NCBI GenBank assembly: GCA_965228735.1
Contig: OZ245838.1
Location: 7,008,001 to 7,072,000, forward strand
Source: Planctomycetota bacterium
GTDB taxonomy: Bacteria; Planctomycetota; UBA1135; UBA2386
Direction of reading: 5' to 3'
Length of the DNA stretch: 64,000 bases
Shown here: piece by piece, positions 1 through 64,000 of the stretch
Numbering within the stretch: the stretch's first letter is position 1
Layout: the number at the start of each line of letters is the position of its first letter
Notes under the pieces: model-generated
The model's input: the letters and a program-made list of their open reading frames with translations, nothing else
The model's database searches: none
Told to the model about the DNA's origin: nothing
Position numbers and translations under genes: made by a program

Positions 1-244
1 CCTGCCAGCGCAGGTCGTCGTCCTCGCGCAGGAGCCGCACGCCCTCCTGCGCCGCCGCCGCCGGCTCTCGCCGCAGGTCGTCGAGGATCAACGCGCGCTT
101 CTCGCGGTCGGCGCCCTTGAGCGCGCGCCACAGGACCTCGAGTCGCGACGCCGCGACCTCCTGCGCGGTGGCGGGCCGCGCGGCGATCGCGGTGAGCGCG
201 GTGAGGCCGGCGATGAGCAGCTTCGATCGGCGGGGGAGTGTCAT
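1..244 (-). CDS. Secreted hypothetical protein, possibly HEAT-like helical (5' part only; runs off the window)
   Basis: Read manually from the ATG at 244: MTLPRRSKLLIAGLTALTAIAARPATAQEVAASRLEVLWRALKGADREKR. Signal peptide with ATA-Q cleavage; frame stays open to the window edge. Confidence 0.6.
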   Translation of the reverse strand, partial: MTLPRRSKLLIAGLTALTAIAARPATAQEVAASRLEVLWRALKGADREKRALILDDLRREPAAAAQEGVRLLREDDDLRWQ

Positions 245-561
245 GTAGGGAAAGACGACAATAGGCCGGACAAGCGGAAGAACCGCCCGGTGCGACCCTG
301 AGAACGTTCGATCAAATCGAACCGACCGGGCCGACGCGTCGTCCGTCTGCGGGGCCCTATCGGCGTTCCTACGGCCGATTCGGGGCCGGCGAACGCCAGC
401 CGTTCGCGCGCGGACGGCCACCTCCGAGGTGGCTCGGGTCGGCGGCTTGCGTTAGAAAGTCCGCCCCCAAACGCCAGCTGCACCCGGCCCGGGGTCGATG
501 CAGTGGATCTGGCTACGCGCGCGCCTCGCACTATCGCTCTCAGACTCCTCGGATTGCGCTC

Positions 562-1878
562 ATGAAGACTGCTGTTGTCGGCACCGGCTACGTCGGACTC
601 GTAACCGGTTCGTGTCTCTCGGACGTCGGTATGGACGTCACCTGCGTCGACGTCGACGCCGAGAAGATCGCCAATCTCGAGAAGGGCGTCCTGCCGATCT
701 ACGAACCGGGTCTCGAAGCCATCGTCGAGCGCAACACGTCGTCGGGACGCCTGAAGTTCACGACGAAGCTGGCGGACGCCGTCCAGGACGCGAAAGCCGC
801 GTTCATCGCGGTCGGCACGCCGCCGGGTGAGGACGGCAGCGCGGATCTGCGCTACGTGCTCGGCGTCGCGAAGGAGATCGGCGAGACGATGACGGATTAC
901 CTCGTCATCATCACGAAGAGCACCGTCCCGGTCGGCACGGCGGAGAAGGTCAAGCAGGAGGTCGCGGCGGCGCTGCAGGCGCGCGGGGCCGACATCCCGT
1001 TCGACGTCGCGAGCAACCCGGAGTTCCTCAAGGAGGGGGCCGCGATCGAGGACTTCATGAAGCCCGATCGCATCGTCTGTGGCGTCGAGAGTGACCGGGC
1101 ACGCGACGTCATGGCGCGGCTCTACAAGCCGTTCACGCTCAACGGGCACCCGGTCTACTTCATGGACGTGCCGTCCGCGGAGATGACCAAGTACGCGGCC
1201 AACGCGATGCTCGCGACGAAGATCTCGTTCATGAACGACATCGCCAACCTCTGCGAGCGGCTCGGCGCCGACGTCAACGAGGTGCGCAAGGGCATCGGCA
1301 GCGACCCGCGGATCGGCAATCGCTTCATCTACCCCGGCATCGGCTACGGCGGAAGCTGCTTCCCCAAGGACGTCAAAGCGCTCGTGCGCACCGGCCGCGA
1401 GAGCGGCTACGACCTGCGCATCCTGCAGTCGGTCGAGGACGTCAACGAGTCGCAGAAGCACGTGCTCGCCGACAAGATCACGAAGCACTACGGCGGCGAG
1501 CTCGCCGGCAAGCGCTTCGCGATGTGGGGGCTGAGCTTCAAGCCGGAGACGGACGACATGCGCGAGGCGCCGTCGCTCGTCATCAGTGAGCAGCTGCTGG
1601 CTGCCGGCGCGACCGTGTGCGCCTACGACCCCGTGTCGATGCCCGAGTGCAAGAACATGATCGGGGACAAGATCGACTACGCAGACGACGCGTACGCGGC
1701 GTTGCAGGGCGCCGATGCACTGCTGCTCGTGACCGAGTGGCGCGAGTTCCGCGTGCCTGACTGGAACCGCGTCAAGGCGGCGCTCGAGTTGCCGGTCGTC
1801 TTCGACGGGCGCAACATCTACAGCGGCCCCGAGCTGCGCGGGCAGGGCTTCACCTACTACGGGATCGGCGTCAAGTAA
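562..1878 (+). CDS. ugd: UDP-glucose 6-dehydrogenase
   Basis: GTGYVG Rossmann motif, [17 protein letters not shown], catalytic [18 protein letters not shown]. Confidence 0.96.
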
Positions 1879-1907
1879 CGCGCCGCTCCGCCGCCAGCAC
1901 CAACGAC

Positions 1908-2894
1908 ATGCCACGGATCCTCATCACCGGCGCCGCGGGTTTCCTCGGCTCTCATCTCTGCGACCGCTTCCTGAAGGAAGGCTACGAGGTCGTCGGGATG
2001 GACAACCTGATCACGGGTGACCTGCGCAACCTCGAGCACCTGTTCCCCGAGGCGCAGTTCACGTTCTACAACCACGACGTGAGCAACTTCGTGCACGTGC
2101 CCGGGGAGCTCGACTACATCCTGCACTTCGCCTCCCCGGCGAGCCCGATCGACTACCTCAAGATCCCGATCCAGACGCTCAAGGTCGGCTCGCTCGGCAC
2201 GCACAACTGCCTCGGGCTCGCGCGCGCGAAGGGCGCGCGCATCCTCGTGGCGTCGACTTCCGAGGTCTACGGCGACCCGCTCGTGCACCCGCAGACCGAG
2301 GAGTACTGGGGCAACGTCAATCCGGTCGGCCCGCGCGGGGTCTACGACGAGGCCAAGCGCTTCCAGGAGGCCATCACGATGGCCTACCACACGTATCACG
2401 GTCTGGAGACGCGGATCATCCGCATCTTCAACACCTACGGTCCGCGCATGCGGCTCAACGACGGCCGCGTGCTGCCCGCGTTCATCGGCCAGGCGCTGCG
2501 CGGTGAGGACCTGACGGTCTTCGGTGACGGCAGTCAGACGCGGTCGTTCTGCTACGTCGACGACCTCGTCGAGGGCATCTACCGACTGCTCCACAGCGAC
2601 TACCCGTATCCGGTCAACATCGGCAACCCCGACGAGATCACGATCAAGGAGTTCGCCGAGGAGATCATCAAGCTCACGGGCACGCAGCAGAAGGTCATCT
2701 ACAAGGACCTGCCGAAGGACGACCCGACGCAGCGTCAGCCCGACATCAGCAAGGCGCGCGAGATCCTCGGTTGGGAGCCGAAGGTGAAGCGCGCCGAAGG
2801 GCTCAAGATCACCTACGAGGCGTTCAAGCAGCTGCCGCGCGAAGTGCTCTACAAGCAGGAGCACCGCGACTTCGAAGGGTTCGTCCGCAAATGA
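1908..2894 (+). CDS. uxs: UDP-glucuronate decarboxylase (UDP-xylose synthase), SDR family
   Basis: [52 protein letters not shown]. Confidence 0.9.
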
Positions 2895-3913
2895 AGCAGG
2901 TCCTCGTCACCGGTGGCCTCGGCTTCATCGGCTCGCACACCGCGGTCGAGCTGCTGGCCAAGGGCTACCAGGTCGTGCTCGCCGACAACCTGTCCAACAC
3001 GCGCCCGGAGGTGCTGGACGGTATCGAGGCGATCTCGGGCCAGCGCCCCGAGTGGGTGAACGTCGACCTCGCGGATCAGGCCGCGTGCCGCGCGTTCCTC
3101 GGCGAGCGCCAGTTCGACGGCATCATCCACTTCGCGGCCAAGAAGGCCGTGGGGGAGTCGGTCGACCAGCCGGTCGACTACTACAGCAACAACCTCGGTT
3201 CGCTGTGCCTGCTGCTCGAGCACCTGAGGGGGCGCCCGGAGTGCGCGTTCATCTTCAGCAGCTCGTGCACGGTCTACGGCCAGGCCGACGAGCTGCCCGT
3301 GAGTGAGGACGCGCCGATCAAGCCTGCGGAGTCGCCCTACGGCAACACCAAGCAGATCGGCGAGGAGATCATCCGCGACGCGGTGGCGGCCCACGGCCTC
3401 AAGGCGATCGCTCTGCGCTACTTCAACCCGATCGGCGCGCACCCGTCGGCCAAGATCGGCGAGCTGCCGCTCGGCGTGCCGCAGAACCTCGTGCCCTTCA
3501 TCACCCAGAGCGCCGCGGGCCTGCGCTCTGCGCTCAAGGTCTTCGGCAACGACTACCCGACGCGCGACGGCACGGCCGTGCGCGACTACATCCACGTCGT
3601 CGATCTGGCGCAGGCCCACATCGTCGCCATGGAGCGGCTGCTCGACGGCAAGGCGGACGAGCCGTTCGAGGTGTTCAACCTCGGCACGGGCACGGGCTCG
3701 ACCGTGCTCGAGGTCATCCAGGCGTTCGAGCGCGCGACCGACGTCAAGGTCGCGTGGGAGCACGCGGACCGGCGGGCCGGTGACGTCATCGCGGCGTTCG
3801 CCGACACGAAGCGCGCCGCCGAGGTGCTCGGCTGGCGCGCGGAGCGCACGCTGGAGCAGTGCATGGCCGACGCCTGGCGCTGGCAGCAGGCGATCGGGAA
3901 GGGCCAGGAGTAA
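2891..3913 (+). CDS. galE: UDP-glucose 4-epimerase
   Basis: Start corrected to ATG 2891 (ATGA overlap with the upstream stop). [48 protein letters not shown]. Confidence 0.93.
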
Positions 3914-3919
3914 CGGCCG

Positions 3920-5329
3920 ATGCGGATCGCGCTGTTCTCCTACGAGTATCCGCCCGAGACCGGCTTCGGCGGCATCGGGACCTACTCGTTCTATCAGGCC
4001 CGCGCGCTGGCCAAGAACGGCCACGACGTGCACGTGTTTGCCGGTTCGACCGAGGACGGCATCCACCACAGCGAACACGAGGGCGTCAAGGTCACGCGCA
4101 TCAAGCGGCAAGGGTGGTTTCACGGCACGCTCGAGGGGCTGCGCAATCGCCGCGCGTGGTGGGCGGCCAACCGACTCGAGACCGGCTTCGGCGCTTTCGA
4201 GGCGTTCCGGCACCAGATGGACAAGACACCGTTCGACTTCATCGAGGCGCCCGAGTGCGGCGCCGACTCGATGATGACGAGCACGCTGCTCGACGTGCCG
4301 ACGGCGATCAAGTTCCACTCGCCGGCGCGCCTGATCATGAACATCTACGACGTGCCCAAGATCGACCGCGAGATGACCGCGTTCGTCGAGCAGGTCGGGA
4401 TCAATCAGGCCACCGTGCTCACGTCATGCAGCCGCTTCCTCGCCGACGACGTCGCGGCGAAGATGAACGAGAAGAAGCCGATCCACGTGATCGGCAACGG
4501 CATCGACGTCGAGCTGTTCGACCAGGACACGGGCGTCGACGTCTACGCCAAGTGGAACCTGCCGAAGGACAAGAAGCTCATCTTCTTCGCCAACCGGATG
4601 GAGGAGCGCAAGGGCATCCACATCGTGCGTGAGATGGTGCAGCGGTGTCTCGCGAAGTACGAGGACATCGCGTTCGTCTTCGCCGGGCGTGATCTCTTCG
4701 GCTACATGGAGAAGCAGATCCTGCCGTGGGTGCAGGACAACGGCCTGCAGGAGCGCTTCTTCTACGTCGGTGGGCTGGATCTGCCGCACGTGCGCGCGAT
4801 GCAGAAGGCCGCGAGCATCTTCCTCGTCGCGAGCCTGTGGGAGAACGCGCCGTACTCGTGCATCGAGGCGATGACCGCGCGGTGCGCGATCGTGAGTTCG
4901 GATTGTGGCGGCATGCCGGAGCTCATCGACGATCACCGCACGGGGTTGCTCGCGCGGAACGGCGACCCTGACTCCTTCGTGAAGGCGCTCGAGGAGATGA
5001 TCGAGGATGATTCTCTGCGCGAACGCTGCGGCGAAGCCGCGCGCGCGGAGGTCGAGAAGCGCTTCACGGACGTCCACATCGCGAAGCAGAGCGTCGAGGT
5101 CTACCAGAGCTATCTCGACGGCGCGCCGGCCGTGACGGAGGGTCAGACGGAGCGAGTGGCACGGGTGCAGGCTGCCGAAGCCGGGATCAACGCGACCGAG
5201 GCCGGTGAACTCCGTGCGCGAATCGCGGCGCTGGAGAGCGAGCTCGCGATCCTCAAGACTCGCCGTGAGTGGCGATGGGGCCGCCGGCTCTTGAGCATCA
5301 CCACGCTCGGTCGCAGCGGGCGCGGATAG
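3920..5329 (+). CDS. Glycosyltransferase family 4 with C-terminal coiled coil and basic amphipathic tail
   Basis: EYPPETGFGGIGTY N-terminal motif, RMEERKG, ENAPYSCIEAM (EX7E), tail ELRARIAALESELAILKTRREWRWGRRLL. Confidence 0.9.
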   Translation: MRIALFSYEYPPETGFGGIGTYSFYQARALAKNGHDVHVFAGSTEDGIHHSEHEGVKVTRIKRQGWFHGTLEGLRNRRAWWAANRLETGFGAFEAFRHQMDKTPFDFIEAPECGADSMMTSTLLDVPTAIKFHSPARLIMNIYDVPKIDREMTAFVEQVGINQATVLTSCSRFLADDVAAKMNEKKPIHVIGNGIDVELFDQDTGVDVYAKWNLPKDKKLIFFANRMEERKGIHIVREMVQRCLAKYEDIAFVFAGRDLFGYMEKQILPWVQDNGLQERFFYVGGLDLPHVRAMQKAASIFLVASLWENAPYSCIEAMTARCAIVSSDCGGMPELIDDHRTGLLARNGDPDSFVKALEEMIEDDSLRERCGEAARAEVEKRFTDVHIAKQSVEVYQSYLDGAPAVTEGQTERVARVQAAEAGINATEAGELRARIAALESELAILKTRREWRWGRRLLSITTLGRSGRG

Positions 5330-5446
5330 AGCGGAAGATTGCCGGTCCCTGGGCCGTGCTGGGCGGGTGGCGCGTGGCCAGCTGTTCGCATAGCGTCCGG
5401 TCTCGAGTTCGCGCCGTGCGCCACAGCGGCGCTCGAGAAGGGATCG

Positions 5447-6481
5447 ATGAACCGCAATGAGAATGAACAGCGTTCGCCCGGCAGCATCTCGGGTGGCGTC
5501 GGCGCAGTGGAGAGACGGACCGACCTGGCCGTTCCGCAGCTAGCCAGTGAGCTGTTCGCCGCGGTGCAGGAACTCGGAGACCTCCGCGGATCGGAGCACG
5601 TCGTCCGGTTGCTGGGAACCCTGGTCGCGAACCTGGAGGCCAGGCTCGATACCCCCGGGAATCGGTTCGCCAGAACCAAAACCGGTCACGCCGCCCGCAT
5701 GCTCCTGGCTCACCCCGACATGAGCCTCGAGCGAGTTCGCGGTGGGACGTTCGTCGACTTCGGCTGCGGGGCCGTCAGTCCGTTATCCAGCCTCGTCGTG
5801 CTCAAGGCCCTCGGTGCCGCGCGCTGCATCGGCATCGATCTCGATGCACTCGCAGAGACGATCGCCGTGCGTGCCATGGCCCGGACGGCCCTGGAGTTGA
5901 TGGGCGAGCCGACGCTGTACTTCCCCTCCCGGCGACTCGATCGCGAGTACGTGCAGGCCAACCTTCGCGGGCTCGACATCCGCGCCTGCCTGGAGGGTGA
6001 ACACAAGGGCATGCTCGCGGCGTTGGGGTCGTTTCCGGTCGAGTACCGACGCGCGAGAGCGGAGAACACGGGGCTCGATGATGCGAGCGTCGATGGCGTC
6101 ACGAGCTTTTCGTTTCTCGAGCACGTGCCCGATCCGGACGCCGTGATCGCCGAGATGGCGCGCGTCTGCAAGCCCGGCGCCGTCGGTCGCCACACGATCG
6201 ACGGCGCCGATCACCGCAGCTACTCGAACCCCAAGATCGGTAGGCTCCAGTTCCTGTACGAGAGCTCGGGCGAGCCCATTCTGTACGGCTGCAACCGGAT
6301 CCGGCCGCTCGACTTTGTCCCCATCTTCGAGCGCCATGGCTTCGAGGTGGTGGAGCACTCGGCGACACGAAGCGAATCAGTGAGCGCGAAAGATCGTTCG
6401 CGAATGGCGGAACCATACCGTTCGATGCCGATGGCGACGTTGTCGACGCTGGGCGCGCAGGTGTCGTTGCGTCGGCGCTGA
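5447..6481 (+). CDS. Class I SAM-dependent methyltransferase
   Basis: VDFGCG motif I; DDASVDGVTSFSFLEHVPDPDAVIAEMARVCKPG. Start taken at ATG 5447 after GAAGGGA. Confidence 0.8.
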   Translation: MNRNENEQRSPGSISGGVGAVERRTDLAVPQLASELFAAVQELGDLRGSEHVVRLLGTLVANLEARLDTPGNRFARTKTGHAARMLLAHPDMSLERVRGGTFVDFGCGAVSPLSSLVVLKALGAARCIGIDLDALAETIAVRAMARTALELMGEPTLYFPSRRLDREYVQANLRGLDIRACLEGEHKGMLAALGSFPVEYRRARAENTGLDDASVDGVTSFSFLEHVPDPDAVIAEMARVCKPGAVGRHTIDGADHRSYSNPKIGRLQFLYESSGEPILYGCNRIRPLDFVPIFERHGFEVVEHSATRSESVSAKDRSRMAEPYRSMPMATLSTLGAQVSLRRR

Positions 6482-6503
6482 ACGCGATCTCTGATCCGGC
6501 GCC

Positions 6504-7409
6504 TCAGCCCTTGACGCGGCCGACGACCGCGATGCCGTTACTCTGCACCTCGAGCGAATACTGCTGCTGGGGCGTGACGAGCCGCAGGGCGCCGGCGGGC
6601 AGGTCATGGGTTGCACCGCCGATCTCGATTCGGCTGCCGGCGACGGACGCGACGACGAGTTCGTCGGTCGCCGACTTGCGCGCATGCCGGCCAGGCGCGA
6701 GCACTTCGAGGGTCAGGTGGTCGCCGCGCAGCGTGGTGACGGCAGACCCCGGTTGCCACACCGTCGGCCGGCGTTCGGGCCTCGTCGCCGCGAGGGCGTC
6801 GTCGATCTGCAGCGGTCGGCCGCTGCCGTAGTCGTAGAGGCGATAGGTGCAGTCTGCGGGCTGCTGCAGCTCGGCGATGAGACAGCCGCCGCCGATCGCG
6901 TGCACGGTGCCGGCCGGCACGAGGATGACCGTGCCGGCGCGGACGGGGATCGCCTCGATCATCGCGAGCAGGTCACCGCCGCTCTCGGGGGCCTGCTCGG
7001 AACGTCGGACGGCCGCCTCGAACGTGGCGCGGTCGACGCCCGGCTTGATGCCGGCGATCACCTGCGCATTGGCGTCCGCCTCGAGCACGACCCAGGCCTC
7101 TTCCTTGCCGGGCCGCCCGCTGTCAGGGTCGTCCGTCGGGTGGACCTGAACACTCAGGGGCTGGGAAGTGTCGAGTAGCTTGGCGAGGAACGGCAACTCG
7201 CGCCCCAGCACTTCGCCGAGGCGTCGGCCGTCGCTACGACTCTCGCTGCCGGGCATCGTCGAGAACTCCCACGACTCGCCGATCGGCCGCGCGATGCCGG
7301 GTGGCGCGTTGCGGAGCTTCGCGAGCCTCGGTCCGCCCCAGGGCCGCGTCTTGAGGGTCGCGGGGCCCGGTTCCGGGGTGAGCATGGCGGGCTGCGGTGT
7401 CGACGTCAT
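6504..7409 (-). CDS. manA: Mannose-6-phosphate isomerase (type I, cupin)
   Basis: RPWGG, GESWE, LSVQVHP, GKEEAW, PAGTVHAIG, DCTYRLYDY. Start at 7409 or 7385. Confidence 0.85.
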   Translation of the reverse strand: MTSTPQPAMLTPEPGPATLKTRPWGGPRLAKLRNAPPGIARPIGESWEFSTMPGSESRSDGRRLGEVLGRELPFLAKLLDTSQPLSVQVHPTDDPDSGRPGKEEAWVVLEADANAQVIAGIKPGVDRATFEAAVRRSEQAPESGGDLLAMIEAIPVRAGTVILVPAGTVHAIGGGCLIAELQQPADCTYRLYDYGSGRPLQIDDALAATRPERRPTVWQPGSAVTTLRGDHLTLEVLAPGRHARKSATDELVVASVAGSRIEIGGATHDLPAGALRLVTPQQQYSLEVQSNGIAVVGRVKG

Positions 7410-7443
7410 CGCGGTGGTCGTTGGGCGGGCCGGCGCTGCCTGC

Positions 7444-8187
7444 TCACTGCGTGAGCATGTAGCTCCAACGGCCGAGCGCCGCCTGGACTTCGTCATAGTT
7501 CGCGATCTCGTCGCGCAGCGGGCCGCCGGCGAGTTGCGCGACCTTGATGGCGAGTTCCGGGCTCGGATCGAGTCCGAGGAACTCGACGGCCTTCTGGCCG
7601 CCGACTTTGGGGTCTGCGGCCAGGTCTTCGTAGGTCACGTCGAGTGTCGGGTTGGTCGCGAATGTGCGCTCGGCCTCGGCAGTCTCGCTCTCGGCGCGCG
7701 GGATGTCGGCCAGCAACCGCCCGATGTCGACGACGATGGGCTCGGGTGGGCGCTTCGGAACGTCGTCCCTGACCGATCGCTGATACACGCTGGACTGGCG
7801 CGCTCGTTCGGAGGAAATGAACCGTCGTAAGAGGTTGCTGCGCTTGATGTGTACGACCTTCCACTCGCTGTCGCGCGCGACGAGGTCACGAATGACCGGC
7901 ATCGTAGCCGTCTGGTAGTAGAGCAGTTTGAACCCGATTGCCCGGATCTCCCGCGTCGCGCTGCGCTCGAACAGTTGCTCGAGGAACTGCAGCGGGTCGG
8001 TCTCGCGCAGCTGCAAGAGCCTCGCGTCGTCGCGCAGCGACAGCACGGGCCAATCGAGCACTCCGTCCTCGATCTTCTTCGGGTGGAAGATCTCGCCGCC
8101 TGCGATCGCATTGGGATGGGATCCGATGAGCCCCTGGAGGAGCGTCGTGCCGGTTCGGGCATTCCCGATGATGAGAAACTTCTGCAT
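7444..8187 (-). CDS. PAPS-dependent sulfotransferase, NodH/Stf0-like (copy 3)
   Basis: 5'-PSB loop ARTGTTLL, SHP..GEIF, GFKLLYYQ, 3'-PB KRSNLLRRFIS, YEDL. Confidence 0.85.
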   Translation of the reverse strand: MQKFLIIGNARTGTTLLQGLIGSHPNAIAGGEIFHPKKIEDGVLDWPVLSLRDDARLLQLRETDPLQFLEQLFERSATREIRAIGFKLLYYQTATMPVIRDLVARDSEWKVVHIKRSNLLRRFISSERARQSSVYQRSVRDDVPKRPPEPIVVDIGRLLADIPRAESETAEAERTFATNPTLDVTYEDLAADPKVGGQKAVEFLGLDPSPELAIKVAQLAGGPLRDEIANYDEVQAALGRWSYMLTQ

Positions 8188-8218
8188 GGGGTTCGCGGTT
8201 CCTGGGCGTCCAGGGAAG

Positions 8219-9067
8219 CTACGACTTCCCGTGCGAGAAGTCGCGCAGCAGCGCGCGACACGGTGCCATCAGCGCCTGCGTGGCGTCATCGTGCATCTCG
8301 GGCGTCGGGTAGTAGTGGTTGTACAAGAATCCGTCCGTGTCGCGGCGCGTGCCTTCAACGGCAGTCGGGGCGCGCCAAAGCCTCTGTGGGAAGCCGCGGC
8401 GAGAGACCGACTCGACATACTCGGATGCCTCGGGGCGAATCGCGTCGATCGTCGATCGGTCGACGAACTGCGGATACGGGCCCACGAGGTCGTGCACGGA
8501 CCCGAACTCCAATGTGTAGTCCGGCGATCGCGTCGCGAACCAGAACAGCACGGTCGGTCGACCGATCTCCGTCAACAGCGCTCGAAACTGGGCGACAAAG
8601 TCGGCGCGGGTTTCCTGAACGATCTTCTCGACGAAGTCGCGCGGCTTCGTGCGAAGGAGCTCCGCGAGCAGGGGTTCGAGGCGCCCGCGTTCTCCGGTCG
8701 CGGTGATGGTGCCCTGAATGTCACCGTCCGTGCGGAACGCCGAGTTGCTCGCGCTGCGGCCAGAGAGGACCTGGGCGATAACGAGGCGCGCGCCTTGCAG
8801 TACTCGCATCAGGCCCGGCTTGCGATAGAACGCGGGCCCGGTCCCACCGATCGCCAGGTTGAGCACGGGCAGCTCTAGGGCCTCCTGCAGCTGTGATGGG
8901 TACGGCCGCTCGCAGAAGCGACCGAACGTCTGCGCTGCTCCGATGCAGGCCGCATACGGCTGGTCGAAGTCGACCCCAGGGCCGCGGATCGGTCGCGGGA
9001 TCCCCTCGATGTCGATGATCCCGTAGTCGATGAACGGCTCGTCGAGCCTCTGGTAGTAGCGCGACAT
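8219..9067 (-). CDS. DUF6473-like protein (SGNH-like fold)
   Basis: IRGP...ACIGAAQTFGRF..RPYP..L...L..PVLNLAIGGTGP and C-terminal YYPTPEMH match the DUF6473 pattern from memory. Confidence 0.6.
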   Translation of the reverse strand: MSRYYQRLDEPFIDYGIIDIEGIPRPIRGPGVDFDQPYAACIGAAQTFGRFCERPYPSQLQEALELPVLNLAIGGTGPAFYRKPGLMRVLQGARLVIAQVLSGRSASNSAFRTDGDIQGTITATGERGRLEPLLAELLRTKPRDFVEKIVQETRADFVAQFRALLTEIGRPTVLFWFATRSPDYTLEFGSVHDLVGPYPQFVDRSTIDAIRPEASEYVESVSRRGFPQRLWRAPTAVEGTRRDTDGFLYNHYYPTPEMHDDATQALMAPCRALLRDFSHGKS

Positions 9068-9073
9068 CGTCGG

Positions 9074-9832
9074 TCAGTTGTCGAAGTACGATACCCAGGA
9101 TGCGAACATCGCTCGCAGCTCGTCGTGGTTGCGGATTGCGTCTTTCAGTGGGTCGGTGCCGGTCTTGCGCTCGCCGAGTTCCAGGTCCCTGGGCGGCAGG
9201 CCGAGGAAGTCGAGTACGGCGACCGCCACGGACTGCGGGTCGCTCTCGAGGTCTTCGTAGGAGACGTGGTGGATCGACTTGTTGGCGAACGTCTCGTCAA
9301 TGAGCCGTTCCTTGTTCATGTGGACGAGGTAATCGCGGACACAGAGGCGGAAGTCGATGTGCACGGGTCGAGGCGCGGGCTTCCTGGCGCCGTCCTTGGC
9401 CGAGTTCTTCCACTTGTCGCTCTGTTGCGCGCGCGTGTGCGACAGGAACCGGCGGAGTCGGTTGTGGCGCTTGATGTGAATCACGCGCAAGTCCGGAATG
9501 CCCTGCAGGAAGTCCACGACCTCCGGGTTGCGCTCGGCCTGGTAGTACATGAGCTTGAAGCCGAACGCGCCGAGTCGCTGGCCGGTCGCGATCTGGCCGA
9601 GTTCGGCGAGCATGGCGTTCTTGTCGGTCTTGCGCAGCGCGACCAGATCGTCGCGATCCCATACCGGTGGCCACGGGATCGGGTCATCGAGGTGACGGCC
9701 GTTGAAGATCTCGCCCGCGGCGCCGATCTCGGGGTGCGACCGCAGCATGGAGACGAGCAGGTTCGAGCCGGTGCGCTCGGCACAGCAGATCACGAACCAC
9801 GTGGGCGTAGTCTCGGGGCCGCCGGCGTTCAT
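9074..9832 (-). CDS. PAPS-dependent sulfotransferase, NodH/Stf0-like (copy 2)
   Basis: ERTGSNLL, SHPEI..GEIFN, GFKLMYYQ, KRHNRLRRFLS, YEDL. Confidence 0.87.
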   Translation of the reverse strand: MNAGGPETTPTWFVICCAERTGSNLLVSMLRSHPEIGAAGEIFNGRHLDDPIPWPPVWDRDDLVALRKTDKNAMLAELGQIATGQRLGAFGFKLMYYQAERNPEVVDFLQGIPDLRVIHIKRHNRLRRFLSHTRAQQSDKWKNSAKDGARKPAPRPVHIDFRLCVRDYLVHMNKERLIDETFANKSIHHVSYEDLESDPQSVAVAVLDFLGLPPRDLELGERKTGTDPLKDAIRNHDELRAMFASWVSYFDN

Positions 9833-9838
9833 TCGCAG

Positions 9839-10600
9839 TCAGGAGATTGCCGGGTCGTCGGCGAGGAACTCTGCCCACGGCGTACCGGAGAACGCCGTCG
9901 CGAGCTCGTCGAAGTTCTCTATCACGGCGGACAACGGCTGCACGACCTGGCGTCTCGTGCCTTGTTCGAGGTGGTGGCGCGGTGCGCCGAGGAAGTCGAG
10001 AATGCGTTCCGAGTAGCCGGTGGGGTCTGCCGCGAGGTCTTCGTAGACAATCTCGAGCGTCGCGTGGTCGCGGAAGAACTCGTCGCCCTCGCGTTCGTAG
10101 CCGATCGTCCGCTCGAAGGACTCGATGCACTGCTTCGGCCACAGCTTGATCGTGACGTCCGAGTGGGCCTCCTTGTCGGAGCTGATCGACCACTTCTTCG
10201 TCAGCTTGGCGAGCTTCTCTGAGAGGTGCTTGCGGAGTCGGTTGCGGCGCTTGATATGCAGCACTTTCAGGCTCGGGTCCGATCTGAGGTGGAGCCAGAC
10301 GGACTCCCAGTTCGGCTCGCGGGCGTGATAGTAGAAGATCTTGAAGCCGACGAAACGCGTCTTCGGCCCCACGTTCGTGAACACCCGTTGTTCGAGGAAT
10401 CGAACCGGGTCCGACGCCCGCAGTTCGAGATCACCCGCGCCCTCGCGGGGGTGGCCGCCCCAGAGAATCTTGTCGGGTTCTGAGTCGTTGAACAGCTCGT
10501 TCATGCACCGAATCTCGGGGTGTGAGTTGAGCATGCTCACGAGCAGGTTGGAGCCCGTGCGCCCGCAGCCGAGTACGATGAATCGCTGAACGTCAGACAC
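9839..10600 (-). CDS. PAPS-dependent sulfotransferase, NodH/Stf0-like (copy 1)
   Basis: GRTGSNLL, SHPEI..ELFN, GFKIFYYH, KRRNRLRKHLS, YEDL. GTG start preceded by TAACCT-6 nt. Confidence 0.88.
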   Translation of the reverse strand: MSDVQRFIVLGCGRTGSNLLVSMLNSHPEIRCMNELFNDSEPDKILWGGHPREGAGDLELRASDPVRFLEQRVFTNVGPKTRFVGFKIFYYHAREPNWESVWLHLRSDPSLKVLHIKRRNRLRKHLSEKLAKLTKKWSISSDKEAHSDVTIKLWPKQCIESFERTIGYEREGDEFFRDHATLEIVYEDLAADPTGYSERILDFLGAPRHHLEQGTRRQVVQPLSAVIENFDELATAFSGTPWAEFLADDPAIS

Positions 10601-10735
10601 GACGTCAGGTTAGCCCGGAACGCAGGCGATTCGAGGTCCGATCCCGATTCGAGAGGCCCCGTCCCTTCGGGGTTTCGAGCCGGTTGTCGGGTATCGAACG
10701 TGCCCTGGCATCGGCGTGGTGGTCACGATCGAGCT

Positions 10736-12169
10736 ATGGCTGCCCGAGCCATCGAGCTATCGTCTCGCCGCGCTCCCATGCTCTCCGATCGCCCGCAAAC
10801 CGGCATCCGCTCGTGGCTGAAGAAGCAGTTTCGGATCGCGCGGGATCGCTGGACGCGTGCGTCGTTACGTCGCCGGCCGGCGAGCGGGGATCGTGTGATC
10901 ATGGCACCGACATGGGCGTTCCCGAATCCGACGCATGCGTTCGTCTACCAGGACATGCTCGGGTTCCTCGGGCGGGGGTTCGACGTCCTCGTCTTCATGG
11001 GAGAGCGCCAGGCGGGTCGGGATGTCGCGGCGCGCTTTCGGCCATTGCTCGATCGGACCGTTTGCGTCGAAACCGTTCGCAGAATCCACACCGAGGATCT
11101 CGCAGCGCTCGATCGCGAGCACCCGGGCCGGGTCGACGCGTTTCTGGAGCGGGTTGCTTCGGCCGTCGGTCGCAGCGTGTCGGAGCTGCGTCGGGACCCG
11201 CTCGTGCTCCGCGCTTGCACGTTCACCCGGCTCGCAGAGTTGGCGCAGGCGCGCTATCTGCAGAGCTGGTTCTTCTACGACCAGTCGTTCATGGCGATGT
11301 TCGCGGCGGAGGTTCTCGCGGTTCCGCGAGGGATCGCGTGCTACACGGACCACATGCTTGCCGACTTTCCGTTCAAGCTCGTCGGGTTGCATCTGGCGAC
11401 CGCCGATCTCGTATTCGCGACGAGCGAGCGGACCAGGCGGCAACTGTTGCAGATCGGCGGGGCGGAGTGTGCTCCGAGGATTCTTGTCAAGCCGATCGGG
11501 GTCGACGGCGAAGCGCTGCGCGCCGTTCGGGCGCAGCGCCAGAGGCTAGGGGGTGATGGATTCCAGCTGCTGTCGATCAGCCGGATCGAGCCGAAGAAGG
11601 GGCTGCTGACGCTCGTCGAAGCCTGCGCCGAGTTGATGCGCCGCGGTCGAGTGTTTCAGGTGCGGCTGGTCGGCGGGGAAGATTCCGGTCACGCGGCGAG
11701 CGCGGACTACGCGGGTCGGGTTCGAGACCGCATCGCGGAGTACGGGCTGAGCGCGGTGATCGAGCTCACGGGTTCGATGGCGCATGACGCGATCGCGGCC
11801 GCGCTGGCCCGGGCGTCCGCGTTCGTCGCCCCCTACGTCGAAACCGAGGACGGCGACTCGGACGGCATGCCGACCGCGGTGCTCGAGGCGATGGCCGCGG
11901 GTCTGCCGGTCGTGTGCAGCCGAGCCGGTGCGATCGCGGAAGCCGTCGACGATGGCGTCGAAGGACTGGTCGTACCGCAACACGATGCGGCGACGCTCGC
12001 TGATGCCGTGGAACGGCTCATGGACGATCATGAACTCCGGGCCAGGCTCGGCCGCGGTGCGGCCTCGCGTTTCGACCGGGAGTTCGACCATCGGGTTACC
12101 GACGAGACGATGCACGCCCGCGTGAACGAAGTGCTCGAAAGCCGGGCTCGCGGGTCAGCGGGGAAGTAG
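10736..12169 (+). CDS. Glycosyltransferase family 4 (WcaL-like)
   Basis: FPNPTHAFVYQD, SRIEPKKG, DGDSDGMPTAVLEAMAAGLPVV. Start at 10736 or 10778. Confidence 0.88.
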   Translation: MAARAIELSSRRAPMLSDRPQTGIRSWLKKQFRIARDRWTRASLRRRPASGDRVIMAPTWAFPNPTHAFVYQDMLGFLGRGFDVLVFMGERQAGRDVAARFRPLLDRTVCVETVRRIHTEDLAALDREHPGRVDAFLERVASAVGRSVSELRRDPLVLRACTFTRLAELAQARYLQSWFFYDQSFMAMFAAEVLAVPRGIACYTDHMLADFPFKLVGLHLATADLVFATSERTRRQLLQIGGAECAPRILVKPIGVDGEALRAVRAQRQRLGGDGFQLLSISRIEPKKGLLTLVEACAELMRRGRVFQVRLVGGEDSGHAASADYAGRVRDRIAEYGLSAVIELTGSMAHDAIAAALARASAFVAPYVETEDGDSDGMPTAVLEAMAAGLPVVCSRAGAIAEAVDDGVEGLVVPQHDAATLADAVERLMDDHELRARLGRGAASRFDREFDHRVTDETMHARVNEVLESRARGSAGK

Positions 12170-15100
12170 CAGCCGGATCCGTTCCGCAATCGTTGCGCGC
12201 GTGCGCTCCGAGGCGAACTCCTCGAAGTATCGCTTTCGGCCGTTCGTGCCGAGTGCCGTCTGCCGCGTGGGATCCCGGAGAAGCTGCGCGACCTGGTTCA
12301 CGAATCGGGCCGCTTGACCGGTAGGCACGAGTATGGCCTCGCGGTCCGCCCGCGCGGCGTCGGCCACGGAGGACACGTCGCAGCCGACGATCGGGATGCC
12401 GGCCGCCATGGCCGCGAGAACGCCGCGATCGAGTGGGGTGGGGCGCTGCTCGCTCCACGGCGCGAGCATTACCGCCGGTGGTCGTCCCAAGAACTGTCGA
12501 TGCTGGTGATCCAGGTCCGGGCCGTGGCCGCCTTCCGGCCTCCACTGGAACTGCCCCGCGATGCCGAACGCGCTCATGGTGGCGCGAACGTTGGCCGCGC
12601 ACGCTCGCGAGTCCGCGGAGCCCGGCATGACCGTTCCGAGGACGTCGAGTTCGAGTTGCCAGCCACGGTTCATCAGATCGATCGTCGTGGCCAGCAAACG
12701 GTCCCACCCCGGATCGGCTGACATCGGCGCCATCACGAGCAGGTGCGGCGGGGCGTCGATCCACGGCTTTTGCTCGCATTCGACGACCGGGAACGGCCGC
12801 ATGACGGTGTGATCGGCAGGCACGCCGTTCTCGAGCAAGGCGTTGCGGAGCTCGGGGGAACGGGGGACCAGCAATCCGGCGTTCGTGAACTCACGCCCGA
12901 GCCACCGCGATTGGGCTTCATCGTCGGCTTCGACCGTCCCAACGAACCCGACCCAGGGCACACCGAGCAGCTGGGAAGTGATGGCCGCGCGCACGAGCTC
13001 GGATCCGCGGCCGCCCGCGATCAGCAACTTTGCGCGTTCACGGCGTGCGGCCCGCGCGAACGCCAGGTGTTGGGCGAGGATGTCGAATGCGCGCTCCTCG
13101 TCGCCGCCACACGCGGATCCAAGAGTCGCGAGCAATGCGTCGCATCGGCTCTGAGCGCGGCTTCGAAAGTACCGCCAATGGCGTTGAACCTGCTCGGGGA
13201 AGGCCCATGCCACGGTCTCGCCCGGACCCGCATCGGATTGCTGTGTGCCGGCCGGCGCGTTGCCGTCGCGCAGCAGGATCGTGCGGTGCTCGGCGGCCGC
13301 CTCCTGGCAGAATCGTACGCTGTCCGCGCGGTCGCCTTCGTCGGACACCACGGCGACAACGATCGTCGGCGCGACGTAGGGGCTGGCCCATCGGGGCCGC
13401 AGGGCCGCTGCGGCGGCTTTCGTCTTGCGATGCCACTTGCCGAGTCGGCGCAGCAGCTTTCTGCTCGAACTGCCGGGCTGCAATCGCAGGCCGCGAAACT
13501 GCGACATTGCAGCGCGATCGGACTCGGTTGCGAGCTCGAGTTCCGCGAGTTGCGTCGCGAGCTCGCGTTGGGCATGGGCTCGCGCTGCGAGCCCGCGATC
13601 GAACTCCGTGCGCTCGCGCTTCAGGACCGCCTGCAGCTCGTCGCGCTGGCGCTCGGTGGTGACGAGCTCGCCCCGGGTCTCGGCCAACGAGCTCGCAGCC
13701 GCGATGAGTTGCTCGCGAGCGGTGGCGAGCTCCGCGTGCGTGCGACCGAGTTCTTCCTTGGTGGCGCGCAGGTCGGTCTCAGTGGCTTCGAGCGCCGCCC
13801 GGGTCGAGGTCGCGTCCTGCTCGAGTTGGTTCAGCGACGCAGTGGCCCGGTTGTGCTCCGTCTGCAACTGCTGCAATCGCGCATCGACCTCGGCGATTTG
13901 CTCCTGCTTTGCCGTGAGCTCGTTCTGCGCGCTGACCAGCCGATCCTGAGCGGCATGCAGTTCGGACTCGATTCCGCGCAGTCGCGCGGCGTCGTCGTCG
14001 ATGCGCTTCTTCTGCCACTCGTCGCGGCTCCGCAGCGAGTAGACCTCGTCGGTCGTCGCCGTGTACTTGCTCGCGAGCGCGCGCGCGCGGCGGCGCTCGG
14101 CGGCCGTCGTCGGGTCGTTCTTCTGCCACGCGAGGCGTTCGAGGTTCGCGGCGAGGTCGGCGATCGCCGACGATTCGCGCGCATGGTGCTCGAGCCGGAA
14201 GCCACCGATGAGCTCGTTGAGGTAGAGCCCGGTCCAGTCGACCTCGGTGTTGTGACGCAGGTGCTCGGCGATGTCGCGCAGGGCGAGTTCGACCCGTTCG
14301 GCGCTGTCGTCCGGGAACTCGGCGATATGGTCGCGGATCGCGCGCGCGGCGACGCGGTCGACCTCGAGCGAATAGGCCCAGCGCGCCTCGTTCTCGAACC
14401 ACACCGTGTTGCTCGGATGCAGTCGGTAGGCGATGAGCCGGTCCGGCAGCCAGCGCAGCTTCTGCTCGCGCGCGCCGTCGAGGAACAGCTGCCAGTCGAG
14501 GCAGTACTTGAGGCTCCGCAGCGCGTCTTTGTGGTCGCGGAGCCAGTCCGTCCGACAGACGATATTGCTGCTCGTCGCGAGGAAGTTGCGTTCGAGCAAA
14601 GCGCCGAACAACCCGTCTGGCTGCGTGGATCGCGGCTTCGTGTTGTCGTACCAGTGCACCCAGTCGCGCACGTTGCGGCCGTGAAAGAGCGTGCTCGTGT
14701 TGTTCGTCGTCAGGCGCTTGTCGTCCTGGTCGATGATCGCCAGTCCGGTGCTCACGAGCTCGCACTCGGCGTCGTCGCGCAGCGCGGCGAGGCACTTCTC
14801 GAGCCGCTGCGGGTGGAACAGGTCGTCCGAGTTCAGCAGCGCGACGTACGGCGTTTCGATGGTCTCGAGCGCGTTGAGAACCGAGTTGCCGAGCCCGACG
14901 TTTTCGGGGTTGGTGCGGACCTCGAGTCGCGGATCGTGGATGGCCTCGGCCGCGGCGACGGTGCCGTCGGGGCTCTTGTCGTCGACGACGAGCACGCGCA
15001 GTTCGGGCGCGGTCTGCCCTAGCACGCTGTGGATCGTCGAGACGATGTACTGTTCGTGTTTGTAGGACGGGATCAGCACCGTGATCTCCGCCGCGTCGCG

Positions 15101-15907
15101 TTGGGTCGCCGTGGCCTGGTGCCGACGCTTGATCTTGAACGGGCGGCTGCGCGGCGCCGGCGTGAGCAGGCCGAGGTCCTCGACGTTCTGCGTGGTGAGC
15201 CATTCGAGCCCGATCGGTGCGAATGCCGCGTGCTCGGCGTCGACGAGTGCCTGCCGATTCGCGGTGTCCTCGTAGACCGCGGCGAGAACTCGCTGGACTT
15301 CGGGGTTCCAACGCAGCACGAGCTGGCGCTGCAGGAGTACGCGGAACCACGCGTGCTCCTGGGCCAGGTCCCCGGCGTCGTCGCGGTTGGCGAACGCGCT
15401 CGCGGCAGCCTGCAGCGAGTCTGAATCGTCGAGGTGCAGGAACGCGCGCCAGAACGCGAGGGCGCGATCCGGCGTCGCGAGCAGGTCGTGCTCGATCGGC
15501 GGGAATCGCAGTTGCGCGTCGCCGCGCTCGCCCTCGTGAATGCGCGAGTCGGCCGCGGCCTTGAGCTCGTCGCGCAGGCCCGCCGCGAGTTCTTCGTAGG
15601 CCGTCGCTGCGAGGCTCGTCGGCCGATCCTCGCCGCTGAGCTGGGGCCACCAGTCTCGAATGGTCTCGTACGCCGCGGTGAACTCGGCGATCGGCAGCCG
15701 TGCCATCGGGCACGTGCCCCCGTTGCCTTCGGTGCCTGCGCTGCTGCCGGAGCCGTCGTGCAGAGCGATTCGCATCCGTGCGCCCGCCGCAGCGCTCGCA
15801 TTGGCGGCGCGGACGAGCTCGAACCAGCTCTCGGGGTGGAGCAGCCAGACGACCTCGTCAGGCTCCCGGGTGAGTTCCTTCTCGAGCTCTGCGAGCGAAC
15901 TCAGCAT
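12155..15907 (-). CDS. Multidomain glycosyltransferase: unknown N-terminus + GT2 + long coiled coil + degenerate GT4-like domain
   Basis: GT2 motifs ITVLIPSYKH, VVDDKSPDGT, LLNSDD, DWQLFL, YRLHPSN; ~190-aa heptad region; C-terminal VLAAMAAGIPIV. Confidence 0.85.
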   Translation of the reverse strand: MLSSLAELEKELTREPDEVVWLLHPESWFELVRAANASAAAGARMRIALHDGSGSSAGTEGNGGTCPMARLPIAEFTAAYETIRDWWPQLSGEDRPTSLAATAYEELAAGLRDELKAAADSRIHEGERGDAQLRFPPIEHDLLATPDRALAFWRAFLHLDDSDSLQAAASAFANRDDAGDLAQEHAWFRVLLQRQLVLRWNPEVQRVLAAVYEDTANRQALVDAEHAAFAPIGLEWLTTQNVEDLGLLTPAPRSRPFKIKRRHQATATQRDAAEITVLIPSYKHEQYIVSTIHSVLGQTAPELRVLVVDDKSPDGTVAAAEAIHDPRLEVRTNPENVGLGNSVLNALETIETPYVALLNSDDLFHPQRLEKCLAALRDDAECELVSTGLAIIDQDDKRLTTNNTSTLFHGRNVRDWVHWYDNTKPRSTQPDGLFGALLERNFLATSSNIVCRTDWLRDHKDALRSLKYCLDWQLFLDGAREQKLRWLPDRLIAYRLHPSNTVWFENEARWAYSLEVDRVAARAIRDHIAEFPDDSAERVELALRDIAEHLRHNTEVDWTGLYLNELIGGFRLEHHARESSAIADLAANLERLAWQKNDPTTAAERRRARALASKYTATTDEVYSLRSRDEWQKKRIDDDAARLRGIESELHAAQDRLVSAQNELTAKQEQIAEVDARLQQLQTEHNRATASLNQLEQDATSTRAALEATETDLRATKEELGRTHAELATAREQLIAAASSLAETRGELVTTERQRDELQAVLKRERTEFDRGLAARAHAQRELATQLAELELATESDRAAMSQFRGLRLQPGSSSRKLLRRLGKWHRKTKAAAAALRPRWASPYVAPTIVVAVVSDEGDRADSVRFCQEAAAEHRTILLRDGNAPAGTQQSDAGPGETVAWAFPEQVQRHWRYFRSRAQSRCDALLATLGSACGGDEERAFDILAQHLAFARAARRERAKLLIAGGRGSELVRAAITSQLLGVPWVGFVGTVEADDEAQSRWLGREFTNAGLLVPRSPELRNALLENGVPADHTVMRPFPVVECEQKPWIDAPPHLLVMAPMSADPGWDRLLATTIDLMNRGWQLELDVLGTVMPGSADSRACAANVRATMSAFGIAGQFQWRPEGGHGPDLDHQHRQFLGRPPAVMLAPWSEQRPTPLDRGVLAAMAAGIPIVGCDVSSVADAARADREAILVPTGQAARFVNQVAQLLRDPTRQTALGTNGRKRYFEEFASERTRATIAERIRLLLPR

Positions 15908-16107
15908 CGACGGATCTCTACTGGCGGTGCAAACCGCATGGCGGGTGGCAGGCTAGCGTGCGGAGGCGACCGGCGCGACGTCTATCCGTTGCCCGGAACC
16001 AGCCCTGTCATCGGCGTTTGCCGGGAGGGAGTGGAGCATATTCACCGCGGTGGACGATAGTCCCGTGAGGCGGTAGTAAGCTCTGCGCCCGATCTGCCCG
16101 AGCCAAC

Positions 16108-17238
16108 ATGACGCGAACCCTCCCGATCACCCTTGCCATGGTGTCGTACAACAAGAACGACACCATCGCGCTGTCCATCGAGTCGGCGGCGAAGGGCAGC
16201 ATGAAGCCCGACTTCCTCGTCATCTCGGACGACGGCAGCAGTGATGGCACGCCCCAGATCGCGGAGGAGACCGCCAGGAAGCTCGGCATTCCGTGCCGCA
16301 TCATCCACAACCTGCGCGTCGGCCGGTTTCGGCTGCAGACGATGCGCAATACCGTCGCCAACAACGCGCTGAACGGGGTGGTTTACCTGTCCGACTCGGA
16401 TTGCATCTTCGGCGAGCACTGCATCGAGTCGCACTGGGAGATCCATCGCCAGCACCCGTTCGCGGTCGGCACGGGGCCGCGCTACGAGTATCTCGAAGGC
16501 AACTCGGGGCCGTTCAAGGCGACGTTCCAGACGCTCGAGTATGCCCACTTCCCGGGCGGGCACTACTGCACGCCGGTCGGCGCCAACTTCTCGTTCCGCA
16601 AGACCACGTGGAAGCGGCTCGGCGGCTTCGACCGTGCATACGAGGGCGCCTACGGGATGGACGAGTTCCAGTTCAGCCTCTCGGCCGAGAGCGCCGGGGC
16701 CGAGTGCATCGCCGATCCCGGCGCCTACCTGTTCCACATTCCGCACGACACGCTGTTCGGCAGTCGCGGCGCGTGGCGCAACATCGGCGTCTTCAACGAG
16801 ACCTACGCCCGCGATCACATCGAGGAGGAGCGCGTGATGGTCGAGGATCGCGCGTCGCCTTGGTACTACCGTGGCCTGCGCAAGACGCCGATCCTCGGTG
16901 ACAAGGTCAAGCTCAACGAGTGGGGGGCGCCGGACGGGTTCGTCCCGCCGGCCGACATCGAGATGAGCCGCAGCCTGCGCCCGCTGACCGAGCCGGTCGA
17001 GCGGTATCTGCAGACCAAGGCCGCGGAGGACCTGGTCGCGATCAAACACCTCGTGGCGGAGCTCGACTGGCGGCGCCACGGGCACACGACGCCGGCGCAC
17101 GTCAAGTTCGGCGAGCTGCACCACCTGATGAACGACTACAAGGACCTGCAGGACCTCGAGGACCGCTTGCGTTGGTGGCTCGGGAACGCGCAGACCCTGG
17201 CTGCCCACGTCGGGGGGCAGGCGACGGAAACACGATGA
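16108..17238 (+). CDS. Glycosyltransferase family 2
   Basis: SYNK, ISDDGSSDGT, LSDSD (DxD), GANFSF, GGFD. Confidence 0.85.
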   Translation: MTRTLPITLAMVSYNKNDTIALSIESAAKGSMKPDFLVISDDGSSDGTPQIAEETARKLGIPCRIIHNLRVGRFRLQTMRNTVANNALNGVVYLSDSDCIFGEHCIESHWEIHRQHPFAVGTGPRYEYLEGNSGPFKATFQTLEYAHFPGGHYCTPVGANFSFRKTTWKRLGGFDRAYEGAYGMDEFQFSLSAESAGAECIADPGAYLFHIPHDTLFGSRGAWRNIGVFNETYARDHIEEERVMVEDRASPWYYRGLRKTPILGDKVKLNEWGAPDGFVPPADIEMSRSLRPLTEPVERYLQTKAAEDLVAIKHLVAELDWRRHGHTTPAHVKFGELHHLMNDYKDLQDLEDRLRWWLGNAQTLAAHVGGQATETR

Positions 17239-19550
17239 AGATCTGCATCATCAGCTACGAGTACGAGCCGTTTCCGGGGGGCGGCATCGCGACGTATCAC
17301 AATGCGGCCGCGAAGATCCTCGCGGCGGCCGGGCACGAAGTGCACGTCGTCACGAACTTCGCCAATCACGGCAGCTACGAGCCGCAGCACACGCACCGGC
17401 TGTGGACGGACGGCAACCTCACGATCCATCGGTTGTTCCACTTCGACGGTCGCCGCGAGGTGCGGCAGGGCGCGCAATTCCTCGACGTCATCCCCGATCG
17501 CTACGCCGACCGCGGCAAGCTCTGGGCGAACGAGCCGTCGAACATCGCGGCCATCCAGTGCGCGGCATACGTCGAGCAGCTGCATCTCGATCACGGCATC
17601 GACGTGATCGAGAGCCCCGAGTTCTTCGCCGAGGCGTTCTACGTCATCCGCGCGCGGCACGCGGGCCGGCGGGCGAGTTTCCCGCCGGTCTGCGTGCACG
17701 GCCACGTCAGCTCGCGCATCGCGTTCGCCACCAATCGGCATCCGTGGGAGCTCGGCTACCACCCGCACCGGCAGATGATGCTGCGCGAGGAATACTGCGT
17801 GCAGAACGCCGACGCGTTGCTCACGCCGTCGCACGCGCTCATGGCGCGCTACCGCGAGCAGTTCGGCGACGATCTGCCGGCCATCCAGCGCACGATCCCG
17901 TACTTCCTCGACCTTCCCGAGGCCGGCCAGCAAGTGCCGAAGGAACTTCACGGCGGGCGGTTCCTCGTGTGCGTCGGTCGGATCGAACCGCGCAAGGGTT
18001 CGGACGACGCGATGCGCGCCTTCGCCCGGCTCGCGAGCGACTACCCGGGCCTCAAGCTCGTCTTCCTCGGCAAGGAGATGTGGCACCAGGGCGAGTCGGT
18101 GCAGGACGTGATCGACGCGCTCGTGCCGGAGGCGTTCCAGAACCGCGTCGTGCGGCTCGGCAACATCCCGCGCGAGCAGGCGCTCGCGGCGATGCAGCAG
18201 GCCGCCGCGTTCCTGCACCCGGCACCGTGGGACAACTACCCGTGCGCGACCCTCGAGGCGATGGGCGTCGGCGCGATGTGCATCGTGTCCGATCAGGGTG
18301 GGCAGTCGGAGATGGTGACGGACGGCAAGACCGGTCTCGTCCATCGAGCCGGTGACGTCGATGGCCTCGTGGCGGCGATCAAGACCGCGCTGGACGACGA
18401 CGCCAGGGTCGCGACCTTCCGCAAGGCGGCGAAGGACCACGCGATCGAGCTGACCGACGAGAAGCGGCTCGTGGCCGAGAAGATCGCGATGTTCGAGGAG
18501 ATGCTCGAGCGCGAGAAGCAGAACCGCACCGCGATCGAGGACGCCTACTACCTGCCGCCGACGCTGCATCCGCTCGAAGTGCCGCCGGCGCTCGGCGGCA
18601 AGGGCATCGTCGTGCTCGATGCGGGCGGCGACCCGGGCGATCGCTACAAGTCCTCGATGGCGTCGATCGACGCCGAGCTGCGCGGCTCGCCGGGTTGGGC
18701 CGTCAAGGTCCTGCGCGATCCCGAACAGACCGTCGAGACGCCGGCCAACTGGACGACGACGACGACGATCGACCCGCTGCCGTGGGCCGACCTCGACGAC
18801 GACGACACGGTCGTCTGGGTGCTGTCCGGCTGCCGTTTCGACCTCGGCCGGTTGCGCGACGTGGCGCGGCAGCCGACCGATGCGCCCGTGGCGTGCGGCT
18901 CGTTCGGCTGGCTGCGACCGGCGAGCGCGCAGGTGTTCCCGTACAGCCCTGACTTCGGGTTCGAGGATCTGCTCGTCGGCGGTCACGTGCTGCCGCCCGT
19001 GTTCGCTGTCAAGGTTCGCGATCTGCGTCACATCCGGTCGTTGTCGGGGCTCTACGAGCCCGAACAGCGGCTCGGTGCGTTGCTGGCGGCCACGTCCGCG
19101 AAGGGCGACATGATGATGCAGCACACCGGCGAAGTGCTCGGCGACTTCTACGGGGATCTGCCGCTCGTCAGTCAGGACATTCAGTATCGCGCGATCGGCT
19201 TCCTCGAGATCCACGGTCTCATGCCACGCCGTATGACGATGCTCGGGAACCTCGTCGAGGTGCCAAACGCGCCAGTCGCGCCGCCGCCGGCGCCGCCGGC
19301 TCAGCCGCCCGGGGAGAACGGCAAACAGACTGATTCGCAGCCCGCCGCCGCGCCGCCGGCCCAGAGCTCACCGGTCGCCGACATCGCGACGCTCGAGAAG
19401 GTCTACTACGAGCACATGAAGCTCAAGGAGCTCGGCGTCGTGCGCATGTTGCGCAGGCTCGGCGTCTTCAGCATGGCGCGCAAGGTCATGCCGGGCAGCA
19501 AGAACTACATCGGCGACGGCAAGAGCCACGGCGACGACAACCACCGTTGA
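17235..19550 (+). CDS. Glycosyltransferase family 4 with large C-terminal extension
   Basis: Start ATG 17235 (ATGA overlap). YEYEPFPGGGIATY, GRIEPRKG, WDNYPCATLEAM, followed by ~330 aa of extra domain, a Pro-rich linker and a basic tail. Confidence 0.85.
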   Translation: MKICIISYEYEPFPGGGIATYHNAAAKILAAAGHEVHVVTNFANHGSYEPQHTHRLWTDGNLTIHRLFHFDGRREVRQGAQFLDVIPDRYADRGKLWANEPSNIAAIQCAAYVEQLHLDHGIDVIESPEFFAEAFYVIRARHAGRRASFPPVCVHGHVSSRIAFATNRHPWELGYHPHRQMMLREEYCVQNADALLTPSHALMARYREQFGDDLPAIQRTIPYFLDLPEAGQQVPKELHGGRFLVCVGRIEPRKGSDDAMRAFARLASDYPGLKLVFLGKEMWHQGESVQDVIDALVPEAFQNRVVRLGNIPREQALAAMQQAAAFLHPAPWDNYPCATLEAMGVGAMCIVSDQGGQSEMVTDGKTGLVHRAGDVDGLVAAIKTALDDDARVATFRKAAKDHAIELTDEKRLVAEKIAMFEEMLEREKQNRTAIEDAYYLPPTLHPLEVPPALGGKGIVVLDAGGDPGDRYKSSMASIDAELRGSPGWAVKVLRDPEQTVETPANWTTTTTIDPLPWADLDDDDTVVWVLSGCRFDLGRLRDVARQPTDAPVACGSFGWLRPASAQVFPYSPDFGFEDLLVGGHVLPPVFAVKVRDLRHIRSLSGLYEPEQRLGALLAATSAKGDMMMQHTGEVLGDFYGDLPLVSQDIQYRAIGFLEIHGLMPRRMTMLGNLVEVPNAPVAPPPAPPAQPPGENGKQTDSQPAAAPPAQSSPVADIATLEKVYYEHMKLKELGVVRMLRRLGVFSMARKVMPGSKNYIGDGKSHGDDNHR

Positions 19551-19580
19551 GCGGCGGCAACGGTCGGCTCGGCGGCACCG

Positions 19581-20855
19581 TCAGCGACCGGACCAGTGGG
19601 CCCAGATCGCGTCCGCGACCGTGTGGCCCTTGAACCGCACGCCCGCCGGCAGGTGGTGGCCGACGTCGCGAAAGAACTCCTCGTGCTGCCCCGTCGTCAG
19701 CGCGTCGAGATCCACGAGCAGCGCTCGATCGCCGTAGCCGGCGGCGGCCTGGCGTAGCAGGATAGAGAAGGCCGCAATGCCGGGCGCATCGCTGCTGAAT
19801 GCGATCTCCGGATTCTTGGAATGTCCCTGCGTCACCAGGACCGGGACGATCGAGTTGCTGTTCGCCAGCTCGACGACCGTGTTGACGTTGCGCAGGTAGG
19901 TACGCGCGAGCTGTTCTTGGGCGTTGCCGCGCCGATGCGGTCGGTGGAGTGCGCCGCCGAGATCGGCCCATGGCGGTTTCGGCGCGAGACGGTGCGCGAG
20001 GAAGCGATACACGAGGCTGCCGCGAATCAGCCAGACGTCCGGTGGAGTCGGCGGGTCGAAGGCCTTGAACGCGTGCGAGTAGTCCCCGCGAAAATCGTCG
20101 GGGTGACCGTTGGCGCGCAGGTCGTTCCAACCGTGATGGAATACGACGTAGTCTGGCCGGTAGTCGAGTGCGTTGAGCGCGAAGTTCACGACCGAGTGGG
20201 CCGAGGTGTAGTAGCCCATCGCGAACGACACGCACTCGAAGCGCTTGCCCGTGTCCTTCGCGAGTTCGTTGAGGCGGCGTTCCGCGGCGCGGAAGTAGCC
20301 GGTCGCGGTTGTCGAGCCACCGAGGAACGCGATGCGCACGACGTCATCCGGCTTCTCGAGGGTGACGTTCGGGCCCACGAACCCGAGATCGTTCAGGCCG
20401 GCGGTTCCGAGCACGTCGGTTCCCAGAAGCGCGCGATGCGGTCGACCCACGAACTGCAGGAACGGGTGTCCGACGTAGGCCGCACGTTCTGGGTATGTTC
20501 GGTCGGCGAGTGCCACGTGGGTCGCGATCCAGGTGTCGGAGCAGAAGATGCGGGCCCAGGTCCGCGTGCCCGTCTCGATACCACCGACGATCAGGATCGG
20601 CAGCAACACCGCGGTGAGTCGCGGGCTTCGCGTCCGAACCGCCGCGATCCCGAGGCCGACGAGGATCGTCGACATGCCCCAGAGTGGAGCGTGGTCGACG
20701 TCGTCGAGCGGCGCCAGTGCGATCGTTGCGTGTGCCCAGAGCGGGACGATGAGGAGGCCGAGGAGCGCCGTCATCGCGCCGACCGTGCGCGGAATTGCCG
20801 CGGGCATCGGGCGGCGCCGGGCGCCGGGAGCGCGCGTCTGGGACGCCGAGGTCAT
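19581..20855 (-). CDS. Membrane-anchored SGNH/GDSL-family protein (possible glycan acetylase/deacetylase)
   Basis: N-terminal TM helices, RIAFLGGSTT (block I), HHGWND (block III), DVGHH (block V). ATGA overlap with the upstream GT4. Confidence 0.7.
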   Translation of the reverse strand: MTSASQTRAPGARRRPMPAAIPRTVGAMTALLGLLIVPLWAHATIALAPLDDVDHAPLWGMSTILVGLGIAAVRTRSPRLTAVLLPILIVGGIETGTRTWARIFCSDTWIATHVALADRTYPERAAYVGHPFLQFVGRPHRALLGTDVLGTAGLNDLGFVGPNVTLEKPDDVVRIAFLGGSTTATGYFRAAERRLNELAKDTGKRFECVSFAMGYYTSAHSVVNFALNALDYRPDYVVFHHGWNDLRANGHPDDFRGDYSHAFKAFDPPTPPDVWLIRGSLVYRFLAHRLAPKPPWADLGGALHRPHRRGNAQEQLARTYLRNVNTVVELANSNSIVPVLVTQGHSKNPEIAFSSDAPGIAAFSILLRQAAAGYGDRALLVDLDALTTGQHEEFFRDVGHHLPAGVRFKGHTVADAIWAHWSGR

Positions 20856-21892
20856 CGTCCGCGGAAGATCTTGCGGTAGGCCTCTTCCTGGAGCGCGCCC
20901 ATCTTCTCCCACGCGAAGTCGAGGGCGCGTTCGCGGGCCTTGCTTCCGATCTGCTCGGTGTACTCGCGGCTGTCGCAGACCCTCTGAATCGCTGCGACCG
21001 CGGCGTCGATGTCGCCCGGCGGCACGAGCTCACCGCAGCCTTCGCTCACGTACTCCGGCGTTCCGCCCGTGTTGGTGGAGATCACGCCGGTGCCGCAGCT
21101 CATCGCCTCGAGCATCGCGTTGTTCGCCGTGGACATCGCGAGCGGCAGGAACAGCGCATGGGCGCTGCGGTACTCCTCGAGCAGCTGCGCGTCCGGAATC
21201 TTCGTCATGACCGTGGTGTTCGGCAGCGGCTCGAACTCCGCGACGCGGTCGGGGAACGTGACGATGCGGAACTTCGCCGGCAGGCCGCGCTCGGCGCACT
21301 TCCTGATCGTGGCCTTTGCCATCTCGATGTCGCGAAGCCAGACGCCGACGAACAAGAACGTCGGGTCCTCACGGCGTTGCACGTTCGCGTCCGGGCGCCA
21401 GTGCTCGACGGCGACGCCGTGGGGCACGCAGAAGATGCGTTCCTTCGGCACGAACTGGCTCATGTACGGGATCTGCGACTCGGCCATCACGATGATGCCG
21501 TCGAGCCCGCGGATGTAGTTCTTGTCCTCGACATGGGTGTCGAGGAACTCCGGCGGCTGGTGGAACGACGCGACGAATTTATTGTTCCAGCGCCAGCGCC
21601 ACTGCGAGCAGACGCGGACATCGTTCTCGGCGTAGAACCAGTGGAACAGCGTGCGCGCCGGGAACATCGCCGATCGCGCGCAGATCGCGATCTCGCGCCG
21701 CATCGCCCAGCCCGAGTACCACGGCGTGTCGTGCCACTTGGACGCCTCGAGCCGCGAATACTTGATCTTGCCCGTCAGCTTGTAGAGCGCACCGTCCTTG
21801 TAGGGCTTGGCACGCACGTACTTCGCGAGCTGGTCGTAGCCCGAGTGCGCGGCGTGGTGCTCGATGTGGTTGTAGATCAGGCGGACGGGCAT
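20852..21892 (-). CDS. Glycosyltransferase family 4
   Basis: LFVGVWLRD, STANNAMLEAMSCG, GGTPEYV. GGAG SD before ATG 21892. Confidence 0.85.
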   Translation of the reverse strand: MPVRLIYNHIEHHAAHSGYDQLAKYVRAKPYKDGALYKLTGKIKYSRLEASKWHDTPWYSGWAMRREIAICARSAMFPARTLFHWFYAENDVRVCSQWRWRWNNKFVASFHQPPEFLDTHVEDKNYIRGLDGIIVMAESQIPYMSQFVPKERIFCVPHGVAVEHWRPDANVQRREDPTFLFVGVWLRDIEMAKATIRKCAERGLPAKFRIVTFPDRVAEFEPLPNTTVMTKIPDAQLLEEYRSAHALFLPLAMSTANNAMLEAMSCGTGVISTNTGGTPEYVSEGCGELVPPGDIDAAVAAIQRVCDSREYTEQIGSKARERALDFAWEKMGALQEEAYRKIFRGR

Positions 21893-21979
21893 CAGGCTCC
21901 GTGACGGGGCGAAGAATTGGACGGGCACGATAACGACGCGGATTCCGGGGTCTACCCCCGCGGCGGCGGGGTTGCGCCC

Positions 21980-23245
21980 TCAGCCGCGATAGGTCGCGGT
22001 GAAGACGTCGTAGTTATCGGCGATGCCGCTCGGTGGCCTCATGCGCAGGTTGGCGAACCACTCGGGCCCGGCCGCGAGGCGCTCGAGGATCGCGCGCAAA
22101 GCCTCGGTGTCACCGGCCGGAAAGAGGAACCCGTTCTCGCCCTCGACGATGATCTCGCTGAGCCCGCCGAGATCCGAGGCGATCACCGGCACGCCGGCCA
22201 TGAAGGCCTCGAGCACGACGAACGGGGTGTTCTCGTACCAGAGGCTCGGCACGACGAGCACGTCCATCGCGGCGAACACCCGTGCCGCATCGGCAGCCGC
22301 GTACGGGCCCGGGAACGTGATGCGTTCGTCGTTCTCGGCCAGCCGCACGATCGGGTCGATGTAGTCCTGGAACAACGGCTCCTCGGTGCGACCGTGGATC
22401 GTCACGTCGACGGCGGCATCCGACGACCGTACGGCGTCGACGAGCAGGTGCGGCGCCTTCCACGGCGACAGCACGCCGCAGAAGCCGACCCGCAACGGAG
22501 TTCGCGGGCGTTCCGCTGCGATGGGCACGATGCGGTCTGGTTCGAGCCCGTACGGCACGACGGTCATGCGGTCCACCGGGAGGCCGTTCCTCTCGAACAT
22601 CCGAGCGAGAAAGCGCGAGGGGGCGATCACCGCATCGGCTGCAGCGAGGTTCTCGCGCTGGATACGCTGCCGGTCGAGCAGGGCACGCAACCGGCTGGGT
22701 GGGTCGTCGGCCGCCGAATCGGTCGCCGGTTCGACGCCGGCGAGCTCCGGGTGCTCGCACTCGATGCAGCCGTTGCCCCCGTCTGGTGGGCCCTCGCACA
22801 GGCCACCGTCGCTGCGCAGCAGCGTGAAGCGCGGACAGAGGTACCAGAAGTCCATCAGGTTGACGACGGTCCGGACCGCGTTGCGCTGGGCGACCCGGAT
22901 CAGGTTCGAGCCGAGCTGGCGCAGGTGGAAGAAGTGGACCGCGTCTGGTTCGACGTCGTCCAGCACGGCCTGGAACCAGCCGTCGAGGTGGCGGTTCTCG
23001 TAGTCGCGCAGCACCGCATTCGGGTTCATCCGCCGCCAGTGGTTGAGGCGCAGGACGCGGAAGTTGTCGTAGGGCGCCTCGAAGAGCCGCACGGGCGGCA
23101 TCTCGTCCTCGTGCCGCGGATTCAGCGACAGCACAGTGACGTTGTCACCGCGGCGTCGCGCCTCGCGCGCCACGGCGAGGCAGTACTGCTCGGTCCCCGA
23201 GTGGCAGTCGGGGAAGAACTGGTGGATGACGAAGAGGAGCCGCAT
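21980..23245 (-). CDS. Glycosyltransferase family 4 with Cys-rich insert (paralog A)
   Basis: HQFFP..SGTEQY, DFWYLCPR...C...CIEC, PSLWYENTPFVVLEA. Confidence 0.9.
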   Translation of the reverse strand: MRLLFVIHQFFPDCHSGTEQYCLAVAREARRRGDNVTVLSLNPRHEDEMPPVRLFEAPYDNFRVLRLNHWRRMNPNAVLRDYENRHLDGWFQAVLDDVEPDAVHFFHLRQLGSNLIRVAQRNAVRTVVNLMDFWYLCPRFTLLRSDGGLCEGPPDGGNGCIECEHPELAGVEPATDSAADDPPSRLRALLDRQRIQRENLAAADAVIAPSRFLARMFERNGLPVDRMTVVPYGLEPDRIVPIAAERPRTPLRVGFCGVLSPWKAPHLLVDAVRSSDAAVDVTIHGRTEEPLFQDYIDPIVRLAENDERITFPGPYAAADAARVFAAMDVLVVPSLWYENTPFVVLEAFMAGVPVIASDLGGLSEIIVEGENGFLFPAGDTEALRAILERLAAGPEWFANLRMRPPSGIADNYDVFTATYRG

Positions 23246-23314
23246 CGATCGCCGCTCGAGAAGACTAGCTCCTACCGTAGAGATCGCGAACGGAACCCGG
23301 CATCATCCGCGCCC

Positions 23315-24283
23315 GTGCGCACCTCACTCGTGATGCCGACCTGGAATGCCGGACCGTTGCTCGACGAAGTGCTCGCATCGATCACGGCGCTCGAAGGTGT
23401 GCGGTTCGACGAGCTGATCGCCGTCGACAGCGGGTCGAAGGACGGCACGGTCGAACGGCTGCGGAACGCCGGGTTCGACGTGGAGTCGATCCCGCAGCGC
23501 GAGTTCGATCACGGCAGCACGCGGGATCGTGGCATCAGCAGAGCGACGGGCGACGTCGTCGTGCTGCTCGTCCAGGACGCCACGCTGCAGGGCAACGACT
23601 GGCTCGCGCGCATGATCGAGCCGTTTGCCGACCCGGACGTCGCGGGCGTCTGGTGCCGCCAGATCCCGCGGCCCGGCTGTCAGCCCGTGCTCGATCGGCG
23701 GATCCGCAACTGGCCGGGGCTCGGGGAGGTCGCGACGAAGAAGCAGCTGCCCGAGGGCAAGCAACTCACCGATCTGGAGCCGTTCGACCAGCTCATGCTG
23801 TGCGCGTTCGACAACGTCGCGTCCGCGGTGCGGCGTTCGGTGTGGGAGCGCTTTCCGCTCGGACCGCGCCGGTTCGGCGAGGACATCTACTTCGGCAAGC
23901 GCGTGATCGCGGACGGGCTGGCGATCGTGCACCAGGGCGGCGCGTGTGTCGTCCACAGCCACGATCGCAGTGCGTGGGACGAGGGGCGTCGCACGTTCTG
24001 CGATCATCGCAACCTGCGCCGGTTGTTCGGCATGGTGGGGATCCCGACCTACGCCGACGTCAAGAAGGGCATCCCGCACGCCACCGAGGAACACGTGAAC
24101 TACGTCAAGAGTCTCGGCTTGCCTCCCGAGCAGGAAGGGCCGGCGGTCGAGTGGACCCGCGACTACGTGAAGTACCAGGTGTGGGGTCAGTACCTGGGCG
24201 CGAAAGCCGGGGCGGATCGGAAGGGCCTGAAGGGCGTGTTCTTCCGGTGGCTCGGTCGGCGGCTCGAGCGGGGTATCGGCTGA
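23315..24283 (+). CDS. Glycosyltransferase family 2 (rhamnosyltransferase-like)
   Basis: GTG start; MPTWNAG, VDSGSKDGT, EFDHGSTR, LLVQDA, FDNVASAVRR, FGEDI, VVHSH. Confidence 0.85.
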   Translation: MRTSLVMPTWNAGPLLDEVLASITALEGVRFDELIAVDSGSKDGTVERLRNAGFDVESIPQREFDHGSTRDRGISRATGDVVVLLVQDATLQGNDWLARMIEPFADPDVAGVWCRQIPRPGCQPVLDRRIRNWPGLGEVATKKQLPEGKQLTDLEPFDQLMLCAFDNVASAVRRSVWERFPLGPRRFGEDIYFGKRVIADGLAIVHQGGACVVHSHDRSAWDEGRRTFCDHRNLRRLFGMVGIPTYADVKKGIPHATEEHVNYVKSLGLPPEQEGPAVEWTRDYVKYQVWGQYLGAKAGADRKGLKGVFFRWLGRRLERGIG

Positions 24284-24289
24284 CGATCG

Positions 24290-24532
24290 TCAGTCGTGGC
24301 CGCGTCCGAGGTCGCGCAGCTCCTGGCGGGCTTCGGCCAGCAGCTCGACGAGTCGCTGCGTCTGGGCGGACAGGTCGGCCCGGGCTCGTTCGCTAGCGGC
24401 CAGCTGCTCGCGGAGGGCCGCGTTGTCCTGCAGCAGCTGATCGAGTCGTCCGTCGAGGCCGTCGACCTGCGCGCGCAGCTCGCGCAGCTCGGTGAGGATC
24501 GGGTCGCCTTGGTCCGAAGGTGGCGGGGGCAC
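24290..24532 (-). CDS. Small (80-aa) coiled-coil protein
   Basis: GTG 24532 preceded by TATACT-7 nt; heptad sequence ILTELRELRAQVDGLDGRLDQLLQDNAALREQLAASERARADL. Fills the gap between two GT genes. Confidence 0.65.
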   Translation of the reverse strand: MPPPPSDQGDPILTELRELRAQVDGLDGRLDQLLQDNAALREQLAASERARADLSAQTQRLVELLAEARQELRDLGRGHD

Positions 24533-24559
24533 GGCGCGGAGTATAGCCTCGCTCGCCGC

Positions 24560-25780
24560 GTGATCCTCGTTCTGGCTCCCTTCGTTCCGCACCCGCCGAA
24601 GCACGGCGGGAGCATCCGATCGCGCGTGCTGCTCGATGCGTTGACGCAGGATCACGAGGTGCACCTCGCGGCGCCCGTGGCGGACGACGAGGCGCGGCAG
24701 AACGCCGCGGACCTCGTGGCCGCGACTGGCATCACGTTCCACGAACTGCCCGGCAACGCCGTGGTGGCGCCATCGCTGATTCGCAAGGGCGGCCAGTGGC
24801 TGCGCGGTCGGTCGGAGTTGTTCGTGCGGCGTTGGGATCCGGCTGCCGCGGGTGTCGCGCGTGAGCTCGTCGAGTCGCTGCGGCCCGAACTGCTCGTGGC
24901 GGACAGCAGTTTCGTGCTGCCGCTGCTGCCGCCGAGCGGGCGCGCGGGCGGTGACGTGCCGCTGCTGCTCTACCTGCACAATCTCGAGTTCGCGCTCTTC
25001 GCGCGGCCGGACGCGCAGGCGCGCGCGTTCAGCGAACGGATGACGCGGCGCTTCGAGGCCAAGGGCATGGCGCGGGAGGAGGCGCGCGCGTTGCGCCGCG
25101 CGGTGCAGACCGTCGTGGTCTCCGATCGCGACGCCGAACTCGCGCGCGGTCTCGCGCCGGAAGCGCGGCTCGAGGTGATCCCCAACTCCGTCGACCTCGA
25201 CCGGCTGCCGCGGCAGCCGCGCAAGACGGCCGGTCCGCCGCGGCTCCTGTTCGTGGGCGGGCTCGACTACCCGCCCAATCGCGAAGCCGTCATCGAGCTG
25301 CTCGAGCGTCATCTGCCGCGCCTGCACGGCCATCATCCCGACCTGCTCGTGCGCCACATCGGCAAGGACGACGCGGGTCTCGGGCGGCGCCATCCGGAGC
25401 GCGACGGTCTCGAGGTGATGGGCTTCGTCGACGACCTGCTGCCGCACTACGCCGCGAGCGACGCCGCGTTCCTGCCGATCCGCAGCGGCGGCGGCACCCG
25501 CATCAAGGTGCTCGAAGCGTGGGCCCTCGGCCTGCCCGTCATCGCGACGGGCGTCGCAACCGAGGGGCTCGAGGGCGAGGACGGCGTGCACTTCCTGCGG
25601 TTCGAGACCGTGAGTGAGGGCGAGGCCGCGCTCGGGCGCGTGCTCGCGGGCGGCGACGAGATCGCGGCGATGACCGATCGGGCCCGGCAGCTCGTCGAAG
25701 AGCGCTACTCGCATGCCGCCGTCACGGCGCGGCTGCGTGCGGTCGTCACCGCGGTATTCGGCCGGTTGCGCGGCCAATGA
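24560..25780 (+). CDS. Glycosyltransferase family 4
   Basis: GTG start; PFVPHPPKHGGSIR, LHNLE, FVGGLDYPPN, GGGTRIKVLEAW. Confidence 0.88.
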   Translation: MILVLAPFVPHPPKHGGSIRSRVLLDALTQDHEVHLAAPVADDEARQNAADLVAATGITFHELPGNAVVAPSLIRKGGQWLRGRSELFVRRWDPAAAGVARELVESLRPELLVADSSFVLPLLPPSGRAGGDVPLLLYLHNLEFALFARPDAQARAFSERMTRRFEAKGMAREEARALRRAVQTVVVSDRDAELARGLAPEARLEVIPNSVDLDRLPRQPRKTAGPPRLLFVGGLDYPPNREAVIELLERHLPRLHGHHPDLLVRHIGKDDAGLGRRHPERDGLEVMGFVDDLLPHYAASDAAFLPIRSGGGTRIKVLEAWALGLPVIATGVATEGLEGEDGVHFLRFETVSEGEAALGRVLAGGDEIAAMTDRARQLVEERYSHAAVTARLRAVVTAVFGRLRGQ

Positions 25781-25817
25781 CGTTCGGCCAGCAGCCCAGC
25801 ACCAGCGACCGGCGTCG

Positions 25818-26933
25818 TCAGCGGTCCGGATCGCTGACGTTCGTCAGCACGGCGGCGGCCGAACGCCGCGCGTGACAGCGCGAGCGCAGGCGTTCGCGCA
25901 GCGCGGCGGGCAGGCGCGGCAGCGTCGAGCAGGCCGCCGCGACGCCGAGCGCGAGCGGCACGCCCCGCCGCCGGGCCTGCTTGTGCAGGGCATACCCGAA
26001 CCAGAACGCGTGTTGCACGACGAGCCATGGCGCCGTGATCGCACGCACGAAGAACAGCTCGCGGTTGCGCCAGTCGAGCCGTTCGACGCCCTCGCGGCCG
26101 AATACCCGCGTCGACGTGCCGCGGTGGGCATGATGCACGACGCTGCGGTGCGCGTAGCGGCAGCGCCAGCCGCGGCGCCAGGCCTCGAACGACAGGCTCA
26201 CGTCCTCCACGTAGCACGGCACGTAGAGCGACTCGAATCCGCCGATGGCGTCGTGTTTGCCGCGGGCGAACGCGCTGCTGCCGCCGCCCGCCCAGAGCAC
26301 GGCGGTGCCGTCGTCTTTGGGGGTGCCGGGGCGCTGCACGAACCGCAGCTCGCCTTTCTTGACGAACGTCCGCGCGAGGCCCGTCTCGCTGCGTTCGCCG
26401 GCCATCTCGATCCGCGCGGTGACGGCGAACAGGTCGGCCGCGTCCGGTTCGCCGAACGGTCGCAGCAGCTCGACGAGGAAGTCGGGCTCGACCCGCATGT
26501 CGTTGTTCAAGAACACGAGCAGGTCGCGCGCCGGGTTCGCCGCTTCGACCCCGGCCAGGTTGCCGCGGATGAAGTGCCGGTTCTCGGGCAGCGGCAGGGT
26601 GCGCGCCCACGGGTGTTCGCGTTCGAGCCACTCGACCGAGCCGTCCTCGCTGCCGTTGTCCACGACGAGCACTTCGTGATCGCCGGGGCAGCGGTCGACG
26701 GCCACCCGTAGCGACGGCATGAGCTCCTGCAGGAAGTGCTGCCCGTTCCAGTTGAGGACGATGATCGTCGCGTTCGTGTTCTTCGGCGCCTCGTCGCCCG
26801 TCGGGCGACGACGCAGCCACACGAGCGGCGTCGTCACGCAATCGAACAACAGCAGGAATGCGCCGAGCGCGAGCGCCCCGAGGGCGACGAGCGGAAAGAG
26901 CAGCAGGTAGCCGATGCGCGCGCCGGTGCTCAT
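25818..26933 (-). CDS. Glycosyltransferase family 2 with N-terminal TM helix
   Basis: VLNWNG, VVDNGSEDGS, FLNND, GGFE..Y..CYVEDV. Confidence 0.88.
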   Translation of the reverse strand: MSTGARIGYLLLFPLVALGALALGAFLLLFDCVTTPLVWLRRRPTGDEAPKNTNATIIVLNWNGQHFLQELMPSLRVAVDRCPGDHEVLVVDNGSEDGSVEWLEREHPWARTLPLPENRHFIRGNLAGVEAANPARDLLVFLNNDMRVEPDFLVELLRPFGEPDAADLFAVTARIEMAGERSETGLARTFVKKGELRFVQRPGTPKDDGTAVLWAGGGSSAFARGKHDAIGGFESLYVPCYVEDVSLSFEAWRRGWRCRYAHRSVVHHAHRGTSTRVFGREGVERLDWRNRELFFVRAITAPWLVVQHAFWFGYALHKQARRRGVPLALGVAAACSTLPRLPAALRERLRSRCHARRSAAAVLTNVSDPDR

Positions 26934-28447
26934 GCCTCGATCCTGCGCACGAGATCGGTGACTGCCACGTCGATGTCGAGCAGCTCGCGCACGAGGGCGC
27001 GGCCGCGGGCGGCGATCGCATCGCGTTCGTCAGGGGCAGCGAGCGCTGCGGTGATCGTCGCCGCGAGTGCGCCGCTGTCGTTCGGGTTGCACAGGTAACC
27101 GGTGTCCCGGTCGCGCACGAGCTCCGGGATCCCGGAGATCGGCGTCGAGAGCACCGCCACGCCGAGCGCCATCGCTTCGCAGAGGAAGATCGGGATGCCG
27201 TCGCGTTCGCCGTCGTCGGCGACGACGCACGGCAGCATCGCGAGATCGCAGGTCAGCAGTTCGCGGCGGACCGCGGCGTTCTCCTGCGCGCCGAGGAAGT
27301 GCGCGAGGTCCCGGACGCCGTGCTCGTCGCACAGCCGTTCGAGCCGCGTGCGCTCCGGCCCGTCACCGAGCACGCGCCACTCAACGGCGACGCCCTGCTC
27401 CCGCAGTGCGGCCAGCGCGGGCGGCACGAGGTGCAGTCCCTTCTTGGGGACGAGTCGGGCGGCGCTGACGATCACGCCGCGGCGCGCCGGCTGCGGTTCG
27501 TCCTGCCATTCATCGAGCGCGAGCCCCAGGTAGACGGTCGGGATGCGGTCGTCGTCGAGTTCGAGGTCGGGCGCGGCATCGCGTCCGAGGTCGGCAAGGC
27601 GCTCGGCGCAGAACCTGGTCACGACGCGGAAGAACGTCGCCCGGCGCAGCTTGTCGCCGAGCATCCGGAAGTCGTAGGGGAACTCGAAGTCGACGTAGGA
27701 CGAGATCGACGCGGGCACGCCGAGCAGGTGGGCGGCCGCGAGCGCGACGTTCGCGGGGTAGGTCGAGCTGTAGACGTGGACGTGCCGCGGCCGGAGCGGC
27801 GCGAGCTCGTCGGCGAGGAGGAACGCGTTGCCCGGGTGGCGCGGGTCGCGCAACGGCAGCTTGCCGAGCAGATCGGCGGCCCGCCCGTTCGGGCGACTGC
27901 GATAGAGCGCGAACAGCTCGCGTCCCGGGCGGCGGCAGAGCCAACGCAGAACGCGGAGCGCGCGGGCCGTGATGCCGTCGCGCTTCAGATACGTGGCGCG
28001 TTCTCTGACCGCGGCGGCCTCGGCGTGCACGGGCGCGCCGGGGTTGTCCTGCAGCACCACGATCCGCCAGTCGGGCCGCAGGCGCAGCATCGTGAGCGCT
28101 TCGCGATAGACGAACGTGTGGGACAGATCGGGCAGGATCGGCAGCACGACGACGACGGGGCCATCGCCGGCGCGATCGCGGCGGACCGCCGGCGCGGTGC
28201 GGCTGCTCGACAGCGTCGCGAGGGCCTCGAGGCCGAGGTCGAGCGCGCGCAGCCAGATGCCGCGCAGGGTCTCGCGCAGCAACGCCCCGGCGCCGAACGG
28301 AACGCGGCGTCGCGCCTCGTCGAGGACGATGCGGGGCTGCGATGCGGCGCGGATCGCCGCGATGGGCGCGGGCGCGTGCGGATGGCCGGTCCAGACGACG
28401 GTGCTGCCGGGCTCGGCCACGGTTGCCGCGCTTTCTTCCGCGGTCAC
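26930..28447 (-). CDS. Glycosyltransferase family 4 (WcaL-like)
   Basis: PDLSHTFVYRE, ARLVPKKG, DGERDGIPIFLCEAMALG, SGIPELV. Confidence 0.88.
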   Translation of the reverse strand: MTAEESAATVAEPGSTVVWTGHPHAPAPIAAIRAASQPRIVLDEARRRVPFGAGALLRETLRGIWLRALDLGLEALATLSSSRTAPAVRRDRAGDGPVVVVLPILPDLSHTFVYREALTMLRLRPDWRIVVLQDNPGAPVHAEAAAVRERATYLKRDGITARALRVLRWLCRRPGRELFALYRSRPNGRAADLLGKLPLRDPRHPGNAFLLADELAPLRPRHVHVYSSTYPANVALAAAHLLGVPASISSYVDFEFPYDFRMLGDKLRRATFFRVVTRFCAERLADLGRDAAPDLELDDDRIPTVYLGLALDEWQDEPQPARRGVIVSAARLVPKKGLHLVPPALAALREQGVAVEWRVLGDGPERTRLERLCDEHGVRDLAHFLGAQENAAVRRELLTCDLAMLPCVVADDGERDGIPIFLCEAMALGVAVLSTPISGIPELVRDRDTGYLCNPNDSGALAATITAALAAPDERDAIAARGRALVRELLDIDVAVTDLVRRIEA

Positions 28448-29802
28448 CGGTCGCCTCCGGCGCAGCGCCGATAGTCGGCCTCGAACTCGTCGACGGCGGC
28501 GCTCAGGGTTTTCGGCGGGCGCACGTTGCCGCGGTAGCGCGCGAGCCGTTCGGGCTCGTCGACGAGGCGCTGCAGCCTCGTGGCGAGGTCGGCGGGGTCG
28601 CCGGGTCGAAACAGTTCGCCATCGACCTCGTGCTCGACGATCTCCGCGAGGCCGCCGAAGTCGCTCGCGAAGACCGGCAACCCGGCCGCGCGCGCTTCGA
28701 GCACGACGAACGGCGCGTTCTCGTGCCAGGTGCTCGGGACGACGAGCACGTCGATCGCCGCCAGTGCGTCGGCGAGGCCGGCGCGATCGTAGGGGCCGAG
28801 CAGCTCGATCTTCGGCTCCGCTTCACTGGCGATCTGCAGGTCCTTCGAGTAGTCGGGGAAGTCGGTCGCCCGGCCCCGCAGGATCGCGCGCCAGCCACCG
28901 CAGCCGCCGCCGCCACCGCCACCGCGGAGTTGTCGCAGCGCCTCGACGAGCACGTGGGGCCCCTTGTGCGGCGAGTACGTGCCCTGGAAGCCGAACGTGA
29001 TCGGGCGTTCCGTGGCCTGAGCTTTCACGTTCTCGAGACCGAGTCCCGCCGTATCGATGCCGTAGCTGCGATGCTGCAGCCGGTCGCCGGGAACGCCGTT
29101 CTGGTCGAACACGTTCGCGAGATAGCGCGTCGGCGCGGCGATCGCGTCGGCGAGCAGCAGCTGCTTACGCAGATACCCGAGGCGTTCGAAGTGCGACGCG
29201 ACCCGCGTCATGAGTCCCCGGCCCGCATCGGGTTCGGCGCCAGCGGTCAGCGCGGCGCGGATCTCGGCGCCGACCGGACTCGCGTCGAGTTCGCGCGCGA
29301 GGTCGGGCGCGTGGCACGGCAGGCAGCCGCGGCCGTCGTCGGGTGGGCCAGCACACGCCGAGCCGTCGGCCCGCATGAGAATGACGCGCGGACAGAGGAA
29401 CCAGAAGTCCATCAGCGAGACGCAGATCCCGGCACCGTGCGTCCGCGCTGCCGTCAGCAGGTCCGCGCCCACGTGGCGCAGGTGGAACGAGTGCACGACC
29501 TCGGTTCCGCGCTCCCGAAGGTGGGCCGCGAACGTCGCCGCCATCCACGGATTGCGGTATTCGACGCGGGCCCAGTCGGGCGCGAAGTTCATCCAGTAGT
29601 TGATCCGCCGAACGGGCAGCCCGTCGACCGTCTCGCGCGACTCGCGCCACGGGCCGTCGCGTTCGGCGAACGCCGGATCGAGGCAGAAGACGTCGACCTC
29701 GTGGCCGCGCCGCTGCAGCTCGCGACCGACGGCGAGCGCGTACTGCTCGGTGCCGGTGAAGTACTGCGGCGGGAACTGATGGACGATCTGCGTGATGCGC
29801 AA
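28444..29802 (-). CDS. Glycosyltransferase family 4 with Cys-rich insert (paralog B)
   Basis: TTG start; HQFPP..TGTEQY, DFWFLCPR...C...CLPC, PSTWHENAPFVVLEA. Confidence 0.88.
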   Translation of the reverse strand: MRITQIVHQFPPQYFTGTEQYALAVGRELQRRGHEVDVFCLDPAFAERDGPWRESRETVDGLPVRRINYWMNFAPDWARVEYRNPWMAATFAAHLRERGTEVVHSFHLRHVGADLLTAARTHGAGICVSLMDFWFLCPRVILMRADGSACAGPPDDGRGCLPCHAPDLARELDASPVGAEIRAALTAGAEPDAGRGLMTRVASHFERLGYLRKQLLLADAIAAPTRYLANVFDQNGVPGDRLQHRSYGIDTAGLGLENVKAQATERPITFGFQGTYSPHKGPHVLVEALRQLRGGGGGGGCGGWRAILRGRATDFPDYSKDLQIASEAEPKIELLGPYDRAGLADALAAIDVLVVPSTWHENAPFVVLEARAAGLPVFASDFGGLAEIVEHEVDGELFRPGDPADLATRLQRLVDEPERLARYRGNVRPPKTLSAAVDEFEADYRRCAGGDR

Positions 29803-30003
29803 GAGTGGGGAAGCCTACCCCGACGGCATCACACGATCATGTCGATCCGCAGTTGGCGGGTCGTCGGCGGGCGCGGCTCGGCGCCGGCAGCGCTTCGTCG
29901 CCTGCCAACGGCAGGGTCGTTCCTTGGGAACGGCCTTGCCGTTCTGGCCCGCGCGGGCTGGCCGATCGCGATCGCGTGGCCGGCCCCGGGGGGACCCGCG
30001 AGA

Positions 30004-31365
30004 TCAGCGGGTCGTGAAATCGTCGATCGCGATGTCGCCGGTGAAGCTGCCACCGCCGGTGTAGTCGAACCGGAAGATGTAGCTCGCGGCGACGCCGGCG
30101 TAGACGCAGTGCTCGTTCCACTCACCCGCGGCCGGACCCGTGAGGTTCAGCAGCGGCGTGAAGTTGGTGCCGCCGTCCGTGCTTACGAGCACGTCGAGCG
30201 AGCCCATCGTGTCGCCGATGCGGCTGCACTGGAACGTCATGACGCCGTTCGGGCACTCCGCGGCGGAGTAGCTGCGGGTGTCCATGACGAAGTTGGCCGA
30301 GCCGCCCGAGCCGCTCGTCTCGCAGTACATGTAGTTCAGGGACGCGTTGACGCCGGCCGAGGGGCCCGTGCCGCCGGACGGCGTGCCGCCCGAGTCGCAG
30401 GTCCAGTCCGTCGCGCCAGGAGCGGTGCTCCAGCCGAGCGGGTAGCTGCCGGTGCCGTTCGCGACGGCTTCGAAGTCCTCGAGCGTCGTGACCGTGGCGG
30501 GGCCGCTGCGGGTGTAGGTGATCGAGTTGTTCGTCGCGACGACGGGCAGCGTGTTGCCGATCGTCGGGGCTTCGGCCGGCGCCAGGACCAGGCCCTGGAT
30601 CCGGAAGCCGACGCAGAACGGGAACGCGCCCGCCGGCGGGGCGAACACGTAGTCACCGCCACCGATCTGGTTCGGCGGCAGGATGAACGAGTAGCCGGTC
30701 GGGTTCGAGCCCTGCCAGGCGAGGTCGAGGTTGGCGATCTGCGGGGTCGTCGCGCCGACGGTCCCGAGGTTGAGGCCGACGATCGTGAAGTAGCCCGGGA
30801 AGGCGCCGTCGAGATCGGTCAGGTTCCAGCGAATCGTGTCGCCGAGGTCGAAGATGCCGTTGTCACGGCTCAGCGGATCCTGGTTCTTCGCGGCATCGAT
30901 GAGGAAGCCGAAGGCCGGGCCGTTCGACGTCAGGTCGAGCGAGTACGTGCCCGAGCTCGCCGAGGAGAAGCCGCCGACGCGCACGTAGTACGTGAGGCCG
31001 GTGAACGCCGTCCAGGTGATCTCCGACTGCAGGCTGCAGGAGTCATCCAGGCACTGGATCTCGTTGAGGGCGCCGCAGGTGCCTTCGTAGACCGACAGCG
31101 CGCTGTCATAGGTGGTGCCGTTGCACAGCGACGCCGTCACGATCTCCGACTGCGTAGCAGTGAAGCTGTACCAGACGTCGGGCGCGAGGCCGTTCACGCA
31201 GCTCCACGGCTCGGCCGAAGGGGTTGCGGTGCTGGTGTCGCCGGTGTACGGGCCGCCGCCGACCGTTATCGGGAGCGCGGTGATGCACTCGTCCTGCGCC
31301 GTGAGGGAAGCGCCCGTTGCGAGCACGAGAGAGAAGGCCAACGTCGTGGCGAGCTTGCTAGTCAT
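30004..31365 (-). CDS. Secreted protein: N-terminal beta-sandwich (PPC/CUB-like), middle domain, C-terminal MAM-like domain
   Basis: Signal peptide (LTA-Q); DVWYSF...DDSC...YYVRVGG domain; MAM signature GTPSGGTGPS...YMYCETS...MGSL...GDIAIDD. Confidence 0.75.
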   Translation of the reverse strand: MTSKLATTLAFSLVLATGASLTAQDECITALPITVGGGPYTGDTSTATPSAEPWSCVNGLAPDVWYSFTATQSEIVTASLCNGTTYDSALSVYEGTCGALNEIQCLDDSCSLQSEITWTAFTGLTYYVRVGGFSSASSGTYSLDLTSNGPAFGFLIDAAKNQDPLSRDNGIFDLGDTIRWNLTDLDGAFPGYFTIVGLNLGTVGATTPQIANLDLAWQGSNPTGYSFILPPNQIGGGDYVFAPPAGAFPFCVGFRIQGLVLAPAEAPTIGNTLPVVATNNSITYTRSGPATVTTLEDFEAVANGTGSYPLGWSTAPGATDWTCDSGGTPSGGTGPSAGVNASLNYMYCETSGSGGSANFVMDTRSYSAAECPNGVMTFQCSRIGDTMGSLDVLVSTDGGTNFTPLLNLTGPAAGEWNEHCVYAGVAASYIFRFDYTGGGSFTGDIAIDDFTTR

Positions 31366-31640
31366 TCCGTAGAGCATGGGTAGTGGTGAAACGAGCAGAC
31401 GCTCTGCAGCGTCTCTGCAGCGTCTTTGTACAGCGGAAGGTTCCTGCCATGCGAGCAGTTCGTCAAGTCGCGTCGCGGGCGAGACGGAGCGGAAACCCGA
31501 CGCTCGCGCTCGACCGTATTGTGCATCGGTTCCGGCGGCCGAGCCGACCAGGCGGCGAATGACCAGTGCCACCGCCAGCACGACGAGACTGGGCAGGGCG
31601 GTCGGGTCGCGCGCCGTCGCCGCCGTGAGGCCAAGGAAAA

Positions 31641-32681
31641 CTACTCGAGCATGCGCATCATCGCGCTGCCGAACGCCTGGCCGATCGCGTTGAACCAGAG
31701 CGCGCTGCCGAGGTAGTGGTAGCGGTGGTCCGAACCGGTCCGCTCCCACTCCTCGAAGCGCTGCTTCCACTCGGGGTAGAGCGTCTCCGCGGCGCGGTCG
31801 ACGAGCACGTCGGTCGCGACGGTCTCGACGTTCGCCAGCGTCCTCCCGACGGCGAACTGCGCGTCCTGGATGACCTTCATCGCGCCCTTGCTCGCCGTGC
31901 TGCCGTTCTGGCCCATCGCGCCGATCACGACCGGCAGGTCCGCGACGCTGAACTCGGCGCGCACGTCGTGGATCAGGTGCGTCAGGTTGCTCTCGTACTC
32001 CTGCTCGGCGCCGCCATACTGATCGTTCCAGCCCTGGAACCAGACGAACCCTTCGATCCGCGCCTTCTTGCCGCGCAGCTTCGGGAACAGCTTGCCCATG
32101 TCGTCGAGCGTCGCGTGGACCTCGTGGATCATCGCGCGGTAGTCCTTGCCGTACTCGGCCTTCAACTCGGCCATCGTCGGCGCCTTCTGCTTGCGTTTCT
32201 CGGCGCGCTTGATGCGGTCTTCGAGTTCTTTGCCGAGCGCTTCGTCGTCGGGCAGCCCGGCCGACGGCGGTCGGAAGTCCTTCTTGATCGAGCGGCCGCC
32301 CCACGCGGTCTTGATGAGCAGCACGGGACGCTTCATGCGGTCGCCGACGTAGTGGCCGAACGCGAGCTCGCAACCGGTGCGGTCCTTCGAGCCGTAGCCC
32401 ATCGTGAGGTTGCCGTGCCGCCCGAGGAACTTGATGAACACGTCGTCGCGCTCGCGCCACGCCGAGTTGTCCTCGTTGCGGTAGGCGGCGAACGCGGCCT
32501 TGGTCGCGGGAGCGGTCGCCTGGTGCTCGAGCAGCTTGTTCTGCGCCTTGCCTTCCATGTTGGACTGGCCGGCGAGGATGAAGACCGCGACGGTGTTCTG
32601 CTGCGCGGTGAGCGGGAAACAGCAGAGTCCGGCAGCCAGAACGCCAAGGAGCGTCGCGATCGTTCGATCGAAGGTGGTCAT
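31641..32681 (-). CDS. Secreted sialate O-acetylesterase-like (SASA/CE6-like) esterase
   Basis: Signal peptide; VFILAGQSNMEG, LIKTAWGG, WFQGWND, YHY.GSA. Confidence 0.85.
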   Translation of the reverse strand: MTTFDRTIATLLGVLAAGLCCFPLTAQQNTVAVFILAGQSNMEGKAQNKLLEHQATAPATKAAFAAYRNEDNSAWRERDDVFIKFLGRHGNLTMGYGSKDRTGCELAFGHYVGDRMKRPVLLIKTAWGGRSIKKDFRPPSAGLPDDEALGKELEDRIKRAEKRKQKAPTMAELKAEYGKDYRAMIHEVHATLDDMGKLFPKLRGKKARIEGFVWFQGWNDQYGGAEQEYESNLTHLIHDVRAEFSVADLPVVIGAMGQNGSTASKGAMKVIQDAQFAVGRTLANVETVATDVLVDRAAETLYPEWKQRFEEWERTGSDHRYHYLGSALWFNAIGQAFGSAMMRMLE

Positions 32682-32767
32682 GGAGTTTGCTCGAGAAGGT
32701 GCATTCGTGGGGGAGTCCATACGTCGAGTCATCATCACGTCGAAGCTCTGTCGCGCGGCCGACTCGG

Positions 32768-34120
32768 TCAGCGATGCTCGGGCGCGATCGCGATCGGGTG
32801 CTCGGGCATCGACGCGAGTGCTTTGGCGAGCTTCCGGCGCTGAGCGCGCGTCCGGTCGTCGTCGGCATCGACCGGCAGCGGTGACTCCTCCTCCGGGTCG
32901 GTCGTCAGGTCGAACAGCCGGCCGTCGCCGTAGAGCTTGTGCGTGTGGTCGCGCGCGAACCGGCCGCGCGCGAACTTCTGCCGTTCGGGCCGCGGGTTGT
33001 AGTAGCAGAACAGCCACTCGCGTTCCTCGGCGCGCCCGCCGGTCAGCTGCGGGAAGAACGACACGCCGTCGAGCGGCAGGCCGTCCGGCGGGGGCAGCTC
33101 GGCGGCCGCGAGCAGCGTCACGAAGAAGTCGGTGAAGTCGACGAGCGCATCGCACGTCGCGCCCCGTGGCACGGTGCCGGGCCAGCGCGCGATCAGGGGC
33201 ACGTGGGTGCCGCGATCGTTCGGCAGGCCCTTGCCGCCCCGCACCTCCTTGCCGTTCTGCCGGGAACGGATCTGGCGGCCCGTGCCGTTGTCACTCGTGA
33301 ACATGACGAGCGTGCGTTCGCGGCCGCCGTGCTCGTCGACCGTGTCGACGATGCGACCGACGAGCTCGTCCATCCGCGTCATCATCTGCGCGAAGCGGGC
33401 CTGCCGGCCGGCCTTGCCCTGCGGGGTCGCGGGGGCGCCCGGCGGCGACTCGTACGGGGAGTGCACGAGCGCCATCGGGAAGTAGAGCAGGTACGGCTTG
33501 CCCGCTTTCCGCTGGCGCTCGATGAACTCGACGGCGTGGTCGACGAACCGATCGGGGCCGTAGCCGGCCGGCTCCTGCTCGAGATACGTCCCGTCCCGCA
33601 CGAGCAGCGGGTTGCCGTAGCGCGAGCCGATACGGTCGACCTGCCACAGGCAGTGCGAGTCGAACCCGGCGGCGGCCGGCGTCGTGCCCGCGCCCTTGCC
33701 GAGCAGCTCCTGGCGCGAGCCGTAGAGCTGCCATTTGCCGACGACACACGTTGCGTAGCCCGCGTCCTGCAGCACGTTCGCGAACGTGACGCTGCCCTGC
33801 GGCAGAATGCCGAACGACACGTAGTTTCGGATGTTGCTCTGCCCCGTCATGATCTTGACGCGGCTCGGGGTGCAGAGCGGCTGCGAGTGGCAGTGAAGGA
33901 AGCGCATGCCTTCCGCGGCGAGCGCGTCGAGGCGCGGCGTGTCGTAGCTCTCGCCGCCGTAGGTCGAGAACGCTTCCACCCCGGCGTCGTCGGCCATGAT
34001 GAGGATCAGGTCGGGACGGGATCGATCCGGCGCGGTGTCGGCTCCGGTGCTCTGCGCGGTCACGGTCGCCGCGAAGAGCAAGGGGAGCAGCTGGCTGCGG
34101 CCGAGGTGCGGGAGTGGCAT
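32768..34120 (-). CDS. Secreted formylglycine-dependent sulfatase (S1)
   Basis: ILIMADD, CTPSR (CxPxR), GKWQL, FTSDNG, GGKG, GTHVPLI. Confidence 0.92.
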   Translation of the reverse strand: MPLPHLGRSQLLPLLFAATVTAQSTGADTAPDRSRPDLILIMADDAGVEAFSTYGGESYDTPRLDALAAEGMRFLHCHSQPLCTPSRVKIMTGQSNIRNYVSFGILPQGSVTFANVLQDAGYATCVVGKWQLYGSRQELLGKGAGTTPAAAGFDSHCLWQVDRIGSRYGNPLLVRDGTYLEQEPAGYGPDRFVDHAVEFIERQRKAGKPYLLYFPMALVHSPYESPPGAPATPQGKAGRQARFAQMMTRMDELVGRIVDTVDEHGGRERTLVMFTSDNGTGRQIRSRQNGKEVRGGKGLPNDRGTHVPLIARWPGTVPRGATCDALVDFTDFFVTLLAAAELPPPDGLPLDGVSFFPQLTGGRAEEREWLFCYYNPRPERQKFARGRFARDHTHKLYGDGRLFDLTTDPEEESPLPVDADDDRTRAQRRKLAKALASMPEHPIAIAPEHR

Positions 34121-34154
34121 GGCTCGCATCCTACCCCGGCGCGCGCGATGTCCT

Positions 34155-36056
34155 CTATCGCGCCTGGCGCGGCGCCGGCTTGCCGCGCTGATAGGCATTC
34201 CAGATCGCGTCGAGCCGATCGCGCGTCGCCTCGGCGATCGTCGCGAGCTCGCGCTTGCCGCGGTGGCGCCAATAACCCGCGATCTGGCGGGCTGCCGTGC
34301 GATAGTCGTGCAGCACACCCATCGCGCAGAGGTCGTGCTGCAGGAACGGATGCTCGAGCCAGCCGTCCGCCAGCTCGAACGGGGCGGGATCGGGCGGCGG
34401 CGGCCCGATCGCGAACAGCATTCCGGTGGGCGAGACCGCGCCGCCGTCGACGAGTTTGGCCGAGAGCAGGAATGCCACGGTCGTGCGGTCACACAACACG
34501 GTGCGGTTGTCGCGGCGTGCCCACTGCACCGCGGCGTCGAGCAGCGCCCGGTAGGTTCGGAGCTGCGCCTCGCTGTCGAGCGTGAACCAGTCCGTGTAGA
34601 CGTAGTCCGGGTCGACGGCGGCAATCGCCGCGAGGAACGCGTCGTATTCCTGTGCCACTGCGCCGTGCAACTCCGGCCACTGCCGCGGGAACAGACCCTT
34701 GTGCGGACCCTTGAAGCTCGCCGGCACGATGACGAGGTCGCTGCGGTAGTCCCGTTCTTCGATCGCGAGGCGCGTGAGGGTCTGCAGCTCCCAGCTGCTC
34801 AGCAGCACGAGCGCGCGGTCCGGACACGAGCGCGACACGTCCTCGAGCACCGCGGTGCCCGCGCGATACCCGCGGCGGCTGCCGGCGTCGCAGTTGATCG
34901 CGACGAGCAGCGCGAGAGCGGCGGCGGCAGCGGCGCCGGCGGCAGCGCGTCGCCACGCGAACAGCTCGTTCAAACCGATCGCCGCGAGCACGGTGAGCAC
35001 GCCGAGCGCGGGCAGCAGCGTCGCGTCCATGTTGGCGGTGTGCATCCGCAGCAGCTGCAGCAGCGCGAGGACGGCCGGGTAGCGGAGCGCGAGCCCGAGC
35101 ACGTAGCGCGCGCGCCGCCAGGCGACCCGGACTCCGAACGCGGCCGCGATCCAGAACGGTCCGAGATGCCACAGGAGCACCTCACCGAGCACGCGTGCGC
35201 GGCCCGCGTAGTCGACGCCGGCTTGCATCAGCGAGTCCCGGAAGAAACCGCCGCTGAGGTGATGCCAGAGCCGGCTCGGCGAGTCGGGCTGGCCGAACAG
35301 CAGCGCGGCGTCGTCAGCGGCGGTGACAGCGCTCGTCGCGAGCAGCAGCCAGGACAGCAGCATGATCCCGGTCGCGATCGCGAACGCCGGCAGCAGCGCG
35401 CGGATGGCGTCGATCAGCGTCACTCCGCGCAAACCCGCGGCGACGACGACGAGGAACGGGACCATGAGCACCATTGACACGTGGTGGTTGCCGAGCCCGA
35501 CGCCGATGCCGAGGCCGAGCAGCAGTTGCGTCCGCATGCTCTTGCCCGGTCGGACGACGCCGTGCAGTGCGAGAGCCGCCGCGCAGAACTGCAGCGCGTA
35601 GACCTCGGCCGAGTTGCTCCACTGCCACATCGTGGCGCCGAACGCCCCGGCGAGCGCCGCCAAGGCGGCCGCGTCGCGCGCTCGTTCCTGTCGTTCCACG
35701 TCGGCGAACACGCGCCGCAGCAAGGTCGCGATCGCGCGGTAGAGGACCACGCTGCCGGCCGCGGCGAACACCGCGTTCAGGGCGCTGACGGCCACGTACG
35801 AGCCCAGGCCGCCGGAGCCCAGCCCGCCCGCCACCGTCAGCCAGAGCGCGGCGGCCGCGACGAAGAGCGTCCCGCCCGGTGGGTGGGCCGGGCTCCAGTC
35901 CCGTGCGCACAGCGCGAACTCGGCCGCGTCGTCGAACGCCACGTCCGCACTCGCCGTCAGCAGATAGACCACGAGCGGAACGACCCCGACGATCACATCA
36001 CGCCATGGCAGGCGGGCTGGCCACTCGGGGCCTGAGCGATCGGGGGCAGCGGGCAC
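34155..36056 (-). CDS. DUF2723 / TMEM260-like multi-pass membrane glycosyltransferase (GT-C)
   Basis: DDAAEF...AHPPG motif, WQWSNSAEVYAL, LGNHH, many TM helices. Confidence 0.8.
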   Translation of the reverse strand: MPAAPDRSGPEWPARLPWRDVIVGVVPLVVYLLTASADVAFDDAAEFALCARDWSPAHPPGGTLFVAAAALWLTVAGGLGSGGLGSYVAVSALNAVFAAAGSVVLYRAIATLLRRVFADVERQERARDAAALAALAGAFGATMWQWSNSAEVYALQFCAAALALHGVVRPGKSMRTQLLLGLGIGVGLGNHHVSMVLMVPFLVVVAAGLRGVTLIDAIRALLPAFAIATGIMLLSWLLLATSAVTAADDAALLFGQPDSPSRLWHHLSGGFFRDSLMQAGVDYAGRARVLGEVLLWHLGPFWIAAAFGVRVAWRRARYVLGLALRYPAVLALLQLLRMHTANMDATLLPALGVLTVLAAIGLNELFAWRRAAAGAAAAAALALLVAINCDAGSRRGYRAGTAVLEDVSRSCPDRALVLLSSWELQTLTRLAIEERDYRSDLVIVPASFKGPHKGLFPRQWPELHGAVAQEYDAFLAAIAAVDPDYVYTDWFTLDSEAQLRTYRALLDAAVQWARRDNRTVLCDRTTVAFLLSAKLVDGGAVSPTGMLFAIGPPPPDPAPFELADGWLEHPFLQHDLCAMGVLHDYRTAARQIAGYWRHRGKRELATIAEATRDRLDAIWNAYQRGKPAPRQAR

Positions 36057-36108
36057 CGCCGGATGCTACCGGCGTCGGTGGAGCGTGCGATCGGTGTTTC
36101 GCCCGCCG

Positions 36109-36618
36109 TCACTCGGAGAACGTCACACCGACGAACGTCGTCTCCGTCGCCGCGGGTTCGCCGAGCCGCGCCGCGAGCGCGGCCAGCAGTTCTCGTTGGC
36201 GGGTGAACATCGCGAGCTTGAGGCTGCGACGCGAGCGATCCGCGCGTTCGAGCAGCAGCGTGAGATGGCGGTAGCCGCGGTTCTGCTCGTGCCCCGAGCC
36301 CCAGCGCCGGACGTCCTGCAGGGGGATCGCCTCGGTCCGCGTCACGAAACCGAGCCGCGGGCAGATCAAGTGATCGGACGTCAGCTGGACCTTCGCGTTC
36401 TTCCACGTCGTGATCGCGAACGGCTGCACGAGGGCCCCGACCGCGACCGCGACCCAGCGCTCGACATCGGTGCCGTCCGTGACGACGGTGCCGCGCGGCA
36501 CGAGTCCCGCGAGCTCGACGCCGCAGAGGACCGCGGCGACGGCGCCGATACCGCCGAGCATCAGCAGCGGGATCCGCCAGCTCCACTGCATCGTGCAAAC
36601 CACTGTCGTGTCGGCCAT
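36109..36618 (-). CDS. Small membrane protein (two TM helices plus PH-like soluble domain)
   Basis: ATG 36618 preceded by TACCGT-6 nt; two hydrophobic segments followed by a soluble region. Confidence 0.55.
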   Translation of the reverse strand: MADTTVVCTMQWSWRIPLLMLGGIGAVAAVLCGVELAGLVPRGTVVTDGTDVERWVAVAVGALVQPFAITTWKNAKVQLTSDHLICPRLGFVTRTEAIPLQDVRRWGSGHEQNRGYRHLTLLLERADRSRRSLKLAMFTRQRELLAALAARLGEPAATETTFVGVTFSE

Positions 36619-36694
36619 AGGGGCACGGTAGCCGGCCGCGTGCCGGTCCTGCTGACCGCGGAATCGTTCCCGGTTGCGGGTGGGGCGCGAAAAT

Positions 36695-36713
36695 CTCCGA
36701 CAGATTGTAGGAG
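36695..36713. promoter_or_regulatory. Putative BlaI-type operator palindrome CTCCGACA-GAT-TGTAGGAG
   Basis: 19-bp dyad with one mismatch and an ACA..TGT core resembling BlaI/MecI TACA/TGTA boxes, 22 nt upstream of blaI. Confidence 0.55.
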
Positions 36714-36735
36714 GTTCGGGCGACGATGGAGCGCG

Positions 36736-37146
36736 ATGACGCCACGGCCCAATCGTTCCACCAGCAAGTCCGCGATCACCGACGCCGAGCTCACGGTGCT
36801 CAAGGCCCTGTGGGACGACGGTCCCGGCACGGTCCGCGAGCTGCGCGAACGGCTCGGCACCGACTGGGCGTACACGACGGTGCAGACGTTGTTGTCGCGC
36901 CTCGAGGACAAGGGGCACGTCAAGGCCAACCGGCGGGGGCATGCGCACGTGTTCTCCGCGGTCGTCGCGCGCGACGAACTTGCCGAGCGCCACGTCGACG
37001 AGGTCGCGGATTCGCTGCTCGATGGGGCGGTCGCGCCGCTCGTCCTGCGGCTCGTCGAGCGCGGCGACTTCTCCAGCGCCGACATCGCCCGTTTCCGCAA
37101 GCTGCTGAAGGCCGCCGAACGCAAGAACGAGAAGGAGGACACGTGA
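36736..37146 (+). CDS. BlaI/MecI/CopY family transcriptional repressor
   Basis: ITDAELTVLKALW..GPGTVREL...WAYTTVQTLLSRLEDKG; adjacent to an M56 gene. Confidence 0.92.
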   Translation: MTPRPNRSTSKSAITDAELTVLKALWDDGPGTVRELRERLGTDWAYTTVQTLLSRLEDKGHVKANRRGHAHVFSAVVARDELAERHVDEVADSLLDGAVAPLVLRLVERGDFSSADIARFRKLLKAAERKNEKEDT

Positions 37147-39200
37147 CCTGGCTGCTCGTCAACACGGTGATCGCGGCGGTGCTCGCCCTAGTCGTCCTCG
37201 CGATCGGTCGGTTCGTCCGCCCCGCGCCGACGGTCGTGCACGGGTTGTGGCTGCTCGTGCTGCTCGAGCTCGTCGTGCCGCCGGTGTTCACGGTGGAGTT
37301 GCCGACGGGGTGGTTCGGCGATGGCGCCGAGGAACGAGTGGCGAGCGCCGAAGCCACGAACGTCGTCGTCCCGATCGAACGCACCCCGAGCGGCGCGCTC
37401 GAGCTCAAAGCACCCGCCGCCGAGGTCGCGGCGCTGACCGCGTTCGCGCGTTCTGCTCCCCGCACCCAAGAGAACGGCGCCAGTACGGATGCCAGCTCCG
37501 GCGCCGCGGCCGGGTCGCCGGCGGAGTCCCGCGAGAGATCCTCGGCAGAGCCCCAGCCAACCGTCCTCGAACCCGAAGCGACGGCGTCGCCCGGGCTGGA
37601 CTGGATGCTCTGGATCACGGTCGCCTGGGGTGTCGGGGGTGCCGCCGTGCTGCTGCGCATCGTCATCGCGGCGTGGCGCGGCCACCGCCGACTCAGAGCG
37701 CTCGGCGTCGTCACTCCGACCGTCGAACGTGAGGTCGAGGACATCGCGCGCCGCCTCGGCGTGCGCGTGCCGCAGCTGCTCGACGATCCGACGGCGCCGT
37801 CGCCCTACGTCTGGGGCCTGGGGTCGCCGCGCCTCGTGTTGCCCGTTTCGGCCCTGCGCGGCTGCAGCAGCAAGGGCCGCGCGGCCGTGATCGCGCACGA
37901 ACTCAGCCACCTTCGGCGCCGGGACCACTGGGTCGCGCACCTCGAGCTCGCGCTCGGCGTCGTGCTCTGGTGGCACCCGTTGTTCTGGTTCGCGCGCGAT
38001 CAGCTGCGGCTCTGGGCCGAGCTCGCCTGCGACGCGGCCGCCGTCACCCACATGCCGGACGCGGCGATCGACTACGCCACCGTGCTCGTCGACGCAGCGG
38101 CCCGTCCCGTCCACGAGACCCCGGGTCTGGCCGTCCTCGCAGCGAGGCCGGCGGCGCGGGTCGCATTCGAAAGAAGGTTGAACATGATTCTCAACAACAA
38201 GTTCTCGCGGCGCGTCTCGCCGCTGTGGTGCGTGCCGTTCGCGGCCCTCGCCTGCGGTCTGTTCGCCGCGCCCGCCGTTGCCCAGGGCAAGGGCAGGGCC
38301 GAAGAGGTCAAGATCGAGATCCGCATCAACGGCGAACGCGTCGACGACATGTCGGCGGCCGATCGCCGCGCGCTGCTGAAGCTGCTGCTCAAGCAGGACG
38401 CCAAGAAGAGTGCGCGCTCCGAAACGCGCCCCGAGCCGCGCCCCGAGCCGCGCCCCGAGCCACGCCCCGAGCCGCGTCGTCCGGGCCGGGCCGAAGCCGA
38501 GCTGCAGGCCGAGATGCAGAAGCTCGAGAAGAAGCTCGCGCGGCTGAAGCGCGGTGCGAAGCCCGGCCGCACGGGCATCGGCCTCGGCGACCTCCAGGAG
38601 CTCCGCGGTCTCGGTGGCGAGGTCGGCACCATGCTGCGCCAAGGCCTCGACGAGGCGCGTCGCGAGATCAGCAAGGACGAGGACCTGCGAGAGCTCGGCA
38701 TCACCGACGAGGTGCTCGACCTGCTCGACGACGTGGCCGCCGGCCGCGGGATCGAGTCCGGTCTCGACGACGTCATTCGCGCCGCGATGAAGGGTGCTGG
38801 TTCGATGGTGATCAAGGAGCTGAACGAGGACGAGGACCTGCGGAAGCTCGGCATCGCGGACGGCATCGGCGAGCTCGTCATCGGGTTCCTGAACAACGAG
38901 CGCAACCAGGACATGATCGGTGAGCTCGCCAACAAGGCGCTGCACAACGCGATCAAGGAAGCCAAGCAGGAGATCCGTTCCGACAAGGACCTGCAGGAGC
39001 TCGGCATCGCGGGCGACGTCGAGAACCTCATCGACGCGGCCGTCAAGGGCGGCGGCGACTTCGAGGGCAGCCTCGAGCGCCTCATCCAGAAGGCGACCAG
39101 CTCCGCCATGGAGATGGCCGAGCGCGAGATGGAGCAGGAGCTGCGGCGCGAGAAGGCGAAGGCGAAGCCGAGCCGCCGGTCGCAGCGCGTGATCCGCTGA
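37143..39200 (+). CDS. BlaR1/MecR1-like M56 metallopeptidase signal transducer with a non-canonical repeat ectodomain
   Basis: GTGA overlap with blaI; HGLWLLVLL, SPYVWG, AHELSHLRRRDHW (HExxH), WWHPLFW, ELACD. Confidence 0.9.
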   Translation: MTWLLVNTVIAAVLALVVLAIGRFVRPAPTVVHGLWLLVLLELVVPPVFTVELPTGWFGDGAEERVASAEATNVVVPIERTPSGALELKAPAAEVAALTAFARSAPRTQENGASTDASSGAAAGSPAESRERSSAEPQPTVLEPEATASPGLDWMLWITVAWGVGGAAVLLRIVIAAWRGHRRLRALGVVTPTVEREVEDIARRLGVRVPQLLDDPTAPSPYVWGLGSPRLVLPVSALRGCSSKGRAAVIAHELSHLRRRDHWVAHLELALGVVLWWHPLFWFARDQLRLWAELACDAAAVTHMPDAAIDYATVLVDAAARPVHETPGLAVLAARPAARVAFERRLNMILNNKFSRRVSPLWCVPFAALACGLFAAPAVAQGKGRAEEVKIEIRINGERVDDMSAADRRALLKLLLKQDAKKSARSETRPEPRPEPRPEPRPEPRRPGRAEAELQAEMQKLEKKLARLKRGAKPGRTGIGLGDLQELRGLGGEVGTMLRQGLDEARREISKDEDLRELGITDEVLDLLDDVAAGRGIESGLDDVIRAAMKGAGSMVIKELNEDEDLRKLGIADGIGELVIGFLNNERNQDMIGELANKALHNAIKEAKQEIRSDKDLQELGIAGDVENLIDAAVKGGGDFEGSLERLIQKATSSAMEMAEREMEQELRREKAKAKPSRRSQRVIR
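38427..38474 (+). repeat. 12-bp tandem repeat (CGCCCCGAGCCR x4) encoding an (RPEP)4 linker
   Basis: Read directly from the sequence. Confidence 0.85.
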
Positions 39201-39239
39201 GGATCAAGTGCTGTGCGGTCGGGGCTCGATGCCCCGACC

Positions 39240-40064
39240 ATGTGCCGTTCTCGACTCCTCGTCCTGGCCGCTTCCTTGGCGGCCATCCCGTTGGCTGGCT
39301 GCGCGTCCGGACCGGTCGTGCCCAAGCCGCCGTCGGTCCGCGCGCAGCTGCGGTCCAAGGTGATCACGCCGGAGTACATCGACTTCGTCGGCACGGTCGT
39401 GATCGAGAACCGCATGCGCGCCGACCTCGACATGCAACAGGTCGACTACGGTGCCGAGCTGCACGACGCCCCGCTGTGGGAGAAGTCGTTCGATGGCCTG
39501 CACCGGATGCGCCCCTGGGGCACGCAGACGGTCACGTTGCCGTTCCGCGTGCCTATGCAGGACATCAGCAGCCAGGTCGAGGACGTGCTCGCGGAAGAAT
39601 CCGTGCGAGTGCGCCTGACCGGCACCGTCGTGCCGGTCGGCTGGCAGCCGATCGCGTTCGCCGCGACCAAGGTCATCCCCGTGCCGCGGCCACCGAAGAT
39701 CGCGTTCGCCGGCACCGAGGGCGACCCGCTCGACGGCGAGTTCACGGTCTTCCTCGACGTGCAGAACGAGAACGAGTTTCCGATCTCGTGCGGCGCGATG
39801 CAGACCTGGTTGAAGCTCAACGGCAAGCGCTACGACCTCCTGCGCACCGAGGAGTTCAGCGAACTCGGCACGGGCGAACGCGGCCGCGTGGCCCTGACGA
39901 TGCGGCGCACGCGTGGCAAGGGCATCAGCATGATCGTCAACGTGCTGAAGAACCGCGCCGTCGACCTTCGCCTCGGCGGCGCGATGTCGTTCCGGTCGCC
40001 ACACGGTCTCTTCCACCTGCCCGTGGAGGTCGGCCCCGACGGCTTCGCGTCGCCGCCGCGATAG
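39240..40064 (+). CDS. Lipoprotein with tandem LEA type 2 (WHy) domains
   Basis: Lipobox LAGC; two beta-sandwich units with IENR and VQNENEFPI motifs. Confidence 0.7.
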   Translation: MCRSRLLVLAASLAAIPLAGCASGPVVPKPPSVRAQLRSKVITPEYIDFVGTVVIENRMRADLDMQQVDYGAELHDAPLWEKSFDGLHRMRPWGTQTVTLPFRVPMQDISSQVEDVLAEESVRVRLTGTVVPVGWQPIAFAATKVIPVPRPPKIAFAGTEGDPLDGEFTVFLDVQNENEFPISCGAMQTWLKLNGKRYDLLRTEEFSELGTGERGRVALTMRRTRGKGISMIVNVLKNRAVDLRLGGAMSFRSPHGLFHLPVEVGPDGFASPPR

Positions 40065-40116
40065 CGCGCGCCGGCTCTGGCCGTGCAGCCCGGGCGACGC
40101 GGGCTACCATCGTGAC

Positions 40117-40887
40117 ATGGTGCTCGACTGGCTGCTCGCTCCGCTCCGCCACCGGCGCCGGCGCGCGCTGCTCGAGGAGCCGTTCCCGGCCGAGTGGGAG
40201 TCCGTGCTGCAGGGGCTGCCGTTCTTCCGGGCCCTCGACGAACGCGGCCAGCAGCGCGTGCGCGACGACCTGCGCGTCATCATCGCAGAGAAGGAGTGGG
40301 AGGGCTGCGGCGGGCTCGAGCTCACGGACACGATCCGGGTGACGATTGCCGCGCAGGCGAGCCTGCTGCTGCTCAACATCGAGCACGAGTACTACGCGAC
40401 GGTCGCTCGCATCCTCGTCTATCCGAGCGCGTACCGGACTGCGCCGAGCACCGACGCGTTGGGCATCGTGCACGAGGGGCAGGTCAACCTCGGCGAGGCG
40501 TGGCGCCGCGGGCCCGTCGTGCTGTCGTGGGATGCGGCGCGAGGCGGCGCACTCGACCCGGACGACGGCCACAATCTCGTGCTGCACGAGTTCGCGCACA
40601 AGCTCGACATGCTCGATGGCACCGCGGACGGCACGCCGCCGCTCGCCGGACGCGAGGAGCTGGCCGAATGGGGCGCGACGATGACGCGCGAGTTCGAGGC
40701 GCTGCGCCGCGACGCGGAGACCGGCCGGGTGCGCGTGCTCGATCACTACGGCGCGACCAACCCGGCGGAGTTCTTCGCGGTCGCGACGGAGTGCTTCTTC
40801 GAGAAGGCCGAGGCGCTGCGGTCGGAGCATCCGGCGCTCTACGAGCAGCTGCGCGGCTACTACCAGCAGGATCCGGCCGCGCGCTGA
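40117..40887 (+). CDS. M90 family zinc peptidase (MtfA-like)
   Basis: IAAQA, ILVYPSAY, GEAW..GPVVLSW, HEFAHKLD, YGATNPAEFFAV.TE.FFE. Confidence 0.92.
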   Translation: MVLDWLLAPLRHRRRRALLEEPFPAEWESVLQGLPFFRALDERGQQRVRDDLRVIIAEKEWEGCGGLELTDTIRVTIAAQASLLLLNIEHEYYATVARILVYPSAYRTAPSTDALGIVHEGQVNLGEAWRRGPVVLSWDAARGGALDPDDGHNLVLHEFAHKLDMLDGTADGTPPLAGREELAEWGATMTREFEALRRDAETGRVRVLDHYGATNPAEFFAVATECFFEKAEALRSEHPALYEQLRGYYQQDPAAR

Positions 40888-41076
40888 CGCGGGTTGGCGA
40901 GCGAACCTGCCATGGGGTCGGGCCGGCGGCCGAACGTCGCAAGGCTCGGAACGGCGGCGCCGGGATGCGGCTCGCCGTAGGCCGAAGGTGCCGGCTCCGG
41001 GATCCGGCCGGACCCGCGCAGGCCCACGTCGACGCCGGTTCCCGCTGCCGCTCCGGCGAGGTACCCTGTTTTCGTC

Positions 41077-43086
41077 ATGCCTCGGCTCCCGCTTCCCATC
41101 GCCCTCGGTCTCGCTCTCTCCTGCATCGGATCGGTCAGTGCCGCCCTGGCCCAGTCGCCGATCGCGATGCCCGGGTTCACGTCGACCTACGTCGGCAACG
41201 CGACGCGCGGGTTCTACTTCACGTGTCCCGTCGACTGCGTGATCACCGGACTGCAGGCGCCCAACGAAGCGTCGCAGCCAGCACAGGTCGTCGAGGTGCT
41301 CGATCTCGGAACGACCGCTCCCGCCGCGTTCCCGGCGACGACGGCCCCGGTTGGGCAGCTGTTCTACGACAACGCGGTGCCGGCCGGCACCCGGGTCAGC
41401 ACGAGCGTCGCTCTGCAGGCCGGTCGGGTCTACGGCATCTTCGGTTGCGCGACCGCGAGTGCGGGCAGCGCGCAGACGTTCTCGTCCTACGGCAACGGCG
41501 AGTTCTCGACGACGATCCAGGGCAACGCCGTCGTGCTGCGGCGGCTCGTGACGCAGAGCGGCATCGCGAGCAACGGCGGCAACCAGCCGTGTTCGGCGTC
41601 GACGGGTTCGATCGGGCGCGTGCTCGTCGACATCGAGCCGGCGGCCGGGCTCTACCCGAGCTTCGAACTCGACGTTGCCACGGGCCCGTCGCCGCTCACG
41701 GTGCAGTTCACCGACACGAGCACGACGAACGATCCGGGCGGTGTCACGAGCTGGGCCTGGGACTTCGACAACGACGGCACGATCGACTCGACCGCGCAGA
41801 ACCCGAGCTACCAGTTCATGACGTGCGGCGACTTCGACGTCAGCCTCACCGTCTCCGACGCGACCAACCCGCCGGCGACCGAGCTGCGGTCGGCAGCGGT
41901 GCGCACCGATCTGCTCGATCCGGGATTCCAGGTCGCGCTGCTGAGCCCGCCGAACGTCTGGCAGTTCACCGACACCTCGAGTCCGACGCCGACCGCCTGG
42001 GCGTGGGACTTCGACCACGATGGCACCGTCGACTCGACGCTGCAGAACCCGACGTTCCCGTCGGTGGGGCCGTGCCTCGACACGACGGTCCGCCTGACCG
42101 TGACCCGTGACTGTCGGACCGAGGCCACGGTGCGGCCCGTGTTCCGCGCGGCGGAGTCGTTCTTCGGTCCGACCGCCGGTGGCAACGGCACCACGAGCCT
42201 GACCGCGGCCGGCAACTACTTCGACATCGAGGTGACCAACCCCGGCGGCATCCGTGTCTGCGGCCTGGCCGTCGCGCCGCACACAGTCGCCGGGCCGCTC
42301 GACCTGACGATCTACGTGACGGAGGACACGTTCGTCGGCAAGGCCGGCAACGCCGGCTTCTGGCGCCTCGCCAGCACCGGCACCGGCGTGTCCGCGGGTG
42401 GCACGTTCCTCGCCCCGATCCTCAGCGACGTCGCACTCGACACCCCGTTCCTGTTGCCGGCGGGGAACTACGGCATCGCGGTCTTCCTGAGTTCGCCGAG
42501 CGGCATGGGCATCGCCTACACCAATGGCCCGGGCGGCCCGTTCGTCGGCGCCGACCTCGTCATGCACCCGAGCGGGGAAGGCGCCGCGAGCACGACCGAA
42601 CTCGGCAACGTGGTGTTCGAGCCGCGCCTCTTCAACGGCGGGTTCTACTACGCGCGCTGCAGCGTCGACGGTGAGGCCGCCCGCGGCTTCTACGGCACCG
42701 GCTGCCCCGGCGCGCTCGGCGTCCCGCAGCTCGACCCCGGCGTGACCGAGCCGGCGCTCGGCACGACCTACCAGCTCGACGTCACCAACGTCCCGAACGG
42801 CCTCGCCCTGATGTTCACAGGCCTCAGCAAGACGACCTCGATCTTCGGCCCACTCCCGCTCGACGGCGCCGCCTTCGGCGCCCCGGGCTGCCAGATGCGA
42901 GCCAGCTCCGACGTCGTCGAGTTCCTCCTGACAGCGACCAACACGGCCACCTGGACCCTCCCGGTCCCGAACGACCCCACGTTCCTCTGCCTGCCCATCT
43001 TCAACCAGGCTGCCGTCCTGTCGAACGGAACGAACGCCCTCGGCTTCGTCCTCTCGGACGCCTGGGCTGCACAACTGGGCAACTAG
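41077..43086 (+). CDS. Secreted protein with two PKD domains and a YGxGC-initiated C-terminal domain
   Basis: Signal peptide (ALA-Q); two FTDTS...WAWDFD.DGT.DST.QNP PKD motifs; C-terminus FYGTGCPG...GAPGC...NQAAVL...GN. Confidence 0.8.
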   Translation: MPRLPLPIALGLALSCIGSVSAALAQSPIAMPGFTSTYVGNATRGFYFTCPVDCVITGLQAPNEASQPAQVVEVLDLGTTAPAAFPATTAPVGQLFYDNAVPAGTRVSTSVALQAGRVYGIFGCATASAGSAQTFSSYGNGEFSTTIQGNAVVLRRLVTQSGIASNGGNQPCSASTGSIGRVLVDIEPAAGLYPSFELDVATGPSPLTVQFTDTSTTNDPGGVTSWAWDFDNDGTIDSTAQNPSYQFMTCGDFDVSLTVSDATNPPATELRSAAVRTDLLDPGFQVALLSPPNVWQFTDTSSPTPTAWAWDFDHDGTVDSTLQNPTFPSVGPCLDTTVRLTVTRDCRTEATVRPVFRAAESFFGPTAGGNGTTSLTAAGNYFDIEVTNPGGIRVCGLAVAPHTVAGPLDLTIYVTEDTFVGKAGNAGFWRLASTGTGVSAGGTFLAPILSDVALDTPFLLPAGNYGIAVFLSSPSGMGIAYTNGPGGPFVGADLVMHPSGEGAASTTELGNVVFEPRLFNGGFYYARCSVDGEAARGFYGTGCPGALGVPQLDPGVTEPALGTTYQLDVTNVPNGLALMFTGLSKTTSIFGPLPLDGAAFGAPGCQMRASSDVVEFLLTATNTATWTLPVPNDPTFLCLPIFNQAAVLSNGTNALGFVLSDAWAAQLGN

Positions 43087-43087
43087 C

Positions 43088-43583
43088 GCAACTGGACCAC
43101 GCCGCACGCCTGCGGCGCGGAGAACCGGTATCGCGGCACAAGCGGACTCTCGGCCTTCGGCCGAGTCGTCCTTGAGGATGTGAACGTACCGAACCCGATC
43201 TCTTGGTCTCGCTATGCGAACGGCGGGAGCGGCCGAGGTGAAGGTGTTCGCGTGAGGATGGCGTTACCGAACCCGTTTCAAATCCGCCACCGCCGACGTG
43301 GCTGTGTCCGTGTGCGGCGGCGGGCTGTGTCGAGGAGCGGCGTGGCGGATTCGAAACGGGTTCGGTAACGCCACGAGGGCCGGTGCACCACTCTCAGATG
43401 CGAAGTGGACGAGCGGCCGAAGGCCGCAAGTCCACCTGTGCCGCGATACCGGTTCTCCGCGCCGCAGGCGTGCGCTGGCAAGGAGGGCAAGCGAGCCGCG
43501 CGGAGGCGGCCTCCTGGCCGCTGAGCACGAGCGAGCGCCGGCCCGACGCAGTCCAGCGTGCGTCTGCGGCGTGGTCCAGTTGC
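43088..43583. repeat. Nested inverted-repeat element (REP/REPIN- or MITE-like, non-autonomous)
   Basis: Perfect 19-bp IR 43088-43106/43565-43583; perfect 37-bp IR 43104-43140/43437-43473; 32-bp IR with one mismatch 43259-43290/43342-43373. Confidence 0.85.
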
Positions 43584-43584
43584 C

Positions 43585-44694
43585 TTAAAGGTCTTCGAGG
43601 AAGACCAGCAGCGCGTCCACGTCCTGCGGGGACAGGGCCTGGAACGCGGCGGTGACGGCAGCGGCTTCGCCGTCGTGGGCCTTGATCGCGTCGACGATGG
43701 TCTCGGCGCGGCCGTCGTGCATGTACGGAGCGGTGTCGCGGATGCCCCAGAGCGGTGGGGTGCGGTAGAAGCCCACGTCGGCGCCCGGCTCGGCCATGCC
43801 GCGGAAGCCGGCGGGCATGACGTTGTGGAGCAGGAGGTTCGAGTAGAGCGGGACCGGGCCGGCGCTGCCTTGCAGGGTCGGGATGTGGCAGACGGCGCAG
43901 CCGACGGTGTTGAACAGCTGTTCGCCGGTGGCGAGGCGCGGGTCGGTCGAGCCGCCGCGTGCGGGTGCCGGCAGCGATGCAATGAACGCCGTGAGGTCGT
44001 CGATGGCGGTCTGGTCGAGCTCCGGGTCGGGAACGCCGTCGCTGTCGCTCGGGACCGCGAAGCCGCGGCCGACGCTCGCCGTCGTGATCCCCATCTCCTG
44101 GCCCATCGCGTCGCGCACGAAGTCCTCGATCGTCGGGACCTGGGCCTTCCAGCCGAGGCGTCCGATCTCGATGCTGCCGCCGATCGTCAGCCGGCGCGCG
44201 ACGCCGAAGATGCCGTCGTTGTTGGCGTCGGTCGGGTCCTCGTTGGCCGTGATGATCGGGCCGGAGATCGTGTCGATCAGGCCGAGGCCGAACAGGGTCG
44301 GCGTCTGACGCTGCTCGAAGACGTCGGCTTGCAGGCCAGCCGTCGGATGTTCTTCGCGGCCGGCGGCGTCCGGGGACCGCAGCTTGCTGAGGATCTGGCC
44401 ACCCGGCAGGTTCTGGAACGGGCCGGCGCCGCCGTTGTCGTTGGCGAAGCGCGTGACGTTGAGCTCGAGCCCGCCGGCTCCCCCGAGTCCGGGGTCCTGA
44501 TGGCAGGCGCGGCAGCTGTCGGCGTTGATGTCCGGGGTGCCGAGGCCGTCCGCGACGTGGAAGTTCCGGTCGAACAGTTCGCGGCCGTTCGCGATGTTGC
44601 CGCCCGGGCCCTGGAAGAACGCCAACGCACCGACGGTGAGGGCAGTGCCGACCCCGAGGGCGAGGGTGTGGCGATGAGTGAGGGACTCGAACAT
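43585..44694 (-). CDS. Di-heme oxidoreductase (DHOR/DUF1111-like), secreted, copy 2
   Basis: CRACH and CAVCH heme motifs, LFGLGLI, DPTDANNDGI, GRLGWKA, YRTPPLWG, YMHDGRA. Confidence 0.85.
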   Translation of the reverse strand: MFESLTHRHTLALGVGTALTVGALAFFQGPGGNIANGRELFDRNFHVADGLGTPDINADSCRACHQDPGLGGAGGLELNVTRFANDNGGAGPFQNLPGGQILSKLRSPDAAGREEHPTAGLQADVFEQRQTPTLFGLGLIDTISGPIITANEDPTDANNDGIFGVARRLTIGGSIEIGRLGWKAQVPTIEDFVRDAMGQEMGITTASVGRGFAVPSDSDGVPDPELDQTAIDDLTAFIASLPAPARGGSTDPRLATGEQLFNTVGCAVCHIPTLQGSAGPVPLYSNLLLHNVMPAGFRGMAEPGADVGFYRTPPLWGIRDTAPYMHDGRAETIVDAIKAHDGEAAAVTAAFQALSPQDVDALLVFLEDL

Positions 44695-44699
44695 TGCGA

Positions 44700-46010
44700 T
44701 CACAGATGCTTGAGGAAGGTCAGGACGTCGTCGCGCTCGGCCTGCGTGAGACCGAGGTAGTCCTCGGTGCTGGCGCTGGCCTCGCCGCCGTGCATGCGGA
44801 TCGCGTCGTCGATCGTCGCGGCCCGGCCGTCGTGGAGGTAGGGCGGGAAGAGGGACACGCCCCACAGCGGCTGCGTGCGCCACTCCTGGCCATTGGCGAG
44901 TGGGCTCGACGGCGAGGCCTGCGGCGAGCCGAAGTTGATCCCGTCGGCGAGTGCCGGCCCCATGTCATGGATCAGGAGATCGGTGTAGGCCCGCACCGGA
45001 CCGCGCGACGACGGCAGCTCGGGAATGTGACACTTCGCGCAGCCGATCTGGTCGAACAGCGCTTCGCCGCGCAGCGCCGCTTCGTCGAACGGCAGCGGTT
45101 CGGGCGGCGCGAGAAAGCGGGTGAACGCGATCAGGTCACCGAGGTCGTTGTGCGCAAGCTCGGGATCGGGCACGCCGTCGTTGTCCGTCGTCGGATCGTT
45201 CGGGTTGCCCGACGCCTGCGGCGCCATGCCCGGCGCGAGCGACACGGTGCCCGCCGAACCGAGGAATGGGTTGGTCGTGATCCCCATCTGGTTGAACAGC
45301 GGGGCGCGCGTGAAGATCTCGACGTTGTTCGACTGCGCCTTCGTGCCGAACCGACCGATGCCGGACGGGTCGGTGTTGTAGCGCCCACTGATCCCGTCGT
45401 TGTCGGCGTCGTCGGGGTCCGCGTTGCCCAGGATGGTCGTGTTCGAGACGAACTCGAACAGGCCCGTGCCGAAGATCGGGATCGAGTTCCGTTGCGCCGA
45501 TACCACGGGGTAGAACGGGTGGGACATCGGCGTGCGCGGCGCATCGAGTTCGTGCGCGGTCGAGAACACGCGCCCGAAAGCCGGAACGACGACGCTCGGC
45601 AGACCCGACAGGTTGAACTGGAACGCCGGGCCGAGGCCCGGGTCGACCTGCGCGACGTAGAAGTTCCGGTAGAGCCCCGCGCCGCCGCCCGGTTCGGGGG
45701 TGCTGTGGCACGAGGCACACGACGTCGCGTTGTAGAGCGGGCCGACCCCTTCGCTCGGCGTGAAGCGCTTGCTGAAGAGGACGCGACCGCGTTCGAACGC
45801 GGCGAGTTCCGTCGGGGTCAGGCCGGGCAGCGGGTCACCGAGCGCGGTCCGCGTCGGCGTCGGTTCGGGGTCCGGGCCAGGGTTGATCGGCGGCTCGCTG
45901 CCACCGCTCGAAGTGTGGCGGCACGCGGTCAGGGCGAGCGCCGTGCTCGCGGCGAGAAGCAGCGCGGTGCGACGGGTTTGGGTGGGCACTGGAGTCGTTG
46001 GATCGGGCAA
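44700..46010 (-). CDS. Di-heme oxidoreductase (DHOR/DUF1111-like) lipoprotein, copy 1
   Basis: Lipobox LTAC; GVGPLYNATSCASCH, DPDDADNDGISGR, CAKCH, YTDLLIHDMG, WRTQPLWG, YLHDGRA. Confidence 0.87.
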   Translation of the reverse strand: MPDPTTPVPTQTRRTALLLAASTALALTACRHTSSGGSEPPINPGPDPEPTPTRTALGDPLPGLTPTELAAFERGRVLFSKRFTPSEGVGPLYNATSCASCHSTPEPGGGAGLYRNFYVAQVDPGLGPAFQFNLSGLPSVVVPAFGRVFSTAHELDAPRTPMSHPFYPVVSAQRNSIPIFGTGLFEFVSNTTILGNADPDDADNDGISGRYNTDPSGIGRFGTKAQSNNVEIFTRAPLFNQMGITTNPFLGSAGTVSLAPGMAPQASGNPNDPTTDNDGVPDPELAHNDLGDLIAFTRFLAPPEPLPFDEAALRGEALFDQIGCAKCHIPELPSSRGPVRAYTDLLIHDMGPALADGINFGSPQASPSSPLANGQEWRTQPLWGVSLFPPYLHDGRAATIDDAIRMHGGEASASTEDYLGLTQAERDDVLTFLKHL

Positions 46011-46247
46011 TGGGAACGCGACTACGGCAACGGTAACACACGACAGCGGCCCGAGTGGAGGGCCGGCCCTCGGCAGTCGCGGAACGGGATACGCAGCGAC
46101 GTGTCAGTCCTAGAGCCGGAACCGGCTGACGTAACGGCCGATACCGGGGCCGGGGCTATGTCGCGTTCCCGCCGCCGGTTCCCGATCGCCGCTGCTGCCA
46201 GTGCGGCAGGCGCTTGCGCCGCTTCGGGCCGGCTGCATGCTGCCGGC

Positions 46248-46889
46248 ATGAACGCGGAACGCGCGGCGCGCCACATCGTCCTGCTCGGGGACTCGATCTT
46301 CGACAACGCCGTCTACGTTCCGGGCGAACCGGCGGTGCCGGACCAGTTGTCGGCGCTGGCGGTCGGTCGCGTGACGCTGGCGGCCCGCGACGGCGACCAG
46401 GTCGCCGGCGTGGCGGACCAACTCGTTGCGGTGCCCGCGGACGCGACCCACCTCGTGGTGAGCGTCGGCGGCAACGACGCGCTCGAGCACGTCGGCCTGC
46501 TGAACCGGCCGGTGAGCGCCTCCCGCGAGGTGTTCGGCGAACTGGCCGCGATTCAGGTCGCGTTCCGCGCGCACTACGAGCGCATGCTCACCGCGGTGCG
46601 GTCGCGCGGCCTGCCCGTGGTCGTCTGCACGATCTACGACTCCAACTACGAAGAGGGCAACAAGGCGTCAGCCGACGCCGCGTTGACGGTCTTCAACGAC
46701 GCGATCGTGCGGTGCGCCGGTGCCGCGGGCGTGCCGGTGATCGACCTGCGTCGCATCTTCACGGCGCCGACCGACTACGCCAACCCGATCGAGCCCTCGG
46801 CGGTCGGTGGCCAGAAGCTCGTCGAGGTGATCGCCCGCGTCTGCGTCGAACACGACTTCGCCGCGTCGCGCGCGACGCTCTACCCGTGA
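46248..46889 (+). CDS. SGNH/GDSL hydrolase family protein
   Basis: HIVLLGDSIFDN, SVGGND; block V reads NPIEPS. Confidence 0.8.
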   Translation: MNAERAARHIVLLGDSIFDNAVYVPGEPAVPDQLSALAVGRVTLAARDGDQVAGVADQLVAVPADATHLVVSVGGNDALEHVGLLNRPVSASREVFGELAAIQVAFRAHYERMLTAVRSRGLPVVVCTIYDSNYEEGNKASADAALTVFNDAIVRCAGAAGVPVIDLRRIFTAPTDYANPIEPSAVGGQKLVEVIARVCVEHDFAASRATLYP

Positions 46890-46929
46890 GCGGCCGGCGG
46901 ATCGCGGCGCGCCGCGTTACGATGGGCGA

Positions 46930-47535
46930 ATGACGGCTCCGAGCGCGCCAGACCAGAACGACCTCGATCCCGTCGAAGCGTGCTGGCGCTCGCTGACCCG
47001 CGGCATCGACATGCCGGCCGGCGAACGCGAGTGGTTCGGCGCGCAGGTCGCGTCGTGCGCGGTGCCGAAGGGCGAGCTGCTGATCGCGGAGGGCGAGCTG
47101 GTCGAGCACGCGTTCTTCCTGCTCGAAGGCATGGTGCGGCACGTCTCGAAGCGCGGTGACCGCCAGGTCACGTTCGGCTTCGACTACGAAGGACGGCTCA
47201 CGTCGGATCTGCTCGGGTTCTTCGGCGGCGAGCGCGCGCGGTCGTCGCTCGAGGCGATCGAGGACGTGACGGCGGTTCGGATCGGCCGCGCGACGCTCGA
47301 GGCCGGGTATGCCCGCGACCCCGTTTGGGAGCACCTCGGACGTCGGCGATTGCAGGAGACCGTCGTGCACCTCGCCGACAAGGAGGACCGCATCCGGACG
47401 CTGACGCCCGAACAGCGCTACCGCGCGCTCGTCGACGCGCGGTCGCCGCTGGCGCTGCGCGTGCCGCAGTACCTGCTCGCGGCCTACCTGGGAATCACGC
47501 CCGAGACGTTGAGCCGGATCCGCGGGCGATCTTGA
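46930..47535 (+). CDS. Crp/Fnr family transcriptional regulator
   Basis: cNMP-like domain KGELLIAEGE..FFLLEG; C-terminal HTH PQYLLAAYLGITPETLSRIR. Confidence 0.9.
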   Translation: MTAPSAPDQNDLDPVEACWRSLTRGIDMPAGEREWFGAQVASCAVPKGELLIAEGELVEHAFFLLEGMVRHVSKRGDRQVTFGFDYEGRLTSDLLGFFGGERARSSLEAIEDVTAVRIGRATLEAGYARDPVWEHLGRRRLQETVVHLADKEDRIRTLTPEQRYRALVDARSPLALRVPQYLLAAYLGITPETLSRIRGRS

Positions 47536-47545
47536 TCCGGATCAA
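47532..47545. promoter_or_regulatory. FNR-type binding palindrome TTGAT-CCGG-ATCAA
   Basis: Exact match to TTGAT-N4-ATCAA, overlapping the Crp/Fnr stop codon and 12 nt upstream of a TAGCGT -10-like hexamer. Confidence 0.75.
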
Positions 47546-47570
47546 CGCGGCGCGGACTAGCGTGCGGGCG

Positions 47571-49988
47571 ATGCAGACCCATGGTCGTTCCTCTGCGCCG
47601 CGCGCGGCTCTCGGCGTCGCGGTGGCCGTGCTCGTCGCGCTCGCTCCGCTGGCCCGCCCCGCTGCCGCGCAGGGCCCGTGGCGCCAGCTCGCCGATCCGG
47701 TCGCTGCCGGTTGGGACGAGGCCGGGGTCGCAGCGGCGCGCCAACTGGCGGAGAACGGTGGTTCGGCCGCGGTCGTCGTCGTCGATCGCGGCGTGATCGC
47801 GCACGCCTGGGGCGAGGTCGAACGCAAGTTCAAGTGCCACTCGGTGCGCAAGAGCATCCTGAGCCTGCTCTACGGCATCGCGGTCGAGCGCGGCCTCGTC
47901 GACCTCGAGGCGACCGTCGGAGCGCTCGGGATCGACGATCGGTCGGCGCTGTCCGACGTCGAGAAGTCGGCCCGGATCATCGACCTCCTGGCAGCGCGTT
48001 CGGGCGTCTACCACCCCGCGGCGAAGGAGCCGAACGACATGAAGCGTCGTCGGCCCGCGCGGTTCTCGCAGCGGCCGGACGAGCGATTCTTCTACAACAA
48101 CTGGGACTTCAACGTCGCCGGGGTCGTGCTCGCGCAACAGACCGGGAAGGACCTCTTCGCGACGTTCGACGAGTGGCTCGCCAAGCCACTGGGGCTCGAG
48201 GACTGGCAGTCGGACGACGGGCGCTACGAGCTCGAGCCGGGCAACTCGGAGCACGCGGCGTTCGCGTTCCGCATGTCGGCGCGTGACCTCGCCCGCATCG
48301 GCTGGCTCGTGAGCAACGACGGTCGCGTCGGAGAGCGGGCCGTCGTCCCGGCCGCGTGGATCGAGCGCAGCACGGGGCTCGTCTCGCGCTTCCAGAACGA
48401 CTCGGGCTACGGCCTGATGTGGTGGTGCTATCCCGCGGGGTCGCTCGCGAGCGCGCCGCGGCTCAATGAGCACGACGTGGTGCTCGCGCGCGGCACCGGC
48501 GGGCAGGCGGTCTTCGTCGTGCGCGGTCAGGACTTCGTCGTCGTGCACCGCGGCGACACGGACAACGGGCAGCGCGTCGGCGGCGGCACGGTGTTCGGAA
48601 TCGTCGAGGCGATGTTCGCGGCGCGCCCGGCCGCAGCGCCGGCCCGCGAGCTTTCGACCGAGGGCATCGTCGCGACGCCGCTCCCGGGCCGCCTGCCCCG
48701 GCGTCCCGAGCGCTCGGCCGTCGCGAGCACCGCGGCAGAACGGGCCGAAGTCGCCGGCGTCTATCGCTTCCCCCGACTCGGTCGCTGTCGCGTGTTCGAG
48801 CACGACGACCGGTTGTTCGTGCACGCCGCTCCCGGGAACGAGACCGAGCTGGTGCGCGTTCGCGCTGACGATGGACCCGACGGCGATGGTGGCGCTTCGT
48901 GGATCGCGGCGGTCGATGGCGGGGCGATGACGCCCGAGCGCGGCGCGAACGGTCGCGTCGTCGCCGTCACGGTCGAGGTCGGCGGCCGCGCTCTGCGCGG
49001 CGAACGGGTCCCACCCGACGGAGAGCTCTGGGTCGTGCACATCGACGAGGGCGGCGTGCGCCAGGTCGACCTCACGACCGGCATCGCCTCGGACCTCATC
49101 GCGACCGGCCGTGGACCGCACGAGATCGCGCTGTGCCCCGACGGTCGTCGCGCCGTCGTCGCGGACTACGCGGGCAGCCGGCTCGCGGTCGTCGACCTCG
49201 ACGCGCGCACCGTCGAGCGTCAGATCCCGCTCGCGCGCGATCCCGTGCCGGCGTTCTCCCGGCCGCACGGCGTCGCGGTGACCGACGACGGGACGGCGCT
49301 CGTGACGGCGGAGGCCAATCAGCGGTTGCTGCGGGTCGACCTCGAGCGTGGCGCGGTGCAGGCCGCGATGCCGACGGCGGCGCGCATGTCTCACATGGTC
49401 CTGCCGTTCGACGACGGGGCGCGCGCACTCGTCGCGAACAAGACGGACGGTGACCTGACGGTCGTCGACGTCGCGCAGGGCAAGGTCGTGCAGAAGATCG
49501 CGACGGGTGCCGGGGCGCAAGGGCTCGCGTTGCGGCCGGGCACCCGCGAGGTCTGGGTCACCAACATTGAGGCCGACTCGCTGTCGATCGTCGACCTCGA
49601 TTCGCTCACCGAGATCGCCGAGCTGCCGTGCCCGGACCATCCGGTGCGCGTCGCGTTCTCGCCGGATGGTTCGCGCGCGATCGTGAGTCACTACCGGCCG
49701 GGCACGGTGTCGATCTGGGGCGCGGCAGCGCGCCGTCTCCGGATCGAGTTGCCGTTGCCGCGACTGACGAACGAGGCCGCCGCCGCGCGACCGTCGCCCG
49801 CGCACCGCCGCGGCTTCCCGGTCACGACCCCGTTGCCTGTCGGGCTGCTCGTGCACCCGGACGGCGAGACCGCGTTCGTCGCGTGCACGCGCGGCGATCA
49901 GGTGATCGAGATCGACCTCGCGTTCGAGATCGTCGGCCGCCGGTTCGCGACGGGCCGCGCGCCCGACGGCATGATCTGGCGCCGGTGA
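47571..49988 (+). CDS. Secreted serine hydrolase (beta-lactamase class C-like) fused to a YVTN/YncE beta-propeller
   Basis: Signal peptide (AAA-Q); SVRK (SxxK), YNN (YxN), GYGLMWW, ARGTGGQ; C-terminal repeats TGRGPHEIAL.PDG, PVRVAFSPDG, TGRAPDGM. Confidence 0.85.
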   Translation: MQTHGRSSAPRAALGVAVAVLVALAPLARPAAAQGPWRQLADPVAAGWDEAGVAAARQLAENGGSAAVVVVDRGVIAHAWGEVERKFKCHSVRKSILSLLYGIAVERGLVDLEATVGALGIDDRSALSDVEKSARIIDLLAARSGVYHPAAKEPNDMKRRRPARFSQRPDERFFYNNWDFNVAGVVLAQQTGKDLFATFDEWLAKPLGLEDWQSDDGRYELEPGNSEHAAFAFRMSARDLARIGWLVSNDGRVGERAVVPAAWIERSTGLVSRFQNDSGYGLMWWCYPAGSLASAPRLNEHDVVLARGTGGQAVFVVRGQDFVVVHRGDTDNGQRVGGGTVFGIVEAMFAARPAAAPARELSTEGIVATPLPGRLPRRPERSAVASTAAERAEVAGVYRFPRLGRCRVFEHDDRLFVHAAPGNETELVRVRADDGPDGDGGASWIAAVDGGAMTPERGANGRVVAVTVEVGGRALRGERVPPDGELWVVHIDEGGVRQVDLTTGIASDLIATGRGPHEIALCPDGRRAVVADYAGSRLAVVDLDARTVERQIPLARDPVPAFSRPHGVAVTDDGTALVTAEANQRLLRVDLERGAVQAAMPTAARMSHMVLPFDDGARALVANKTDGDLTVVDVAQGKVVQKIATGAGAQGLALRPGTREVWVTNIEADSLSIVDLDSLTEIAELPCPDHPVRVAFSPDGSRAIVSHYRPGTVSIWGAAARRLRIELPLPRLTNEAAAARPSPAHRRGFPVTTPLPVGLLVHPDGETAFVACTRGDQVIEIDLAFEIVGRRFATGRAPDGMIWRR

Positions 49989-49989
49989 A

Positions 49990-51444
49990 TCAGCGCGGTG
50001 AGCCCGGAGGCGTCGTGGACGCAGTGCCGGTGTAGAGCGCCAATCGCAGCAGGTAGTCCTCGTAGAAGTCGGTCGAACCCGCGACGTAGCCCTCGACCGA
50101 GATCCGGCCGACGCCTTTGACCTGATGGGCGAAGCCGTCGTGCCATAGATCGGGCACGAGCGCGCGGCGCGGCTCGGTGTCGCGTTGCATGCGCCAGTGA
50201 GCCGCGGCGAGAGCGAAGGCCTGATCGCGCACCCAGCGCGGTTTGTGGCCCGCATCGATGAGCGCGAGGAAGTCGGCGCGGCGGGGTTCGTCCGTGATGA
50301 AACGGGCGAAGAACGTCCGCATCGCGTCCTTGGTGCGCGGGCCGAACTTGCCGTCGACGCGCAGCTCGGGTGCGACGAGGTCGTGTAGCAGCAGCTGCAG
50401 CGCGGCCGTCCGCGACGCGCCGCGGCCCGCATGGAAGTCGGCGAACACGAACGCCAGCCGCGGGTCGTGGGTGATGCGCGGGGGGATGCGATCGGGTGGA
50501 CGGTGGCCGTGCTCGGCTTCCCAGAGGCGTGCGACGATCGCGATACCGAGGTCACTGCCGGGCTCGGCCGCGAGGTAGCGTTCGCGTTCGGTGGCGCTCA
50601 GGGCGGAGGCGGCGACGCTCGAGACCTCGCGGGAGCGAGCGCCGAGAACGCCGTCGAGCGCGAGCGGGCGCCGGGTCACGTCGCTGAGCAGCTTCTGCCA
50701 GAGCGCGATCCGGTCCGCGCGTCGTGGCAGGGTGCCGAGCCAGTCGCGGGCGAGCGTGCGATCCGGTGTCGCCACCAGGCCGGGCGCGCCGCGCGAATGC
50801 ACGAACCCGGTGAGTCGGCGGTCGGGGAAATGGTCGCGGACGATCGGGTCGAGCACGGCCACGCAGGCTGCGACGCCGAGTTCGATGTCGGCCGCGAGCG
50901 TTTCGAGTTCGTTGACCGCGAGGTCGCGTCCGAGCGTGCGCTCGAACACGTCCTGCAGCCGCCAGCGCTGCACCTGCATCGGGCCGATCGTGTGGACCGG
51001 GTCGGGGACGCCGAGCTCGTGCACGAGTTGCGGGACCAGGCGCTCGAAGAGCCACTCGAGATCCGTCGCGAGGAAGTGCGATTCGCGGCGCACCTGCGCG
51101 GTGACGAGCGCGATGTAGCCGAGGTCCTCGGTCGGCGTGGCGCGCACGATGGCTTCGGCCCAGCGCTGCGCGTTCTGCACGTTGTCCTCGGCGAGCAGGC
51201 GCATGAGGGCGCTTACGAGCCGCTGTTGATCGGGGCGCAGCGCGGTGCGCTCCGGGCGGGCGGGCGGGGTGGTCGCCCGGTTCTGGTAGCCGAGGTAGAG
51301 CGTGCTGCCGAAATGGAACGTGCCGTAGAGCGCGAGCGCCGCGACGCCCACGCGCCACGTGAGCCGTGAGAGCCGCGACCAGCGCCGGGTGCGCGACTCT
51401 CCGACGCCTGCGCCCGACTCGCCCGCTCGGTGTCCGCCCGCCAT
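49990..51444 (-). CDS. DUF1615 (YaiW)-like membrane-anchored protein, lysozyme-like motifs
   Basis: N-terminal TM; WA..I, RRESHF, PVHTIGPMQV, FADFHAG..ASR.AALQ, LRVDGKFGP. Start uncertain. Confidence 0.6.
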   Translation of the reverse strand: MAGGHRAGESGAGVGESRTRRWSRLSRLTWRVGVAALALYGTFHFGSTLYLGYQNRATTPPARPERTALRPDQQRLVSALMRLLAEDNVQNAQRWAEAIVRATPTEDLGYIALVTAQVRRESHFLATDLEWLFERLVPQLVHELGVPDPVHTIGPMQVQRWRLQDVFERTLGRDLAVNELETLAADIELGVAACVAVLDPIVRDHFPDRRLTGFVHSRGAPGLVATPDRTLARDWLGTLPRRADRIALWQKLLSDVTRRPLALDGVLGARSREVSSVAASALSATERERYLAAEPGSDLGIAIVARLWEAEHGHRPPDRIPPRITHDPRLAFVFADFHAGRGASRTAALQLLLHDLVAPELRVDGKFGPRTKDAMRTFFARFITDEPRRADFLALIDAGHKPRWVRDQAFALAAAHWRMQRDTEPRRALVPDLWHDGFAHQVKGVGRISVEGYVAGSTDFYEDYLLRLALYTGTASTTPPGSPR

Positions 51445-51556
51445 GACCGGGCATGACGGTAGCACGGTCGGCATATTCGGGAACGGCAAACGTGCCGCGG
51501 ACGCCGATCCCGCCGGCCAGTTCACCGCGCGTTCTGCCTATACTCCCCGGCCTGCC

Positions 51557-52615
51557 ATGGAACTCATCCTCGTCGTCGCGCTCGCGACGCTGGCCGCATC
51601 GTTCGTCTGTTCGCTGTTCGAGGCCGCGCTCTACGCGGTGACGCCGGCGCAGATCGAACTCGCCAAGCAACGCGGGACGAAGGGCGCCAGACGGCTCGAG
51701 AAGCTGCGCAGCGACGTCGAAGAGCCGATCGCGGCGATCCTGACGATCAACACGATCGCGCACACGATCGGCGCCGCCTGGTGCGGCGCGATGGTCGCGC
51801 GCGAGTACGGCGACGGCGCGGTCGCGGTCTTCGCGACGGTGTTCACCGTGGCCGTGCTCGTGCTCACCGAGATCATCCCGAAGAGCCTCGGTGTGCGGCT
51901 CGCCGCGAGCTTCGGTCCGAGTCTCGCGTGGCCGCTGCAGCTGCTGACCTGGTTCGCGTGGCCGATCGCGCGCCCGACGCGCGCCGCGATGCGCTGGCTC
52001 ACGGGCGGCAAGGGGCCGGTCGGGCCGAGCGAGGACGAGGTGGTCGTGTTCTCGCAGCTGGCGCGCCGTCACGGTCAGGTCCGCCGCGAGGAGCACGAGT
52101 GGGTGCGGAATGCCCTGACGCTCGACCAGGTGCGCGTGCGCGAGATCATGACACCGCGCCGGGTCGTCGAGATGCTGCCGGAGTCGATGCCGCTGCAGGA
52201 CGCGATCGCGCGCACGGATCGCTGGGTCCACAGTCGGGTGCCGCTGCACGCGGCCGACGACACGGATCAGGTGATCGGCGTGGTCTACCGCCGCGAGGTG
52301 TTCGACGCCGCGGTCAGCGGCCGCGAGATCGCGACCCTCGCGGAGCTCAAGAAGCCGCTCGAGAACGTGCCGGAGACGATGGCCGCGCACGAGCTGCTGC
52401 GGCTGTTCCTGCGGCGCCGGCGTCACCTCGTCGGGGTCGTCGACGAGTACGGCGCGTTCGAGGGCATCGTGACCCTCGAGGACGTGCTCGAGGCGATGCT
52501 CGGCGAGGAGATCGTCGACGAGCACGACGAGATCGTCGATTTGCAGGAGCACGCGCGGCAGTCGAACCCGCATGCCGGGCTCGAGGGTGAGTCGGGCAGC
52601 AATCCCCAGTCCTGA
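51557..52615 (+). CDS. CNNM/CorC-HlyC family protein (DUF21 + CBS pair)
   Basis: SFVCSLFEAAL, ILTINTIAHTIGA, EIIPKSLG, IMTPR, VVDEYG...GIVTLEDVLE. Confidence 0.92.
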   Translation: MELILVVALATLAASFVCSLFEAALYAVTPAQIELAKQRGTKGARRLEKLRSDVEEPIAAILTINTIAHTIGAAWCGAMVAREYGDGAVAVFATVFTVAVLVLTEIIPKSLGVRLAASFGPSLAWPLQLLTWFAWPIARPTRAAMRWLTGGKGPVGPSEDEVVVFSQLARRHGQVRREEHEWVRNALTLDQVRVREIMTPRRVVEMLPESMPLQDAIARTDRWVHSRVPLHAADDTDQVIGVVYRREVFDAAVSGREIATLAELKKPLENVPETMAAHELLRLFLRRRRHLVGVVDEYGAFEGIVTLEDVLEAMLGEEIVDEHDEIVDLQEHARQSNPHAGLEGESGSNPQS

Positions 52616-52658
52616 ATCCACTGCCCCGTAGCCCGGCGGACGGGTTACGATCGACGGC

Positions 52659-53588
52659 ATGAAGCGAAGTCTGCTCGTCGCGCTGGTCCTGTCGGTCGCC
52701 GGGTTCTCGGCGGACGCTGTCGCACAGGCGCGGTCGCGCGCGGATGCCGCGCTGCTCCTCAGGGCGTTCGCGGCGGCCGGCGGCAAAGTGCAGAAGGTCG
52801 TCGACGCGATCGACATCCACGTCGAGAAGACGTGGGACGCTCCGTGGATCGCGACGTCCGAGAACTTCGAGGTCCGCACTCTCGCGGGCTATGGCTATGG
52901 CCGCGACCTCGCGCTCGGGCTCGAAGCCCGCCTCGTCGACTTCAACAAGACGCTCGGAATCGATTACGTGCCGCGGAGCCGGCACAAGGTGCTGCTGTTT
53001 CCCGACGCGACGGCGTACAACAACTACGCCAACGCCAACAACGCCGACGAGCGATCGTCGATGTACGGGAGCTTCTACTCGCCGCAGCCCGAACAGGCGG
53101 TCGCGGCGCTGTTCCACCCGAATCCGCAGTGGACGCGCATGCAGGTCACGCACAGTTCGGTGAACCAATGGCTCGCCAGCGCCTATCCGCGCACGACGAT
53201 TCCGGACTGGATCGACGAGGGGCTCGCCGCCTACATCACGTTGTTCTGGGACTACTACTATCACCTGGACCAATTCGAGGCGCTGCGGCGAGAGGGGCGG
53301 CTGCTGCCGCTCCGGCAGCTCCTGTCGGAAACGACGGCCAACTACGGCGATGCGACCGGCGCCCACCTGCGCTTCATGCAGCTCAGCATGCTGTTCTGCT
53401 ACCTGATCCGGTACTGCGAAACGACGCGTACGCAGGAGGACGGCAGCGCGGCGCCGTTCCGCGACTACCTGCAGAAGGTGCTGGCCGGCGAATCGACCGA
53501 GGGCACGGTGGTGCGCGAGCTGCTCACCGATACCGAGAAGGCCGCGGCGTTCGAGCGCGAGTTCCTCGGCTACGAGTTCCCGCGGTAG
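52659..53588 (+). CDS. Secreted gluzincin/peptidase-MA (DUF1570)-like protein with degenerate zinc motif
   Basis: Signal peptide; SENFEV, PDWIDEGLAAY, LLPLRQLL. The HExxH position reads HSSVN. Confidence 0.6.
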   Translation: MKRSLLVALVLSVAGFSADAVAQARSRADAALLLRAFAAAGGKVQKVVDAIDIHVEKTWDAPWIATSENFEVRTLAGYGYGRDLALGLEARLVDFNKTLGIDYVPRSRHKVLLFPDATAYNNYANANNADERSSMYGSFYSPQPEQAVAALFHPNPQWTRMQVTHSSVNQWLASAYPRTTIPDWIDEGLAAYITLFWDYYYHLDQFEALRREGRLLPLRQLLSETTANYGDATGAHLRFMQLSMLFCYLIRYCETTRTQEDGSAAPFRDYLQKVLAGESTEGTVVRELLTDTEKAAAFEREFLGYEFPR

Positions 53589-53594
53589 CTGCTG

Positions 53595-55967
<2,373 letters not shown>

Positions 55968-56161
55968 CGGTGGGTTGGCAGGATCAAACGAGAGCGGGTG
56001 CGTCCAGTCCAGGCCCGCGGCGCGAAAGACCCGCCCTCGGGACCTGCGAGTTCTCGGCACCAATACTCCGGGAACGGACGTCCGGTGGCGGAGAAGTCGT
56101 TCGGGAACATTTCTGGTGAAGCCGAACCCGCAGCGCCGGCGGGTCGCACGTAGGCCGCCGC

Positions 56162-57622
56162 ATGCGCCGTTTGCATCTGCACCTGCACCGCGTCACCGCC
56201 GCCGTTCTCCTCGTAGCCGCAGCAACCGCCGAAATCGTCGCCCAGGACGGGAATTCGATCGCGTCCGAGGGGTTGAATCACGAACCGCAGGTCGCCGATC
56301 TGCGGGTGGCGGGAGAGGGGCGCGACCGCGTGACGTTCACCGTCCGATGGCCGAACGCGTTCTGCACGGCGCGGAACCACGATGCCGCGTGGATCGTGTT
56401 GCGGGGGCCGGACGCGCGGGCGCCGACGGTGCGGGTCGCGACGCACGGCCACCGGGCGGAGGGTGACCGGCCGGGTCGGGTGATCGCCTCCGCCGATGGC
56501 CGCGGCGTGTTCGTGGAGCCGACGGTCGCGTTCGAAGGGTCGGCGGACGTCGAATGGCGCGTGACCGTCGCGCTCGCCGAGGCGGCGCCGGAGCCGGTGA
56601 CCGCGTGGGCGGTCGGGATGGTGTTCGTGCCCGCGGGGCCGTTCGAGGCCGGGGACGACGATCCGATCGCGCTGCAGTTCGGTGCGCTGCACACGGTCGG
56701 TGACGACGGCCAGTCCGTCGGCCCGGTTCGGATCGAGAGCGAGGCGGAGCTCGCGGTCGGCGAGGGTGCTGGCGAACTGCGCTACCGCCGGGGTCAGTAT
56801 CGCGGTGATGGTGCCGGGCCCGTGCCGGCTGCGTGGCCGAAAGGAACGCGCGCGTTCTACGTCATGCGGCGCGAACTGTCGCAGGGGCTCTACGCGCGCT
56901 TCCTGTCGGCGCTGCCCGGGGACTGGCAGGCCGCGCGCGGTCCGATCGAGCTGCAGGGGAAGGAGACCGCGACGTGCTCGATCATCCGGACCGAGGCTGG
57001 TTGGCGGGCGGATGCGCCGACCCGGCCGTGCAACTTCGTCTCGTGGGACGACACCGCCGCGCTCATGGACTGGCTCGCGTTGCGGCCGATGACGGAGCTC
57101 GAGTTCGAGAAGGCGGCGCACGGTCCGCGACGGCCCGTGCCGCTCGACTATCCGTGGGGCACCGCCGCGCTCGCGGATCTCGACCGCAGGGTGACGCCGA
57201 CGCGTGACCTCGAGAACGCAACGCCCGCGGCCGAGCGTGACCTCACCGAGGCGACGCGCGCGCCGTTCGGCGCGTCGTTCTACCGGGTCATGGATCTCGC
57301 CGGCAGCCTGTGGGAGCGCGTCGTCACGCTCGGGCATCCGAAGGGGCGCGCGTTCGTCGGCTCGCACGGTGATGGGCGGCTCGGTGAGCTCGGTACCGCG
57401 ACCAACGCGGATTGGCCGCGGCAGGAGCAGGGCGGCGACGCGGCGTTCGGGATCGGCTACCGCGGCGGCGCGGAGTACTTCGTGCCGGTCAAGGCAGGGG
57501 ATCCGACCAACCCCGCGAGCCCGGTCGCGCTGCGGACCTACGGCGCGTGGGAGGGCGGTCAGCGGTACAAGACGTACAGTGCGCGCGGCTGCCGCACGGC
57601 GGACGGCAATCGGCCGCGCTGA
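56162..57622 (+). CDS. Secreted SUMF1/EgtB/PvdO (FGE-sulfatase fold) protein
   Basis: Signal peptide; MVFVPAGPF, FYVMRRE, VSWDD, LRPMTELEFEKA, YPWG, MDLAGSLWE, YRGG. Confidence 0.75.
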   Translation: MRRLHLHLHRVTAAVLLVAAATAEIVAQDGNSIASEGLNHEPQVADLRVAGEGRDRVTFTVRWPNAFCTARNHDAAWIVLRGPDARAPTVRVATHGHRAEGDRPGRVIASADGRGVFVEPTVAFEGSADVEWRVTVALAEAAPEPVTAWAVGMVFVPAGPFEAGDDDPIALQFGALHTVGDDGQSVGPVRIESEAELAVGEGAGELRYRRGQYRGDGAGPVPAAWPKGTRAFYVMRRELSQGLYARFLSALPGDWQAARGPIELQGKETATCSIIRTEAGWRADAPTRPCNFVSWDDTAALMDWLALRPMTELEFEKAAHGPRRPVPLDYPWGTAALADLDRRVTPTRDLENATPAAERDLTEATRAPFGASFYRVMDLAGSLWERVVTLGHPKGRAFVGSHGDGRLGELGTATNADWPRQEQGGDAAFGIGYRGGAEYFVPVKAGDPTNPASPVALRTYGAWEGGQRYKTYSARGCRTADGNRPR

Positions 57623-57718
57623 CGGCGTGGTGTGCCGGCGGAGGCGGTTCGCGCCGGCAGATCGAACCGGGTACCGTACGTCGGTGAAGCTCCGGGCAAG
57701 ACCCGCTAAGTTGCGCGG

Positions 57719-58390
57719 ATGATCGCACGCGAGTTGGTCGGCACCGCGCAGGTGCAGGATGGTGGCGAACTTCGCTGCTACCGCCACGACCGCGACTACT
57801 TCGTCTTCGCCGGCAACACCGAGCTCATGAGCACGCGCGTGTTCGGTTCCGAGGAAGTGCTCGCGGAGCTCGCGATCGAACGGCGTGGGAAGGCGAACGC
57901 GAAGCGCGTGCTCGTCGGCGGTCTCGGCATGGGCTACTCGCTGGCGCGCACGCTGGCGTTGGTCGGGCCGGACACCAAGGTCGACGTCGCCGAGCTCGTG
58001 CCCGAGATGGTGCAGTGGCACCGCGACTGGTTCGCGGAGTTCAACGGCCATCCGCTGGACGATCCGCGCACCGAGCTCGTCGTCGCGGACGTGATCGACG
58101 TCGTCAAGGACCGGGTCAGCACCTACGACGTGATCCTGCTCGACGTCGACAATGGCCCCGAAGCGTTGCTGCGGCCGGGCAACCAGAGCCTCTACAGCCA
58201 GCGCGGCCTGCCGCGCGTGCGCGCCGCGCTGAAGAGCGGCGGCGTGCTCGCGATCTGGTCCTCGGCCGAGCACCCACGCTTCGAACGCCGCCTCCAACGC
58301 ACCGGCTTCGACGTCACCCGCAAGTTCGTGCGAGCCCGCCGCGACAAGGGCCCCCGCCGCGTCATCTGGATCGCCGAACGCCTCGCCTGA
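57719..58390 (+). CDS. Spermidine synthase-like SAM-dependent methyltransferase-fold protein
   Basis: ELMSTR..GSEE.LA, VLVGGLGMGYSL, DVILLDVDNGP, GGVLAIWS. Confidence 0.85.
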   Translation: MIARELVGTAQVQDGGELRCYRHDRDYFVFAGNTELMSTRVFGSEEVLAELAIERRGKANAKRVLVGGLGMGYSLARTLALVGPDTKVDVAELVPEMVQWHRDWFAEFNGHPLDDPRTELVVADVIDVVKDRVSTYDVILLDVDNGPEALLRPGNQSLYSQRGLPRVRAALKSGGVLAIWSSAEHPRFERRLQRTGFDVTRKFVRARRDKGPRRVIWIAERLA

Positions 58391-60221
58391 AGGGGTTGGT
58401 GTCTGTGCCAGGTACGGTACGCAACCCCCGGACGACGGGGTTGGCGTCGAACGCGGCTTCGTCCGCCAGCTCTGCGACGCGGCACGTGTCGCGCGGGCGG
58501 CTCGCGAGCGCGAGGTAGGCGGCGCGGCGAGTCCACGGGTTGGCGTGGGTCGTGTGCTGTGCGATGCGAATAGTGAGGTCGTTCGGCCAGTTCGGCAGTC
58601 GGCGGGCCGCGAGCAGCAGGCTGCGCAGTTCGCCGCCGCGTTCGGGGAAGACCCTCGCCAGCTGGTTGCGCAGTTCTTTGCCGCTCGCCGGCGAACGGGC
58701 CACCGCAGTGAGCATCGCGGCGTGCAGCTCGCGGAGACGGTGCTGCATCGCGTCCTTCTCGTTGCCTTCGGGCACCGGCAGATCCAACTCGATCGCGACT
58801 TCCCAGGCGATGCCGACGCGACCTCGGCGCTCGCCGATCGTCGTGCGGACCCATTCGGTCAGCGCTTCGGTCCCGGGCGTCCCCAGGCTGGCCGCGCAGA
58901 GCGCGGCCGCGTGCGCGGTGGCGTGATCGGCGCCGCGCCACAGCCGTTCCAACGTGGCGATCGCACGCGCCCGAGCGCGCGCCGGCGGTCGTGGCGCAGA
59001 GCGCAGAACCATCCCGAGGTAGCCGCGGCGATCGGTGTCTTTCGCCTGCCGCGGAGCAGCGGCGACGGCACCGGTCAGGTCGCACCCCGCGGGGTTGCCG
59101 AGGGCGCGCCACATGCGCAGGAGATCCAGCGCGCCGTAGTTCTCGAGCCGGAGATCGTCGATCGCGAACGGTTGATTCCGGTCGGCGGCGAGGCGTTCGA
59201 GCCGATGCCGCGCCGCGACTGCGGTCGCGGCCTCGTACTCCGACGCGGCGAGGTTCGCGCGATACCAGTCGAACCTGCCTTCCGGCAACTGCGGCAGAAC
59301 GGCCACGAGCGTGGCGATCACGCCGCGCCGCCAGTCGTTGAGGCCCTCCGGCGCGGGCGGCGGCCACTTCTCCAGGCCGCGCGAGTACCAGCCGAACATC
59401 CGCGTGGCGACTTCGGCGTTCGTGCGCGGTGCGCCCAGCAGGTGGCAGGTCAACTTGAAGTTGCCGGGCAGCGGGCTGCGCGTGATGGCGAGCATCCGCT
59501 CCGGGTCGCCGAAGACCGACGCCAGCGCGAGTGTCCGGGACGCGGCGTCGTGCGGACTGCGGATCGGCAGGACGCTCGTCCGCGTCGGCGCGGTCACCGA
59601 CCCGGCCTGCCAGTTGCCGAGTTTCACCGCGCGGTTGCCCGGCGCGCCGAGCGCGTCGGCCATCGCTTCGATGCGTGGTGCGAGACCGCCCGCATCCGGG
59701 TGCGCATCGAGCAGCCACACGAGCCGCTCGAACGCCGGCTGCGCGACGGCCTCCTCGCGGTCGAGCAGGGCGAACAACAGGTTCGCGAGCCGGTCTGGGT
59801 CGGCGGTCAACCCGGCGCGCTCGCCGATGCTCGCGATCGCGAACGTGGCGAGCACGGGATCTGGCGTGGTCGCCGCGAGTCCGAGCAACGCTTCGCCGCC
59901 GGTCGGGTCCCGCCGCGACGCGGAGCGGAACGACTGCTGCGGGCCAGCCCCGGCAGCCGCGCCGGTCCGGCCGCCGCCGTAGCTCTGCAACCCGCGTTCG
60001 ACCGCCCGCATCGCGGCGAGCTCGTCCGCGCGCCAATCCGCGCGGCGGACGCGAGTCTTCGGCGGCAGCCCGAGCGTGCGGCGCCGGTCCGCGAGCTCCC
60101 GTAGCCGCGCGGCGGCCCCATCCGCGAGCCGAACGTGGACGACCTCGGCCGTGGGCTCCTGCGGCCGGGGTGCCGCCAGCGGGGTCGAGGCGAGGAGCGA
60201 GAGCGCGGCGGATCCGAGCAT
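58362..60221 (-). CDS. Secreted hypothetical protein, HEAT/ARM-like helical repeats
   Basis: Signal-peptide-like N-terminus; Ala/Arg/Leu-rich helices (NPWTRRAAYLAL, DANPVVR). Start uncertain (60221 or 60275). Confidence 0.5.
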   Translation of the reverse strand: MLGSAALSLLASTPLAAPRPQEPTAEVVHVRLADGAAARLRELADRRRTLGLPPKTRVRRADWRADELAAMRAVERGLQSYGGGRTGAAAGAGPQQSFRSASRRDPTGGEALLGLAATTPDPVLATFAIASIGERAGLTADPDRLANLLFALLDREEAVAQPAFERLVWLLDAHPDAGGLAPRIEAMADALGAPGNRAVKLGNWQAGSVTAPTRTSVLPIRSPHDAASRTLALASVFGDPERMLAITRSPLPGNFKLTCHLLGAPRTNAEVATRMFGWYSRGLEKWPPPAPEGLNDWRRGVIATLVAVLPQLPEGRFDWYRANLAASEYEAATAVAARHRLERLAADRNQPFAIDDLRLENYGALDLLRMWRALGNPAGCDLTGAVAAAPRQAKDTDRRGYLGMVLRSAPRPPARARARAIATLERLWRGADHATAHAAALCAASLGTPGTEALTEWVRTTIGERRGRVGIAWEVAIELDLPVPEGNEKDAMQHRLRELHAAMLTAVARSPASGKELRNQLARVFPERGGELRSLLLAARRLPNWPNDLTIRIAQHTTHANPWTRRAAYLALASRPRDTCRVAELADEAAFDANPVVRGLRTVPGTDTNPFRRGVRRSR

Positions 60222-60341
60222 GCTGAGTCCTGCGAGTCGGGTCGACGTCGCCTGACTTGGCGACGCAAAGTTCACGGCAGAGTAGAGCGATCTGCTGGCG
60301 CGGGCAACCGGCCGCCGCGAACGGCCCGGGGGGCCAGCCCT

Positions 60342-60378
60342 GTTGGACCGGCCAGCGTTGGACCGGCGTTGGACCGGC
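60342..60378. repeat. Short tandem repeat GTTGGACCGGC x3
   Basis: Copies at 60342, 60357 and 60368, immediately after the ECF stop codon. Confidence 0.7.
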
Positions 60379-61013
60379 TAGGCCAGGCGATCCAGGTCGG
60401 ACGTGACGTCGCCGCGCCGCAGCGCGTGGACCTGCTCCGCGAGCCGCTTCAACGCCCGGCTGTGCCGCATCCGCGCCGCGTTCTCGCTGATCCCGAGCAG
60501 CTCGCCCAGCTCCTTGAACGGCACCTTGTCCCACAGCCGCATGTGGATCACGCGCTGGTCCTCCTCGTCGAGCAGGTCGATCGCGAGGCGGACCCATTCA
60601 CGGCGTTCTTCACGGTCCATCACCTGGCTCGGCCGCGTCACGTCGCGGTCGGGCGGGTCGAGGTGCAGGATGCTGTCCGAACCGATCGGTCGTTCGAGGT
60701 CGGCGTCGCGGCGCTGTCGCCGCAGCCAGCGCTGACCGTCGACGATGTCGCTCGCGATGATGCGCGCGACCAGGGCGCGGAAGTGTTCGCGGTCGGCGAT
60801 CTCGAACCGCGGTCCGAGCTCCATCACCTGGACCATCGCGTCCTGCACGAGGTCGACGGACTCGACCTTGTCGCGCAAACGGCCGGCGAGCTTCTTGCGC
60901 ACGTAGGCGTGGATCCACGGCAGGTTGTCGCGGATGAGCTCGTCGAGCGCCGAACGGTCGCCACCGTGCCAGCGACGCAGCAGTTGCAGGGTATCGGCGG
61001 AGCCGGAGCTCAT
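60378..61013 (-). CDS. ECF sigma-70 factor (planctomycete kinase-associated type)
   Basis: LLRRWHGGDRSALDEL, ESVDLVQD, TRPSQ, SENAARMRHSRALKRL. Alternative start 61064 overlaps the kinase stop (ATGA). Confidence 0.9.
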   Translation of the reverse strand: MSSGSADTLQLLRRWHGGDRSALDELIRDNLPWIHAYVRKKLAGRLRDKVESVDLVQDAMVQVMELGPRFEIADREHFRALVARIIASDIVDGQRWLRRQRRDADLERPIGSDSILHLDPPDRDVTRPSQVMDREERREWVRLAIDLLDEEDQRVIHMRLWDKVPFKELGELLGISENAARMRHSRALKRLAEQVHALRRGDVTSDLDRLA

Positions 61014-61060
61014 GGCGGCATTGGAGGCCGCGCGGGGTGCGGCGTCAAACACCGCCGCCG

Positions 61061-64000
61061 TCATCGTTCGAAGCGGGCGCGGAGCTCCCGGAACTTCGGG
61101 TGGTCCCGCAGTGCCGCGAGATCGGGGCGCTCGAGCAGGTGCAGGGCCTCGTCGCGGTCGTGGGGCAGGGCGGCATCGATCCAACCGCACGCCAGATCGC
61201 GCATCGTCGCGCCGCGCTGCTCGGCTTCGGCTTCGTCGAGCAGGCCGATCGCGGTGATGAGGAAGCGCACGCCCTGCAACAGGCGGCTGCGATCCATCGG
61301 CGCGAGCTCGACCGTGCCGATCGCGGCGCGCTCGAGCAGTTCGGGGCTCTTCATCCGCGCCGCGGTCTGCGCGAGCAGGTTGTAGTGCACGGCCAGATAA
61401 CTGCGGGCCGTCTCGTTGTTGGGCGACTGGTTCAGCGCCGTCGTCTGCAGCTCGATGGCCTCGTCGAGCATCTCGAACGCCTCGGCCGGCGGGCGACCGG
61501 AGAAGCGCAGCAACCAGTTCGCGCGGTTGCTGAGCAGACCGCCGAGCGCCGTGCGATAGCGCGGCACGTCCGGCCACTGCTCGATCAGCTGGCGCAGGAC
61601 CTTCATGCCGGCCGCGAAGTGGTGCTCGAGCACGTCGACGTCGCGCGCGACCTTCATGTACTCGACCTGGGCGCGCACCTTGTGCGCCGTCGCGAGGTTG
61701 AACATGTCGTCGGGCTGGGCGCCGGGCCGCGACGCGAGGTCCTCGGCGATCGGGAGCAGGCGCGCGATCGCCTTCGCGGCCGCCGGCACGGTCTTGTTCT
61801 TCGCCGACTGCTGCATGGCCTGCACGAGCTCGAGGTGCAGCAGGTCGCGGCGGTAGAACGGCGTGTTCGGGAACTTGTCGCAGAGGTCGCGCAGGATGCG
61901 CAGGCCGGCCTCGCGGTGATCGCGGCTCTGGTCCTGGACCCCGAGCCGGCGGCTCACGTCGGCGAGCCCGAGGTGCACACGCGCGAGGCGGAAGAGGTAC
62001 GGCGGGAAGCCGGGGCGCTCCGTGAGGAGTTGGTCGAGCAGCTCTTTGGCGCCGAGGAAGTGATCGCGCGCCGCGATCAGGCGGCCGCGGCCCAGCAGGA
62101 TCGACGCCAGGTTGGTGCGGCTGAGCACGTAGAGTCGGGTCGACTCGACGTCCTCCGGGTCCTCGAGGGCGAGTTCGCGCCAGATCGCGGTCGCGCGTTC
62201 GGTGTACTCCTGCGCTTCCGCCGTCGGCTGGATGCGCATCGCATGGCGCCGACGGGCGTCGAGCAGCATGGCGCGCGCCGAGCGGGCGTCGCGCCAGCGT
62301 TGCGCCGACAGCTTCGTGCGCTGCAACGCGCCGAGCAGGGACTCGGCGCGCTCGATGTCCGGCATCGCCTCGTCGAAGCGCCGCAGGTCGAGCAGGGCCT
62401 GGGCGCGTGATTCGTGCATCACGGCGAGGTCGATCGTCGCGATGATCGGGAGGCGGTTGTCGGGGAACCCGGTGCGCATCAACTCGATCGCCTCACTCAG
62501 CGAGGCCAGAGCACCCTCGGGCTGCGCCAGCGACTGCTGCATCTTGGCGAGCGAGCCGCGCGCTCGGGCCGCCTCGTAGAGCAGCATCGGGTCGTCGGCC
62601 GCGATCTCGACGAACTGATCGCTGAGCTCCGTCGCGTCCTCGAGCAGCTGGATCCGCAGCGGTTCGGTGTGTGGCAGCGCCTCGAGCTCGTACTCGGCGA
62701 CGCGGGTGTAGAGTCGCCGCACCGCGGAGCGCGCCTGGGTGAGGAAGCGCTGCGCGAGCTCGTGCTGTTCCTGGGTCCGCTGCTTCTCCGCGGCGAGCTC
62801 GTCGCGCGCGTTCTTGAAGTGAACCATCGCCGCGAGCGGCGTCACGACGAGGAGCAGGAACGCGAAGACGCCGGCCAGGGTCGCCGCGGGCTTGCGGCGG
62901 GCGAAGCGCAGCGCCTTGAACAGCGGCGAGATCGGTCGTGCGGCGATGGGTTCGCGCGCGAGATAGCGCCGCAGGTCTTCCGCGAGTTCCTGCGCGGAGT
63001 AGCGTCGGCGCGGGTCCTTCTCGAGGCTCTTGAGCGCGATCGTCTCGAGGTCGCGCGGCACGTTGGGGCTGCGGGAGCGCAGCGCCGGCGGCTCGTGGGT
63101 CGCGATCGCGTTCATCACCTGCCGCGTCGTGCTGCCGGAGAACGGCGCGGACAAGGTCAGCAGCTCGTAGAGCACGACGCCGAGCGAGAACACGTCGCTG
63201 CGACCGTCGATCGGCGCGCGACCGGCCTCGACCTGCTCCGGGCTCACGTACTGCGGCGTGCCGGCGAACTCGCCCGTGTGGGAGAGGCTCGCGGCCTCGA
63301 GGTCCTTCGCGAGGCCGAAGTCGACGACGCACACCTGGCCCGTCTCCGAGATGAGCACGTTCTGCGGCTTGATGTCACGGTGCACGACGCCGCGGTCGTG
63401 CGAGTATGCGAGCGCCTCGGCGATGCGGGCCGTGAGTTCGGCGATCTGGTCGAAGTAGTTCTGACCCGCGGTGCCGCTCGCCGCGGTCGCCGTCTTCGCT
63501 GCCGCGCCCGACTCGTGGAAGCGCGTCGTGACGAGCACGTCGCGGCTGCCGAGGCGTGACGCGTCGCCGCGGACGCGGGCCTTCACCTCGTCCATGACGA
63601 CGCGCAGGCTCTTGCCCTCGACGAGCTCCATCGCGATGAAGTGCGTGCCGTCGTGCTCGCCGACCGCGTGGATCCGGACGATGTCTCTGTGCACGAGTTT
63701 GGCCGCCGCGGCGGCCTCACGGCGGAAGCGTTCGACCTGGCGCCGGGACAGCGTGAGCGAGGGCGACAGGACCTTGAGCGCGATGCGGCGACCGAGCGAC
63801 TGCTCGACCGCTTCGTAGACGATGCCCATGCCGCCCCGTCCGAGCTCGCGACCGAGGCGATAGTCCCCGAGTCGGCGCTCGTCGGCGGCGTCGCCCTCGC
63901 CGGCCGTGCCCGGGCGATCGTCGAGCATCGGCTCGAGCAGGTCGCGGATCCGTTCGTTCTGCTCGAGATAGTCGTCCACCGACTCGCGCTCCGCCGGGTT
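61061..64000 (-). CDS. Ser/Thr protein kinase with TM helix and TPR-like C-terminus (5' end outside the window)
   Basis: GRGGMGIVY, ALK, HRDIKPQN, DFG, GTPQYVSPEQ, DVFSLG, VPRDLETI. Frame is open to the window edge. Confidence 0.93.
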   Translation of the reverse strand, partial: NPAERESVDDYLEQNERIRDLLEPMLDDRPGTAGEGDAADERRLGDYRLGRELGRGGMGIVYEAVEQSLGRRIALKVLSPSLTLSRRQVERFRREAAAAAKLVHRDIVRIHAVGEHDGTHFIAMELVEGKSLRVVMDEVKARVRGDASRLGSRDVLVTTRFHESGAAAKTATAASGTAGQNYFDQIAELTARIAEALAYSHDRGVVHRDIKPQNVLISETGQVCVVDFGLAKDLEAASLSHTGEFAGTPQYVSPEQVEAGRAPIDGRSDVFSLGVVLYELLTLSAPFSGSTTRQVMNAIATHEPPALRSRSPNVPRDLETIALKSLEKDPRRRYSAQELAEDLRRYLAREPIAARPISPLFKALRFARRKPAATLAGVFAFLLLVVTPLAAMVHFKNARDELAAEKQRTQEQHELAQRFLTQARSAVRRLYTRVAEYELEALPHTEPLRIQLLEDATELSDQFVEIAADDPMLLYEAARARGSLAKMQQSLAQPEGALASLSEAIELMRTGFPDNRLPIIATIDLAVMHESRAQALLDLRRFDEAMPDIERAESLLGALQRTKLSAQRWRDARSARAMLLDARRRHAMRIQPTAEAQEYTERATAIWRELALEDPEDVESTRLYVLSRTNLASILLGRGRLIAARDHFLGAKELLDQLLTERPGFPPYLFRLARVHLGLADVSRRLGVQDQSRDHREAGLRILRDLCDKFPNTPFYRRDLLHLELVQAMQQSAKNKTVPAAAKAIARLLPIAEDLASRPGAQPDDMFNLATAHKVRAQVEYMKVARDVDVLEHHFAAGMKVLRQLIEQWPDVPRYRTALGGLLSNRANWLLRFSGRPPAEAFEMLDEAIELQTTALNQSPNNETARSYLAVHYNLLAQTAARMKSPELLERAAIGTVELAPMDRSRLLQGVRFLITAIGLLDEAEAEQRGATMRDLACGWIDAALPHDRDEALHLLERPDLAALRDHPKFRELRARFER

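Follow-up and report, generated by a model that had tools for sequence, protein, structure and literature searches.

Between the convergent genes for a PKD-domain protein and a protein of the di-haem oxidoreductase (DHOR) family in a planctomycetotal genome (G000), an intergenic gap at positions 43084-43587 of the window (the whole stretch analysed, 64,000 nucleotides) is occupied by nested inverted repeats (IRs) set between the two stop codons. The question raised by this locus is whether such nesting reflects a single mobile element or a succession of unrelated ones, and which enzyme was responsible. The locus is probably a one-off pile-up in which a TA-ended MITE of ERIC-like type and a truncated, inverted duplicate of it are combined with two repeats from a family with a TIRYT core; a TIRYT enzyme would spread and nick the latter. 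This reading is derived from sequence comparison.

Architecture of the locus

The three nested IR pairs described at first sight were borne out in the sequence. The outermost IR is 19 bp long and perfect (43088-43106 / 43565-43583). The middle IR spans 61 nt with 93% identity (43103-43163 / 43414-43474) and includes a 37-bp perfect part together with a hairpin whose stem differs between the arms on both sides. The inner IR comprises 32 bp with one mismatch (43259-43290 / 43342-43373) and has 51 nt between its arms. The features of the locus are as follows:

41077..43086, + strand: left host gene, PKD-domain protein; stop TAG (43084-43086) within CTAG
43088..43106, + strand: left terminus (19 bp) of D, the outer ERIC-like unit; matches 43565-43583 perfectly in inverted orientation and ends in the CGCA deletion joint
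43103..43172, + strand: left arm, continued; a CC-TTC-GG hairpin unit and 37 bp shared unchanged with the right arm, without the 94-bp ERIC-like core segment
43180..43215, + strand: family B arm, bearing a variant TIRYT core
43258..43290, + strand: family A left arm, 33 nt; 16-nt core at 43264-43279
43291..43341, no strand: spacer of the A doublet, 51 nt; length fixed, sequence unique, halves unpaired
43342..43374, - strand: family A right arm, paired with the left arm 43258..43290
43408..43583, + strand: complete outer unit D; hairpin unit, 37-bp segment and terminus
43462..43569, + strand: ERIC-like hairpin core within D, covarying; both sides changed in 18 of 35 pairs
43585..44883, - strand: right host gene, DHOR family; stop TAA (43587-43585) within TTAA

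Both ends of the element consist of a stop codon, one nucleotide and a common motif, as first noted; the motif is an identical 13-mer. Both also lie on YTAR, which occurs at merely 335 of the 5128 called stops of the genome. The preliminary description was too generous in letting IRs fill the whole intergenic space, since approximately 85 nt to the left and 35 nt to the right of the inner doublet lie outside every pair, and its "partial third inner copy" at 43173-43197 is actually an arm of a sister family, termed B. The folding of the region is far above chance (z -15; 0 of 100 shuffles equally good). Neither a sigma-70 promoter nor an intrinsic terminator was found within the element, and a search of it against Rfam gave just three matches, all sub-threshold.

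Misassembly can create long perfect inverted repeats, but an artefact is practically ruled out here, as independent public runs reproduce every unique junction with no differences and a footprint is present in the flanking genes (see below). Overlapping contig pieces from three of four runs (X1, X2 and X5, from separate studies) tile 43084-43587 without differences, contradicting the artefact against which the preliminary description had advised a check, while the pieces listed for run X4 leave a 4-nt hole; the check rests on overlaps, the whole element never being spanned by one single piece. The nesting is thus real and not an assembly error. The proposed comparison with relatives gave an empty site: in the same-genus genome G002, the two stops are just 4 bp apart.

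Inner repeat families

The inner doublet belongs to family A, which is represented in the genome by 125 arms forming 49 pairs, 45 of which share a single spacing (33-nt arms around a 51-nt spacer). An A doublet is a whole 117-bp unit arriving directly behind stop codons; none of 47 doublets is located inside called genes, and 28 of the 47 lie between convergent genes. Eight A loci were queried for empty sites, of which one had no orthologs and one had non-adjacent genes; at six A loci apart from the one in the window, the gap is below 51 bp in 10 of 11 adjacent ortholog pairs, compared with 116-130 bp in G000. Arm identity to the consensus is 93%, in contrast to the randomised spacers. The 18-mer of family B has 20 genome copies within one mismatch and 32 within two, and arms of A, B and a third family, C, form mosaics at the same sites. 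A 16-nt core is common to all three families and to the repeats flanking the genome's TIRYT gene, whereas full-arm identity to the latter holds for C alone; this core is present in 308 arms in 173 clusters.

The inner part had been interpreted as a REPIN-like doublet moved in trans, and that likeness was upheld for the conserved inverted arms, the fixed spacing and the extragenic position, though not for a hairpin-forming spacer. In the cited portions of the literature, Pseudomonas REPINs likewise possess two conserved inverted arms, are extragenic and lie near 3' ends, and their spacers are conserved in length and copy-specific in sequence (PMC3116915, PMC3337134, bioRxiv 2021.07.10.451892). 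REPIN spacers are reported there to keep a hairpin, whereas those of family A pair below chance: complementarity between spacer halves is lower than in permuted pairs (8.6 vs 9.7 of 25), with a mean folding z of -0.4, so a hairpin was rejected. Unlike REPINs as portrayed in these sources, family A also has no conserved GTAG tag before its arms, and its candidate enzyme falls outside RAYT Groups 2/3, the one Y1 homolog detected in the genome being of the long HTH-bearing type.

The TIRYT-type enzyme

No homolog of this candidate lies inside the window, in line with the initial statement that no transposase is present there. The suggestion of looking for copies beside a Y1 gene proved fruitful: the common core brackets the single HUH/Y1+HTH gene of the genome, a 342-aa open reading frame at G000:6715991-6717019, outside the window and 335 kb from the locus. 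A six-frame PF01797 search of the genome gave no matches, a false negative, and the gene was located through long-spaced repeat pairs. The protein itself matches Y1_Tnp (PF01797) with 26.8 bits, above the cut-off, and its C-terminal helix-turn-helix (HTH) region (residues 270-310) gives Sigma70_r4 and HTH_23-like matches. All 14 homologs compared retain residues H60, H62, Y119 and N123, and the proline of the Y---NP motif is replaced by alanine in G000, G002 and G003 among others. Its sole PDB match is TnpA-REP (4ER8); NF047646 scores 49 bits, under its cut-off of 80. An AlphaFold model made from the sequence by itself was of low quality (pLDDT 45) and was set aside.

On domain layout and flanks, the gene is assigned to TIRYT, the enzyme of the TIRtrons and TIR repeat families (Di Nocera 2013, PMC3733652), which corresponds to TnpA-Y1 subclass 2.1.2 (Quentin 2018, PMC6006769) and RAYT Group 1 (Bertels 2017, PMC5581495). 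As in the published portrayals, a HUH and tyrosine enzyme with a C-terminal HTH is encoded by a gene bracketed by inverted repeats, and the repeats are dispersed as singles, dimers and clusters. The bracketing IR is 28 bp at 89% in G000 and 36 bp and perfect in G013, and inverted repeats enclose homologs at most of 17 loci inspected, often directly behind stops. In contrast to the systems so described, the core here is of the GTACSGWAC type, theirs being GGGGWSAS in most cases; the latter motif is missing from the G000 and G013 arms and is found in the TIRs of G021 homologs. Moreover, several arm types share one gene here, and the 173 clusters exceed the low flanking 16-mer counts (12) given for Group 1 in the relevant part of PMC5581495.

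The distribution of the core further points to this enzyme. Enrichment of a relaxed core motif by 1.8-fold or more relative to a reversed control was seen in 7 of the 11 genomes that encode a full-length homolog (the other four showing none), in 2 of 10 with weak matches and in 0 of 20 without a homolog, a test that is partly circular because the motif was derived from TIRYT flanks. The exact core pattern matched merely G000 and G013 among 41 genomes and was too strict, as arms vary by lineage. TIRYT is therefore named, on these comparisons, as the likely enzyme that spreads the inner repeats and nicks DNA at them. The preliminary description had postulated two non-autonomous families mobilised in trans, which agrees with the two unrelated families recognised here, and had left the mobilising enzyme unnamed; this still applies to the outer unit, for which no enzyme was found, and no longer to the inner superfamily.

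A different assignment would credit the spread of families A and B to a second TIRYT that has since been lost or is missing from the assembly, or to another enzyme, with the resident gene serving C alone. The resident gene is flanked by C-type rather than A-type arms. G013 contains two TIRYTs with different arms, and the closest match to the A/B core flanks the second of these, from which it follows that A and B perhaps belong to a gene lost from G000 or unassembled (the assembly is 93% complete). No A-type arm was found adjoining an enzyme gene in scans of the genome, contigs and metagenomes: the contig-collection scan with the A-arm pattern gave two loci, both 100% identical to G000 DNA and hence not independent, and the metagenome scan with the enzyme gave one distant locus, which was set aside. 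Nevertheless, this assignment is considered rather unlikely. The high identity of A arms amid randomised spacers suggests continuing protein-imposed selection, A, B and C arms are combined in mosaics, and the genes flanking A carry the same footprint as those flanking C.

Strand-specific skew in flanking genes

The footprint is a shift in base composition at fourfold sites. In the last 20 codons, C/(C+G) reaches 0.64 for 61 A-flanking and 67 C-flanking genes of G000, compared with 0.50-0.51 in 4318 control genes. A further comparison, of 195 with 3669 genes, gave p 5e-26. The ratio falls from 0.64 at the gene end to 0.51, fading over 300-500 bp, and is found in all eight codon boxes. A replichore cause was rejected, the skew being present on both replichores. 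The strand running 5'->3' towards TIRYT-type repeats is C/A-rich, and on the coding strand T is down and A is up.

Comparison with orthologs places the shift after the arrival of the repeat. At the window locus, the fourfold C shift is 0.62-0.76 over the last 200 codons of the PKD gene (0.44-0.51 in the G002 ortholog) and 0.65-0.72 over the last 100 codons of the DHOR gene (0.56-0.57 in G002). Genes at A doublets in G000 have 0.62-0.66 vs 0.47-0.48 in G001/G002 orthologs, and G013 genes at a repeat have 0.81 vs 0.52 in repeat-free G000 orthologs (21 up, 4 down, n=26, after 24 of 58 gene ends were excluded by identity or end-alignment filters). Gene ends facing TIRYT genes exceed their own interior in 18 of 20 cases across 10 genomes. 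In G033, where repeats are many, 0 of 2 tested gene ends have the footprint. The gradient is absent from convergent control genes (n=1404) and from regions containing other perfect IRs (n=53). Nor does it occur near E. coli REPs (48 genes, 400 kb sampled), which differ in this from TIRYT-type repeats, or near ERIC-like MITEs (8 genes). The skew thus appears only after the repeat's arrival and, as read from these alignments, would likely record activity in vivo.

Alternatively, anatomy and enzyme link may be as described while the skew arises at the RNA level, through selection for C-rich Rho loading or through antisense or read-through transcription from the repeat. Genes directed into the repeat show a far larger shift than genes directed away from it, where the values are just 0.51-0.54 vs 0.44-0.49, and because of this weakness transcription may contribute to the skew; the frequent position of A doublets between convergent genes and the negative terminator search fit such an origin as well. 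On the other hand, the weak shift in genes pointing away has the same strand direction, none of the four control sets shows a gradient, and the fall of T and rise of A on the coding strand do not suit Rho sites, which are pyrimidine-rich. An RNA-level cause is accordingly regarded as improbable.

The outer ERIC-like unit

The outer unit is a TA-ended, covarying hairpin MITE. Intact D copies in G000, G002, G011, G017 and G019 are approximately 180-215 bp long and sit in CTAG/TTAA, with TA at their termini, which conforms to the initial idea of an outer family on TA-containing stops. D resembles the enterobacterial ERIC/IRU/RU-1 MITE, as presented in the cited portions of PMC2229807, PMC2759123 and PMC10969869, in that it ends in TA, forms a long and irregular hairpin, has core motifs in the same order and register, and inserts at gene ends. 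A model built from a D-type MITE (R1) matched ERIC position and strand at 14 of 15 E. coli K-12 loci with weak scores (9-23 bits), the match being the top hit at 13 of the 15; a strict genome-wide E. coli search and a pairwise alignment found nothing. Strict ERIC, according to the same portions, is 127 bp and enterobacterial, whereas intact D is longer and GC-rich; its host is far outside the Enterobacteriaceae and Vibrionaceae of the ERIC review, ERIC scores are low (best 23 bits), and the window copy is degenerate and rearranged. The distribution of D does not follow TIRYT, and no autonomous partner with D ends was found in G000 or in nine sampled stretches of G019 and G012.

Judging from its alleles, the left arm probably represents a truncated local inverted copy of the right arm: at each of the three positions where the 37-bp segment departs from the other copy in the genome, both arms carry one and the same allele. 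The deletion at a CGCA microhomology was correctly recognised at the outset; its size, given as about 91 bp, is actually 94 bp (90 unique plus 4 of microhomology). The recommended copy-number check separated the two systems, A arms being multicopy and complete D (43408-43583) having just one other close copy, 92% identical over 170 bp (G000:6768562-6768731). The outer pair therefore does not represent the two ends of one multicopy element.

It is quite improbable that the whole 504-bp nest moves as one composite element whose outer ends target TA. Two D termini in inverted orientation, each on YTAR, and the empty site in G002 would suit such an element; however, the nest is single-copy in the genome, D's other close copy has no inverted partner, the conserved core is missing from the left arm, and the flanking tetramers are unlike and equal the host genes' own stops. 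The element is a one-off composite and no mobile unit. Stacking of different short repeats in one intergenic region recalls the BIME-like mosaics named in a passage of PMC3116915, with the distinction that two unrelated systems supplied the units here, in an arrangement unique to one locus.

The spacer and the proposed mechanism

Length and a CAA...TTG pair are the conserved features of the A spacer. Pairwise, spacers are nearly unrelated (mode 21/51 identical), and left/right polarity of their sequence beyond base skew is marginal (337 vs a null of 326 +/- 6, maximum 336). Helical phasing of arm distances (63/73/83) is apparent by eye in G000 and absent in G033. An exact length despite nearly unrelated sequences might indicate that the spacers are not a fast-evolving linker but DNA that was captured or already in place, whether guide-like or taken from the target. 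This origin is very improbable, and both capture of host DNA and copying of the flanks were rejected: best genomic matches are barely above those of shuffled spacers, similarity to the spacers' own flanks is not in excess, empty sites are too short to contain a spacer, some few spacers have in-register stretches of 14-30 nt in common, suggesting common descent, and the window-locus spacer is identical across contigs of public runs.

Under the preferred reading, in which TIRYT acts on the inner repeats, the HTH domain would bind the arm cores and the HUH-tyrosine would nick nearby. Repair synthesis from the 3'-OH would displace the outward-running strand, which would suffer C>T and A>G deamination damage, and repetition over time would produce mirror-image skew on the two sides. 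The spacer may form an unpaired loop when the arms fold back and would undergo rapid substitution, its length being held by the geometry of two bound arms. For the outer left arm, local inverted copying of the right arm may have been followed by CGCA-repeat slippage that removed the core hairpin. Differences from orthologs are mostly G/C transversions, which the deamination model covers indirectly, through GC-restoring pressure. A model in which 5'->3' resection exposes the remaining strand to deamination was rejected, as it predicts the opposite skew sign.

Implications

By itself, the nested locus neatly illustrates how repeats pile up; its importance derives from the behaviour of the inner family. 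According to the consulted portion of a 2022 REPIN review, in-vitro cleavage of single-stranded REP DNA is the sole functional link between REPINs and RAYTs; a strand-specific, distance-dependent shift makes RAYT/TIRYT activity in vivo directly testable. Flanking skew at REP, REPIN or TIR repeats is not described in the open-access literature covered, nor in the portions of PMC3733652, PMC6006769 and PMC5581495 drawn on here; in relation to that literature, in which we found no such paper, the skew at TIRYT-type repeats would be new. Codon-usage and substitution-rate analyses are biased near such repeats. The ERIC-like core in a distant GC-rich lineage offers more genomes in which to seek the enzyme moving ERIC-type elements.

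We tentatively propose, as a possibility somewhat short of an even chance, that TIRYT-type HUH enzymes use hundreds of repeats as recurrent nick sites, rewriting the 3' ends of neighbouring genes, and that ERIC is a branch of a wider superfamily. We know of no function for this class of domesticated transposases. If the proposal is true, ERIC would belong to a MITE superfamily reaching this distant lineage, each repeat would resemble a miniature bidirectional origin of repair synthesis over several hundred bases, randomising its own spacer, and TIRYT-type enzymes would exert a local mutator activity.

Structure and insertion history of the nested locus

The nested element is real, but it is a chance composite of repeats of known kinds. 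It fills the space between two convergent stop codons, and its host genes encode a PKD-domain protein and a di-haem oxidoreductase (DHOR). The features of the window concerned are as follows:

43084..43587: nested element
43585-44883, - strand: DHOR gene
44700-46010, - strand: second DHOR gene, in tandem with the first
57664 and 58405: a further single core of family C (exact) plus a weaker match

The tandem DHOR pair is kept in the comparison genomes G001 and G002, the latter of the same genus, and in G013, of a different genus. The three nested inverted pairs lie at the positions reported in the preliminary description, and the element folds far better than shuffled sequences (z -15). As also proposed there, the left arm equals the right arm, in reverse complement, with a deletion between two CGCA words, although the deletion measures 94 bp rather than about 91 bp. 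Misassembly is contradicted by contigs of separate public studies, in which every unique junction is present with no differences; contigs of the sequencing runs X1, X2 and X5 cover the whole element by tiling, and a 4-nt hole is found among the X4 pieces listed. The source genome (G000) is a single contig of 7.19 Mb and 69% GC. Two 3-kb stretches at the end of contig CBDDJL010000002.1, which belongs to a MAG with the title Rhodospirillales, match it at 100% identity, which suggests that this contig is chimeric or mis-binned.

In G002, the stops of the orthologous gene pair are only 4 bp apart, and in G001 each of the two gene ends is followed by the inverted end of an unrelated IS-like element, the ends lying on separate contigs. 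These short or different junctions indicate that the roughly 500 bp present here represent insertions. The G001 element (G001:C45:1-702 and G001:C7:39085-39376) has inverted ends of ~25 bp and a transposase-looking ORF; its presence at the same gene junction indicates that the junction was struck independently in two species.

Family A doublets

The inner doublet belongs to family A, which shares a 16-nt core with families B and C (308 arms in 173 clusters for the three). What had been described as a partial third inner copy is instead a member of family B, with this core in common with A. Family A comprises 125 arms in G000, arranged as 49 facing pairs and 27 singles, with a mean identity to the consensus of 30.7/33; arms within one element are slightly more similar than arms between elements (p 0.0002). 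Spacing is exactly 51 nt in 45 pairs and 49, 52, 89 and 374 nt in the remainder.

The spacers themselves are mutually near-unrelated (mode 21/51 identical, maximum 34), apart from a conserved CAA at positions 14-16 and TTG at 36-38. Their halves pair below the level of permuted halves (8.6 vs 9.7 of 25), they show no folding (mean z -0.4), and no clear source was found in the G000 genome or in their own flanks. A few have 14-30 nt in common, in register, and thus descend from each other. A one-directional skew runs along their length (r -0.55 between halves), and in 33 of 45 the leading strand is the G/T-rich one, roughly double the intergenic baseline (p 0.001-0.004). Spacers of fixed length and copy-unique sequence also characterize REPINs, whose spacers are described as hairpin-forming in PMC3337134 and PMC3116915; family A shares the former traits but lacks the hairpin. 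All 51 inner bases are identical between two A elements whose second arm is degenerate (G000:C1:1603918 and 6840704), the sole evidence of recent whole-element duplication in this family. Spacers of family C doublets are conserved and often palindromic.

On the 5128 calls of a purpose-made codon-model caller, no A doublet out of 47 falls within a gene and 28 separate convergent genes; the nearest stop is at a median of ~6 nt. These stops follow genome usage (TGA in 44/60), so family A does not target TA. At six other A loci with adjacent orthologs in G001/G002, 10 of 11 stop-to-stop gaps are shorter than 51 bp, against 116-130 bp in G000, so the spacer was inserted along with the arms.

The probable partner enzyme, of TIRYT type

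Tracing of long-spaced arm pairs led to a single ORF at G000:6715991-6717019, whose 342-aa product matches Y1_Tnp over the cut-off, carries a C-terminal HTH and has invariant H60, H62 and Y119. It scores under the cut-off of the NCBIfam REP-associated transposase model, and its only solved relative is TnpA-REP (4ER8). Enzyme and repeats fit TIRYT/TIRtron as presented in PMC3733652, a group equated with subclass 2.1.2 (PMC6006769) and RAYT Group 1 (PMC5581495).

Of 41 related genomes, 21 encode a homolog, which is near full length in 11, and inverted repeats bracket most of the loci inspected, often directly behind stops. A relaxed core motif, derived from the flanks of the same TIRYT loci with which it was then compared, is enriched in 7/11 genomes with a near-full-length homolog, 2/10 with weak matches and 0/20 without. 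Because the resident gene has C-type flanks, it is through the shared core that A and B are linked to this enzyme. An A/B-like core is found at a second TIRYT, in G013.

The TIRYT gene adjoins the same Rho-like gene (labelled by sequence reading) in G000 (G000:C1:6717097-6718527) and in G002 (G002:C923), a common neighbour that suggests vertical inheritance; G001 has no TIRYT match. Each of G033, G022, G028, G003, G034 and G036 has a multicopy repeat family of its own that matches the relaxed core; doublet spacing in G033 is variable (about 48-88). At G022:C1:3913035-3916961, a TIRYT homolog lies between two inverted near-identical repeats, each 280 bp or longer, that resemble transposase 3' ends. 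Between G013 and G000, the core is present in both genomes at 8/34 orthologous gene ends. This exceeds what the proportion of repeat-bearing genes would predict and points either to very old copies or to sites used repeatedly.

The ERIC-like outer unit

Elsewhere in G000 the right arm of the outer unit, family D, has one close copy (92% over 170 bp), at a site also occupied by D in G001 and G002. Three further copies are more diverged but have intact ends. Compensatory change affects both sides of 18/35 core pairs, a value reached by 0/500 shuffles, and core pairing is 96% vs 34-41% in slid controls. A model built from 13 copies finds D in 10/41 genomes and matches it up to 54 times in a single genome. 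Intact copies have TA ends inside CTAG or TTAA; the proposed placement on TA-containing stops holds for both ends of the element, which lie on CTAG/TTAA-type tetramers, vs 6.5% of called stops.

For comparison, an E. coli K-12 repeat located between the genes rpsB and tsf served as reference. The K-12 chromosome holds 15 matches to it, and by eye it agrees with the ERIC consensus printed in PMC2759123. The D model, which contains no enterobacterial sequence, matched repeat position and strand at 14 of these 15 loci and ranked the repeat top in 13, with motifs in register, though scores were only 9-23 bits; a strict search of the whole E. coli chromosome and pairwise alignment were both negative. 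D is thus ERIC-like and probably homologous to ERIC. Its distribution does not track TIRYT, and a search for an autonomous partner in G000 and in 9 sampled stretches of G019 and G012 found none.

The left arm agrees with the right at all three sites of the 37-bp segment where the other G000 copy differs, and has lost exactly the core hairpin; it probably arose by local inverted copying of the right arm followed by slippage. In G019, about 140 exact CTAG/TTAG-CCCGGAC ends mark an ERIC-like MITE of ~180 bp that is abundant and frequently stacked with repeats of other kinds; this genome has no TIRYT match.

A compositional footprint in flanking genes

Genes ending at A (61) or C (67) doublets have a C/(C+G) of 0.64 at fourfold sites of their last 20 codons, which decays to about 0.51 by 100-250 codons, while 1404 convergent and 2914 co-directional control genes are flat at 0.50-0.52 (per-gene comparison, 195 vs 3669 genes, p 5e-26). 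C and A increase on the repeat-ward strand at the expense of G and T, a rule that holds for each of the eight codon boxes, for leading- and lagging-strand genes, and for single arms as well; the shift is weak in genes pointing away from the repeat.

The footprint follows the repeat, not the gene. Of 58 G013 gene ends, 34 passed filters for ortholog comparison; genes at a repeat reach 0.81, vs 0.52 in the aligned codons of the 26 G000 orthologs that lack a repeat, with directional differences of 84 vs 19 and a rise in 21 genes against a fall in 4. Repeat-free genes of G013 stand at 0.50 (n=207). Conversely, G000 genes at A doublets show 0.62-0.66 and their G001/G002 counterparts 0.47-0.48. At the nested locus, the shift relative to orthologs is clear in the PKD gene and lesser in the DHOR gene. 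In 10 genomes, gene ends that face a TIRYT gene fall from 0.75 to 0.50, and 18/20 exceed their own interior, both exceptions being in G033.

No gradient was detected at E. coli gene ends adjacent to REPs located by motif (n=48; 400 kb of 4.64 Mb sampled), beside ERIC-like MITEs in the small G019 sample (n=8), or in regions with other perfect inverted repeats (n=53). In the running text of the open literature searched, no footprint of this kind is described for bacterial repeats. Sequence look-ups with the inner and outer units were likewise without result.

Proposed mechanism and significance

Cutting by HUH enzymes of this superfamily yields a 5'-phosphotyrosine and a free 3'-OH (PMC3479197). 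If this 3'-OH were extended, the strand leading away from the nick would be displaced, and its deamination would produce C>T and A>G, with the sign observed; silent-site pressure back to GC could then turn deamination into the G/C exchange seen against orthologs. Transcription-linked or selective causes may instead lie behind the footprint. Resection exposing the inward-running strand predicts the opposite skew sign and is rejected. Under the displacement mechanism, the spacer would form an unpaired loop once the arms fold on single-stranded DNA, in agreement with its replichore-linked skew.

The interest of these repeats lies in a mutational footprint tied to them and controlled by orthologs in both directions, a non-pairing spacer of fixed length, and a probable homology with ERIC.
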